Assembly: GCA_000320545.1 (NCBI GenBank) | Contig: ADNK01001387.1 | Span: 38,634 to 102,633 of the forward strand | Length of the DNA: 64,000 nt | Direction: 5' to 3' | DNA from: Bigelowiella natans CCMP2755 | Lineage: Eukaryota; Protista; Cercozoa | In this document: positions 1-64,000 of the stretch, one piece after another | How the letters are laid out: each line of letters opens with the position of its first letter | How positions within the stretch are numbered: the first letter of the stretch is position 1 | Notes under the pieces: generated by a model | What the model was told of the DNA's origin: nothing | Database searches by the model: none | Seen by the model: only the letters and a program-made list of their open reading frames with translations | Program-made: the position numbers and the translations under genes

Positions 1-37
1 CTATTCCTTGAACCTACAAATCCGCACCACTTGAGGT

Positions 38-2503
38 TCAAAATATTGGTGAAGAAAATTTCATTAAGACTTTTTTGAATTCGTTGAGACGTTGAACAGT
101 TGAATTAGTTTCCGCTTCTCCATTTGAAGCACTCTTTTTCACAGACATTCGCGACTTGGTTTCAGATTTATAGTAACAAAAGTAGGCATATGGGTGACTT
201 TTAAATGAGTTTGCTATGTATTCCCACTCACAATAATTGACATACACAGACAAGTAGACTTAAAGGTAGATTGCCAGATACACTAATTATATTGATCACA
301 GTTTTTAAGCACTTGCAAAAAGATGGATACACAGGGAAATCCCTCTTCATTTCATATTCACATTCAAAGATTCATTTTAGCCAGTGAAGACTTAAATTTG
401 TAATGCATGCATGGTTGTGCAAAATATTCAAGACCTCCGCCGCCGTTGCGCTCTTGGGAGGGAATGCATCGCCTGTAAAGTAATGAGAATTAATCATAAT
501 CTAGTTTTAATACTTTCCCAGCCACATTTTCTTAGTATTAATCTTGTGCATTAATCTAGATTGCACCGTATTTCTACAAATGCTACGCACCAGCTGAATT
601 TCGGAAAGGAGGCTTCGTGTTGTAGTCAATATTATTAAAAACCCTTTCAACCTGAGACCGAGAGGTTGTGTGGGGCCAATATAAATTCATCAAGAAGTCA
701 ACACCTTTTCTCGTTCAGACTTATCTAGCGGTTTACGGCCCTCCGCCTATGAAAAATATGCTTATCAAACCATCGAGTACATATTTCTATCCTATTTTCG
801 TCAACAGGCGTTACGATACCATAATCTGTTCCTCGGCTTCGTAAACAGGATTGAAATTTAGCTTCTGAATAACATAATTACATAGTACGTTTAATTTCAC
901 CAAAATATCATTCTTCAACCAAGTCCTGTAACCTTTAAACTGGGTGTGTGAGGGGGTTTTAGATTTTTGTCTTCGATCTAATGCAGATGTAAGTCAGAGA
1001 TGAAATTTTCCCTAAATAAAAGTGTGAAGAAATTACTTTTTTCCAATCCCAACTAGGAGCATTAGCAAAAAATGGATGATCTCGCACAGTCCTCCAAAAT
1101 CCAACGTACCCTATAAGGAAATCCGTAACTCTCAAATTGTCAGTTAAGAGAAACATAGATTTTTTTTACCTAGGCGCTTTTCTTCTCTGAAAGCGCATAA
1201 TTTTGCAACAATGTCTCTGCAGTCATTTGATATCTTCTTCGGTAGTTTAGGAGTGGGAAAATCATCTTTTCTAACTTTTGATCTATCCATCAATTTCGGA
1301 TCAAAAGGACTTCTCTTTAGAAGCATACGAGCTAGAGTCGCTCCAAATGTAAAAAAATCTGGCATAAACCCGTAAGAATGTCTATTGATGACCTAAAATA
1401 TAAATATATATATTTAATATATACACACACACATGTGTGCATATATCCTTTCAAACTTTCGTAACTCCACTAGACATCTTGTGGGGAGAGTCTAATAACC
1501 TCAGGAGCAACATATCCAGGTGTGCCACAGCATCCTCGTGTGCGAAGATGATGAGGAGGCGGGTAGCGTTTAGAAAATAGGTCGTTTCGATATCTCCTAA
1601 AATTTAAAGGTATAAATCCATTCAGATAGAAAACTAAAACTAGCACCTGTCTTTTTCCTGGAGCATAGTGGCCAGTCCCAAGTCAGTGATATAAAGATGC
1701 CCCTTTAAAGAAAGTCTGTTTTATAATAGTTTTCTTATTTTGTAGAGTCTTTATTACCTTTGCATCAAGAATACAATTCTCTGGTTTCAAATCCCGATAT
1801 ACGAAGTTCAATTTGTGAATTGCCTCTAGACCCAATAGAATTTCAGCAATATAGAATCGAGCCATATGTTCTTCCATGGGACCATAATTTTCTGAAAATA
1901 AATACCTCGAATGAGGATACTCCGTTAGGGAAATCAGGCGAATACCTAAATAAAAGTTTAGATCTCCACCCCTCAAGAAAGGCATGACAAGCACCAAATC
2001 CATGGACGACAGGAATGCGTACTGAATTCATCAAAGCTGCAAATCAAAAAACTTATTCCGCCCCGTTTTTTCGTAAATTCGCTACATGAAGTTTCACAAC
2101 GAACGGAGATTTAACGCTTGCCATAACTGTACGTTCAACCCACGCTGCCTTCCAATGGCTTTCTTTTCTGATTAACTCCCTGAGATCCTTTCAGATTGAT
2201 AAACCTTATTCATCCAATGAATGGGCTCGTTTAATACACGGTAATTGCCTGCAATTTCATTGCGTAGAAAACGCTGCTGTTCTCAATGTCATCGTATCGA
2301 CTGGGAACTGGATCTTTTCGATCCTGCGCAGCCTTTACCTGCTCAAGGTTAACAACCAAGGTCGATCCCATGAAAAATCTTTGGATATTTTGCCTATGCA
2401 CCTTACCAAACCCTCCTTTACCGACGGTGGAAAGGAGTGAAAAGTGTGACATGTCGACTTTTTCAATGTTGATAGCTCCTTCGGAAGCCGCGCAGGCGCC
2501 CAT
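38..2503 (-). CDS. Multi-exon AGC-family Ser/Thr kinase (STK32/YANK- and GRK-like), predicted N-myristoylated
   Basis: Spliced exons give MGACAAS (ATG 2503), [14 protein letters not shown]|[34 protein letters not shown]|[40 protein letters not shown]|[31 protein letters not shown]...RSPF, KRLG, HPFF, then the tail [15 protein letters not shown]. The 3' end (stop at 38 or just beyond) is uncertain. Confidence 0.9.
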
Positions 2504-2853
2504 TTCCCACAACCCGGTCAATTCCAATGGACAATTTCGTTGCGCTCCGCCACTCTCAGAGTTGATTTGCTCGTCTGTCTGCGTGTTGCTTGTGTGTTAG
2601 GTGTGTAGGATGTGTGATTTGTTTTTCTTGAATGCAGTGAAGGACAGCACTAAATGGTAGTTTACTCACCTACTACATGTAAGTTGATGATGATGTCCTC
2701 TCTCTCTCTCTCTCTTTCTCTTGCTCCACTTCGTTGTTGTTATGAGATGTGTGACTACTAGATCTAGAGTGAACAATGGACGATTTTGGGCAATTTCTGC
2801 CCACTGCGTTTCTGCCGCTAGCTTGCAACTGCGACAAACACTGCACGTGTCAT

Positions 2854-2881
2854 GTCGCAAGTCGCAAGTCGCAAGTCGCAA
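2854..2881 (+). repeat. (GTCGCAA)x4 tandem repeat
   Basis: Read directly: gtcgcaagtcgcaagtcgcaagtcgcaa. Confidence 0.95.
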
Positions 2882-4355
2882 ACTCAGCTAGCAAACTCGA
2901 GACCCACATCGCAAATTGGTGCTGCCAATGACGGATTTCCTGGAGCACTCATTTTCCACAATGGACACAGCAATGTGTTGTGTGCACTTTGCATGTCCAT
3001 CATTTCCCACTGAAAACGACCAAACACAGAGGGTTGTGGGAAATGGGCGCCCACGCGGCATCCAAGTGAGCTGTTCTCAGTTGTCAAACTCAAAGAAGTC
3101 GAAGGTCCAGAAACGTGCACACTGCGCTGCACCAGTGTCGGACACAATGAGCACTTCACTTGTTTGTTCGTTCGTGTGTCACGTGCACGTTCCTGGGCTC
3201 GTTCACGATCCTTTCGCTTTGCACGATGACGCTTTGAACCACTTCATCACTGCAACAAAAGGCAAATCGAGGGTGAAGGAGGCAGGTCACAATCGTGAAC
3301 ACAGCTGGACAGTGACGTGGTGTTGCGTGTCTGTTGTCACAAGTTTTGGCCCGACCTAGCGACGTTCTTCAGTTTCACGAGTCCCAGCATGCAAACGGAG
3401 TTTTGGTGACACTCCTGATGTGCTGTGACAACTCGAAGAGCCTTGACCCACCCATTGCTGTCAGAAGCATGATGGTTGGCGGTGCGCAATGCAGGCGACT
3501 GGCATGGTTGGGTGGAGGCAGGAAGGCAGGGGAGAACAGCTGGACAAGCAGCTGTCTCAGATCTGTGTTGATGATGACGTGACGTTTCATGCACGTCACA
3601 CAATGTCAACATTCATCAAGGCGAAATCGCCTGAAGTGGTGTGCGCGCCGGCAGCGCTGAACATTGGCAGCGGGCGAAACAGCCCGATGACACGTGAGAG
3701 GCTGGCTCTCATTGGTCAACAGCCACTGCACGCATTGTCGCGGCAGTTCATCGAAGTCGCACATTGCACTTCGGCTGCATTCTCAACTGTGTGCGTGTTG
3801 CTTGTCGCAGCCAATGAACGCCCGCAGATTGCTCTGGCGTTGCTGCTGCTGGTGCAAGCATGCACTGCGCGGTCTGGATGCAAAGCATTCCAACGCTTGC
3901 CATTGGCGCGCTGGTGGCAGTGTGCAACGAGAGAGAGTCGAACGTCAAGCACCAAACGTTGAGCAAAGCGTTGGTGCAAGGAACCACACGAGCAAGAACC
4001 ACATGGGCTTGCACAAGCACGTGGCAGCGCCCAAATGAGAGTCATTGCGAGGAGTTGTGAGCACACTGTTGGTGTTGACACAACTGGCCAACACCAGCCT
4101 GGCAACGCCCATCACCAGCTCAACTGAGGGAGCTGAGGACGATGAACTGGCTGGCTGGGGCTGGGTGCCCTGTTCACCAATTGAAGGTGCAACCAGAACG
4201 CATCCCAGGTTTGGCTGACGCTGCTCACCTCGATCGGGTTCGCCAGTCTAGCAGTGGAAACCAGGAGCACTGAGATGGAGTCATCAAACTGGTGCACACA
4301 CAGCACAAGCGTGTTGCAAGAAAATCGAGCTGAACAATGGTTCGACGAAAGCTCA

Positions 4356-4382
4356 GAACAATGAACAATGAACAATGAACAA
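4356..4382 (+). repeat. (GAACAAT)x~4 tandem repeat
   Basis: Read directly: gaacaatgaacaatgaacaatgaacaa. Confidence 0.9.
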
Positions 4383-5170
4383 AGCGTTGATCAAATCCAC
4401 ACGCGCCAGAACCACGTGGGAGACAGAAAGGCCCTGTCGATTTCTTTGTCGGTCGAAGGCACACCAAAGGTGCCAGGTGGCCCCTGTTGAGCAAGGAACA
4501 ACTTTTCTTTGGAGGCACGCTGGCACGGCATCGAAGGCACCCCAGTGACAACGTTGTGGGGAAAGGGCGGGGAGGGGGCTAAAAGGCAGCAAGCTTCAGT
4601 CAACAGGGCGCAACTCGAGAGTCACTCCAGTTTTTTTCGTTCGAGTTTTTTCAAGCGCCGTGCACCCAAAAATGATGACACACGTCAACGCTTCTGAAAG
4701 GCCATGGACTCACTTTTGGTTGTTTCCCGTTGAAAACGACCAAAACAATGAAACATTTTTTCATCAAATCGCAAAACAACAAACACATCCAAGCCATTTC
4801 GTAATGCGTCACAGATTTGAAGAGCTCATGCACAGTTCGACGTTACATTTTGGGAGTTATGAATGGCCCTCAAAACACCAGTAAAGGAGACCAAACACAC
4901 GTCGCACTGAGCTAGTGGCCACAACAACATGAGCTACAAGGTTTCTTGTGATCACAATCTTGTTGGTTCAAATGGCGAAAACCGCAAGTGCGACAAGCTC
5001 ACTGCATGTCGTTAAAGTGAACTGGAATCACTATTTTCAACCGGATGCCTGTCCTCGCTCCCCCCGACCATGCCACATGTCACCCGTTGATGACCAGCAT
5101 CCTTTCCATGACTCCCGTCCTGTAATGCAGAAAAATACACACTGAGCCGCTTGCTCCCTGCGATAGCACC

Positions 5171-8100
5171 ATGCGCTGGAACTCGGGGTTGTTTTGGATC
5201 CCATTTCTTGCTTGGTATGCACCTCGGCAAGGCGAAGGGGCAATTCTCTATCATCTTGCGTCCTACAGTAGTTACACACAGTCTCCCATCAAAACTCCGG
5301 TCTCCTCAAACCGCTATGATCAAACGTAAGTGCTGCATCAGTCACGAACTATCACGAGTATTCTATTATCGTTATCAGCCACATGAAATTGAAGTTCTTG
5401 TAAAAATCTTTTGAGAAATTCTACGAGTATGAAGTACACAGTTCTCACAAAGACAAGACGAAATGTTTTTTCCTTTTCAGGTACATGTTCTGGATGACAG
5501 CTGAGTCGAATGGTCGGCAGAATCCAATACATGCGGGGGCTCGTTATGAGGGAACGATTATAATTGAACCTGATTTGTCATTGACTTATTATTACGGGCC
5601 TGGGACTGGAGATTTGAAAACTAGTTTTTCCAGTGGCGCAGTGGTACAGTCTTATGATATTGCTGTATTATTTGTAGCGTTTACCTGACGAGAAAAACTT
5701 GCTCTGACGTATAAATACGGTTTTATTACCAACAAGTATGCGAACTCAAAGTGTAGAAATGCATCACACATACATACACAGATTGACGTTTCATCGAATT
5801 TCATAATAGCGACGTGTGGTGGCAATAATGCAGATTACCTGGAATAAGTGGATGCACGTGGCCGTGACTCGCCAGATCACATCGACACCAAGAAAGCTCT
5901 GCTGGTATATAAACGGAAACTTAACGGCCACACAAGATGCTCCATACGCAGTGGTAGTAGATATCCTTTAGGAACAATTTGCACGATGTCTGCCTTCCTA
6001 CCAGTGGCGATCTAAACGCAAGAATAACCTTAATAATATTAAAAAAAAAAAAGAGAGAGAAAGTAGAGGTGGCTGTTGTGCATGCAGTCGCGGCTAAGGC
6101 TCAGGGGTTCATGTGAGACTAGGTATAAATCCTCGTGCATAAACTGGAAATACCTTTCAAAAGGCTGGGCAATGGTCGGGGAATGCAAATCATTTCATTG
6201 GTGGGGGGGGCTGGTTGAACGATTTCAAAGGCAAGATGCGAGGATTCTATATTTACGATGAAGCTTTAAGTCAAGCACAAATCCAGGCCGCCATGACTCG
6301 GGTATTAGCATGAGTACAGTTGTACACACAAATGCTAGAATATGCGTATAAAATTGAACTAGCGAATAAGTCAACAATATAATATATAATTTGGAAAAAG
6401 AGCCTTCCTTCTGCTAATATGGCCTGTCTATCCGGTGATGGAAATCCGCCACTGCCATAAACCAGATAGTTCAAAGAATACTTTCTAATGTTGTTTTTTG
6501 AACAAACATCACAGGACAGCCCATACGTAGCTCTGTCTGCAGTCGGTATGCGCTTTAGCTATATTTCAGTGGATACTAAAAATTAATAAATGCCTAGAAA
6601 AGGCAAACTCGCACATGGAGTTGAAAAACTGGAGCCATGACTCGCCCTTTTGCATTCATAATCGGGTGTTTTTCCCAATATTTTTTTCCAATATATGTAC
6701 GTTTGAAATGCATAAGGAGTAGTGCAGTCTAAATGGGATTCTTCTCATCACCCTTCCAATGACAGTGAGAATTATCACAACTATATCCTTCTTTGCTAGG
6801 TGAAATGAGGCGGACTTCCGCGAATTCCAGCTCATGGAAGCACGTCTCACTCGCACAGGTAGGGATGTATTTGGACAAAATCCGTGCAAGCTTTTTCTTT
6901 CCGAGAGGCGATAGTTACGACGATGAAATGACCAAATGATAATCCAACGGGGTCGGGAGCTCGCTCCTGCGAGAAAGATTATTCTTTTATATCATCTGAC
7001 TCGCGAGCATTAATCTCTATTCTTGCAAGTGACAACTGTTACGCTCGCGTATAGCTAGTGATATACGAAAACTATTCTGCTCTCATAACCAAAGCATATG
7101 CCCTCCCCCTCACACCCCGTCCTCCGTCAGAGCTACACCGACCCTATCTTAGTCATAGGGGACCCCACAAACTTCGATTCGCGAATTTTCGGATGGAGAG
7201 TGAAGGACGTGGCGGAAAGCTCATTTGCGGTGAAGGGTTTCGGCGACGATGCTCACACAGGCAGCGAGGAGTTACACTATATAGTACTAGACAGAGGGGA
7301 TCATATGATTGACGGTGTGCGGTTTCTCGCTGGTAAGACTACTGGGCAGTATAAATTCGAAGTGCAATTCCATCCCCCCTTCAGGTCTGCTCCATATTTC
7401 ATGCCGTTTATTCGCAGCTTCAATCAGGAAGGCTGGATGGAGGTGCGCGGCTACCAAATCACTGCGGGCGGCGCGTGGATTTCCATCAGCCCTGTTGAGA
7501 GCATCAGGAAAGGACCCTCCGCGGCAGTTAGTGAAACGGTTTCTTGGATTGCGTTTGAGCGCAGCCCTGCGACCTTCCGATCTGGCTCGTACGTGTCGGC
7601 TCTTGGGAGTTTCAACTCAAAGTATCAGGAATGTGCCCCTACCAATGGAAGTGCACCGACCACCAACATATCCATCTTAGGGGTAACTTCTCCCCAGGCC
7701 GTATTCATCGTCAAGATAATGTCGAGGAATGGGGTCGACCCTATCACTGCTCGTTGGATGCGAAAGGCGCCTAGCTCTCCATCCCTCGACGTTTGCTGGA
7801 ATGAAGATAGGACATTTGACGATGACCTAGCCCACAACCTGGAGAGTTTTGTCGTGCTGGCTCAGAATAGTAGTGCCGTAATTCATACCTCCTCGCCAAC
7901 ATCAGCGCCATCGATATCACCCACTCGCTCCCCCACTGTAAGTCTCGCGTTTAACAAGCCCACGGAGCAGTCAAGTACCGCACAAAACAGGCAATCTTCC
8001 AAGGCTGTGGATGGAAATCCAGATCCACGGATGGAAGAGGGATCATGCTCCCAAACCGAGAACGGGCATGCGAACCCTTTCAACATCCTAAACAGCGAGG

Positions 8101-8373
8101 AGGTGCGTCCTGGCGTGAATGTCAACCGTGGGTCTGTGAGGACGGTAGGACCGTACATCCTCGAGTTCAAACTCAAAGTAATGGGAATTGTGAGTGGCTG
8201 GGGAAGCATCGTGCACTTCACAACCAAGGATAACTGCTGCAAGAACGGCGACCGAGTAATTTATCACTCCCGTAGATCTAGACACAAATCTCTCTCTCTA
8301 CCCCCCCGCACCTCCCCCCTTCTCTCTACCCCTCTCCTACACATAACTGACCAAACCCGATCCTGTTTGTTAA

Positions 8374-8439
<66 letters not shown>

Positions 8440-11400
8440 TTGTGTGTGTGATTTTTGTATTGATGACGAGCCTGTGACTAAACCCACCTCCTCCACAGGT
8501 GCCTGGTATATGGTTGAAGCCAGGGACGAGCAAGCTCCACTTCCGTACCGGAACTAGCCCGAATAGTAACGATGGTTGCGACCCGACTGAATCCCTCGGC
8601 CTGAACCGCTACTACTCCATCAAGATGGAGGTTTATCAGAATAGCACCATCAAGATCTTCTACGATGGAAGGCAAGTGTGCAGCAGGACGATGTCCGGGG
8701 CCATCTACCCTGCAGGTAGCATCGTCACCGTATACGTTGGTGACCCCTGGCACACATCGCCCAACGCAATGCTGAAGGATCTGTCCTACCGCAAGAATGA
8801 TCCGAACAAGCGCCTACTCGGCACTACCGATATGCTTCAAGGGATGACCTGGTGGAGAGTCAACTTGCTAGCGGTCTACCCAATCGCTATCGTGCGGGTC
8901 ATGAGTCGAGGGGATTGCTGCGCCGATGAGCTCCGAGGCTTCCAAGTGCAAATCAGCAATAGCGTGAATAATGCCAGCTACATCTGCAATCCCAGCGGGT
9001 AAGTGGCTCAAATTAGAATGATGTTGATGCTGATGTTGTGATAGCATTGTAGTAGCCATGATTACAATAGTCATTAGTATTGCGACGATATCTGTATTGT
9101 TGGTTAGATGAAGGGCAGAGTTCTCTCGTTGTTCATTTTATGCTGGTGTTTGTATTGCTACTCTAACGATCAGGGCTGGAGAAACGCCTCTAGCAGAGTG
9201 GTACTACGTCTCTTGTCCTTCGGTCTCTGGCGATGTAGTCACCATAATAAGAAACAACACAAATGCGTCTCTATCGCTCTGCGAGGTTGAAGTGTTTAGC
9301 CACGGGCACAACATCACCGTAGCGCCTACTCGATCTCCTATCACTTCCTCACCGACATCGTCACCTCTGACACAGTCACCAGCAACGATGACTCCCACAT
9401 GTTCCCCCCGTACAGATTCACCTTCTTGCACCCCAACGACATCGATGCCTACTACGAGGGCGCCTTCTTTCTCCCCGACGAGCTGCTCTCCAACTCTCTC
9501 CCCATCGAGCCTCGCTCCGACAAGCCTCGCGCCAACCTCGTGCGCACCCTCCAGCCTCTCACCATCAACAACATCTCCCACATCAATCTCACCTAGCACA
9601 TTGGCCCCATCGAGCCTCTCTCCGGCGACGATATCTCCAACACTTGAACCCCCAAAGGCGGTATTAGCCCAGCTTAACGACGCCGTGACTGCTTTGGTCG
9701 TTACGTTCTCTCGGGAAACGAATGCCCCCTCCTTGAGCTGCGACGAGTTGTTGTCCTCGAGCACGATAAGCTTGCTTGGGGCAAGCCCGAGCTGCTTATG
9801 GAGGTCGCTCTCTGAGCTACAGGTGAATATAGGTCCTGGTTTTCGGGTTGAGTTGGGAAGTCTCATTGGGGTGAGAGGAGGCAAGATAATGGGAATCGAG
9901 CCAGGCGCCAATCTCCATAAAGAATCACACGCATTGCCGCTACGACCACCTACCAATCCCCCAGCAGTCGTTGCCTATGCGTACGGGCCGGAATTTATCG
10001 GTGCGTATATAGTCGAATGATGAAGTCTGACTAATATGCTAGATTTTTTTGTCTTGATATGATGCAAAAAACGCACCCTCGATAATACCGCATCACCCTG
10101 TAGAAGTGACATTGTTTACTTGTTGCCATTGCATTGTACAGGTGGATGCGCCGCGACAGTCGATCTCCGAGCCACCACCTCCGGCGCGGCAGGAAAAGAG
10201 ATATCGCTAGAATGGAAATTTGTCGGTTCCTCGGAGCTTGAAGCTATCAATGCGACCGCCCAGAACTCCCTGAGCAGCATCGATGCTGGCATTGCCTTGC
10301 TGCCTCCCAGATTGTTTCATCTCCATCGAGCTTTGAAAAACATTACTAGCACCACTTTGCACAGGCTGCTTGAGCTCCCCGCCTTGAATCTGACCATGGA
10401 TCAACATTACGATTTTGCTGTGAGAGCAACGAACTGGCTCGGGGACAGCGGCATATCGGAGATATTTCGTCTCCGGAAGGTAAAAGGCTTGTCACGGCCT
10501 ACAATCTTCATGCCTTCTCCACTACAGATCACCGTTCAGCGCTCCCGCAAGCTCGGCATCAAGGTGCGAGTTAGGCCACCTTCATGTATGGAGTCAAGGA
10601 TGCGTATGGGAGTGCAGGGCCTATGGACTGTATTAGCCAACATCGGTACGTACCATTGTCACTTCTACCGACATCATCCTTAGTGATGTAACTTAGGCTT
10701 GTCAGTGCAAATACTCGGTATAATTTGTAATGTTTTCAAACACATACCGATGCCAGAAGGGCGGGGATTTTGTTGTTTAAGGTTTGGGGTGTTAAGCCGC
10801 AAGATTCCTCTGCCCTGTGTTCGCGGCTCGTAGCTGCGCAATATATACTTTCCGCTATTGTTATTAACCTCTTCATAGTACTGCAAGCCCTTTGATCCTT
10901 TTATAATTACAATACTGATGTATCTTTTGATTCCCATGCTTATCTAATTATGGATTTTACATCGCCAGATAATATCAAGATTCCTGACCCGGAAAGTCTA
11001 TATCTCTCACTGCCTCCCAATACCCTTAGCGTGGGTCGCGATTACCATTTTAGGCTCTTTGTAAAGGCTGTTAATGTGCTCGGGCAGGAAACAGGCAATG
11101 CTAATGTAACCTTCACTGTGCGAGTGAAGGAGGAACCGGTGGTGGCGAAACTACGAGGCGGTATAAAGAGGGTTGTTTTCGTCGGTGATAGTAGTGGCCA
11201 CTCGACGGGTAGCGTCTTGAGCATTGATGCCTCAGGAAGTCGGGACCCCATTTACCCGGAGAACATCCTAATGTACAACGCAACAGTCTTTGACACTAGG
11301 ACGGGGGTCAAGGCAGCCTCGGTCACTTCCGTACTACCCAAGATGCAATTTCGTTCAGAACGGCTTACGGCGGGGAGCGAGTACCGAATTGCTTTAAATG

Positions 11401-14182
11401 TGAGCAGTGTGGATGGCTCTGGCAGAAGAGATACGAGATACGCCCTCGCCACCCAGTTGATCCAGACGACATCGGAGAGAGTGCCAATATTCAGCATCAC
11501 TTCCTCTGGCAAATCCTCGCTCGAGTCGTTTAACACCGATTCGAAGCTCTCTCTCAGCGCCGTGTTTAACCCCGCTGGGCCGTCTCCTCTTGCCGGTTCC
11601 TTCAACTGGTCATGGACATGGGATTCACCGAACTTTCCGGGCATGGACTTTTCCCAGCTTCTAACACCTCCCGACGGCTCCTCGCCCAACTTGGTTCTAA
11701 TGCCAAGAGCCTTGACTCCCGGCTACACGTACACATTCACGTTCACGGCTAGGTCGAACGCGACCGGCAGCGTGGCTTCTGCCTCGATAGCGATCGTAAC
11801 GAATCTTCCCCCCTCCCTTGGCCAATGTACCATCACACCAAGCCAAGGCATGGCTTTGATTACCGACTTCCGACTGAGTTGCCACGGCTGGAGTGACACC
11901 GACCTTCCCCTACAATATCGTTTCGAGCAGGTAAGTTCTCCTGGGGGCACCGCCCTTTCAACACCAGCTCTCGCATTGCCTACTACGCAGCAGGGAGGAG
12001 GGGAGGAGGAAGAACCAAGCTACTTCCAGCTTTGTGACTGGAGGTTGCTGGAGGAATGTGTCACTCAGCTTCCTGCACCAGAAAAACCGGGGGCACTGCT
12101 AAATGTACGGGCAACAGTTGCCGACTTTTTAGGCGCTAACGCGTACACAAATGTGGTCGCAAATGTCACCCAGGCACGGGACTTGCAGATAGCAGATGTG
12201 ACTGGGAGGCTGCTCGATTCGTTCGGCTCTGGGGACCTCCAAAGCCTCGCGGTTGGAATCCTGGGCTCGATGTCCTACCTTAGATCACCGCTAGGCAAAG
12301 ATTCAAACAACGCCACTTCAGTTGGCAAGTTTCGCGAGGAAATTCTTGGAATGCTCGCTACGCTATCACCAGCTAGAGGAGATGGATCCGCCAGGCAGCT
12401 GAGTCCTTCAAACGCTGCCTCATTGTTAGCCATTGTAACAGATTTTACAAGTCCTCAGGAACTTACTGGATCAGCCGTGGGGTCTGCAATTTCACTACTT
12501 GATGACATAAATTCCAAGCTCTTAGGTCGAAAAAGCAACGATAGCATTGATGGCCAGATGCTCGTAACAACAACGAGTGCTCAGGCAGAGCAGGAGGAGG
12601 AGGAGGAGAGTGATGGGAACGCTGCTGAGACTGTTCGAAACTCGTTAACTACGTTGTCCAATCTCATCTCTGCCACAGCCGCATACAAGCAAGATCAATC
12701 AGCGTTGCCGTTATCGTCGGTTTCTTCGTCAACATCAGGTCGCTTGGAGTCGGTCGCTTCAGCATCTGCTTACGCTCTCGCCGCGCGAACCATGCCTGGC
12801 GAGAAAATCTCCCGAGCGAAAGCAGCGTCTGCCCCAGGCCGGGTTCCAATTGAACTCGCTTCGATTAAGCTTAGCAGCACCGAGGAAGAAACTCTTATCG
12901 ACGGACTCCTCACCCGCGTCGTTCTCCCCCCAATTTCCTCACTGACATCGCTAATTGGAAATGAAGAAAGGAGCGGAGTAGGTGCGACGTTCGTCGTCTC
13001 CGCTGTAGGATTTCAAGGCTCAGCTGTTTTCCCCGTCACGAATACAACGTTGGCCGATGTTAACGCGAATTCCACCGCAGATGACAACATGAAGACGAGG
13101 CTAAAGAGTAGCAGCGGCCTCTACGTCGGAGGCTTGATAGTGATCGAAATTCGTAATGAGAGCGCAGGGGGGGGGGCTCTCAAGATCACAAATGCGTCCA
13201 AGCCCATTCGCTTTGAAGTTCCTGCAGGTCAAAACCTCTCACACTTCTCTGGCGGTAGGGTGGCAATACGGGACATGATGGTGCCTGTTTGTATGTACTG
13301 GAACGATGAAACCAGGCACTGGAGTCGTGATGGCGTCTGGGCCCTGAACTTTTCCGAGACTACTAACTCAACAGTATGCGAAACACGCCATCTTACCAGC
13401 TTCACCAGCGATGCAGCCTTTAGAGTTGAGGTAAAGAACAACACCTTTCCATTTTATGTCAGTGCGCTTGTTCAGCGATAGCTATCAACAGCTTTCACCA
13501 CAGCAAGGTCATCATCATCCTTATTTTTTGCCTCCTAAATTACAATCAGGTAAACCAGATCTCAGCAGAGGACGTCAGTTTCGATGCGTTGGACCCGACA
13601 CAGAATCCAGTTATGGGCCTCCTCATTGCAATCGTGGGCTGCTTCCTGCTAGCTCAACCGCTCGTGTGTGCCCTAGACCATAGAGATGAATTCAGCACCA
13701 AGATTGGCTCAGCGAAAGAAACGCAGAGGATCCAAAATGAGAAGGATTTTTGGATGGGCAAAAACCACATCCAGTATATCAAGGTACAACTGAAAATAGA
13801 AGGACAGTATTTCATTCATTTCGATGGTTAATGTCCCTAGTCGCCGTCGTATTGGCAGTAATTTTTACCAGTGGGGTTTAGAGCAGGGGGGGGAGAGCAG
13901 AGCAGGCCTTTAGTGTTCTTTTTAAGAGAGGCAAAATGGCGAAAGTAGTGTCCTCTTTTCGAGATTGTCGTCAGTGTGTTTAGACGACAGCAGCGGGAAG
14001 GAGGAGGAGCTAGACATTAGTATAACTCACAAATCGATGATGGTTTCAACTTGCTATTATGGCAGTCGAAGGCTGATCGCGAGTGGAAAGGTTTTGCTCA
14101 AGCTACAATATGGGGAATACGACAACGCCATCCATGGTTCAGTGTCCTATTTCATCATCCAGGTGTACAAGTCTATGAGCGG

Positions 14183-14237
<55 letters not shown>

Positions 14238-14720
14238 CGTTTTTAAGTGAATGCACTTGTACATAAGAGATAATGATCTCTGTAGAGCTGGGGACGGTGT
14301 CGGTCGAATCTGTTTCACATCATGTTCAGCTGCAGCATTATCAGGATTATTGCCATCATCCGGCATTGCCTACAGTTTCACCTTCAATCGTCTATAATCA
14401 TGCGAAATCGTAATCGCAGGAGACTTCATGAATTCGCAGAAACGCTCGTGGGTTCTTCTCATTCTGACACTCAACGCATCGGTTGTGTGCGCCCTGCTCG
14501 CCGGGACAAACCAGAGGCTAGGTGTTCTCCAAGGAAACGTTGCGATGGCAATTGTCGCTAGCACGCTATCCTTCCCGATTCCTTACGTTCTGTCCTCGAT
14601 CTTCTTGCGAGGAACGCCGGAGGAGTTTCGAGTCAAGTGGAAACGATCAAAGTAATACTTGAGATTGGTTGTGAGGGAAAGCGTGTAGCACTCGAACGAA
14701 TACATGACATACACGCACCG

Positions 14721-14756
<36 letters not shown>

Positions 14757-17059
14757 TGCATGCATACCTACAAACACGTGCGACATTGAAAATGTTGATA
14801 ATGTTCCACCCTCTCCTTTTGGAAACCACCACATCATCATCATCAGGCTTGAGCAGATGCTCCCATGGCTTGTTTTCCTATTTGTGGTTTGTGGGAGCGA
14901 CGCCTACCAAGCTAATCTGGAGGATGAGAATAAGGATCAAGAGGTCAGGAGTTCTCACTTCCCTTTTTTGTATATTATATATAATTTGTGTATCTTCTTT
15001 CCTGATAGTTGTTGAGGGGGGTTCGAGTTTGTTTGTTTTCAACAGTAGTAAAAGGGTGGAATAGTAGTTAGAGTCTACGAACCAAACTAGAAATCAAAGA
15101 TTTTCTTTCAACGAAATTGCATGAACATTCCCCCCTTCCCTCTCGATAGGTGAACCTGGACGACGGCGGTGAGGAGGCTGGGGAAGGAGGGGGGGACGGA
15201 GACGTCGAAGTTAAGGATAATGACCAAGAGAACAACTTGTCTGATCAAGAAGGTGCTGTTGCGGCTGCTGTTGTTTGATTTTAGCAATGGCTTGTGAATA
15301 GTCATGGCGTTTAACGTTTGATTTTCCGGATATGAATAGACAAGGATGACAATGAAGACGAAAAGGAGACCACCTTGCGGCATGGAAACACGGCGGGTCT
15401 TACAAGCTCCTCGACAGTTTTCGCGGCCGGCGGTGCTGCAGCCGGTACTGTTGGCGGCTACAAGCTCGGGGGGGGGGGGAATAAACGGACTTTCACCCCT
15501 CGCCAGAGAGAAAAAGCGATCGGGCGCAGAAAAGAGCCCCGCAGTTCAAATACTTCTCACCTCAAACAGCCAGTCCATTCACCTGCAACATCGATGCTGG
15601 CCAACAGGATGAAAAGACCTGCAGGAGCTGTGAATCCGATGCACAGTTCGTTCCAAAACGTGCTAAAAGACACTGATCTAATGAGCCTGGGAAATGACAG
15701 CTTCTCGGCCAGTAGCCTAGCCTGGGCAGAGGAAACTAGGAGCACGAACATCAATTCTTCGAAGGCCTCGCACAACTTCGCACAAATATCCTCCTGCTCT
15801 AATGACAGCATGCTGAAAGGTCGCCGAGGCAGCATCATGATGCAGGCCACACGTCAAGCTACATTTCGCACGCAGGAGCGTAGATATCAGCCTTCAAAAC
15901 TTGGCGTTGTGCACGGTGTTCCTATAACTGAGATCGGAGCTTTGGAGTGGCATTCAAGAGACATTGCAGCGGTATGTGTAGAGACAGAAGGGCCACGCAT
16001 TCTTCTTATTCATTTTGCATGGCATGTTTGATCATTAACGATTAACAGAGGTCAACTCAAAGACAGGTCGAATAATTGGTTTTAACCTCTCTGTATATAC
16101 TTCATTAGGTATTATTCTGCGTGATAATCTGTCTTGGATTGTCGTTTCTGCTCATTTTCCTTTCATGGGCAAACAAAGAATCTAACGGGAAGACTTGGCA
16201 AATCTCGATGCTCGCCATGCCACAAGATCTCTTCTTCCGCACGTTGGCAATATTGTTTTTCGAGGCCGTCTTTACTATGCCACTGCACTGCTGTAGTTGC
16301 TATTTTTGCCTTTTCTGTTGTGGTAACAGTGAAAAGGTCTTGAAACCTACAAGGATCAAGTCAAGGCTGTCTGCAATTCTAAACTGCTCGGAGCTTTCGT
16401 TCTCAGTGAACAACGGCCTAATTGTGGAATCAGTATCGAAGGCCGGGGCGGATAAGGGAATCCAGGTGGGATGGCGATTGCTCGCAGTCAACGGCACTCT
16501 CATCCTAAATGCCATGGAGCTGAGGGATATCTTGCAGCGTGTGTTTAAGACATACAAAGAATACGAGGTTGAGTTTGTTGCTAGCGTTGAAGCTGCGAGG
16601 GAGATCTTGCGAATGTATGCCCCGGATGAGTGCGAAAATTGGCAAGAAGAAGGAGCGGTGGATATGAAAGACCATAATACCACCTCGTTGAATAGAAACA
16701 AAAGAGTAGGGCCGGACGGACACAGTAGTGTGAGCGAGCTAGTGAGTGATACGAGCGACTCTGCAATGGTCGATTTAGATTACGCGCTTCAGGACAACCT
16801 GGACTTCATTCTACCATTTGGATGTAAGCAACCGAAGCAGCAGCAGCATCAACAACAACAGAACTTACAAGGCTCGATCGGGCGTTTGAGTGCAATTAGT
16901 CTTGGGCTCCAGAAGAACACTGCTATAACCCGTGTGTCTCTACGGAAGCATGAAATGGCAAAATTTATGGGTGTGGAGGAATCCGAGCTATCGGTATCTA
17001 GTGTTCGGGAAGAAGGAATATCCTCTTCATCCGATGAGGAGCCTGGATGGGGAAATTAG
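5171..17059 (+). CDS. Giant PKD1/polycystin-like receptor: signal peptide, LamG-like, 3 H-lectin-like repeats, ConA-like, fucolectin/F5-8C, Pro/Thr/Ser stalk, REJ, GAIN/GPS, multi-TM region, cytoplasmic PDZ
   Basis: ATG 5171 MRWNSGLFWIPFLAC splices in phase to YMFWMT...|ITWNKWMHVAVTR...WYING...FKGKMRGFYIYDEALSQAQI (LamG). ORF 7098 carries three repeats. WWRVNLL...SRGDCCADELRGF...LSLCEVEVF is FTP-like. ORF 10950 is REJ (NLVLMPRALTPGYTYTF, PPSLGQCTITPSQG, CHGWSDTDLPLQYRF). GPS reads CMYWNDETRHWSRDG...CETRHLTSF at 13290-13403. TM exons follow (HPWFSVLFHHPG, KRSWVLLILTLNASVVCALL). PDZ-like LIVESV...GIQVGWRLLAVNG. Stop 17059. Exon links at 6300-7050 and 14700-15400 are not fully resolved, so a split into two genes cannot be excluded. 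Confidence 0.8.
9322..9650 (+). repeat. Coding Pro/Thr/Ser repeats (PTxSP / APTS / SPS units) forming a mucin-like stalk
   Basis: ORF 9292: PTRSPITSSPTSSP...SPSSLAPTSLAPTSCAPSSLSPS. Confidence 0.85.
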
Positions 17060-18020
17060 GCATGCCTTCAGAATGATGCAATGAAACCTTTTGAACCAAT
17101 TTTACTTCATGAAACTTTAGCGCATTGATGATCTACGTGCCTCATTTTGGCATTGCACATACATGCTGCATCACCAGCAATAACACAACTCAAGTTCATT
17201 CAGTTTGGTTGCGGCAGAGAACTAGTGCAGCGCGGTACGGTTGTTGGAAGGCGTCAAGGCAGTTGCAGTTCGTGGTTTGCATTAGTGACTGGACATTGCA
17301 TTGGGGAAAATGCTTGCACGCATGTGTATCTAGACATTCGCTAACTTGTGCTAGCATCATTCGATGGTGGCGCAGCGCAGCCACACACTTCAAAAAATGA
17401 AACAGACGCTGCAGCAACCACTTGGGGTCGTTGCATGCGTCCACTCGAGCTTGCGCGCGCACGTGCATGAAGGATCGCTTGTTTGCACGTCTTGTCTGTT
17501 GCTCGGCTGGCGGGTGCACATGTTCGCAGCGAGCAGTGCGACAACTTTGTGGCGGGACGATCGAACAACCATTCAATGAACAATTGCTAGCTTGCACGTA
17601 GAAGAGGCTTGTTGTTCATGTGTGCACAAGCCATGCACAATCTTCAAGCATGCATGCTTCTAATCCGAAGCAAACTCAAAATGAATGAAATGACATGTGC
17701 GATCGAGCGTGCACATTGGATGTGGCAAAACTATGTCGACTTTGAGGAGACGTGCACATTCATCATGGACAATGACGCAATGCATGGTGTGCATCATGCA
17801 TGCAACATTGCTGTGTCCATCATCAGCAGCACCCAGTGACAACGCTAGAACGATGCATCGTACCGTGATGATACGACATTCAAATGACATCGTGTGCCAG
17901 TGTGCAATGTGCATAATGTGCGCGGCAAGAACGCAGAGCATGTAATCGCGATCCACATCATTGCTGATTGAAAGATTTGTCGGCCGCCATTTTCTTCGCT
18001 GAAATCCTCAGATCGGCAGC
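17060..18020. other. TG/CA-rich tract at a convergent junction
   Basis: Starts right after the + stop (17059) and ends before the - stop (18025); rich in tgcatg, cacatg and gtgcac. Confidence 0.7.
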
Positions 18021-18024
18021 TCGG

Positions 18025-21000
18025 TTACTCTTTGAGCACGGGCAAATCATATCCTTTCGCATCAAACTGAATTGGTGATCTCCGTTTAGGGTGGCTTGAC
18101 ACCAGATTTTTCAGATTCACGAAGGAACGGCATCTTTCACTTCCTTGAACCTTCGCTCGAGCTCGACTTAGGAATGCGCTCGTCATGCCGATTTCCTTGG
18201 CTTCCAGCAAGTGCCTTCGTAGTGCATCTCCGTCTTCATTTAAAATGGCTTTGCGTATGTTGACTATAATAGCCTGCTCGCGCTCCATCATCGCGATAAT
18301 CTCTTCTTGTTCATTCTGATATTTTCCCCGGGCGAACGGAGCTGTTTCAATCTTGTTGTTGGTGTCATCACCGACGCGGTCTAGTTTACCTTCATGATTA
18401 AATCTCCTTTTGTTGTCCCCATACCTTCTCCTCTGCCATGGTCCGTTACTATTTCCCTGTTCCTGCATCACTTGTGACGCCAGTTCCACAGAAGCAAGCA
18501 TGCCAGAGATGTTGTCTAATTTCGCACGAATATCCCCCCATGTAACCTCACAAGCCACAGCGAACTCCGTCAACTCTTTTGACAATGCCTTGGTGCTGAT
18601 ATGGTCAAACCCCTCTAAAGTTTGACCCTCATGAAACTGTTCGTAGGCTCGGTCGGAAAGCCATCGTATTTCTAGGTTAATAATCAAGCCAGCTGCGGCG
18701 AACTTGCCCTCTAACTTTATTCGGGACGCCGCCTGATTGAAGCGATGGTTCATCATGGCGATTAGCCAGTTGAGAAGCATCACAGTAGAGATAACTGTAT
18801 AAAGTACAAAGAAAAATGTGCCGAGGTAAGGCTCTGAGTCACGGATGGAGTTCCAAAGCTCCAGCTCACCCACCAGTACGACATACAATTCTACGAACGC
18901 AGAAAATATCGAGTGAAACTCCGTAATAGAGTGCCGGAAGAGACAGTAGAAGACCACGACGAAAGCCATATGTATTACTAACCAAACGATACAAAAGATG
19001 CCGAAGGCGGAGGTAAGGGACTTCATTGTTGCAATCTGCCCCCCCCAAGTCTCTTGCACCTCTAGGTAAGAGAACACTCTAGTGCAAGCTAAAATAATAA
19101 GAATCGACTGGAACGCTAAACAGACAGGAAACGAAGCCGGATCGTTTGCAAAAACGAGCACAAATTTTGCGATCGTAAGCGCCAAAGTAACCAGTGCTTC
19201 CCCAACGGTCTGATAGTCGGTGTAGATGAATGTTTGCCAGCCTTCAGCCCGCCCTCCGTGGTAGGTCTGAAATAGCTGTACCGCGCCATAGGCGACAATG
19301 ATTAATTCACAAATGAAATAAGGAACACTAAGGTACCCAGGCGTATCCTTCAGATACCCGTCCAGATTCTGAAACTGGTCAAGATATAAAATCCCAACAA
19401 CTAGCGACGCCATGTAGAGGGTGTACGTGGCAACTGTAATCTGGAAGATGCTCATTGCGTACTGTTCCCATTTCATTTGGATAGCGTGGTCAACCAGCGG
19501 GTGACTGATCAGGTCCATACACCGGTGCTCCAACATCTTCCGAATTGGCTGCGGCTGTGTCATTTTGGGAGGGCACACTAACTGGACATCATACTGTACC
19601 CACTCAGTTATACCCCATAGCCTCTGTCTATGCACCGCTGTGTCTAGAGCTACCATGGCTGCTGGTTCGTAGTCCTCAATCAAAGAAATCAACTGTAACC
19701 TGCAGCAGCCAATAGAATGATGATGTCAATGATGATGATGATGATGATGATAATGATGATGACGATAATAATCAGGTTTTTATTGATTGAAAGGAAATGG
19801 AGAAAGTGAGGAATCGTCATATAAATGCAGAAGGTTATCGCTATTAAACAGATGTTCATAAACGAACCTTCTGTCAGCAAGACTACACCCGCCTTCGCTG
19901 ACCAGCATACGAATGACATCCATATACGGGGAATGCTCGACCTGTTAAGAAATAAAGTCGCTGCTTTCGTCATTCGGTATTATTCCGTTGATTTCATCAT
20001 CATTTTGTTCGTCCAAATGATTGAAATTATGATATATTCACTCACCACAAATGGACAATATATGCCTGTTTCATCTTATCAATAACCTGGTCTTTAGGCC
20101 CTGTTGCCGATAGTTTTCTCTTCTTTTTCTTGTCGTCGTCGTCATTATTCCTCTCCTTCTGGCTAGGGTCTATATATGTTTTCTCATAGCTACGGTGGTG
20201 CCAGGCAGATGCTGCTTTTTGTATCGGAAACAAACCACCCCGGTCACGCACCATCCTATTTGAATCTGTAGGACCAAGATCAGATCAGATCACCAGATGC
20301 TACTTTTCTCATTAAAATTCTTTCGCAAAATATAATGCTGTGTTGACACTCTTTTCCTCAGCACAACGTCGTCCTTGTCATCATCAACGTTGATATCATT
20401 ACTATCAAAATGGACAAAGACTCCAACATTGAAGCACATCATCAGTACTACAGTAGTAAGCTTCGGCCTGCTCGCATGCATGCAAGATAAGACAGCGGTG
20501 ATGGGTGGTCAATATTCAACTAATCGGCTATTACTACTACTACTACTACTACTACCATTTTGGAGGAGTAGGAAGCGAACGACTTGAACTTGTCCTGCCT
20601 GAGAGGCCTCGTGTAACGGTGTACCTGCTTCAGCATCTTCGCCGCCTTTTAGCAGTCAATGGAGTAAAGAATTAGTGGAAGGTATGAGGTTAGAGGTGAT
20701 GAAATGATGATAAGGACGACGATGACGAATAGATTCCTGGGCTCGTAATCTTAGATGCTATGAGGAGGAAGGAGGAAGGAGAAAATATATATGTGACAAC
20801 AACGCACTACATGTGATATGTTCATCAAGACTATCGAACATACTTACCAGCGTTAACGTCGGCGTGGTGAGCGATGAGCATTTGCACAATTTCTAAGTGG
20901 CCTTCTGAGCAAGCGTAGTGAAGAGGTGTCTCCCCACGATTATTCTCTTTGTTGACAAGCGCCTTATTTTCTAAAAGATACTTGACAACTTTCTTGTGGC

Positions 21001-22342
21001 CTGCTCCAGAGGCAGAATGCAGGGCAATGGATTCGTTCTCCGCCTCCTGGTTAACATTGGCACTATTGGTACAAAGCAGCTTAACGATCTCGAGATGACC
21101 CTTTGTGGCAGCCACGTGAAGATAACTACGCCCAGCTGTGATGGAAATCCCAGAGATAAGTTGCTCGCGAAGTGCAAAGAGCGCATCACCCATTATACTT
21201 CCCATTTTAACTGACTCCTTCACTGTAAGCTGCTTTCTCACCTTTTCGATCTCCCCTTTCGCGACCATATCATAGTGGATGTCAACGGCATTTTTCTGCC
21301 CGAAGTTTATAGGCTCTGAGCGTTTTAGCCTGGCCTTGAAATCTTGTGCCACTATCTCCAAGGGGTTAGGTTGTATCTTGGTTTCTCTTCTTCTGATCTC
21401 AGCTGGATTCATCATCCTCCTCCGTGAAGAATCATCATGTGATGATGAAATATTGAAATGCCTTCGAAGTTCAGGATTACTTCCTTCAGAATTCTCCTCG
21501 CGTGGGACGTTCACAGGCACAACAACGGACTTTCGACTAATGAAACCCAGAAATTGTTGAAAGATTGAACTCCTTCGCCGGTTATGTCCGTCTTGACGCT
21601 CCTCCTTTTTTACTGCTAAGGAATGAAGTTTTGGTGATGAAAGTTTTGAGCTGATCCTCTTAACCCGTTCTCGAAATTTTTTCGGATGATATTTAGTAGC
21701 ACCCTCCTCTTCAGTGTTGACTCTTCTCATCTTCGAGGTCGCTGTTCGGGTCGTCGTCGTGTTGGACGCAGTAGTATTCGAGTAAGGTGACAACGTGTGA
21801 TTATTATATTTACTTTCCTTGATTATTGAACCAGGACTTGGAGCTCGAGGTATTGTACGTCTATCTACGCTACTAGGAATTTTCTTTAAACTTAAAGAAG
21901 CATTGGGGGTAAATTTTGTGCGTTGTAGTACCCCATCATTGGAATCAAGGCGAGGGGAAATCCTCGCAGATCTGTCGTCGTCCTTCGTGTTAGCGATCTT
22001 CCATCCATATATCCTATCATTATCATTCTCTTTCGAGGTAACAGGCTGACCGGGGTGCTTCACGAATCCCATGTTGTTGTTGTTGTCTTCGGGTAACGAC
22101 CTCTTACCCCGTTGCTTGTTCTCGTTGTCTCCAGAAAACGACGAATCATCAGGCAATTGAATGATGGAAGTGCTCTTTACAATATCTTTAAGCTGCTTTC
22201 GAGTTTGAGTTCCTCCCCCTCTCTTCCTTCCTGATGCGGCGGATAATCCCGACGATGATGATTCCGAACCTGTTGTAACAACTTCACTAGTTCGTTTTGT
22301 CGGTCTTCTTGACACAGTAGATCTGGAATTATCTGCCTTCAT
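18025..22342 (-). CDS. Ankyrin-repeat TRP-type cation channel (TRPA/TRPV-like, 6TM)
   Basis: ATG 22342 follows a 5'UTR acceptor (tacag|AATG). A long disordered N-terminus precedes ankyrin repeats (SYLHVAATKGH, IALHSASGAGH, ETPLHYACSEGH, spliced GTPLHEASQAGQ). Exons join in phase (ADRR|LQLISLIEDY) to ORF 18025 with MDLISHPLVDHAIQMKWEQYA, six hydrophobic segments, pore SAFVELYVVLVGEL and S6 LLNWLIAMMN. Confidence 0.85.
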
Positions 22343-22726
22343 TCTGTACGTTGGAACAACAGAGAGAGGCTTATTTTATGTGAACGTGGCGATCATAGTA
22401 TTTCCTTCTCGTAATATACACTCTGCCTTCCCCAGCAAGTCACATCAGTCATCCACGCTCATAAGGACGCCGACGTCTGATCGTTACCATCGTCGAAAAT
22501 GAATGGATAATTTCAGAAGTTGATGTTGATTGCTTGTCGCAGGATCAAAATATCCTTCATTGAATATTGGTTGATGTTATTTATTTGTCGCAGGATCAAA
22601 TTGCCCCTTATTTATTACCACAATTGGAACTTGAAACGCCGACGAAAGAAGAAGAAGAAGAAGCAGAAGCAGAAGCAAAAGGAGAAAGAGGAGGGGAGGA
22701 GGAAAAGGACAAGAAAAAGAAGAAGC

Positions 22727-24692
22727 ATGGAATCCAAAGTAGACTTAGTTAAAGTTCAAATAGTAGTTGTTCTAGTATTGCCTAATTATATAACGCAAAC
22801 GAGCTTTACTCTCTTCTGTGATGTCCATAGCAGAACGGAGAAAGAAGCGACAGCAGTCGAAGCAATGCCGTTCTTCATGTTTTATGGGACATTGAAAATT
22901 GCTTCTTGCCGCCCAAGGCTCACGGCGGAGAAGCGTCAAGAAAGATTATCGACGCAATGGAGGAACAATTTCAGAAGGTGTGCAACGAAATATTATTATT
23001 ATTCGAGATACTTACCTCCTCCATGTGAGTAGCTGTTGAATTGAGATTGTTGGGCACTCAGGACCATAATGGCCAGCTTCCATGGCATACGGTTGTGAAG
23101 GCTTTCGTGCAAGTTAGTGTCGCAGCAAGACACGCCTTTCAAGTTCAGGCGGAAAAGTTTCACGAGAACGGCGTTAAGACTATCTTGGTCCCGAATCCAA
23201 GGGTAATAATTTATCTAAAGAAGAGGTCGTTGTGTTAAGTTGTGATGTGTTGTGTTGTAACATGCTCCTTTTGCTTGCACAAATAGAGGGGATGCAATAC
23301 TACAAGCCCATCGTTATTTCTCGCCATCTTGCTGAATCAGTTCATAATTGCCCACAGGGGAAAAAGGAGCGAGCAGATTTCATGATCAAAGATGAAATTA
23401 CGGAGATAATGACCTTCTCCCGAAATCCTTATGCCATAGGATTGGTATCGGGGGACGGTGATTTCTCCTCGCAGCTAAGCATGCTTAGAGCGAAACAAGT
23501 AAAGCTGTATACGATCACACCTGAAAATTCGAAAGCAGATTTTTCCCTTAACCAATATAAAGTTGTTGCTAGATGGCCATCCATCCTGCAACCATCACCT
23601 GACGAAGGCCTTATCGACTATATTCTTGATTTCTTGGAGTCTTCCTCATGGTCTGTACCTCTAAAGAAGTACTTAGATGAAATATGTTTGGTTTTCGATT
23701 CTTGTTCCCAAGAGAACAAGTTGTTGTATACCAAGCTTCATGATGATTATCGCGAGATGATGGAATCTATGCTGGAGTCTGCTCTTGATGAATTGGAAGT
23801 TACGCATGAGAACTTCGTGCGCTCCCTCTCTAAACGTGCCAAGTCTTGGACGCAAGAAGAGCGGAAAAGAAAAGTTCTGGTGGAAAAAATCGACGATATT
23901 TTACGACTCGACGACTTCGAATACTTCAGGTCCAAGATAATAGCACGCCAAAAGGAGATACTGGCAAAGACTGAAAGGCTTAAAAGAAACTTAAAAAGAA
24001 AGGGATCATCATCTAATATTACCACTAATAACCGACAGCAGCCAAAATATCAAGGTCAATCGGTAATTCACGATCGAAGAGGAGAAGGTAAAAAACAAGG
24101 GAGTACATGGCAAAAATCAAGCGAGGATGTCTTCCAAGAGTACATGAAAAGCACTGAAGTTGTGCATGGAATTGTTGCTGGTGTTCGCCGTAAAAGAGGC
24201 TTTGGTTTCATTGCTATTACTGGTGTATCTACGAATCTATACTTTCATTTTAACCAAGTAGTTAGAAAAAATGCCTTTGCGAAGAGGTATCCTCAACGAG
24301 GAGATGCTGTTACCTTCTTCGTGACCCACGCTCGGAGGAAGAACAAAGGCTCCAAATTCGAAGCAGCGGGAGTAAGATGGGGAGAGGGAGTCAAACCTAA
24401 CAGTCCCCAGTCAGAAGATCAACACATTGCCGCAGTGCTGGATGGCAAGTATTTGACAGGAGTCATTACGATGTTGGACGCTGACCAAACTTACGGGGCA
24501 ATTAGCTCTCCCATCTTTTCAAAGATGATCATTTTCTACACTCAGGATTTTTCAAAGGCAGAACACGATGCACGCCTGTCACCAATCGCTCCAGGATCAT
24601 CAGTCATGTTCAAGATCAAGAAAGGAGCCACAGTGGAATCAACAGACGATGAAGTGTTCTTGCGGGCATCCAGTGTAAGAGCAACGTTCTGA
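22727..24692 (+). CDS. NYN (LabA/PIN-like RNase) + BART (ARL2/ARL3-binding) + two cold-shock/OB domains
   Basis: MESK|QNGERS...VLWDIENCFLP, KERADFMIKD and GLVSGDGDFSSQLSMLR are NYN acidic motifs. LIDYILDFLESSSWSVPLKKYLDEICLVFD...YTKLHDDYREMMESML...DDFEYFRSKI is BART/CFAP36-like. GIVAGVRRKRGFGFI...LYFHFNQV...GDAVTF is a CSD with RNP1/RNP2, followed by a second OB-like unit. The start codon is tentative. Confidence 0.8.
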
Positions 24693-25325
24693 AAAGTGAC
24701 AATTGTTGACTGTCAACGTGTGCGCCGTCAGCCGTGCATCTGGGGCGATCGGATCGGAATGGTCAGCCGCCGTGAATCGAATGCATGTGTCATGCCTGAG
24801 ACGGATGCAATGAATTGATCAAATGTTTTCAATGATCATCCTGATGTCTAGATGTGAGACGGATGTAATGAAATGTTTAAATTTTTCAATGGTCATCCTA
24901 ATGTAGCTGTGCAGTGCAGCGGCTACAGCGCTTAAATTGTGTCTGATGTCTAGATGTGTAGCTGTGCAATGCAGCAGCTGCAGCGCTTGTCTAGCTTGTG
25001 CTGTGTTTGTTGGTTTCCACAGTCACGTGTTGCATGTATGCCAGCATGTGAAAGCATTTTCTCTGTTTCGTGTGCATGTCTAGCGCAGTGCGCAACGGCG
25101 CGCTCTTTTCTTTCAGCCTCACTGCAGCCTGGTCATAATCAAGTGCGTACGTGCTGTCCACATGTGCGGTCCATGATGGCTGTCAACTGGTTGCGCACAG
25201 TTTGCGCTGCTGGTGAGCGCTAGCTGTGGCTAGCAGAGCGTAGTCGATGCATCATTGGGTGTTGCTTGCTAATCTAAATCTGTTTCCACTTGATGCTACA
25301 TGTTGATTAAGCATGCATGCTCTGT
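24693..25325. other. TG/CA-rich tract at a convergent junction, containing diverged tandem repeats
   Basis: Lies between stops 24692 (+) and 25326 (-). The unit tgagacggatg...catcct.atgt occurs at ~24797 and ~24856; gtagctgtgca.tgcagc.gct.cagcgctt occurs at ~24904 and ~24958. Confidence 0.7.
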
Positions 25326-26054
25326 TCACATTCTTGAAAATCGCTCAAACTTCTTGACAGCTTCCCTGGAGCCAAAGTCCATCATGATCTCTTCTGACCC
25401 CCCTGGTATTGCGTATGCACGAACATCCCTGTACAAAGCCTCTACTTTAGCACCAACACCCCCGCGCGTATATGCAGCGCCGCCGAAGATCTGCGCTGCC
25501 TCACGTGCGCAGAATTCAAAGGTTTTGGACGCGTGAGTCTTGAGGAGAGCGATAGCACCCCCTAGCTTCATGTTGGACTCCTTCTTCTTCATCGTCGTTA
25601 GCTGATATCTGCAGTATGTATTATGCAGCATTCAATTTAATACCATAGCTTGTACCAGCAGCAGTACGTAATAATAGCTGTCAAGTAGGAAAGATGGTGA
25701 TTAGACTAGTACTCACGTAATGCTTTCAAGCCAACACTGAGCAGACTCAATCTTACGAATCATTTCTGCAAGCTTCATTCGAATACTCTGATGCTTAATC
25801 AAAGGTTTCCCTATGTAGTAAACACAATCGAAGAACAGTTATTAGAAGTGTAGAATTGGAACGAGGATATACTATTTAACAATTCAATGAAAATAAGAAA
25901 CAAAACCAATGCACATATCTATTACGTGATAGATACGAAATTTTGACACTTTTTGCGTATCTATATTACTAGAGTAAATTTTTTTTCACTATCCGGCAAG
26001 CAAAGCTTTATCATCAGCACTCCTTTATTTTACTAGTACAGTTATGAATTGTTT

Positions 26055-26088
<34 letters not shown>

Positions 26089-26095
26089 ACTACTA

Positions 26096-26129
<34 letters not shown>

Positions 26130-27353
26130 GCTGCTGCAACTTGTACTAGTAGTACCGAAAGTCTTGCGTTTAGATGCGTACTTGAATGCTTCCTCATAGC
26201 AAACACGTGCAAATCGTAGCGTTTGTACGATAAGTCCCCACCTCTCATGATTGAAATTATACATGACGTAGTTCCAGCCCTTGTTTTCCTAAAAATGGTA
26301 ACATCAATGGAATGAGAATAATGGGAACATTACAAATAGCAAGATCAATGCAATGAGAATAACAAGAAAAGTAAATGAAAGAACAGTAAGTGATAACCAG
26401 GACAAAACAAGTAATTGATGTGTTGCGTTTATGTTACGCTGCTTTTGATGTTGATGCTGCTGACAGCATTAAAAACAGTACAAGTACATCTGATATTCTT
26501 GCTGCTGCTCCTTTTATTACTACCTTGCCAATGAGGTTCTCAACCGGAACCTTGACGTCCTAGAGAATAATAATAATATTAATAATGAGGAGAAGAAATG
26601 GTAGTAATGATGATATATCACTAGGAAGCAGAAGGAAGACTACCCACAAATACACTACACGTACCACTTTGCAATGACTCATACCTGCTGGTGCTACTAG
26701 TACTAGTACTACTACTACTACCTCAAAATTGATGTATGTCGTACCAGAAGCCCACACACCCATGCACTTCATGTGCCTGGTTGAAACTCCTTCCATATCT
26801 CTCTCGATCAACAACAAAGAAATCCCTTTGCCACCAGGCCCACCTGTGCGTACCTACGATGAAAGTTATGATGACAAAAGAACCAGTAGGAAGACACTAA
26901 TTAAAGAGTTGATAATTCCTCTTGACTCCTCCTCCCCTCCTTTGTACTGATATGCTGATGTTTTCCTCCTACTGCACCCAATTATTACTATTTACTATAC
27001 TACTACTACTAGCAGTAGTAGCAGTTAGTAATAGTACTACCGCGACAGTGTAGTAGTCAGCCCAGATGCCATTCGTGATCCACTTCTTCGAGCCATTGAC
27101 AATATAGTACTTGCCGCATTTAGACTTTTTGGCTGTAGTTTGCAGCCCTGCTACATCGCTACCAGCCCATGGTTCCGTTATGCATAAGCATATGATCTAT
27201 AGAATGATGATGATGATAATAATGATGATGACGATGATACTACTACTTTAGTTGAGAGATTGTTTGTACATTGTTAACTTGTTATTTGTGTTCTCATATT
27301 CTTGGTAGATTTACTATGTTTATTAGAACTTTACTACTACTACAACAACAGCA

Positions 27354-27388
<35 letters not shown>

Positions 27389-28222
27389 GACTTACTAGCT
27401 ATGGATATAAAGACAACATCTTTCACACTTTTTTTTTTTCCCCTCCTTTTTCTTCTTCCGTTATCAATCTTTTCAACCGTTTACACCAGCATTATGTGTA
27501 ATTTTTGGATGTATTGCGTTTGCTTGTTCTTTGTAAAGCAGCTTCTTCTTCCTTCACATACATGGTCATCATAACATTTATCATAACTGCTAATACCTTT
27601 TTGCCGTTTAAGCAACCAGGGACAACGCGCCTTTTAAGTTCCTCTGAGCCGAAGTGAATCACCGGTGGCAGTCCGATGGTAATACCCCCCAAAAAGCCCC
27701 AAGTTACACCACCTGAACCTAAAAGAAGAGGGATAGAGGATGAGGGCGATGGTGATGATGATACAATGGATAGTTATCATATGTTTGATGTGTTGGTTCT
27801 TATTTTGTATGGTTTATTCATCCACCCAGTTATTACTCCTCGAAGAATAAACTATTATTATTATTATTACTATTATTATTACCGCAGCGGGACATCTCAT
27901 CGATGAAAATAAGCTCGTGAAAAGCGTCGAATCCAGGAGGACCCTGAGAATAGTAGTAGTAGTAGGAGGAGGAGGAGGAGGAGGAGGAGGAGGAGGAAGA
28001 AGAAGAGAACAGAGATTGGAGTAGAAAGAGAACGATAACGAGTCATTCGGAGAATTAGTAACAGTATGAACGAACAGTAATAATAGTAATGACACTAATA
28101 TTTCAATAGATATGATCCTTCTGTCCTCCTCTTCCTCTATTTTAGTCATCAAAGTTCCCTCTCAATTTAATGAGCGATCGCTACCACTTTATCACTACTG
28201 GCACCACCAGTACTGTCACAAT

Positions 28223-28254
<32 letters not shown>

Positions 28255-28410
28255 GTCTATTTATTATACTTGAACATCGACGAATTGTTTAGGCCAAGGA
28301 GCGCCAACGCATGCTGGCATGATGCTGTCTTTGTACATTTTGGTGAGAACCTATATGCAATATGTAGCATAAACGATGTTATGATAAGGATGATGACAAT
28401 GATGATGACA

Positions 28411-28443
<33 letters not shown>

Positions 28444-28593
28444 GGGAAGCAAGTACGTACGCAGTAGTAGTGGTAGTACTACCTCACGATAACCATTTTC
28501 CCCAGGACCGTAGTTTTCGTTCCATTTCTGCACGTTTGGGGTTACATGCTCGTCCATCCTATTTTGTTTGTTATTACTTTTTATATTACACTA

Positions 28594-28627
<34 letters not shown>

Positions 28628-28928
28628 CATTGTTTACTACTACCACTACTACTACTACTCAGGTAGCAGTAGCATATATAAAATGTGATGATAAACAGCA
28701 GCAGTAGAACAGCTGGGTGGTAACAATATTAATAGCTAAATAATCCAGAGGAAGAAGAAATGTAGTATAATCGATGAAAAGAGTACAACAGTCACTATCA
28801 ACTCCCTGCGTCTTTTCCCCATAGTAGTAGCAGTAGTAGTACAACAATAACAACAACAACAACAACACATTGGCTTTTATCGATCCAACACAATTATTAC
28901 TATTATTTATGTGTACAAAATGCTGCTT

Positions 28929-28959
<31 letters not shown>

Positions 28960-29307
28960 ATCACTATTATATGGTAAGTAATCACAACAACTACCAAGCC
29001 CTGCACTTCTTCCGCCACAGCACATGCGTCTCTTTATAGTAAGGACTGTTCAGCGTTTGGTACCAAGCTGGATCACCATAAGGCACTAACTGGCCAAAGG
29101 GATTTGTCCGTACAAGGACTGACATATCTGGCTTAGGTGCTGGGCCAAACATCGAGTTGAGAGTCATCGATATAGCCTTATCACGCTTATTCTCATACCT
29201 GATAAATGCATAATTATGATTATGATAATTTTGAGAATAAGGAGGAGGAGGAGGAGGAGGAGGAGGAGGAGGAGGAGGAAGGAGTTGAACAGCATTTTAG
29301 ACTTATC

Positions 29308-29338
<31 letters not shown>

Positions 29339-30417
29339 CGGCAGCAGCGGCATGTTTGTCAGCATCATGATCGATGTCTGCGATGAAATGGCGTCATTTC
29401 AACAAAAACGACCATGTGCAGGCTGCTGAAGATACTTTGACTTTAATATTATTATTATTATTATTTATTATTATTATCATCATTACTTTGCTTGGGCTTC
29501 CTTAGCATCGGGTGTTGCCGCACGCAGTGCACTCTTCGCAGCCTTGAAGAAAAGAAGAAACAGATTCTATTGTTTAAATCCGAGCGACAGATACATTTTA
29601 ATTAACCTCTCTCTGCTTTCGTCATCATTTAGTGTTACATTTCTTACCATTTTAGTACTAGTACTTCGTCATTATTCTCTCTCTTATTATTATTATTATT
29701 ATTATCATCATCATTATCATTATCTGAAGTGGTAGTAACCTTGGAATCTTGGATATAACCGACAAGCAGTCGAGGCTTGTACTTACGCATTACGTCTAAG
29801 CAATTGCAAGTAAGTAGTGGCGGTGAAATATGAATACTGTAGTAGTAGTAGTAGTCCGTTGATGTATCTTTTCAGTTAGTAAGTAAGCTCCGCAAAGCAG
29901 CAGCAACAACAACATTAAAAGCAATTTGGACTGTAAAAAGAAATAACATGTACACTACACAACCTGGGCCATGGAAAAGCCCGTACTTCTTTGTTACATC
30001 CTTCCCAGCCTAAAAATTAATAATAGAGACTTATTATTATTCACATTTAAGCTCACGTAGGTATGTGTGTGCATTGTCGTCGTCGTCGTCGTCGTCGTAT
30101 TATTATTATCATCATCACTACTACTAATACTACTACTACTGATAATAATAATCATAATAATGACAAGCAGCACCTCTTGAGCCAGGACCAAACGGCCACC
30201 TGGGTGAGCGTCAACAAAGTCACTGATGTCAAACACCTACAAATAATGGAGTATGATACTCAACAAATTAAGGAGGAGGAGGAGGAGGGGGAGGGGGGGG
30301 ACTAAATCTTTACATAGCTACTTTTTGAGTATTTGTAACCTGTCCGTCGATGATGACCCACATGTCACCCTCATTGCTGTGCTTTCCAACCTCCTCCCTA
30401 GTGAACGTCTGAGGCAT
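25326..30417 (-). CDS. Cytochrome b5 domain-acyl-CoA dehydrogenase fusion with C-terminal PTS1-like SRM
   Basis: [25 protein letters not shown]...DFVDAHPGG (b5 heme motif). ACAD motifs [66 protein letters not shown]. Ends KKFERFSRM*. Many microsatellite-filled introns. Confidence 0.92.
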
Positions 30418-30424
30418 GATGACG

Positions 30425-30456
<32 letters not shown>

Positions 30457-31626
30457 CATGGTCAACCTGTCGAATAATAATAAGTGTACGATATGGTGCA
30501 TCCATAGAACGCGTGCACTAGCATACCTTGATTTCCTCACTCATTTTTGCTAACTTCTGGTTCGTGTTATGGACACCTGAGCATTGAATTTACATAGGAG
30601 ATGGTTGACAGTGGTAGTATGCCATGCAGAAGGAAAAAGTTGCCTCGTCGATGACTTCATCGATCTATGTCTCTGCTCCTTTAGATCTATCATAGTACCT
30701 GGTCTAGTCGGCACTCTGCGTGTGTGTGTGTGTTTGTGTTGTGTGTGTGTGGGTGTGGGTGTGTGTGTATGCAATTGTGCTAATATTTTGTACGTGATTG
30801 ATGCATTTATCATCATATCGTTATTTTTCCAACAAATCCTATTCAAAATCCCCTCAAATTCTCATCAGTGTTTAGGATTTTCATACCAGGTGTCCAAATG
30901 AAACGTTAAATGTTATTTGTACGACATGCACAAAGTAGTATTTGCACAACAAAATCCCCTAGATTTCCTAGGATTTCCTGGATTTCTATGTCAATAGATC
31001 TATCTAGATCTACATCCGATGGACGTAGTCCGATTCGTAGCAAGTGCTTCAAAGAGGGGTACTCTCGTGCATGAATGATCTAGAATAGAAGATAAAGTCG
31101 AATAATAATAATGTGAACCCTGATGATAATAATAAGAAGGTTTTACACTGGTTCTGTGCAAGCCACACTTGTCTTAGATCTACATATAAAAGAAGAGTCC
31201 TATCATATTCTGTGTTTCAACAGGGGGGTACTCATAACATATTTGAATACATCTACTCCCGACAAGTAGACGTTTTTGACCCATTTGGGTCTATGTTGAT
31301 TCCCGCATGTCCAAAATATGTCCATTTTTCTGGCTACTTGCAAATGAAATAATACCGCATTCTGAATCATCTAGTTTTTGGCATGAGACAAATCCATTTA
31401 CAAGTCGCAATATCACCGTGAGAACAATGTTTAAAAATGGATCCCATTTTTGTGTATTCAAGACCTCCAACAAGGAATTCTTAGTAGATCTTCTCGTAGA
31501 TATATTACGCGTACGAACATGATGAAAAAGTTGTCGTCGTAGAACATAAATTCAGGGGGGTTTTCCTAAATACTCCCACAATTGTCCTGCACGAGACTAG
31601 TAGTCGAGAGGAGCCACACCACAAAA
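30418..31626. promoter_or_regulatory. Shared bidirectional promoter of ACAD and DegP with four TAGATCTA palindromes
   Basis: TAGATCTA at 30682, 30995, 31005 and 31175; near-match TAGATCTT at 31485. Regulatory function is inferred from position only. Confidence 0.45.
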
Positions 31627-33791
31627 ATGGCAGCTGAGTTGCATCGATCCTACAGGGAAGTGGTTCAGCCCTCCCTCCAGGCTGTCGTATCCATCTACAC
31701 CAGCGGAAAGGTCTCTCCCCAACCTGAATTTCCCCTCGAATCGACGATATCTGATCGCAGTGATCTGTGCCAAGCATTCGTAACAACCGCAATGATCTGT
31801 TTTAGTTGCATACCTGTAAGACTGTGGTAGCATCTGTAAATTTTGCTCATGTCTAATTTGTATGTCCAACGAATATATGTTATTTTTAATGGCTTCGTCG
31901 TCGTCGTCGTCGTCGTCGTCTTTTCACGTGTAGGTGTCCGAAGAGGCGAAGAAGAATTTCCAGTTTGGACCCTTCAAATTTTTCGAAATACCTGAGAATG
32001 ATGATGGGCCTCCCCCACAAAAACTACGGCAGGCATTGGGATCTGGCGTCATAGTCAGAAAGAATGGCCTGGTTGTTAATATCTAACAGCACGATTATTT
32101 TGCACCAAATCATAAACAGTACGAAGCATTTGAAGAAGAAGAAGAAGAAGCAGAAGAAGAGAGGCGATATGGCGAATCAAACGCTGCTTCGTCAGCAGAT
32201 TTAAGAAACGAGGAAATCCAATTTTGTATCATTTTGGGCTGCTCCACATTTCCTCTCTTTTACATCACTGCAGGTTATCACGAACAACCACGTTATCAAA
32301 GCTGCCGATGAGATCAAGGTTGTCCTCCTTAAAACAACAACAATATGCGACCAGCAAGCCGTAACGCTATAAAAGGCGACGACACTATGCTATAATGGTT
32401 CTTCTTCTTCTTCTTCTTCTGACCATAATCACTTATGATGTGTGACATAATGTGCAGGTAGTAATGGTGGATGGACGCACCTTCGATGCGAAAGTTATTG
32501 TCAAAGATGCAGATTGCGGTATGAAAGTCCTCGTGATTGCTGTTAAAATTCCATACCAAATAAACATCTGAACACCTGAATAGAGATAATCTAAAATGCA
32601 ACGACACACGCTACAACAAATAATTTTGATAAAGGAAGATAATGTTTGTTTCTACCTTCTCTACTCGTAATCATGTTACCAATTATTATGTAGATCTTGC
32701 GGCGCTGCGACTTGTGAAGGTTATTCTTCGCCATCCCAAGACAACATCCCTTGTCGTAGGATGGGGGGTTATTTCCTTTACAAAATAATCAGTACCATAT
32801 TTATGGAGACTATATCATCAGTTCCAAATATTTATAGACTGCAAAGAATGCATATCATCAGTAGTATCAAATATTATTTGTAGACTGCACAGAATGCTCA
32901 TTATTTTGAAGTTGACTTCCCGATGATTGAGTTGGGTCTTGGGCATGCTGTAGAGGTAGTAGTGTTACTGCTAGCAGTAGTAGTAGTAGTAGTGCGGCCA
33001 CCTTTACTTATTGGAACTATGAAGAGACAAATTCTTAAATCCATTGTTCTTTTCTCACTCCATCACATCACAGGTGGGAGACGTCTGCCTCGCCATTGGA
33101 AACAACTTAGGGTTACAAGGCACGGTGACTCAAGGTGCTACTATGAGTGCTGTAAAGCTCGTATGTTTGTACGTAGTAGCCTCCAACAAAGCAGCAGTAG
33201 CACTGGGCTGCATGGGTGGAGGGATGGTTTCTGCTAGTTTATAAATGAAAGAGGAGGAGGAGGAGGAGGAGGAGGAGGAGGAGTATAGTCGTCGTCTACA
33301 CCTTCCTCTTACTACTACTCCTATTCCACTACTATACACATCCCTCCTCCCTACCTACCTCTTTCGCCCATCAGGAATAATTCCACTACTATACACATCC
33401 CTCCCTACCTCCCTCTTCCCCCCATCAGGAATAATCTCAGCGGTAGGTCGTTTTATGGACAACAAACAGCCAGATAGTAGTAGAAGGACGGCGGCAAGAT
33501 CGAAACTACGGGTTCCATTGATACAGACCTCAGCTTCGATCAATCCTGGCAGCAGTGGGGGAGCTCTAGTGGATATGAACGGCCACCTAATCGGCATAAA
33601 TACTGCCATTGTATGTAGTAACAAAATGTGAAAGATGATTGTACCACTCCTCCCTTATCACTCATCCTCATATTACTGAAAAATAATCTTGCAGCACAAA
33701 ATGATGAGAAGATGCTCTTTCTTCCTCCTCCTCCTACCGCTATTACTGCTACTACAACTACCAATACTACAACTACCAATACCACTATACC

Positions 33792-33829
<38 letters not shown>

Positions 33830-34057
33830 AACTACTAGGTAACACCTTCTCGAGGCAATGTAGGGCTTGCCTTTGCCGTACCTGCCAATTACATTCTTCC
33901 AATTCTAGCAGCTGTAGATGCTAATGAGCCCTCGATTAAAAGGTAGGTATGGATGATATCATCATGTTTATGATCACATCACTGGCAGCAATAATATTTC
34001 CAATCAACAACAGCAGTATATTGCGTATGTGCTATCCTCTGTGCGTTTTATTATGTA

Positions 34058-34100
<43 letters not shown>

Positions 34101-34306
34101 TGTGTGTGTGCGCTACTGCTGCTGCTGTGCTGTGACATGACTGATATTTCTTCAGTGGTTGTTTTTCCTTCTTATTTTTGTTTTGTCAATTCTTCCCAGC
34201 TAATACTCCCTTGTTTCTCATTATGATTCAGATTCTTTCTTATTGTTCTTTTCAGGCCATTTATCGGTCTCACTCTTGGGCAGAATCCATGGCCTAAGAA
34301 AGTCTG

Positions 34307-34337
<31 letters not shown>

Positions 34338-34802
34338 AAAATAGATACATTATCGTCTGCTACTGCAAGTACTACTGTTACTATTTGTACTAGTATCACA
34401 ATTATTGGCATTTCAAAGTAATGCTGCACATATTCTCAAATATGATTAGTACCGGACACATGATCTCCTGGTCCTCCCATTCTCTCGACCTATCGAGAAA
34501 ATAGATGATAGTTTTTCTGCTGCTGCTTCTTCTTCCCTCATTATCATTATCATCACTCTATTGTTGTTGTTGTTGTTGTCTGCTGTCATAAGGGGATCTT
34601 AGTTCATGGTGTGATGAGAGATGGCCCTGCTGGAAGGGCAGGGGTATTTATTATATGTTTGACAATGTTAAGCAGCTGCTGCTAATGATGATGAGGAGGA
34701 GGAGGAGGAGGAGGAGGAGGAGGAAGAAGAAATGGAGAAGCAAGAGGGGAGGAAGGATGGATAAACGTCACATCTGGAATATATTTTCACATGATCTTAT
34801 AA

Positions 34803-34842
<40 letters not shown>

Positions 34843-35298
34843 CCATGTATACGTTACATACCAACCTCCTGTAATCAATCTTGTGGGGTTGTTTGGAAGG
34901 TATTGGCAAAGGACATCATTCTAAAGCTAAATAACACACCGACTCTCGATTCGGTGATGATGTTAAAAGCAGCAGCAGCAGTGACATAATAACTAGGAAC
35001 AGCAAGAGAAGGGAGGGGAGGGAACCGGTGGTCTTCCATGATGCTGCGAAATATGATGATGATGATGATGATGATTTCACACATAACAAAAGCAATAGCC
35101 CTTTTCTCTATGGATTGAGTAATATATTGATTACGAGAGTGCTACTTCCCTTCGCTAGTAGTGTATATGTAGCAGAACAAGTAGCATTTGTTATAAATAG
35201 CTTAGGAGCACATAATATTATTAATAATTGTGATCATCATCATCATCATCACTACTAATATACTGACTTGGTTGGCGAATGCTTGGTGGTTTCTCTCT

Positions 35299-35331
<33 letters not shown>

Positions 35332-35557
35332 CAAGGATCGATTCTTAATGATGATAGCCTTACAAAATATTGGATCAAGTGTGCAACTGAAGGTGATAGA
35401 AGTATGCTAGTAATGAGGATGGTGATGATGATGATGATGACAATGATGATGGTTTTATATGAGAAGGTAAATATTGTATCAACATGCATTTGAACGAGTG
35501 ATCATTCTTATAGAGCTTGGTGCGATATATGCTACTGTGACACGCTCTCTCTCTCTA

Positions 35558-35624
<67 letters not shown>

Positions 35625-37069
35625 TACACACAGCAGCAGCAGCAGCTATAAGGATATCTTCCCATCATTTATATCAATATACTCCCAATATATGATGATG
35701 ATGATTGAGGTTGACCGGAATGGACAAGAAAAGATGATTAGTATCACAATCGGCGTCTGGAAGCCAGCAAAGGACAAATTGCTGGTAATTAACTAACTAG
35801 AATGAGTATGAAGAAGATAAGACAAACGAATTAAGGAAGTAATGAAGACGACAAGCAGCACCAAGATAATGACATAAATGACAATATACCTTAGTCGAAA
35901 TGAGGAGAAGATAGATATCAAGTAGTATTGAGATGCAGATCATCCTGGTGTCCAATGATGATGATGATAAAGAGAAGCACACTACTACTACTACTACTAC
36001 TACTACTACCCATGCTGCTTGTCTATCTTCTACAGGTAGTCAAAGACGAAACAAATCCGCTGGATGGAACCACTCTAGCAGAGGTGCAAGAAGAACATGA
36101 GAGAGGGGGGGAATTCACCATTATTTGTGTATGATTTTATTGCCTAATGTTGTTTGGTAGATGAACCCTGGTTTGAACGGTGAGTTGGGACTAGATCCAC
36201 AGCTGCAAGGTGTCGTGGTACTCAAGGTCTGTCTGTCATCAACAAACAAAATCAACCAATAATATATAAGTAAATAGGGGGAGGAAGATGCAGAAGAGTG
36301 GAGAGTGAATACTACTACTTCTATGCTACTACTACTACTAACAACAACAACAACAGTAATAATAACAACAACAACAGTAATAATAATAGTCACAATAATA
36401 ACAATAATAATGTCCATCATCGTCATCGTCATCATTATCATCATCATCATCATCATCATCATGCATAAACCACTAATGGACCACTACTACTACCACTATA
36501 AGGTTGCTGGTGGTTCGAGTGCCGCTGGCCTATTCCAGACAGGCGACCGAATCCTAAAGATAGGGACGAGTACGGTATACATTATGATGATCATGATGAT
36601 GATGATCCTGCCGTCTTATCCTATGATGATCAGAGTAACTTCTGCTATTATTTCGGATCTAAATAATGTGTATTGCTACGGATTTTATAAATTGTGTTAC
36701 AATTGTTATCTTTATGGTGATAAATAGATTAAAACACTCGAGGATCTCACCCGTGCAGTCGAGAAGAATATTGGTAAATTATCTGCAGCAACGACGCTGA
36801 AAATTAGGTGATTATATCATCGTTCTCGTGAGCAGTATCATCAATGTTTGTCGGACGACGAATAGTCGTTCGGTCCCCACCTATTTGGTAATGCTGCATG
36901 CGTATAATAACCATCTCTGAAATCAGTTGCTGAAAGAATATTTATCTGCTGCTGCTGCTGCTGCTTCTGCTTCTTCTTCGTCTTATTCACCGTCTTACGT
37001 AGGGTTGCTCGCGGGAGTGTTGTGATCGAGTTCCGCCTTAGCCTCAGGCCGTTGAAGTCAAAACTGTAG
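31627..37069 (+). CDS. DegP/DegQ-type HtrA serine protease (protease + 2 PDZ), no N-terminal signal, C-terminal SKL
   Basis: First ATG after an in-frame stop: [23 protein letters not shown]. Then [14 protein letters not shown] (His), DADC|DLAALRL (Asp), [21 protein letters not shown]|[38 protein letters not shown] (Ser). PDZ1 RPFIGL...DGPAGRAG...DIILKLN; PDZ2 [14 protein letters not shown]|[21 protein letters not shown]. Last exon 37003-37069 reads R|[21 protein letters not shown]. Confidence 0.9.
33323..33433 (+). repeat. Tandem duplication (~55 bp) spanning a 3' splice site in the DegP gene
   Basis: attccactactatacacatccctc...cccatcag|GAATA occurs twice; acceptors open at 33375 and 33429, 54 nt apart. 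Confidence 0.9.
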
Positions 37070-37099
37070 AGGCATAGGGGGGGGGCTCTATCTATCATT

Positions 37100-38100
37100 C
37101 GTCATCATAGAACAAGGCTTGGACAATAAGCGATTACACACTGCTGTGTACAACCACTGGTCCTCGTTGCATGGATTATGCAATAAGTAGTCCATTCAAA
37201 AGAAATCACCTTGCGGTGGATCACCGAATCTTGCACTGGGGTATATGTGGAATTTAGGCAAGGTTGTTACACGATGGTGATGTATAGATGATAGTGATGA
37301 TGATGATGATGATGATGAAATGCAGCAAGCTAGCAAGCAGCATGGCACGCCAGATTATTGTGACAATTAATGATGCGCTTTGACGTACAATGACCGACCA
37401 GGGAGAGGGCGACGCGCCGCCAGGATGCGACGTACGCGACGTACATGCGTGCGCACGTGCATGCAGGGCCTTTATAAGGGGCGGTACAGCGACTGCCTGC
37501 AACATGATCGATGGTGCATGTATATACACATAAGCGCTGTACGTAGCCTCTGCCTTGCATGTACACGTACAGCTTTAACATAGGATGACCAATGCTATAT
37601 GAAAAGATTTAATCACTCATTGTATATCTCTGTCTCATAGATGCATGTTGCTTCTTGCATGCGCGGGCTAGCGCGCGCGAGCGGGGGCGTTTTGTTCGAA
37701 GCAGCGCACATGTACGGTTGGCGGTTACGTTACATGCATATTGTGATTGCACGTACAGCCTAACTAGCTAGCTAGCACACATTAACACATGTAGACACAT
37801 TGAATGATCGAAGCAACATCCGCTCGCGGCAGCTGTTGATTAATGTTCCTATGACAGACACTCTATCTACGCAAAACTAGAAAAGCGTACACACACACAC
37901 ACACACACACACATACGCACTATCACATGTGGATCCCATTGTATGTACAGATGCATCTGGATTATTTGCATGGTACATGCATGCAACAAGTAGTTTGAAG
38001 CTCAAGACTCGTGAACTTTTTCGCCGTGCATGTAGTTTGAAGCTCAAGACTCGTGAACTTTTTCGCCTCCAAACAAGTGCGTTAATTTTATTTGTTTTTC
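37100..38100. other. TG/CA/CG-rich tract downstream of DegP
   Basis: Contains gtacgcgacgtacatgcgtgcgcacgtgcatgca, ctagctagctagc and similar words. Confidence 0.65.
37990..38067 (+). repeat. Perfect 36-bp direct repeat x2 separated by 6 bp
   Basis: gtagtttgaagctcaagactcgtgaactttttcgcc at 37990-38025 and 38032-38067. Confidence 0.95.
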
Positions 38101-38173
38101 ATGTTTACGCACGGATAAAACATCCTGTATGCAATTATCATAATTATATATCATTTATCTAACTAACATATCA

Positions 38174-38721
38174 TCATTCCTCGCTGTTACTACTACTACT
38201 ACAGCTGCTCTCTGAGGCCCTCCGTCGCTTCCTTGGACTAACGTTCCCGTTGGCAAACTTACTCGGTACCATAATTTCATCACTCAAGACAGACCGTTTG
38301 AGTAACTTACTCACGGCATGTATCTGAATCGTGGAGTAAATATATGTTATTTCATCGGTTACCCAGCATCACAGAAAGAGTGCCGACAATGTCACTATTA
38401 TTACGATAGTTGGTATGGAATTTAGAGTTATTATTCTAGGAATTAATATTAGGTTTGATACAAATAGACGACAGGTAAGCATAATAAATAAATCTTTATT
38501 CTTATTGTTCTTTTTCTACCGAGTTCGCACCCCCAGTCCTTCCACGGCAAACACGCCCCGCTGAACCTCCAAAATGCATCTTTTCATTAATTTCTTGCTT
38601 TTTGGGCTCATCGAATGAGCTTTCAGACTTCCGAAGACGACGATTCAGCATAGTTGAATGAAGCGGCCTATATTTCGAATTATCAAGGATGATTATGTTC
38701 TAGCCTTATTATTATTATCGA

Positions 38722-38757
<36 letters not shown>

Positions 38758-39654
38758 TACTACTCGCAATTTGTGAACAGCCAACCACCTTGCGAATATG
38801 TCAGGGGACATTGGCGGTGATACTACTTCATTTGAGAGTAGTGGTGGGGACACCCGTGCCTCAGACAGCGGGCTGAGTTGGATTTGCTGGTGCGCTGGAT
38901 TCGGCCTCGCATTGTCATATTTATAGTGCTGGCTGCTGTGTAGATGATGATGGTCAGAGCGATGACTCACCACCATCGATGTTTGATGCTGATGATCCTG
39001 GGTACTGCACCGAATGGTGGAGAATGAAGTTGGGGGTTCAGGGGTGTTTCTTGGAGCTTCAATATCTAAAAAGTGATGATGTCAGAAGAAGACAAGGTGT
39101 GAAAGAATGCAAGCTCACTGACGAATTGATGATGGCGAAGAATCATCCATCCGAGGTTGTGTCCAAAATGCACGCCACCGAGTCATAAGAGAACTACAAA
39201 TCTCAGTGATATACTGAGAGTTGCTAGTATAGAATGATATGTCCGCATGCTCCGGACTATTTGTGAGAAAATGATGAACCTGCTACAGCGTACAATGAAT
39301 AATATTGTTCAAGAGGGTGCTGAAGTAGTAGCAACCTGAGAGTGTTTGGTGGACAATACAACTGGATTGAAAACTGCGATACAGACTATGATCAAGCCGT
39401 ATATCCTATATCTCCTTCTTCCCACTCCAAAAGGATTCTGTTTATCGAGCAGCCTTGTCCCCCCTCCTCCCGCCATTTTCTCGTGCTGCGAACGTACCAG
39501 CGAATCTGCCGTTCAATTGGAAGACAAATGCCCTTGGTTTTATCATCGCGTCTTGCTTATTTTGAGGAAAAATCAATAATCTGGACGTGTTTCCCGCCTT
39601 TCCAAACACATTTGTAAAAAATACGAGGGCTTGATTGTAAAAATCCGCCTGCAT
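38174..39654 (-). CDS. Hypothetical multi-exon protein (low complexity); 5' end uncertain
   Basis: Phase-consistent chain of three 3' exons: SQHYKYDNARPN...PDIFAR|PLHSTMLNRRLRKSESSFDEPKK...GGANS|IHAVSKLLKRSVLSDEIMVPSKF...NSEE* (stop 38174). Upstream exons are less certain, and a competing + strand reading exists at 38979-39188. Confidence 0.45.
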
Positions 39655-39809
39655 TTGTTTATTGAATATTGGTGCGACAAGAGAAATTATTACGAAATGA
39701 AAAGGAGCCCGGCATCTCTTTCTGTAGAAGTAACGTAGTTGTAACGGCGTACTACGACAAACCACGAACCACCCACTCCTCAAAGGCTCAAAGGACGACT
39801 TCAAAACAA

Positions 39810-40257
39810 ATGGCTTCCCGCGAAGTTGTGTCGTTATTGCACCCCCCTCAGAGATCTCCCCATCATAGCGGCGGAATTTCCACGAAATGGGTGGTACCAT
39901 AAATCCAATTTAGAAGGCAAAAATATCCTTTTCTGGATAGCTATTATTACATATTTTGCTGCTTCATAACGATGATAATCATCGTAACCAAATACATACG
40001 GTATCTTGCGTTTTTGTGTAAAAACTTAATCCTGTGAGTTTATAACTTCTGAAATGATTGAATCACGCTCTTTCAGCATCGTCAACAACAACAACAACAA
40101 CATCAACAACAGTGGTCGCTAAATTACGACTCGGGTCGGAGTTATCAACCACTGCCACCATCTTCAGCGCCATCAGGCCGTACGATCGAAGTTATCGGTG
40201 CATTTCCTTCGCTTGTACATCTTCATAAAGCGTGGTCTTCCTACCAGGTAACGATAG

Positions 40258-40327
<70 letters not shown>

Positions 40328-40875
40328 ACTTAATTTCTGACGGAGCCACCACCCTTGAGTACTGTTGTGCGGTGTTAGTGGTTACAAAGTGTATCGATAA
40401 GAGCTTGCTTCATTTTTCTGAGTTCATCGGCAAAACCATTTACTTAATGTTGCTGTTTTTAAACATATTATTTATTTCAATAATTAATTTTATTATAATT
40501 ATTATTGTTATATATCTAGAGCTGGATCGATGTCAATCAGGATGTACGCTCTCAAGAGTTTTGCGATCTTCAGCAGAAGTTAGATCAGCAAGTAGCAGGT
40601 GATGACAATTATCTCATAACTGTTCCCCATATATACATTTGATGTAAAGGAAACTACAATTACGTACAATGATGAATTATTTGCTCGTGTTTCGATATGT
40701 TTGTGTATAAATCCAAGAATACTAGAAATATGGTAAAATAATAACACACACTTTTGATTCAGCTCTCGCATCATCGCCACTGAAGGATAAATCAAAGGTG
40801 CACATAGTACTACTACAAGATCCGATAAAAAATAAAGTTCAGGAGGAGTCTTGTGCTGACTGTTACAAATAACCT

Positions 40876-40913
<38 letters not shown>

Positions 40914-40915
40914 TC

Positions 40916-40947
<32 letters not shown>

Positions 40948-41308
40948 ATGCTTTAAGAAAGTGTCAGACTATCTTCCTTTTTTCCTTATGGCTTATCTGT
41001 TGTAGAGCAAGTTCCCTTTACCTTCAACAACAGAGGCGACACTACCACAGCCGCCATTACACCCCATGATAAATAAACTGCTACCCTCGGGGGAAAAGAA
41101 GCAACCTCATGATCTCTCCGAATTCAGAGCGACAGCAATGGTTGGAAGTCACGTAGTAGTAGTCTGCGTAGGGTTGATTTCTGCATGATATGTAGCTGCA
41201 GCATGGTATATTGATATATATAACAGTATCACTTAGAGGAGGAGTAGTTAACGGGAGTAATGTTTTTACTGGGCGATTTTTGTTCAAACTCCTCGAATGA
41301 AAAATACG

Positions 41309-41348
<40 letters not shown>

Positions 41349-42235
41349 TTGGGTAGAATTAAGTGTAAGCTCTCTCGTGCTTCTTACTTGCATAGATTCA
41401 TGAAGGAGAAAGAAACCTCGAGGGTTTGCCACCGAGCAACAACCGTGAGGCTGAATGGAAACGTCGAGGATCGCTGATAACTTCACAACAACGGTCACCA
41501 GAAGGTGCTGGTAATGATGCTGCTGTCGTTCTGGGGGATAATGACTACGGTTCAAGATTCACTACTATTGAAGATAAAAAGCGTCTCTACCAACAGCAGC
41601 AACGAATAAGTAGCAAGCATTACACCCCTACTACTACTACCATATATCCAACACCAACTCCTACGACTATTGTCGCTACCGCTACTACCGCTACCACCCC
41701 TTCTAGGATTCCCCCATCCCATGAAAAACAACAAAATTACCATTACACCAATTTTAAGCAAAATCATGCTGGTAGTACCAGAAGAAGGGAAAACAGCTAC
41801 AATCTTCAAAGTGGGGGAGGAGGAGGAGGAGGAATATATTGTGGAAACCTCTACAGCCAGCATCCTCAGCACCTAGGGCAGCAACAGCGACATCAGGAAT
41901 GGCATCAACAGGATTTTGCCTCAAAACCTAACCAGCAGTCTATTAGACGAGGAAGACCATCACCACCACCACCACCACCACCTCAATCAAGATTTCATCA
42001 CCATGCTGTCCAATTTCAACAAAATAATGCTCAACAAATAGCGCCAGTTATCAATAACAGACGTGATCGTAGCACCATCAGCATAGGAAATAACAGCAAT
42101 TGGTTCAGGCACGGTAATCCAGAGCGAAATCCCCGCGAGGAGACTAAAGGACCAAGTTTGGTTGACGTGGAAGGAAAATATCAAGCAATGAGGCAAGATG
42201 GCACAAGGTATAATTTCATCCGTCCCATTGCATAG
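39810..42235 (+). CDS. Hypothetical Gln/Pro/Ser-rich protein
   Basis: MASREVV...STKW|HRQQQ...WSSYQ (exon 40077-40247, 57 codons, both splice sites phase 0)|SWIDVNQDVRSQEFCDLQQKLDQQVA|ALASSPLKDKSK|SKFPLP...; final exon is ORF 41426-42235. No domain recognised. Confidence 0.6.
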
Positions 42236-42365
42236 GATAACATTAAGATTATAAGATTGGAGATGCCGATGATATGATGATGATAGCCAACCACAAAGAC
42301 AAGAATGTAGCATTTTGTTGTACTCGTTGAACTTTTCACTCTTGTGTGTAACCCCGTTTGTGCTT

Positions 42366-42416
<51 letters not shown>

Positions 42417-42559
42417 CGTTCCGTTCTTCCCCCCTCTCCGCCTCTTTCAAATTTTCTCCACTATCTTCATTTCTCGATAGTTATCCATGGCTCCCTGACA
42501 ACACGGTTCATCGTGGGTTTTACTAAGCAAACAAAGTGAAGAACTTAATTCCTATATTG

Positions 42560-43270
42560 ACACAAGCATTCCTTGCTTGATCAGCATGTGATGAGCAGTA
42601 GAATGGCATTCATGAAATCCCATGGATTACACATGCACGTAGATTTCATGATCACCATGGACACAATGCAACGTTCACACCATGCAGGGTCTACATGATG
42701 TGTGCACTGCTGCATGAATGTGTGTAGCGTCACAGTGATGATCGATGATGATGCGCAAATGGCTAGCTCCTACTGTGGCTTTTCACACGCATGATGTGCG
42801 CCCCGTGCGGTGCGTGCACATGTCGCAACGCACATGACCATGTTGCCGATCGAAACTGGCGCGTACGACGACGACGGCACACGCTACACCATGCCACGTG
42901 CACAGAAACAGCTTTGCATTGATGACAGCTACGCATGTAGCGGTGTCGTGGTTTATTTGGTCGTGCGAAGACTTCTCTAATAAGCTTTTCAAAGCTATTA
43001 CACGTAGAGACATTGTGTAGCTAGATAGACAAAATCCAGCTCTAGAAAGCTCTATAAATGCTCATCGTGGAGCGCAGCTGTTACTTTGTTTCGATCAAAG
43101 GTTTGACTTGCTCGAAACACACGCTGGTTAATAAACATGGCACATCATTTGCCTTATCGCAGCAGCAGTCATTCACAGCGCCACATGTAGCCATGAAGAA
43201 TTCAACAAGCACTATGCTCGTACATTTTACCGTGGTTGCTAACACATGAAGGGGTCTAGATCATGACGAT
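42560..43270. other. TG/CA-rich tract at a convergent junction
   Basis: Between stops 42235 (+) and 43529 (-); rich in catgca, cacatg and gtgcac. Confidence 0.65.
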
Positions 43271-43528
43271 GAAGCTTAGAGTTTCAATAAACCTCAAGAT
43301 TGTGAACGCTGGACCAAAAGTTCGTGCCTTTTTTGCATTTTTTGGCACAAAAAGATCTTAGCAGAAACTTCCCGCCCCCCTTTTTAATTGGAATGAACAG
43401 TCCAACGTTCGAGTGCGTAGGGCAAATTTAATCACAGATCGGTAGAACTACATGGATAATCTACAAAGCATTGCACCCTTGAAACCACGAGCGAGTGAAG
43501 TAGCTGGAAGGACACAAAGAACTTCACA

Positions 43529-45897
43529 CTACATGTCATCGAAGTCGTCGTCGTCATCGTCCCCTTCATTAAATTCAAGACTGCCCCCAAAATCATTTTC
43601 ATGGATTACCTGAATATAAAGATGGAATACTACTTTTATATCCTGAAAGAGATATCTTCGAAAAAATTAAAAGAGTCGGTAATAAGAGAATCTCAATTTT
43701 TCTCACCTCCTCGCGTGTATTTTGAGTAATCCTTGTTGACATCGCCGCTAATATGTTCGACTTCCTGCGCGACGATGATGATGATGATGATGCCTAATAA
43801 GAAGAAAAGACTCATTTTCTTATTTCTCCGCCCCCCCTCTCCCCTCTCTTTTTCACCCCCCCTCCACACACACAAACACACACTCACTCACTCACTCACA
43901 CTCACACTCACACTCACACACATTTCAATTGACCCACTAAGAGAAAAAATAGCAGTACCAAAAGTGTCAATTACCTTCAACATGGATTCATTTACTTCCC
44001 ATTGGTCGCCTTCTTCGTCCTTTGTTACCTCTAATCCCCGCTCAGGGTCAAAATCAAAACCTTGAGATGTTCAGATTGACGATACATCACATGATCCCAT
44101 CCGACAAAAATAAATAACAATTCGACAATATGCGTATCACGAGGCATAAGGAATTCAGTATTTTAAGCAAACAAAATAATAGATTTTTAAATGTTTTTGG
44201 AGGAAAGAAAACAAACCTTCACCGTCTATAATTCAGTATTTTAAGCAAACAAAATAATAGATTTTTAAATGTTTTGGGAGAAAAGAAAACAAACCTTCAC
44301 CGTCTCCAAGTTTTGGGGTTACATTTTTCTTGTTGAGGTTCCTATCATCACCATCAGCCTCTACTAGCTTCGGCCCTGATAATCTGTACCAGAATATATT
44401 TGTTATGTTCCTCCTCTTCCCCATAGAAACATAGCTATTGCAAAAACAAAACAAGTATACTACAACCCATAGTTGTTTCCATATTTACCTACGCAATAAT
44501 GCAATGCAGTGATGTTGTAATCAAATACATGATGAGCAATTAACCGAGATTCACTCTCTTGTCGTCTTAATGCTGTTCCTGTTTGTCCAAGATTATAGCG
44601 AGGAGGCTTTGAAGAGTTTGATGTTGCTGCTACTCCATTCTTGGGAGGAGTCATATTCTTTGCTTTCATCTGCCTAAAGGAAGAAACGTCGTACAGAATG
44701 TCATTGCAAAAGAATGATGATGATGATGATGATGATGAAAATCCGGGAAAACCAAGAGAGTTCATCGATCATTACGATTATTTCATTCAAAATTGTACAA
44801 TCTGACTTCTTCATAACCCTATTACTTTCTTCTCGAGAAGGTTGCACCGCCTCCTAAAATTCCTCCAAGTCCAATTCTTCCAGCACCAAATCCTAATCCC
44901 CCTTCATCTACAGATGATGCTACAGATGATGCTTTGTCTGATGCCGAACCATGCTGCTAAAAACAACGTTGCGGATGTAAGTAAGCATTTTGCAAATACT
45001 ACTTACTACTACTACTACTACTACTACTACTATTTACAATAATTCGTTCAATATTGATTGGTGATCGAAGATTGGCTCTCATTACTACCATAGTATTTTC
45101 CTCCTCCTCCTCTTGTAATATCTCTGCCCCAGGATTGAAAGAAAAGGATGGGTCACCATTGTGAACTTTTGGCAATTTCTTAGATGATGGTGATAATGAT
45201 GACGTCGTCTCCGTGGTAGCGGGATGATCATTCTTGCCCTCCTCCCTGTCAAAGCCTATATTCGTCTCAGACAGCAACGTTTTGTGGGTTGTAAAAGAAT
45301 CAATTCTTGGAGGTGCTGCTGCTGCTGCATTTTCGTTGATGTCATCCTCTTTTGCATCATCGTTATCATCATCATCATCGTCGCGTCGCCCTCGAAGAAC
45401 ATTAGTATCTTGTCCGTGGTAATAGCTCTGCTCAAGCGCTTTCTCCTTCTTCTGCTTCATCTTAAAATCATTCCTCCTCATGAATATTTGTGGTTGTTGT
45501 TTCTCCTTCGAAGTGCTGCTACTTTTAGCCTCAGGCAACTCCTAAAGGCAGCATGCAACCAACACATTATTTTCAATAAACTCATTACCAGTTGGCCTTT
45601 CACGATGATTAATGTGCTTTACTCCTACCTCAAATGTATTTGTTCTTGATGTTGGTGAGTTCTCTGGCGACACCAAATCCAGGCTCTCATCCCCGTTTGC
45701 GCTCGCTAACTGACTATAGACATCGTCGATTGGTGGTTTAGCTGTGTGGCCATTATTAATGCCTTCCACCGTATTTTGACCCTCATCGAAGCGCACAGAA
45801 GATCCAGGTTGACGGGTTTGTTTGGTAAGGTGTGGTGAGCGATTATTTAACGGATTATTCGCAGATGGGCCTCCATCTGTTAGTAAGTCGAGGTAGC

Positions 45898-45931
<34 letters not shown>

Positions 45932-47805
45932 TGGACATGTTTAGAAGCTCAAGTTAGAGATGTGTTTTTGAGCAAGAATTGGTGTGTTTAATATAAGGAA
46001 AGATTGTGCTTTGTGTAATAAAGTATAATCATAGATACCGGTGCGACCTCCTTCTTTCTGGAGAGGTGACGGCGACAAAATTTGGTGAGGTGTTCCATCC
46101 AAGCTTTTGACTATCCGTGGACTTTCAATTTTGATTGGAACGGCGGAGTTATTGTTCCCGTACACTACATTGTTTTCCTTACCGTTGTCATTTGGATAAT
46201 CGACCTGAATCTGCTGAAATAGAGGCTGTTAGAACTGAAAAGGTGATGCATTTAAAATACCATCGTCATCATAATCACACCTCTTCTTCCTGCCCAGATG
46301 ATTCTTTATGCATTGCTACTTGATTTTCCCCCTGTGGCTTATGATATGCTGCTTGGAACGTCCTATGCTTCATATCAACAGCCGACCTTCCACCACTTCT
46401 TCTTGATGATCTTCCCTGCTGCTGCTGCTGCTGCTGCTGGAACAACAAATCACGATCATCACCTACAGCTTCAGACGAAGACGACATTATGATCTTCGGT
46501 GCAGCACTTTGGGAACGCCGTTGATGATGATGGAAAGATGATGATTTGTTTGGATCTCCATCTGTCGTCATTATTCCTCTTGCTTGTGCGGTGACGGTAT
46601 CCCCCAGCCTTTCCCAATGAGCTTTATCTTTCTCCAAAGGCACTCTGTACTCACTTCCTGCTGCGGGTATATATGGCCTTCGCAATAACGACGTCTGCTG
46701 TTGATTGTTCTTGCCGTTATTCTGGGGCGGCTGCTTTCTGATGATGGTAGAAGGTTCACTTTGTGCTCCTCGCATACCCATCATCATAGCTTGGTTTTGC
46801 AGGCTTTGAATATATGATTTTGATTCATCAGATGGTATTTGATGATGTTGGTGTTTCAATTTTTGTGGAACATTTTGGCCTTGTCCAAAACCCCTTTTTT
46901 GCTCTTCCAATAACATTTCTGAACGTTCTGCGTGGGCCTGGGCTAGAAAGCGACGTCGGTTTGTGTGGTTCTCGTGTGCAAGCTTTAGTGCCTGATTTCG
47001 AAGCTGCTCATCACGAATGCCATCAAGCAGTCTTCGAGCCATCATTTCATTCTCCATCTAGATAGACCAACCATTTCTTAATTTCAGATATTGAGGTGAT
47101 GGTGGTTTAAATCAATGAAGTTCTAAGTACTTGATATCTTGCGCTTATTTCTTGCTGATATTCAGCACGACGGACTCTGAGTTGCTCCTACATACATAAT
47201 AGCAAAGCATCGTTTGGGAATTGGGCAAGAAACTGGAACAGAAATTCGTTGTTCTTTATAAAGGAAGGCGTGACCTCCCATCGTTCACGGGCTTTTGCAT
47301 AATCTACTGCAGCTTGATTGTTCTTCCGAAGGGCGATAGTAGCTTGCTCAAAGTCCTGTTGGATTGGTGTGTGGGAGGAGGAGGAGGAGGAGGAGGAGGA
47401 GGAGGAGGAGGAGGAGGAGGAGGAGGAGGAGGATGAGGAGGAGGAGGAGGGGGAGTCCTTGAAAAATCTTCTCATTCTCTGCTGTAAATCAAATTCTGAA
47501 CCTTCATCCTTCGCTCTACTCGTCGTTGCTCGTGCTGTTGCCAGCGACTAGAAAGCACAGATACAGCCCTCACATAACGATCTTGCTGTTCTTTCAATTC
47601 CCTATCGAGTTCAAGTTCCCTGGTAGTAGAAATTAGTGTATTTGATTATGTTGACACGATGTGATCATCGCTAGCAATGTACGCTGCAGTCTGATATACT
47701 ACCGGCGGGAGGACATTCGCATGGAATGGATAAGATTCTCACATCTTGATATCGAGTGGGTGCACATTGCTTGAATCTGTAATGAAGACGAAGGATGAAA
47801 TTATT

Positions 47806-47879
<74 letters not shown>

Positions 47880-48668
47880 ATATCTCTCCCATCCTTTCCT
47901 GCTTAATATACATCTTGTTGCTTCAAAGCACTAGCTCTCCGCTGCTTCTCCTTTGCTTCCTTCCTTAGCTCTTTCACACGTTCCTGCAAACATTAACATG
48001 GTAATTTCCTCCGCTCGAAATTGAAGAGTTGTAACTCGGCAACATACATCTTCCCAGCGACGCATTTCCGACTTCTTTTCCAATAATTGAAGTTGATTTG
48101 TGATCTGAACAAAATTAGCGCAAGTAATCTGCTGGGATGCAGTCCACATCTATAGATCAGAAATCTCACCACCTTTGTTCTTAGAAGTTGTAAAGTTTCA
48201 GAGTCCTGTTGGTATTGTAGTGCCATCTGCATTATGGCTTTGGGTCCACCATCCCTGCCCCCACTTCCTGCCATTTTGTACAGTATCTAGTTGCTTATTG
48301 AAATGGGATTCTTATTGGAAGTTCAAAGGGAATCCAGTCGAAGTAGTCACTAAAAAGCACCACGCCCTGCTTATATTATTGTTATTGTGCTTCCATCATC
48401 GTGGGGAGCTCCTAGACTAGGTTGCCGTTATGATTTCCTGAATGTCATTGTTATGTTGTTATTATTTACCATTTTCCTCCTTTTGGTATGTCTCTCCTAT
48501 TTTCCCCCCTCTTTTTGCCAGTTTCTCTCTAAATGTCCCTCTCAAAATGGGGTTTACACGCTGCGTCATGCCTTCTGAGGAACTTCTACTGAAAATAGCA
48601 TGTCTCTCTTCAGAGAATCTCATTTCCCGCGATTTTTTGCTTGGAAACGAAATAGGAACATGCTTCAT
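43529..48668 (-). CDS. Large hypothetical coiled-coil / low-complexity protein
   Basis: Phase-consistent exons MKHVPIS...KEENG|SGGRDGGPKAIMQMALQ...LLRTK|ITNQLQLLEKKSEMRRWED|IQAMCTHSISRCENL...|ELELDRELKEQQDRY; ORFs 46275 and 44999; last exon ...EGDDDDDDFDDM* (43529). Confidence 0.65.
44152..44305 (-). repeat. 76-bp tandem duplication (2 mismatches) of an exon end plus 5' splice site
   Basis: Copies at 44152-44227 and 44230-44305; on the - strand each carries GACGGTGAAG|gtttgt. Confidence 0.92.
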
Positions 48669-49039
48669 CTATCATTACATGTACATCATAACATGTATTA
48701 TGGTAATGTGGCGAAAATGTGTAATTTAGAAAAAATAATTAGGATATTATAACGATGATGAAAGTGAGTGAGTGAGTTGCAAGTTATCAAGAAATATTAA
48801 CTATTTACTGAGACTACTACTATCTCGTTTACAAGTGGTAGTAGGAGAGCACCACCACCACCACCACCACCACCACCACCACTTGTGTAATAATTAGGAC
48901 TACACTACAAGGACGGTGTCCTGTGTCCTCCCCCTTTTGAACATAGCACAGAGGGGGTTGTCAAAAAGGGACAAATACAGATATTGCAACGGCTGTATTC
49001 CTTCCAAGACGGCGAGTTGTTGACTCACACCCTTTAACT

Positions 49040-49450
49040 ATGTCCTCCAATGTGACTACACAATCTACAAATCCTTCAACACAACAACCCCGAAGTATGG
49101 CCTATCTTTTCATGATCCATATTATAAGTATTGAAAATCTAACTTTTTGCATAACAGAAGAGCTTGCTCTGCTAGCCAAAATCTGCGATCTTCCGATGGA
49201 CCAGGACGTCGTAGATATCGTATGCCAAAAAAAAATGAAACATTTTCTTCGTTTGAGCTTCTCGTATAAGCAGTCGTGCAAACATAATTTATGTGTCTGC
49301 CCCCAATGAAGTTTCCAAAAACAAATATTTTCTTTGATTTATTTGAAAAATAATAATGATCAGCTGGTTGAACTCCTAAATTCTAAAGTCCAGCCCGAGG
49401 GGATTTTGCGAGCTTTGCGAATGATTCACAAGGAGAAAGAGAGCGGATAA
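49040..49450 (+). CDS. 67-aa MOZART-family gamma-tubulin complex protein, closest in pattern to MZT2
   Basis: Exons 49040-49094, 49158-49219 and 49364-49450, all GT-AG and in phase, give MSSNVTTQSTNPSTQQPRKELALLAKICDLPMDQDVVDILVELLNSKVQPEGILRALRMIHKEKESG*. The pattern matches my recollection of the human MZT2 core (ELYELAQ...IDPDVFKILVDLLKLNVAP). Confidence 0.65.
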
Positions 49451-49469
49451 GATCAGTTTGATAACATTC

Positions 49470-50130
49470 GCTATTTTGCACACGATGCGTGACACAGAAC
49501 TACAGCTAAGGCGCATCGCATGTTGCTCGCACACCTTGTTACTCGTAAACTTTTGATCCATACCATGGCCATGTACTATATACACAATTTATGTCATGCA
49601 CATGTATAATAATTGTGCATGCCTATGATCGCGATGCGCGTGCATATACATGTCTCGATGCTACATGTGTATGCCTTTGAACCAACGCATTGCAAGCACG
49701 CTCTTTTCGGAATTCTGCAAGAAAGTCATGTGAAGCATATTTCATGTTTTCCGCGCTCATTAAAGCATACATATGACGTTTTTCCGCGCGCTGCAAAACA
49801 TGAAAATCTAAATAACCAAAAGCTACGCTGCAGCTTGTGCGCATGCGCACCACAGCGACTATGCAGCTAACAAGGCTAAGGCTAGAGAGCACGGACGCGC
49901 ACAAGTGAAACCAGTCGCGTGCACTGCAATATACGCACTCGCTCAATTTCGCACATGCTTGCTAGCTTGTATGTGCATGCAATGTCAGCAGCAGACACAG
50001 ACTGAAGATTCTGCATCGAAAAACACGACAACACACTTACATGCATGCTGGTGATTCCATGCAATGCTACTTCACAATCGACTCTAATGCAAAAAGTTTA
50101 AATCACTGCATGCGTAGCCCACAACCTTGC
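49470..50130. other. TG/CA-rich tract at a convergent junction
   Basis: Between stops 49450 (+) and 50157 (-). Confidence 0.7.
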
Positions 50131-50156
50131 GTAAATATTTGATTCATTTGTTTTTA

Positions 50157-50663
50157 TCAATTAGATTTAGAGGGTGAATACTTAGTTGACGCATCATCGA
50201 CACTGGGGGTTGATAATTCTGTAGCTTGAAATAACTCAGTAATTGTTTTCGAAGGTATTCTTACCAGCCGGGCGGCATCCACCAGTTCTCCCTAAGACAT
50301 AGCAATGGTGATTGTGATTATAAAAACAAAATTACACATAGATATGATGCCAGTGCTGGCATCATATTTAACAACCTCTTTTATCCCATCGAACTTTGAA
50401 CGAAGAATACGCAAACAAATGTTAAACGGCCTACGAAGAAAAAATATGCCATAAATAGACAAACACATGTTTCTCCTTCACCATCCTTGAACATACATAC
50501 GCACACACCGCGTGCAGATGATGCAAAAATCAGAGGGGAGGCGGCAGATGAAACGACAAGAGGAATGGTTAAAATTTTCAAATTACTTTTTGAGGAGAGT
50601 CGACTGCAGTAAAGACAGTATGGCGACCTGAAGATAATAGTGACGATACGGTATTTCATTTTG

Positions 50664-50708
<45 letters not shown>

Positions 50709-50748
50709 TCAATATATATAATGTGTCTGTATGTGCGTGTACTTGAGA

Positions 50749-50786
<38 letters not shown>

Positions 50787-51306
50787 AATAAATGTGTGAT
50801 GTAGCCATGCCAAGATGGGAATGGAATTCATAATATGCACGAGAACAACACTACTTGATATTTGTTATATTGACAACAAACCGATGTGCGAACAACGACA
50901 CTTGATATTTGTTATTGACAACAAACTAACTCACCGATATGCGAAAAACATAAACTTCCCCATGGATAAGATATCTGCCGACAGAAAATACAGAAAAACA
51001 TAGTTTGACGAAGTCAACTAACAAAAACAAAGAGTATACGATGGAGAATTGAGCATTGAACTTAGAAGAATTACTATTCTTTTTAGATAATATCTGCTGA
51101 ATAATCACTACCCATCCCAAACTCTCGAAGCTGCCTGTATTGGGAGCTGGCGTGAATGTAAACACATCAGCCACTCCATCAAATAACAATCTGGTGGCAA
51201 ACCTGCCAATTTATGTTGGATAAAATCATCAGTATCTCATATGAATAATGAAGGTGATAATACTACCCTAGTTGTTAAGGGAATGGTACGTAGAAGCACT
51301 CTCTCC

Positions 51307-51398
<92 letters not shown>

Positions 51399-51454
51399 TT
51401 TCACATTTAAGATTCAGCGTCCCAATAAAGATTGCTACTAGTTTTCAAAATTGT

Positions 51455-51496
<42 letters not shown>

Positions 51497-51702
51497 AAGG
51501 GTCTGAAAGTAACTATGCAAACGTGGTAAGTTTACGCTCATCAGCTCCTGACAAATGTGATCAGCATCAAAATAATAAGGAGAATTTAGTACAAATGTGA
51601 TCTTCATCAAAATGATAAGGAGTATAGGGCCCACAGATCAAAAAGTAGTAACATACCTCACATATATTCAAACACACGCACACGCACAATGAGAGGGGGG
51701 GG

Positions 51703-51750
<48 letters not shown>

Positions 51751-54674
51751 GTTTACAGCAAAGAAATTTATGCATTAATTGACACAAGGAAGTCATAGAA
51801 GTATTCTGTCAAGCCAATGATGACGTAGTGTAAATTATCATTTTCTTGTCTTCTCTTCCAATTAGATCATCATTGCATCAAATACTACATCAAATATTTG
51901 GAATCTTAATCGGATTGGCTCTGCCTCCATGTAAAGGTATGCGTGAAAGTAGTCGCAATCAAGCAAACTGCACAGACAATTAAAGGCCCTTTCCTGATCC
52001 ATATGATGCAATAATACCTGGCAAAGGTGTAAGATTATTATGGAAGGAAAAATGGAAAACAGCTATGAAAAGACTCATCATCCTTGCATGTGTTAACATG
52101 TACCAGAACAAGGTAGCTCATGCCCTGAACGTAAGTAACTTGCGGACGTGCTTGACAAAAAGCAATCAGTACTTGGCTAATCTCATGTTTCAAGTGTTCC
52201 TTGTTAGTCATCGTCATCATCATCATACTCCGGGGCTTGTCCTTGCTGCTGGTGGTAGTAGTAGTAGTAGTTGTTGTTGTTGTTGTTGTTGTTGTTGGAT
52301 CTAGAGCATCCATTCGAGACAAATCCTAAAGCAGCATTATTTGATGGATAAATAAACAGAAGAATAGGAGGATCATTGATTATGATGACAAATATCTGGT
52401 GATGCTGCTGCTGCGTTATTGTTTAAAAGAATAAAACAAACGGTATATCATAACTGTACGAACAAAAAAAGAGGTCATGTGAGTTGATGCTCCTCCTTTT
52501 ACAGAAAGGAATGGCATTTGGGTGGTACATACTCTCATTTTATCTCGGGATTGCTCATTTCCCATTCAATCTGTATTTTTTCCCCGTACATCATAATACA
52601 CAAAATACTCACACCAACCCTGTCTAAATAATAAAAGTGCTGTCAAACTACACTATTTATTATCATTATAATTATTATTGTTATTACTTGTCGGATGGAC
52701 TGTCTTCGTGCGACTCCAAAGCTAAGCCCCCCCCCCCCCCCTCCTCCTCCTCCTCCTCCACCAGGGGCACTGCTGCTACCTTGTATCGTTGGAAGTGATG
52801 AGTCCTTTAACTTTATGTCACCACTGTGAAATTATCATCATTTAAAGAATCAATTGAAGTGCAGGTAGCAGATGAGAATATCCATTTTAACTAATATATG
52901 ATGGAGTAAATAATCTATCTGGTTGCTGACTACAGTTTGGTTGGATTAGACTGCTTTGCTATAAAGACGATGACGCCGACAACAGAGAAGTGAAGAAGCC
53001 AGCTGGTGGCAATAATAATGATAATAAAAATAACAATAATAAAAGTAACTAATAACGACGACGATGATGACGTACTACTCTGTCAAAAGCTGCTGCTGCA
53101 TCTTCTGATCCTTCCGTAAGCATTCCTGAAAGCTCAGGTTGCTTGCACAGTCCATATTAGTCCCTTCCTCCTCCTCTCTCCCCCCATCCTCCAAGGCAGC
53201 AGCAGCAGCAGCAGCATCAGCAGGTGTGTCGTTATAAGGATCCAATGATCCAGCAGCACAACCCAGGGCTAATGGCCATACGTACTTTCTTACCGAAGGA
53301 GGGACTCCATATTTATCCCACATTCTTCGTAGTAAGGGTGTCGTAGCTATGTTATGCCACTCAGGTATCACAATATCCTTCCAAAATCGTAATCGCTTTA
53401 TCCTCTCATTCTTGCTATACTTCTCATATTGACTGCTGCTGCTGGCTTCTTCTGCTTCTTCTTCGTCGTCTTCTTCAACACTATTGCAAATATGATTCAT
53501 TATTGTCGCATTTTCACCCCTAACATTTTGAGTATTGCTTTTCGCTGCGGATGAGGCTGCCGTGGTGGTTGAGGTGTTCTCGACTACTCCTCCCCCTCCT
53601 CCCCCTTTTACTGTCCTCGTATTTCTACTGATCCAGCCACTTCCAGTCCTAATCTCATGACTATTATTCTTATTATTATCAATCTTGCTATGTGTAGTAG
53701 TATTATTCCTCCTCCTCATCCTCCTCCTGAGATTCTTCCTCAGCAATTTGTTCTTGTACATCCTATCGACTTGCTTCAGGTCTCGCCAACGTGATGCCGA
53801 CGCCTCCATTTTAGCATTTTTACTTATGATCTTTCCCGTTGTTGGTGTTAAGGAAGATATGATGGATTCAGAGGACTGTGTTCGCCAAAATGATGACCAT
53901 CCACTTGTTTGCTGTTCTGAATGGCCACTTTTCTTTTCTTCGCTGTGCTGTGTATCACTGTTATCATTTCTCTCACTCGCCGTTGTTCCTAGTAGTCTCC
54001 TGCCAGCAGTAACTATACTATCCAAATTGCTGCTCTTTCTGTTATTATTATTATTATTATTATCAATGAGCATAGAGGTCCCAGGTACTCCAGGAACTCC
54101 TGGGATCCTCCTCTTCTCTCCAGCTGCCTCAATTGCTGATGATGCTGCTCGTTGTGATAGTATCACACTCTTTCTTACTAACATTGGTGATGATCCTCCC
54201 ATCCTCCTGCTACCTCTTCCTTTTCTAGGAGACCTCGTAGGAGTAGTAGTGGTACTAGTGCTAGTAGCACCAACAGTGGAGAACCCAGAGTTAGACGACG
54301 AAGACGACAAATAATGATGATCTCTCATTGCTGCAGGGTGATGATTATTCTTCCCCCTGCTGTTGTTACTGCTGTCAGTACGACTACTACTACTTGGATT
54401 ATCTCCGTGAGAATGACGTCGAAGTGCATCGATTTCACGCTGTTCCATTTTCCACCAAGCTTGCTGCACAGAAATCCTGTGATGTTGGTGGGTAGGACAG
54501 GTAAGATTATGGTGACTTCAGATCATCATCAGCATCATCATGTGATCAATCTTTGCAGCAGTTTACCATCAGCATACATATGCACTTTGTTTGAGTGTTT
54601 TGCACACATGATGTATCCGCATAAACTGCGAACGTTACGGTCTCTAACAATAATATGTGTGTATAATATATAGA

Positions 54675-54715
<41 letters not shown>

Positions 54716-55022
54716 CTGTGATCAAATTACGGAATGATATTACTAATTTCATTATATAAAACTATGAATCTCTTGTATGTAAACAATGAAAGTTGTTGAA
54801 AAATAAAAGTCATGGTGTAATGCTTGATGCAAATGACTAGTACTTATTTTGGATCCAAAGAAAATCAACACTCTCAGAACGTCCTCTTCTCGATTTCTGC
54901 ATTTCATCAGCTAGAATTCCACTCTATAGTAGTAGTAGTAGTAGTCGTCGTCGTCACGAGTACTAGTCAGTGTGCCACTCCATTCTGCTTTCGTTCTCTC
55001 CGCATTATTCGCAAGTGCATGA

Positions 55023-55054
<32 letters not shown>

Positions 55055-55777
55055 GCGTTGATAATACCATTTTTTCTTCTTTTTCTTCTTCTTCTTCTTT
55101 AATTTCTTCTTCTTTATGTCCTCAATCAATTTCCTACCAGTATCTATTTATCCTTTCGCTACTTCTTACTTCCCCTTCTCTCACTTCGTTCTAGTAACTA
55201 CCTTGGATTTCTTAAACTGCGTAGTATTTCGCTGAGGCATGCCAGGCTTTACTACAAATGATGAAGCATCAGCTGCATAATCTTTATGGATATTACTACG
55301 TTCTCGCCTTTGAGAAACGGTGGAATTCCAGCCTCCATTTCCACATATACTCACGCTTTGAGTATGCATTTTCCTGCGCTCGTATTTAGTCTTCTGGACG
55401 TTGATGAAGTCCTCTTCTTCTATTACTTCGATATTGGATAGAATCTGGAGAGAATTACCACCATCATGTTTATGCTCGTATGGTTCTGTGCTTGTGGGTG
55501 GTGGTGGCGCTTTCTCAATAAGGTGCATAGGCCCCGCCTTGTGTTTCATTTTATTATGATCCTTTTCCTTCTTAGGAAATATCAGCGCCAAAATCTCCAT
55601 CAAGAGTCCTGGGGGCTCCTTTGATTTTCTCCTACCATTCTTTGATTTTCTCCCTCTATGTGGCTTCCCAGTAGTTACCACGTCAGTGTAGGCGCTAACT
55701 ACGGTTCCTCCCTCAGAAGAGGGTTCAGAAGTGGGATTTGACTTGCTCATTATCGCAGCTCTAACCCCCTCATCCAT
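50157..55777 (-). CDS. TBC-domain Rab GTPase-activating protein (TBC1D12/TBC1D14-like) with long disordered N-terminus
   Basis: WKDIVIPEW...[16 protein letters not shown]; DLSRM (Arg finger); [13 protein letters not shown] (Gln finger); AFNCLCSLL; NLPRLHSYF; [29 protein letters not shown]|[13 protein letters not shown]; ends SPSKSN* at 50157. Confidence 0.88.
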
Positions 55778-56196
55778 CGTAAATTTTAAAAAATCATCCT
55801 AGATACTAAATGTGTCAATTGACATCACCAAATTTCTAAATGTAAAGGTATCTCCTAGAGGTGGAAGGCGCTATTCTTGCCATCCATCTCACCTACAACC
55901 ATTAGTGTGGAAAATCACAGATTTTAATGTGAATCATAGAATCGGAACTATTGCGTTATCAGAAAACTTAATACATCCTATTAAGCAATGGCCTACCTAA
56001 GTGTGTGCTTGTGTGTCCCAATTGAGGCCTGTCTTTCCTCTTCTTTGTGTGCTAATTGCTGCTGGGGAGGTGGTGGGTGCAAGAGGTGATTTTTGTATTT
56101 TTCGCCGTATGAAATAAGCACTGCTGGAGTGCTCATCAGTGGTCACTTAAACTATTGGGAATGTCGTCATATTAAAATTGCATTCTTTTTCTCCAG

Positions 56197-58158
56197 AAAT
56201 AGTAATGTCGCTGTACATTAGAGGCAAAAAGGCCATGATCGAGATGGATCATCAACTCTCCTCACACAACGTCAGTGCTCGCAGGAAAAAAAAACGGAGG
56301 TGCTTTATCCGTATGGTCATACACTCGTATTGTTGTTGTTTGTGTTGTTGTTGTTACTAAGTAGAATAGCTAAATAAGTACTAGAATAACCACACAGACT
56401 ACTAACAAACTAGGACAGGAGTGAGCTTGGAACTCAAACTAACTGACGTGGTGGTGCCCACTGCCCACTGCCAATACACTCTCATGCAAGCTTCTACTAA
56501 GGGTGTTGTGCGGGTATTACCACGTTTCCTGTTGCAAACTCCAGGAACATGTGCCTACAAGATTCCTTTAAAATCTTTACTTCCAAAAATGGTGAGGTGG
56601 CGACTGCTAAACTTGACATATTTATTCGCCCTAATCTACTGCTTTTGGGCACAAAAGCGAACTGCGGTTGATTCTTGAATAAATCCCAAACCAGGGAGCA
56701 ACTGGCCTCCGTGCACTCCTCATCAAAGAGCCGGTGGGAGGAGAAATTCGCTTGACAGTATTGCAGTAACGTAACTTTGCTCACTAAAATATGTTTTTCA
56801 GCACCTAAATGAGGGAGAATTGAGGGATATTTATCTTGAAGCTCAGAGGCATATTTCGCAGGTATTTACCATTTTTCTCATTTCCTCTTCATTTTCCCTC
56901 CTCCTCTATTATTGACAGTATCTCGCAGTAGTCAGCAGCATTCTCTACATTCCCAATCTCCAAAATTTCCAGTAGGTATTCATCCACGCGGAGCACCCAT
57001 CTGCCTTCTCAATTTCGGTAAAGGCAAATAAAACCCTGAAATGAGTGAGGGCGCACGCGAATTAGAGGATGGGGAAAATAAACAGGACACCAACATGGTG
57101 TACATTGCTTCTTTATTTTGACTTATTTTATAACAGGAGAACATACATATTTCCTCACCGTTTTCTCATGGTGGTGCGCCCGCTGGATGGGCCGGCTTTG
57201 AAAGACTAGCAGAATTTCGTCAAATGTGCCCAGGAATTCTAGGCGTATCTTGCAATTCTCTGTCTGAAGTAAGTTTAAATGATACTTAAAGCCAAGAATG
57301 TATTTGTACGGTCGTCCAATCGAATCTGCAATGCATAAATATTTCGAACTCTCTCTCTGTCATGTTCAGTGCATATGTATGTTTAGTTCACTTATTTTTC
57401 ATGTTAAAAGTAAATCATTCGAAACACAAACATATGTGAGTACTTAGAATTGAAATAATTGTAGTAGTGTAAAGAATTAATATAATATATAAATATATAA
57501 ATGCACTCATAACGGATAGGTGGGCCATGCCTTTGATGCCGACGCAGACTATGTCACACTCTCTTCTACATGGTTGTTTTGACATCATTTGTTGCGATAT
57601 CATATGTTTTCACGTAGGACCACTTGATATGGGGATTATTATATATTTGCGTCAGGTTATCAGGGGTAGATGAAGGGAACCAAGACAGTAGTGTCTTCTT
57701 GGGATTAAAGCGCCTGAGACAAATACAAGAAGCCCAAAGGACAAATAGGAGGAAGAATGAGGCGGAATCTGGTGATATATTCGGTTGATATGAAGGTTCT
57801 GATGATTTTGGAGGACGTTTCAAAATTTGTATGCAATCACCAGCACTCGGAAACACAACGGTTTAATTTCTGCTTTCACCCTTCTCACTCAAGAATTTGA
57901 TACAGGTGAGCTTGCCCAACGGTCAACAATGTGTTTCTTTCAAGGAGGTTGGTTCTGACAACTAAGTTCGATATGTGTTCATACTGTAAGTCTTGTGGTT
58001 ACATCAGAAGTCACCCCTGAAAAATTCAAACATCTGGTAGAGAAGGGCACTGAAGGGGTGGTCGTGCACCAAGTAGTAACATATTTTATCTAGATATTTA
58101 TTATGATAATGATAATTATGGTGATAGTCGTGATGCTGATAACATGTGGGTGTGTTCA

Positions 58159-58197
<39 letters not shown>

Positions 58198-58480
58198 CGC
58201 ACGCGCGCATGCGTGAGTGTAAATGTGCAGTAACTCGAGATAGTTGTTTGTTTTATATGTACGTTCTTCGAGGGTTTCAATCCATATCATAAGATTGACG
58301 AATATCGTAATTGTGAAACTTCTTCGGAAAGAAATTGTCATAATGCTTTCGTTGTTTCGTTTTTTACATGCTTCATAGGAACTTTGGTTTAGAGAAGATG
58401 AAAAAATCTTCCTGGAATTACTGAAACAATACCTTGATCTGCTTCCGAGCGATGAAAATGTTTTTAATAATACATTTTGA
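56197..58480 (+). CDS. Thiamine-phosphate synthase (ThiE/TenI)-like TIM-barrel protein, divergent active site; both ends uncertain
   Basis: Short exons splice to VLPRFLLQTP...|GATGLRALLIKEP...|HLNEGELRDIYLEAQRHISQ|VFIHAEHPSAFSIS|ENIHISS...ILGVSCNSLSE|VGHAFDADADYVTLSSTW|...EVTPEKFKHLVEKGTEGVVVHQ. This follows the ThiE motif order (LREK, GVHL, GVSCHS..E, GADYV, GGIT.EN...GA.GVAV). Confidence 0.6.
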
Positions 58481-58489
58481 TCAAATTCA

Positions 58490-58920
58490 TTCTAGTTTTC
58501 CTGCAAACTAGCACACCCTAATATAGATACATCTACATAGACATGTAATAATACCTTCGATGCGCGCTGATTAAATTGTTATAATGCAAGCGCTCTGAAA
58601 GCCTCTAACTAGACATGATAGATGCATAGCAAAATTGTGTTTTTGTGTAATACAAAAAGCATCTGGGCAGCGTGGACAATGTGGTGTTGCCTCATGCTGC
58701 GTGTTGCACACATGACAGACACTACACGTGCACGCTTTTCCAGCGCGGCAGCGTTCGTGGCGCATTTATGGCCACATCTCAATATTTTTTTGGGGATCTC
58801 AGGGCATTTTTGCAAAAACAATACTGCATGAAACTAGCAATCGATCTGTGTAATCGAACCACATGCACTAGTGCAGTGTTTAGTCGATCATTGTCGTGAT
58901 TACTTTGCATTTATTGATTC
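58490..58920. other. TG/CA-rich tract at a convergent junction
   Basis: Between the ThiE-like 3' end and stop 58922 (-). Confidence 0.6.
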
Positions 58921-58921
58921 A

Positions 58922-59813
58922 TCAATTTGAAACATGGCGCTTCATTGGAGAGTTCAGATTATTAAACGATGATAGACCTTCATCTTCACGTTCGTTCTGA
59001 ATAATATTCCTTACTGCCTGATAAGCGATACTTCGTTGCGGAGCAACCGCATATGAATCATTCATCTGATGTGAGCATGATATTCCAGCAATTAAAACAC
59101 ATACCAATAATAAAATTGAAAAAGAATTAACCATGTGCGATTTCACTTTGTGCAGCAGAGGATCTGCAAAAACCCAATTAGCCGTCAAAGGATTCCACTC
59201 TCTAGGGCCAAGGCCAGCCATGGGTTCAAATCTGGTGAGTAATTCTGATTCAGATGAAAATATTATGATGTTTCCAGCTCATTTATTTATACCTATATGG
59301 AGGCCGTAGATGAAGCTGTATTTGGCAAGGTCTTTCCTGAACACAGTGCTTTTGATACTCTGGAACGACCTGTTTTCAATGAGAAATATCCTTGAGAACA
59401 TGACGTGTAACTCTTTCGTCAAATGCCTTACATAGTCTTGCACCCAGCCATGGCAGGATTTGCATCGAGTTCCTTCTCCACCAAATTTAGGATCTTGCAT
59501 GGGTTAATATCAATCATTTTAGAAACTACCCAAACACCATCAATTTCTCTCTATCCTCTGTATTCTGCGTATTGAACTCACAGCTTTCTCTGGCACACTG
59601 GCAGCAATCAAAATCACAAGGGCTCTCGAGGGACTCCATAGCATCCAAGAGAGCTGTAGAAAAATTAAAACGATGGACATTCGTTTCTGCGAGAAAAACA
59701 AGCGGTAGTAGTCAACCTGAGGTCTTCCCTGCATGAGAGTTGGTTGCAATGTGTGAACTGTTGGCAATTACAGCCGCGGCCACAAGGATTATAAAAGGCT
59801 GTGAACTTGACAT
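58922..59813 (-). CDS. Small Cys-rich type I membrane protein of unknown family
   Basis: Five in-phase exons: MSSSQPFIILVAAAVIANSSH (signal-like)...|ALLDAMESLESPCDFDCCQCARES|YPKFGGEGTRCKSCHGWVQDY|VVPEYQKHCVQERPCQIQLHLRPPYR|FEPMAGLGPREWNP...FSILLLVCVLIAGI (TM)...HVSN*. Confidence 0.65.
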
Positions 59814-60356
59814 CTTGGAACCTTGACACTTGTTAAAAAGAATAAGATTGAGCTGAGAGTATAGATATTTGCATAGATGTACCCACCCTCGTTACAGCAT
59901 GTCTTCAGTAGAACTCAGAAGCCTGCTGTTCAAAAATTTCAAACCGTAGGGCAGCGCTATAGGCGAATGCCGATATATAATTTTTAATTAATTTAATTCT
60001 TTATCGCCCAAAATTGGAAGACATTTTTCAACGTTTATACATGTAGTCCGTTGTCGTTTCCTCTTTTTTTCTCATTCTTCTTCTTCTTACCAGTTTTGAA
60101 ATTGGCCCTAATTCCGAGAAAACTTCCTTCGACTACCAAGTCTTGAGAGAATGAACTAGTTTTTTCAAAAAGTCAGAACACATTTGATGTCGTTCATCAC
60201 TTTCGCATTGGAAATTCATCCATGCACACTGACAAGATGTGCTTCTTCTTCCAATCATCCTTTTACGTAGTTCTGTCCCCATAGGAAAGGAAAGGAAGCT
60301 CCGAACACACGCGACCCTCTTTTAAGATCGCCTTTTCCTCAAATTAACCTAGCAAG

Positions 60357-63300
60357 ATGCAAAGGTATGCTGCAGGTAGAGTCGGCTACAGGCATGAGGC
60401 TAAAGCAGATCAAGAGAACAAAGCAGCTAAAGATGAAAGAGAGTTAGCTTGTTTGAAAGGAGTCTCGACCTTTCGCTCGAGCCACGAATTAGGTTGTGAG
60501 TGCACGCTTTTTCCTATTTAGTATGCGCCATTTTAGGCTCTATAGGCACATTCTACGCGCGAGTAAACACTTGCGCTGCTAGTTGTATGGATGAGAGCCC
60601 AAAAGCACCATCATTCAGAAAGAAATACATTTTCACAAAGTAAACCCTGCTGTGGTTCCACATGATTCACTGTCAGTTATGAATGGTTTATGAGCAATTA
60701 GAATAAGATCAATTATGTAGGACAAGCAAATCATCCCAAAACTCTAAATAATTCAATGCACTAGGGAGATTCAGTGACCATGGCCCCATGGATGAAATCC
60801 CAACTCTGGATAGTCAGAACAGTAAAGCAATGGCGGGAAAAATGAATGAGGTTTAAAAGCTTGGAAACTGAAAGAATATTATGTTACTTAGCTTTCTATG
60901 TGATATTTAACTGCATTGTAAACTCATTGGCCATTGGCAAGGTGATCAAACCACTGGAATGGGAAGATTTCCGTTTTCCGACTCAGAAAGAGACGTTTGA
61001 TTTCTTTAAGAAAAAGGTAGTTATTATATTTGTCATATTCGTCCAAAGTTCTTTTTAAATTGCATCTCGAAGTTGAAGTCATATACTACAATGATTACAA
61101 TTGAGAATTACATGGCCTGGTGTGTCTGACCTAAGAAATCGTGGGCGGGATTAGTGAGCATTCCTTCGATTATATCATTAGCTTCCAATCCTCTCATGGG
61201 TTCCGATGACAACCAAAGATACTTTTAGAGCTGATGTAGGTTCGTTGAATTATTGCGCCAAATGTACATGTCATGGAAAAAATTATAAAATACAACGAAG
61301 CGTGTTCTCGTGTACATTATTACAGTTGCAGGATTTACTATCCTTGTCATGGTGGTTCCTCAGGGGTACAAATTATGGCAATTTAAAATATTTCTGGGAT
61401 AGGATTCCTTACTATTTCAATTATTCAGAATGTCTTATGCAAACATTGTGGGAATACCCCTCGTCTATGGATTATACTCAACACTGGTGCCTTGCTTAGT
61501 ATACGCTGCTCTTGGTAAACTCTCGATAAATCTGTCTGCTAAGATGACAAATTGTTAATGTATCTACGTCACATTTTAATCTAAAAATTGCTATCAACAA
61601 GGTGGTTGCCGTCAGGGGGCTGTTGGGCCAACGGCTCTAGTCGCTATTTTGACGAATGCCGCCATTGATGGTCTCCTTACTGAAGAAGAATGTCCAGCTT
61701 TTTTCGATGGTATCAAGTGTTTGTCTTTTCTCTATGTGAAAATCAATGAACATCGGTTTTTACATAATGCAGGGAGCCAATCTGGAGCTCAGAGTGAAGT
61801 GTGTCCTGAGGAACTCGCAAAATTAGCATCTTTGACTGCATTTATTACTGGCATACTGCAGGCACGAAAGTCATATTTTCTTTTGGTGTTGTGTTAAAAT
61901 AATTTTTTCCCAAAATTATAGATTGGGGGAGCGATCTTCCAACTAGGCTTCATTGTACAATTCATGGCTCAACCTGTCGTATCGGGATTTACAAGTGCTG
62001 CTGCTTTCTTAATAGCTTTGACTCAAGTACGAAATGTCCTTGGATTTTCTATTGAGCGTTCGCAGTTCATTTATGTGACGATCGGAGAGATCGCGAATAA
62101 CATTCATAAGACAAACCCGATCAATGCCGTTCTTGGTTTTTCTTTCTTCTTCATGTTAAGAGCCACCTCTTCAATAGCCAAAAAATATAAGTATTTTGCG
62201 TGGTTGCGACCCCTCGCACCTTTAATTATGTGCGTGCTTGGATCAGTAATCGTTTACGCTGCTGATCTCGATACTGAACACGGTGTGGAAGTTGTAGGGG
62301 ATGTTCCTGGTGGTTTGCCTCCATTCTCACCGCCAGATGCGTCTGACATCGGGCGTGTGATTATACCTTCCATAACAATTGTGGTGTTGTCCTACCTTGT
62401 TGCGAGCGCAAATGCCAAAACTCTTGCAGCCCTGAATAATTATGAGGTAGATGCAGGGCAAGAACTGTTTGCTCTCGGGTCTATGAATTTCGTTGGATCT
62501 CTCTTTTCTGGTTTTCCTTCAACAATATCTTTTTCTCGAGCGGCTGTTGCAAACTCAGTTGGTGCTAAAACGCAGTTTTTTGGTGCTGTCACAGGTGTGG
62601 GTATGATTTTAACTCTAGTTTTGTTGACTCCAGTATTCGCATACTTACCCAACTTTGTGTTGGGTTCTATCGTTATGTCATCTGTTGTCAACCTGGTTGC
62701 CTATGAGGATGCCATTGAATTATGGAAGACAAAAAAATCAGATTGTTCATTGTGGTTTTTGGCATTTCTGGGAACCTTGTTCCTTGGAATACTCAATGGT
62801 GTATTACTTGCTGTGAGCATCTCTCTGATTCTTGTGATCTATGAGTCTGTCCGACCCCAAGTATCTCTTATATGGCGGGTGAAAGGAACGACGACGTACC
62901 GAAGTGTCAAGCAAGCACCAAATGGGGAATGGGTCAAGGGCATTCTTATTGTCCGTTTTGGTGCACCGATGTATTTTGCCAATATGGCCTACATTCGTGA
63001 CACCCTTTATGCAATGATAAAGAAAGGAGATCAAGAGGAGATTCGTTACTTGATTCTAGAGATGTCGCCAGTGATTAGCATGGACAGTTCCGCTCTTCAC
63101 ATTTTGGAGGACATGGCGAGAGATTTCGAAACACGTGGACTTCAACTATGTTTCGCAAATACTGGCAGTAGAGTATTCAAATTGTTTACAAAAGCAGGAT
63201 TTGTTCAAAAACAAGGAGAAGAATGGTTTCAACCAAGGTATTTACACAATTATGCTCTCATAATGCTTCGAAACTAAAATTCTATTTTTGTGTTTAGCAC

Positions 63301-63430
63301 TGCCGGTGCTGTGTCACAATGTTTGATCCATAAAAAATTGGGCCATGCTTCCAGAGATGTAGTCAATAGAGAGTACATGAAGGCCGGTCCTGACGATGGA
63401 GAAGAGGAAACAAAAGACACCTACGTGTGA
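60357..63430 (+). CDS. SulP/SLC26 anion (sulfate/bicarbonate) transporter with STAS domain
   Basis: GITIGVMVVPQGMSY-type motif region (~61320-61500: SMSYANIVGIPLVYGLYSTLVP), GPTALVAI, AQPVVSGFTSAAAFLI, GDVPGGLP, QELFALG, GFPSTISFSRAAVANSVGAKTQ, YESVRP, STAS IVRFGAPMYFAN...MDSSALHIL. Last exon ends DTYV* at 63430. The start codon is tentative. Confidence 0.93.
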
Positions 63431-64000
63431 TGGGTCTCACTCTGGATCATTTCCGGTTTTTTCCAATGCCAACAACATGTAGTTAAACCAACCCGACACT
63501 GACGCAACTCTTTGAGCTAACACATGTGTCCCGAATTTGCAAGCTCGATTGTCATGGCGCGGCGTTGATGGTGTGCATCCGAAATTTCAGTGCGTTCCAA
63601 AATTCACTTGTTTGTGCAAATGCATGATGACAAATGTGAACACTGACATTGCATCATGAAAAATCGCACACAATGTGCACAGATGTGTTGTGATTTTGAC
63701 ATGCATTGAACAAAGCGCACACTTCATGGAAATTGATCGACATCTTGAGCATCGAGGCTAGCTAGCAAGCAACGATGATTGACAAAAACATGGCCTCAAT
63801 GACAATGAAATTTTGCCGATCGCATCGCTTCCATGATGCACAACCGCATCCTGTTTTTGCATTCAACAAAGACTGTTTGTCCCAAACTAGCGAACAACCA
63901 GCAAACATCAACTTCAAATGACAAAGACGACGAAAAAACCACAATGTGTGCCGTTTTTGCTTTGCTGTTCCAGCACTGCATTGCAATCAATGTCAGCATT
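63431..64000. other. TG/CA-rich tract downstream of SulP
   Basis: Starts just after the stop codon; rich in tgcatg, gtgcac and gctagctagc. Confidence 0.6.

What the first reader, a model, noticed from the sequence alone, without database searches (positions are those of the whole stretch)
31627..37069. Bacterial-type DegP/DegQ protease apparently retargeted to the peroxisome
It has a full protease-PDZ-PDZ layout with His/Asp/Ser intact (GSSGG for the usual GNSGG). Segments recall alphaproteobacterial DegP/Q ([17 protein letters not shown]; [21 protein letters not shown]). It starts directly at the mature-domain helix with no signal or transit peptide and ends LKSKL*, a canonical PTS1. The peroxisomal Deg proteases I know (plant DEG15, mammalian TYSND1) lack PDZ domains. 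This would be an independent recruitment of a chaperone-protease to peroxisomal quality control. The SKL exon is absent from the ORF track.
Basis: partly seen in the sequence, partly recalled or inferred. Interest (0 to 1): 0.74.

Follow-up and report, generated by a model that had tools for sequence, protein, structure and literature searches.

The report
Bacterial-type HtrA protease with peroxisome tag
The alga Bigelowiella natans expresses a 19-exon gene for a bacterial DegP/DegQ-type protease-chaperone that has no entry signal at its start and ends in the peroxisome import tag SKL; the tag is kept in every related lineage found, so a protease type not known from peroxisomes probably works there.

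Summary
Window 31627-37069 (+) holds a 19-exon, 462-aa gene in which every intron is GT..AG. Spliced transcript contigs from three studies and an MMETSP transcript ORF support both ends. Transcripts start 18-35 nt before Met1, and the last exon ends ...RPLKSKL*. The layout is protease (His80/Asp110/Ser205, GSSGG) plus two PDZ domains.

The JGI model Bigna1 135758 already exists. It has the same ends and one unsupported 16-aa insertion.

- Sixteen relatives were found in chlorarachniophytes, a eukaryotic MAG and marine (meta)transcriptomes. They form one clade (100/100).
- All complete ones lack a presequence. 13 of 16 end in S[KR]L, 2 end in SNL, and 1 has an aberrant end.
- None of 216 bacterial homologues ends in a PTS1-like tripeptide.
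- The clade groups with alphaproteobacterial DegQ (100/98).
- 17 of 18 intron positions are shared with Amorphochlora, so the gene is an old nuclear resident.

Peroxisomal localisation, PEX5 in this species and the protease's substrates were not tested. No paper describing such a protein was found.

The scan noted this same stretch once more (s1-417758), not on other DNA.

The parts
31592..31626 (+). 5' UTR as seen in transcript contigs. The starts are at 31592 (X7) and 31609 (X1, X2). An in-frame TAA lies at 31567-31569, just upstream.
31627..31710 (+). Exon 1 (aa 1-28). Met1, then the first helix and strand of the mature HtrA fold. No signal or transit peptide.
31934..32071 (+). Exon 2 (aa 29-74). 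LA-loop region and GSGVIV strand.
32274..32318 (+). Exon 3 (aa 75-89). TNNHV, with catalytic His80 (codon 32289-32291).
32458..32518 (+). Exon 4 (aa 90-109, plus the first base of the Asp110 codon).
32694..32719 (+). Exon 5. Completes catalytic Asp110 (32518 + 32694-32695); DLAALRLVK. The JGI model runs on past 32719 for 16 extra codons, which RNA contigs and orthologues do not support.
32884..32955 (+). Exon 6 (aa 119-142).
33074..33134 (+). Exon 7 (aa 143-162). [20 protein letters not shown].
33429..33610 (+). Exon 8 (aa 163-223). L3-type loop with a lineage-specific insert. [10 protein letters not shown] holds catalytic Ser205 (codon 33554-33556).
33839..33942 (+). Exon 9 (aa 224-257). End of the protease domain.
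34256..34301 (+). Exon 10 (aa 258-273). Start of PDZ1; RPFIGL is the carboxylate-binding loop.
34593..34643 (+). Exon 11 (aa 274-290). PDZ1.
34900..34953 (+). Exon 12 (aa 291-308). PDZ1.
35336..35392 (+). Exon 13 (aa 309-327). PDZ1.
35710..35784 (+). Exon 14 (aa 328-352). End of PDZ1 and linker.
36036..36083 (+). Exon 15 (aa 353-368). Start of PDZ2.
36161..36226 (+). Exon 16 (aa 369-390). PDZ2.
36503..36574 (+). Exon 17 (aa 391-414). PDZ2.
36728..36807 (+). Exon 18 (aa 415-440, plus 2 bases). PDZ2.
37003..37069 (+). Exon 19. Last PDZ2 strands, basic tail RPLK, PTS1 tripeptide SKL (37058-37066) and TAG stop (37067-37069).
37070..37320 (+). 3' UTR, unspliced. Contigs cover up to 37149 and run on for about 170 nt more.
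   Evidence: record 13: 1117 of 1288 letters at 37149

Best explanation
This is a nuclear, intron-rich, expressed gene of Bigelowiella natans for a 462-aa DegP/DegQ-type HtrA protease-chaperone: an S1C protease domain followed by PDZ1 and PDZ2.

Proposed path. The protein is made in the cytosol without any N-terminal targeting peptide. Its flexible, basic C-terminal tail ends in SKL, which the PTS1 receptor PEX5 would bind. PEX5 would then carry the folded protein, possibly already oligomeric, into the peroxisomal matrix.

Proposed role. In the matrix it most likely acts as its bacterial relatives do. It would be ATP-independent, built from trimers that can close into PDZ-mediated cages. It would bind unfolded or damaged matrix proteins through PDZ1 and the sensor loops, then either hold or cleave them. 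That amounts to protein quality control, and possibly processing of imported enzymes.

Shown here: gene structure, expression, both ends of the coding sequence, domain layout, an intact catalytic triad, DegP/DegQ-like fold of the orthologue, conservation of the PTS1 and of the missing presequence across a monophyletic eukaryotic clade, and affinity to alphaproteobacterial DegQ.

Inferred: import by PEX5, peroxisomal location, oligomeric state, proteolytic activity and substrates.
For: - Gene model and RNA support.
- Protease plus two PDZ domains above Pfam thresholds.
- End-to-end match to the Do family model TIGR02037.
- Nearest solved relatives are bacterial DegP/DegQ by sequence (234-266 bits, against Deg1 182 and HTRA2 162) and by fold (E 1e-35 to 1e-30 over about 450 columns).
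- The AF2 model of the Amorphochlora orthologue has pLDDT 90.2 and pTM 0.84. The last residues, about 444-451, have pLDDT about 37, so the tail is free.
- Clade of 16 relatives: 13 end in S[KR]L, 2 in SNL, 1 has an aberrant end. The tails are otherwise unalignable but basic. All members have GSSGG, and none of the full-length ones has a presequence. Among 216 bacterial homologues, none has a PTS1-like end and 212 have GNSGG.
- A profile search shows a score gap: the clade scores 463-746 bits and bacteria score 360 or less.
- Clade monophyly is 100/100. Clade plus alphaproteobacterial DegQ against the rest is 100/98.
- 17 of 18 intron positions are shared with Amorphochlora. A homologue lies among ordinary eukaryotic genes in a MAG.
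- The neighbouring divergent gene, cytochrome b5-acyl-CoA dehydrogenase, ends in SRM.
- Other Rhizaria (foraminifera) express Pex5, Pex7 and Pex19 (bioRxiv 10.1101/2022.07.20.500910).
Against: - No localisation data exist.
- I could not test whether B. natans has PEX5 or other peroxins, because no tool route was left.
- The TIGR02037 score (288 bits for B. natans, 262-315 for relatives) is below the curated cut-off of 416, so this is a divergent member.
- The Asn-to-Ser change next to the catalytic Ser has unknown effect.
- SKL also fits the class I PDZ-ligand pattern S/T-x-hydrophobic, so a non-targeting role of the tail is conceivable.
- Two relatives end in SNL, a weaker signal.
- The head-to-head pairing with the SRM-ending ACAD is not conserved in Amorphochlora.
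- The tree holds no other eukaryotic HtrAs, and its bacterial rows were picked by two peptide patterns.
Confidence: 0.7

Rival explanations
1. The protein is a cytosolic (or nucleo-cytosolic) HtrA. Its conserved C-terminal S-[KR]-L is not an import signal. Instead it is a ligand for the protein's own or a neighbouring subunit's PDZ domain, giving autoinhibition or oligomer control.
For: - There is no N-terminal signal.
- SKL matches the class I PDZ-binding pattern (general knowledge).
- HtrA PDZ domains are allosteric switches that read C-termini, as in DegS and DegP (titles of entries).
Against: - The conserved pattern is Ser, then Lys or Arg, then Leu, with basic residues upstream. That is the PTS1 consensus; a PDZ ligand would leave the middle position free.
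- The tail is not docked and has low confidence in the AF2 model.
- In a cell with PEX5, a free C-terminal SKL is imported whatever its other roles.
- None of 216 bacterial homologues uses such a tail.
Confidence: 0.15
2. The protein is targeted to mitochondria or the plastid complex by an internal or cryptic signal, or is dual-targeted. The PTS1 would then be minor or masked.
For: - It shows alphaproteobacterial affinity, as many mitochondrial proteins do.
- Most eukaryotic HtrAs are organellar (PMC3473262).
Against: - Only about 8 residues precede the first conserved helix, and they belong to the fold in the model.
- Transcripts start 18-35 nt before Met1, with an in-frame stop upstream.
- B. 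natans plastid proteins need a signal peptide plus a transit peptide (PMC3542566).
- No orthologue has an extension, apart from a UniRef version of the Amorphochlora protein that reads 18 extra codons upstream of the NCBI start.
Confidence: 0.07
3. The SKL end is a chance or lineage-specific feature, or an annotation artefact, of an ordinary horizontally acquired bacterial gene or contaminant.
For: - The closest non-clade relatives are bacterial.
Against: - The gene has 18 spliceosomal introns, 17 of them shared with Amorphochlora.
- Spliced transcripts occur in several studies.
- Its neighbours are eukaryotic.
- The PTS1 is conserved across a clade with long internal branches.
Confidence: 0.02

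Closest known systems
Bacterial periplasmic DegQ/DegP (Do family, TIGR02037; MEROPS S1C), especially alphaproteobacterial DegQ (Bradyrhizobium, Pseudolabrys, Microvirga, Mesorhizobium)
   Same: - Same length class.
- Same protease-PDZ1-PDZ2 order.
- Intact His/Asp/Ser triad.
- End-to-end profile match.
- Best sequence and fold matches.
- Groups with the alphaproteobacterial set in the tree.
   Different: - No signal peptide.
- Eukaryotic nuclear gene with 18 introns.
- C-terminal basic tail with PTS1.
- GSSGG instead of GNSGG.
- Only 35-40% identity.
- Scores below the family's curated cut-off.
Plant DEG15 (glyoxysomal processing protease) and mammalian TYSND1
   Same: - Trypsin-fold Deg/HtrA-superfamily serine proteases.
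- They carry a PTS1 (DEG15: SKL) and act in the peroxisomal matrix (PMC3473262, PMC7710942).
   Different: - DEG15 and TYSND1 have no PDZ domain.
[quoted passage not shown]
- They form a separate clade (clade IV).
- The B. natans protein is a 462-aa two-PDZ DegQ type, so the PTS1 was acquired independently.
- I did not compare the sequences directly, because no DEG15 sequence was available through the tools.
Other eukaryotic HtrAs (plant Deg1/5/8, Deg2/7/9, human HTRA1-4)
   Same: - HtrA protease domain followed by PDZ domain(s).
   Different: - They are targeted by N-terminal signals to plastid, mitochondrion, nucleus or the secretory path.
- HTRA1-4 and Deg1 carry one PDZ, and Deg2/7/9 have a divergent PDZ pair.
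- They score lower than bacterial DegP/DegQ against the clade profile (Deg1 182 bits, HTRA2 162 bits, against 234-266).

Membership tests
HtrA / Do family serine endopeptidase (TIGR02037, MEROPS S1C) | Chymotrypsin-fold protease domain with a His-Asp-Ser triad | tested here: met
   Trypsin_2 scores 85.8 bits on P0458. His80, Asp110 and Ser205 sit in columns that are invariant across 48 aligned homologues.
HtrA / Do family serine endopeptidase (TIGR02037, MEROPS S1C) | Two C-terminal PDZ domains | tested here: met
   PDZ_2 scores 43.5 bits (PDZ1) and 34.8 bits (PDZ2) against a cut-off of 27, on the two halves of the B. natans C-terminal region.
HtrA / Do family serine endopeptidase (TIGR02037, MEROPS S1C) | Whole-protein score at or above NCBIfam's curated cut-off (416.2 bits) | tested here: not met
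   B. natans P0458 scores 288.4 bits and relatives score 262-315 bits. The alignment is end to end (model positions 2-430 of 434 for P0021), so this is a divergent relative rather than a different architecture.
HtrA / Do family serine endopeptidase (TIGR02037, MEROPS S1C) | N-terminal signal peptide and a periplasmic location | tested here: not met
   The protein starts about 8 residues before the first conserved helix, whereas bacterial homologues carry hydrophobic leaders of about 25-35 aa.
HtrA / Do family serine endopeptidase (TIGR02037, MEROPS S1C) | DegP/DegQ-like three-domain fold | tested here: met
   Tested on the Amorphochlora orthologue (59% identical), not on the B. natans protein. 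AF2 gives pLDDT 90.2. The top Foldseek hits are DegP 24-mer and 12-mer and Legionella DegQ, over about 446-459 columns.
PTS1-targeted peroxisomal matrix protein | C-terminal tripeptide matching [SAC][KRH][LM] at the true end of the mRNA's ORF | tested here: met
   SKL is followed by TAG. The terminal exon is joined in contigs of three runs and is present in P0155 and P0458.
PTS1-targeted peroxisomal matrix protein | Signal conserved in orthologues, with supportive basic upstream residues and an exposed tail | tested here: met
   13 of 16 relatives end in S[KR]L and 2 end in SNL. In most relatives Arg or Lys directly precedes the tripeptide. The tail has pLDDT about 37.
PTS1-targeted peroxisomal matrix protein | PEX5 and a peroxisomal import machinery present in the organism | not tested
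No tool route to the B. natans proteome was left.
PTS1-targeted peroxisomal matrix protein | Experimental localisation in peroxisomes | not testable with these tools
   This needs a GFP fusion or cell fractionation.
DEG15 / TYSND1 peroxisomal processing proteases | No PDZ domain; protease domain in the C-terminal part of a longer protein (DEG15 is 709 aa); clade IV of Deg proteases | tested here: not met
   The definition comes from PMC3473262. The B. natans protein has an N-terminal protease domain, two PDZ domains and 462 aa.
DEG15 / TYSND1 peroxisomal processing proteases | Cleaves PTS2 presequences or processes beta-oxidation enzymes | not testable with these tools
   This needs a biochemical assay.

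The most novel reading that the evidence does not exclude
In this peroxisomal HtrA the PDZ domains may read the PTS1 tails themselves. Nearly every matrix protein ends in an S-K-L-like tripeptide, which also fits the class I PDZ-ligand pattern. A DegP/DegS-style protease that is switched on by C-termini could therefore use the import tag as a general degron or activator for matrix proteins whose tail becomes exposed on unfolding. Its own SKL tail could serve as a built-in inhibitor. A second part of this reading is that the gene descends from the mitochondrial ancestor's DegQ, was re-addressed to peroxisomes early in eukaryote history, and was then lost from most lineages.
Probability: 0.12. 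Interest if true: 0.85.

Novelty: new variant of a known kind. Interest (0 to 1): 0.6.

Why it matters
Known peroxisomal matrix proteases are Lon and the PDZ-less DEG15/TYSND1 processing enzyme. A DegP/DegQ-type cage-forming protease-chaperone with two PDZ domains has not been described in peroxisomes in any paper I could find.

If the localisation holds, three things follow:
- Peroxisomal proteostasis was solved differently in Rhizaria and some uncultured marine eukaryotes.
- It would be a second, independent case of an HtrA-superfamily protease gaining a PTS1.
- It would add a clear example of a protein of alphaproteobacterial affinity addressed to peroxisomes.

It also gives a testable system. 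Amorphochlora is transformable, to my knowledge. It could be used to ask how a large oligomeric protease is imported folded, and what PDZ domains recognise in a compartment where most proteins share one C-terminal motif.

Tried and rejected
- Pfam on single exons found only the Ser exon, because the other pieces are too short.
- The exhaustive representative search with the 60-aa exon did not return the B. natans protein itself. It did give three full-length relatives, which opened the rest of the work.
- The raw RNA-seq run X21 covered only the 3' end, with 39 reads, so it adds little. The contig joints at 32993-34561 are artefacts of GTT/CAA microsatellites, not splicing.
- Atlas look-ups of P0048 and P0065 gave only bacterial HtrA clusters and no clue to their organisms.
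- The 5' UTRs of L001-L004 show no dinoflagellate spliced leader, and the organisms stay unknown.
- I looked for a PTS2-like motif in the first 40 residues and found none by eye.
- I checked whether the head-to-head ACAD neighbour is conserved in Amorphochlora. It is not.
- Nine literature searches found no report of a PTS1-bearing two-PDZ HtrA or of chlorarachniophyte peroxisomes. Two PEX/peroxisome surveys I opened (PMC8172628, PMC4690255) do not mention B. natans or other rhizarian species.
- I could not hand the exact 462-aa spliced protein to the search and fold tools, because it has no reference. I used P0458 (the JGI model with the 16-aa insert), P0155 (the C-terminal 331 aa) and the orthologue P0021 as stand-ins.


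Full report
**What is there.** The window is eukaryotic: about 40% G+C, rich in microsatellites, with short exons. I confirmed this. The protein encoded here is identical, apart from one insertion, to EukProt EP00466_Bigelowiella_natans_P017993, which is JGI Bigna1 135758.

I read the sequence and chained GT..AG sites. This gave 19 exons on the + strand, from the ATG at 31627 to the TAG at 37067-37069. Together they are 1389 nt, or 462 codons. One of them spans a splice junction.

**RNA evidence.** Twenty public runs from seven studies hold 17-39% of the sampled words of the 6-kb stretch, which is what an exon-only copy would give. I laid contigs of three such runs from three studies, X1, X2 and X7. 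They carry the predicted GT..AG joints:
- 32071|32274
- 32318|32458
- 32518|32694
- 32719|32884
- 32955|33074
- 33134|33429
- 33942|34256
- 34643|34900
- 35784|36036
- 36083|36161
- 36226|36503

The listed pieces also give 31710|31934, 33610|33839 and 36807|37003.

One joint was reported as 34954->35708 with 'between: not known'. Arithmetic on record 13 of X7 explains it. Letters 422-890 of that record (469 nt) equal the sum of exons 10-17 only if the 57-nt exon 13 (35336-35392) is included.

There is independent support. The MMETSP transcript ORF P0155 (331 aa) is identical to residues 132-462 of my model.

The JGI model differs only by 16 extra residues after LRLVK, from a downstream donor. 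The contig joint 32719|32884 and every orthologue lack them.

Contig 1 of X1 retains introns 4 and 5. Some MMETSP ORFs (P0459, P0461) end inside retained introns. These are partly spliced RNAs.

**The two ends.** Three assemblies start at 31592-31609, which is 18-35 nt before Met1. An in-frame TAA lies at 31567-31569. No joint into exon 1 was reported.

Only about 8 residues precede the stretch that aligns with position 2 of the Do-family model in the orthologue. In the AF2 model that stretch is the first helix. Bacterial homologues have hydrophobic leaders in its place.

At the other end, the terminal exon is joined in all three runs and reads ...[15 protein letters not shown]. The contigs then continue unspliced for about 250 nt.

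**What kind of protein.** On the B. natans protein, Pfam finds Trypsin_2 (85.8 bits) and two PDZ_2 domains (43.5 and 34.8 bits; cut-off 27). The triad is His80, Asp110 and Ser205. These sit in columns that are invariant across 48 homologues.

The best NCBIfam model is TIGR02037, the Do family. It is matched end to end but below its curated cut-off, at 288 bits against 416.

Against solved structures, the clade profile scores best on bacterial proteins:
- H. pylori HtrA, E. coli DegP and DegQ, and other bacterial HtrAs: 234-266 bits
- plant Deg1: 182 bits
- human HTRA2: 162 bits

The Amorphochlora orthologue is 59% identical. Its AF2 model has pLDDT 90.2 and pTM 0.84. Its best Foldseek matches are DegP 24-mer and 12-mer and Legionella DegQ, over the full length. 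The last residues, about 444-451, have pLDDT about 37, so the tail that carries the tripeptide is free.

**Relatives.** A 60-aa exon searched against 1.84 billion representatives gave three full-length relatives without presequences that end in SRL, SKL and SKL. Word and profile searches enlarged this to 16 proteins:
- B. natans
- Amorphochlora amoebiformis (SRL)
- Lotharella oceanica (SKL)
- an MMETSP chlorarachniophyte (SKL)
- P0153 (SRL) and P0154 (SKL)
- P0065, from transcript-like Logan contigs (SKL)
- nine proteins of about 430 aa from marine (meta)transcriptome contigs: six SKL, two SNL, and one with an aberrant, probably frameshifted, end

P0153 is intronless on a eukaryotic MAG contig, among Vps4, RPL7, DOT1 and prefoldin genes.

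All 16 have GSSGG. All complete members start 5-12 residues before the first conserved helix. A UniRef version of the Amorphochlora protein reads 18 extra codons upstream.

The tails between the last PDZ2 strand and the tripeptide differ in length and sequence, but all are basic. Examples are SLRPLK, SVGGGPR, RLRR, VPDKNSTISNAR, KKARSPKRK and TKNTRGKIR. Conservation is therefore on the tripeptide itself, over branches that sum to more than two changes per site. This is the pattern expected of a targeting signal under selection, not of chance.

**Origin.** In the profile search the clade scores 463-746 bits. After a gap, the best bacterial DegQ scores 360 or less. Named top hits, and the best of 599 genome loci, are mostly Hyphomicrobiales such as Bradyrhizobium, Pseudolabrys, Microvirga and Mesorhizobium, at 35-40% identity.

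I built a careful ML tree with 56 rows under LG+C20+F+G4 PMSF. It gives:
- the PTS1 clade: 100/100
- the split {clade + alphaproteobacterial DegQ group} against all other sampled bacteria: 100/98. The other bacteria are Myxococcota, Acidobacteriota, Nitrospirota, Verrucomicrobiota, Campylobacterota and beta/gamma AlgW-type.
- the alphaproteobacterial group without the clade: 94/94

If the root lies among the other bacteria, the eukaryotic clade is sister to the sampled alphaproteobacterial DegQ rather than nested in one order. That fits either descent from the mitochondrial ancestor or an old transfer, and I cannot tell which.

There are caveats. No other eukaryotic HtrA was in the tree. The bacterial rows were selected by two peptide patterns. 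Several clade rows have deviant composition.

The gene is not a recent arrival. 17 of the 18 B. natans intron positions coincide, within one residue, with introns of the Amorphochlora gene, which has about 24 exons over 17.2 kb.

**How it probably works.** The protein is synthesised in the cytosol. PEX5 binds the free basic tail ending in SKL and imports the folded protein into the peroxisomal matrix. There it acts as an ATP-independent DegQ-like protease-chaperone on damaged or unfolded matrix proteins, and perhaps in processing. I put this at about 0.7. Gene, ends, domains and conservation are shown. Import, location, oligomer state, activity and substrates are inferred.

There is some context. 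The divergently transcribed neighbour is a cytochrome b5-acyl-CoA dehydrogenase whose first exon lies near 30420 on the minus strand. It ends in ...FERFSRM*, another PTS1-type end. This pairing is not kept in Amorphochlora.

I could not test whether B. natans has PEX5. Foraminifera, also Rhizaria, express Pex5/7/19.

**Rivals.**
- A cytosolic HtrA whose SKL is a PDZ ligand: 0.15.
- Another organelle, or dual targeting: 0.07.
- Chance or contamination: 0.02, already excluded by introns, transcripts and conservation.

**Comparison with what is known.** The protein works like, and is a divergent relative of, bacterial DegQ/DegP. It fails two family criteria: the curated score and the signal peptide.

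It is not a DEG15/TYSND1 orthologue. Those proteins lack PDZ domains, have the protease domain towards the C-terminus, and form their own clade (PMC3473262). DEG15 also ends in SKL (PMC7710942). The PTS1 was therefore gained twice within the HtrA superfamily.

Nine full-text searches found no description of a PTS1-bearing two-PDZ HtrA or of chlorarachniophyte peroxisomes. The gene model itself already sits, unnamed, in JGI, EukProt and UniRef.

**Verdict.** I class it as a new variant of a known kind, with interest 0.6.

Noticed in passing
window 25329-30424 (- strand): The divergent neighbour is a multi-exon cytochrome b5 + acyl-CoA dehydrogenase gene. Its last exon ends ...[13 protein letters not shown], a PTS1-type end. 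Its start lies about 1.2 kb from the HtrA start, so a shared promoter region is possible. The pairing is not conserved in Amorphochlora, where the neighbours are DUF6939 and UTP6 genes.
   Followed up: partly
window 32720-32767: The JGI gene model Bigna1 135758 reads 16 extra codons ([16 protein letters not shown]) past the exon 5 donor. Transcript contigs and all orthologues use the donor at 32720, so the public model is probably wrong there.
   Followed up: yes
window 32456-32953; 35785-35800; 36227-36259: Partly spliced RNAs exist. One X1 contig retains introns 4 and 5. MMETSP ORFs P0459 and P0461 end in retained introns 14 and 16 (...KDKLLVIN*, ...[14 protein letters not shown]).
   Followed up: partly
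window 32976-32997 and 34517-34580: Tri-nucleotide microsatellites in introns (GTT/AAC-type and GCT-type runs) attract chimeric contig joints and many loose ends in the transcriptome assemblies. These are not splice events. Introns here are packed with (CA)n, (TC)n and codon-like repeats.
   Followed up: partly
L005:8001-9437 (GCA_977009605.1), also L006 and L007: An intronless 478-aa member of the PTS1-HtrA clade (-SRL) lies in a compact, gene-dense eukaryotic metagenome-assembled genome, next to DOT1, RPL7, Vps4 and prefoldin genes. In the tree it is sister to the chlorarachniophytes. The organism is unknown.
   Followed up: partly
L004 and proteins P0048, P0271-P0277, P0206: A tight group of about 430-aa PTS1-HtrAs occurs in marine (meta)transcriptome contigs (JGI and Logan). 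None carries an MMETSP or EukProt source tag. Two members end in SNL instead of SKL, and one has a probably frameshifted end. The source organisms are unknown.
   Followed up: partly
window 31519-31542: A short upstream ORF (ATGATGAAAAAGTTGTCGTCGTAG) lies about 85 nt before Met1. It is outside the 5' ends of the three transcript contigs, so it is probably not in the mRNA.
   Followed up: no
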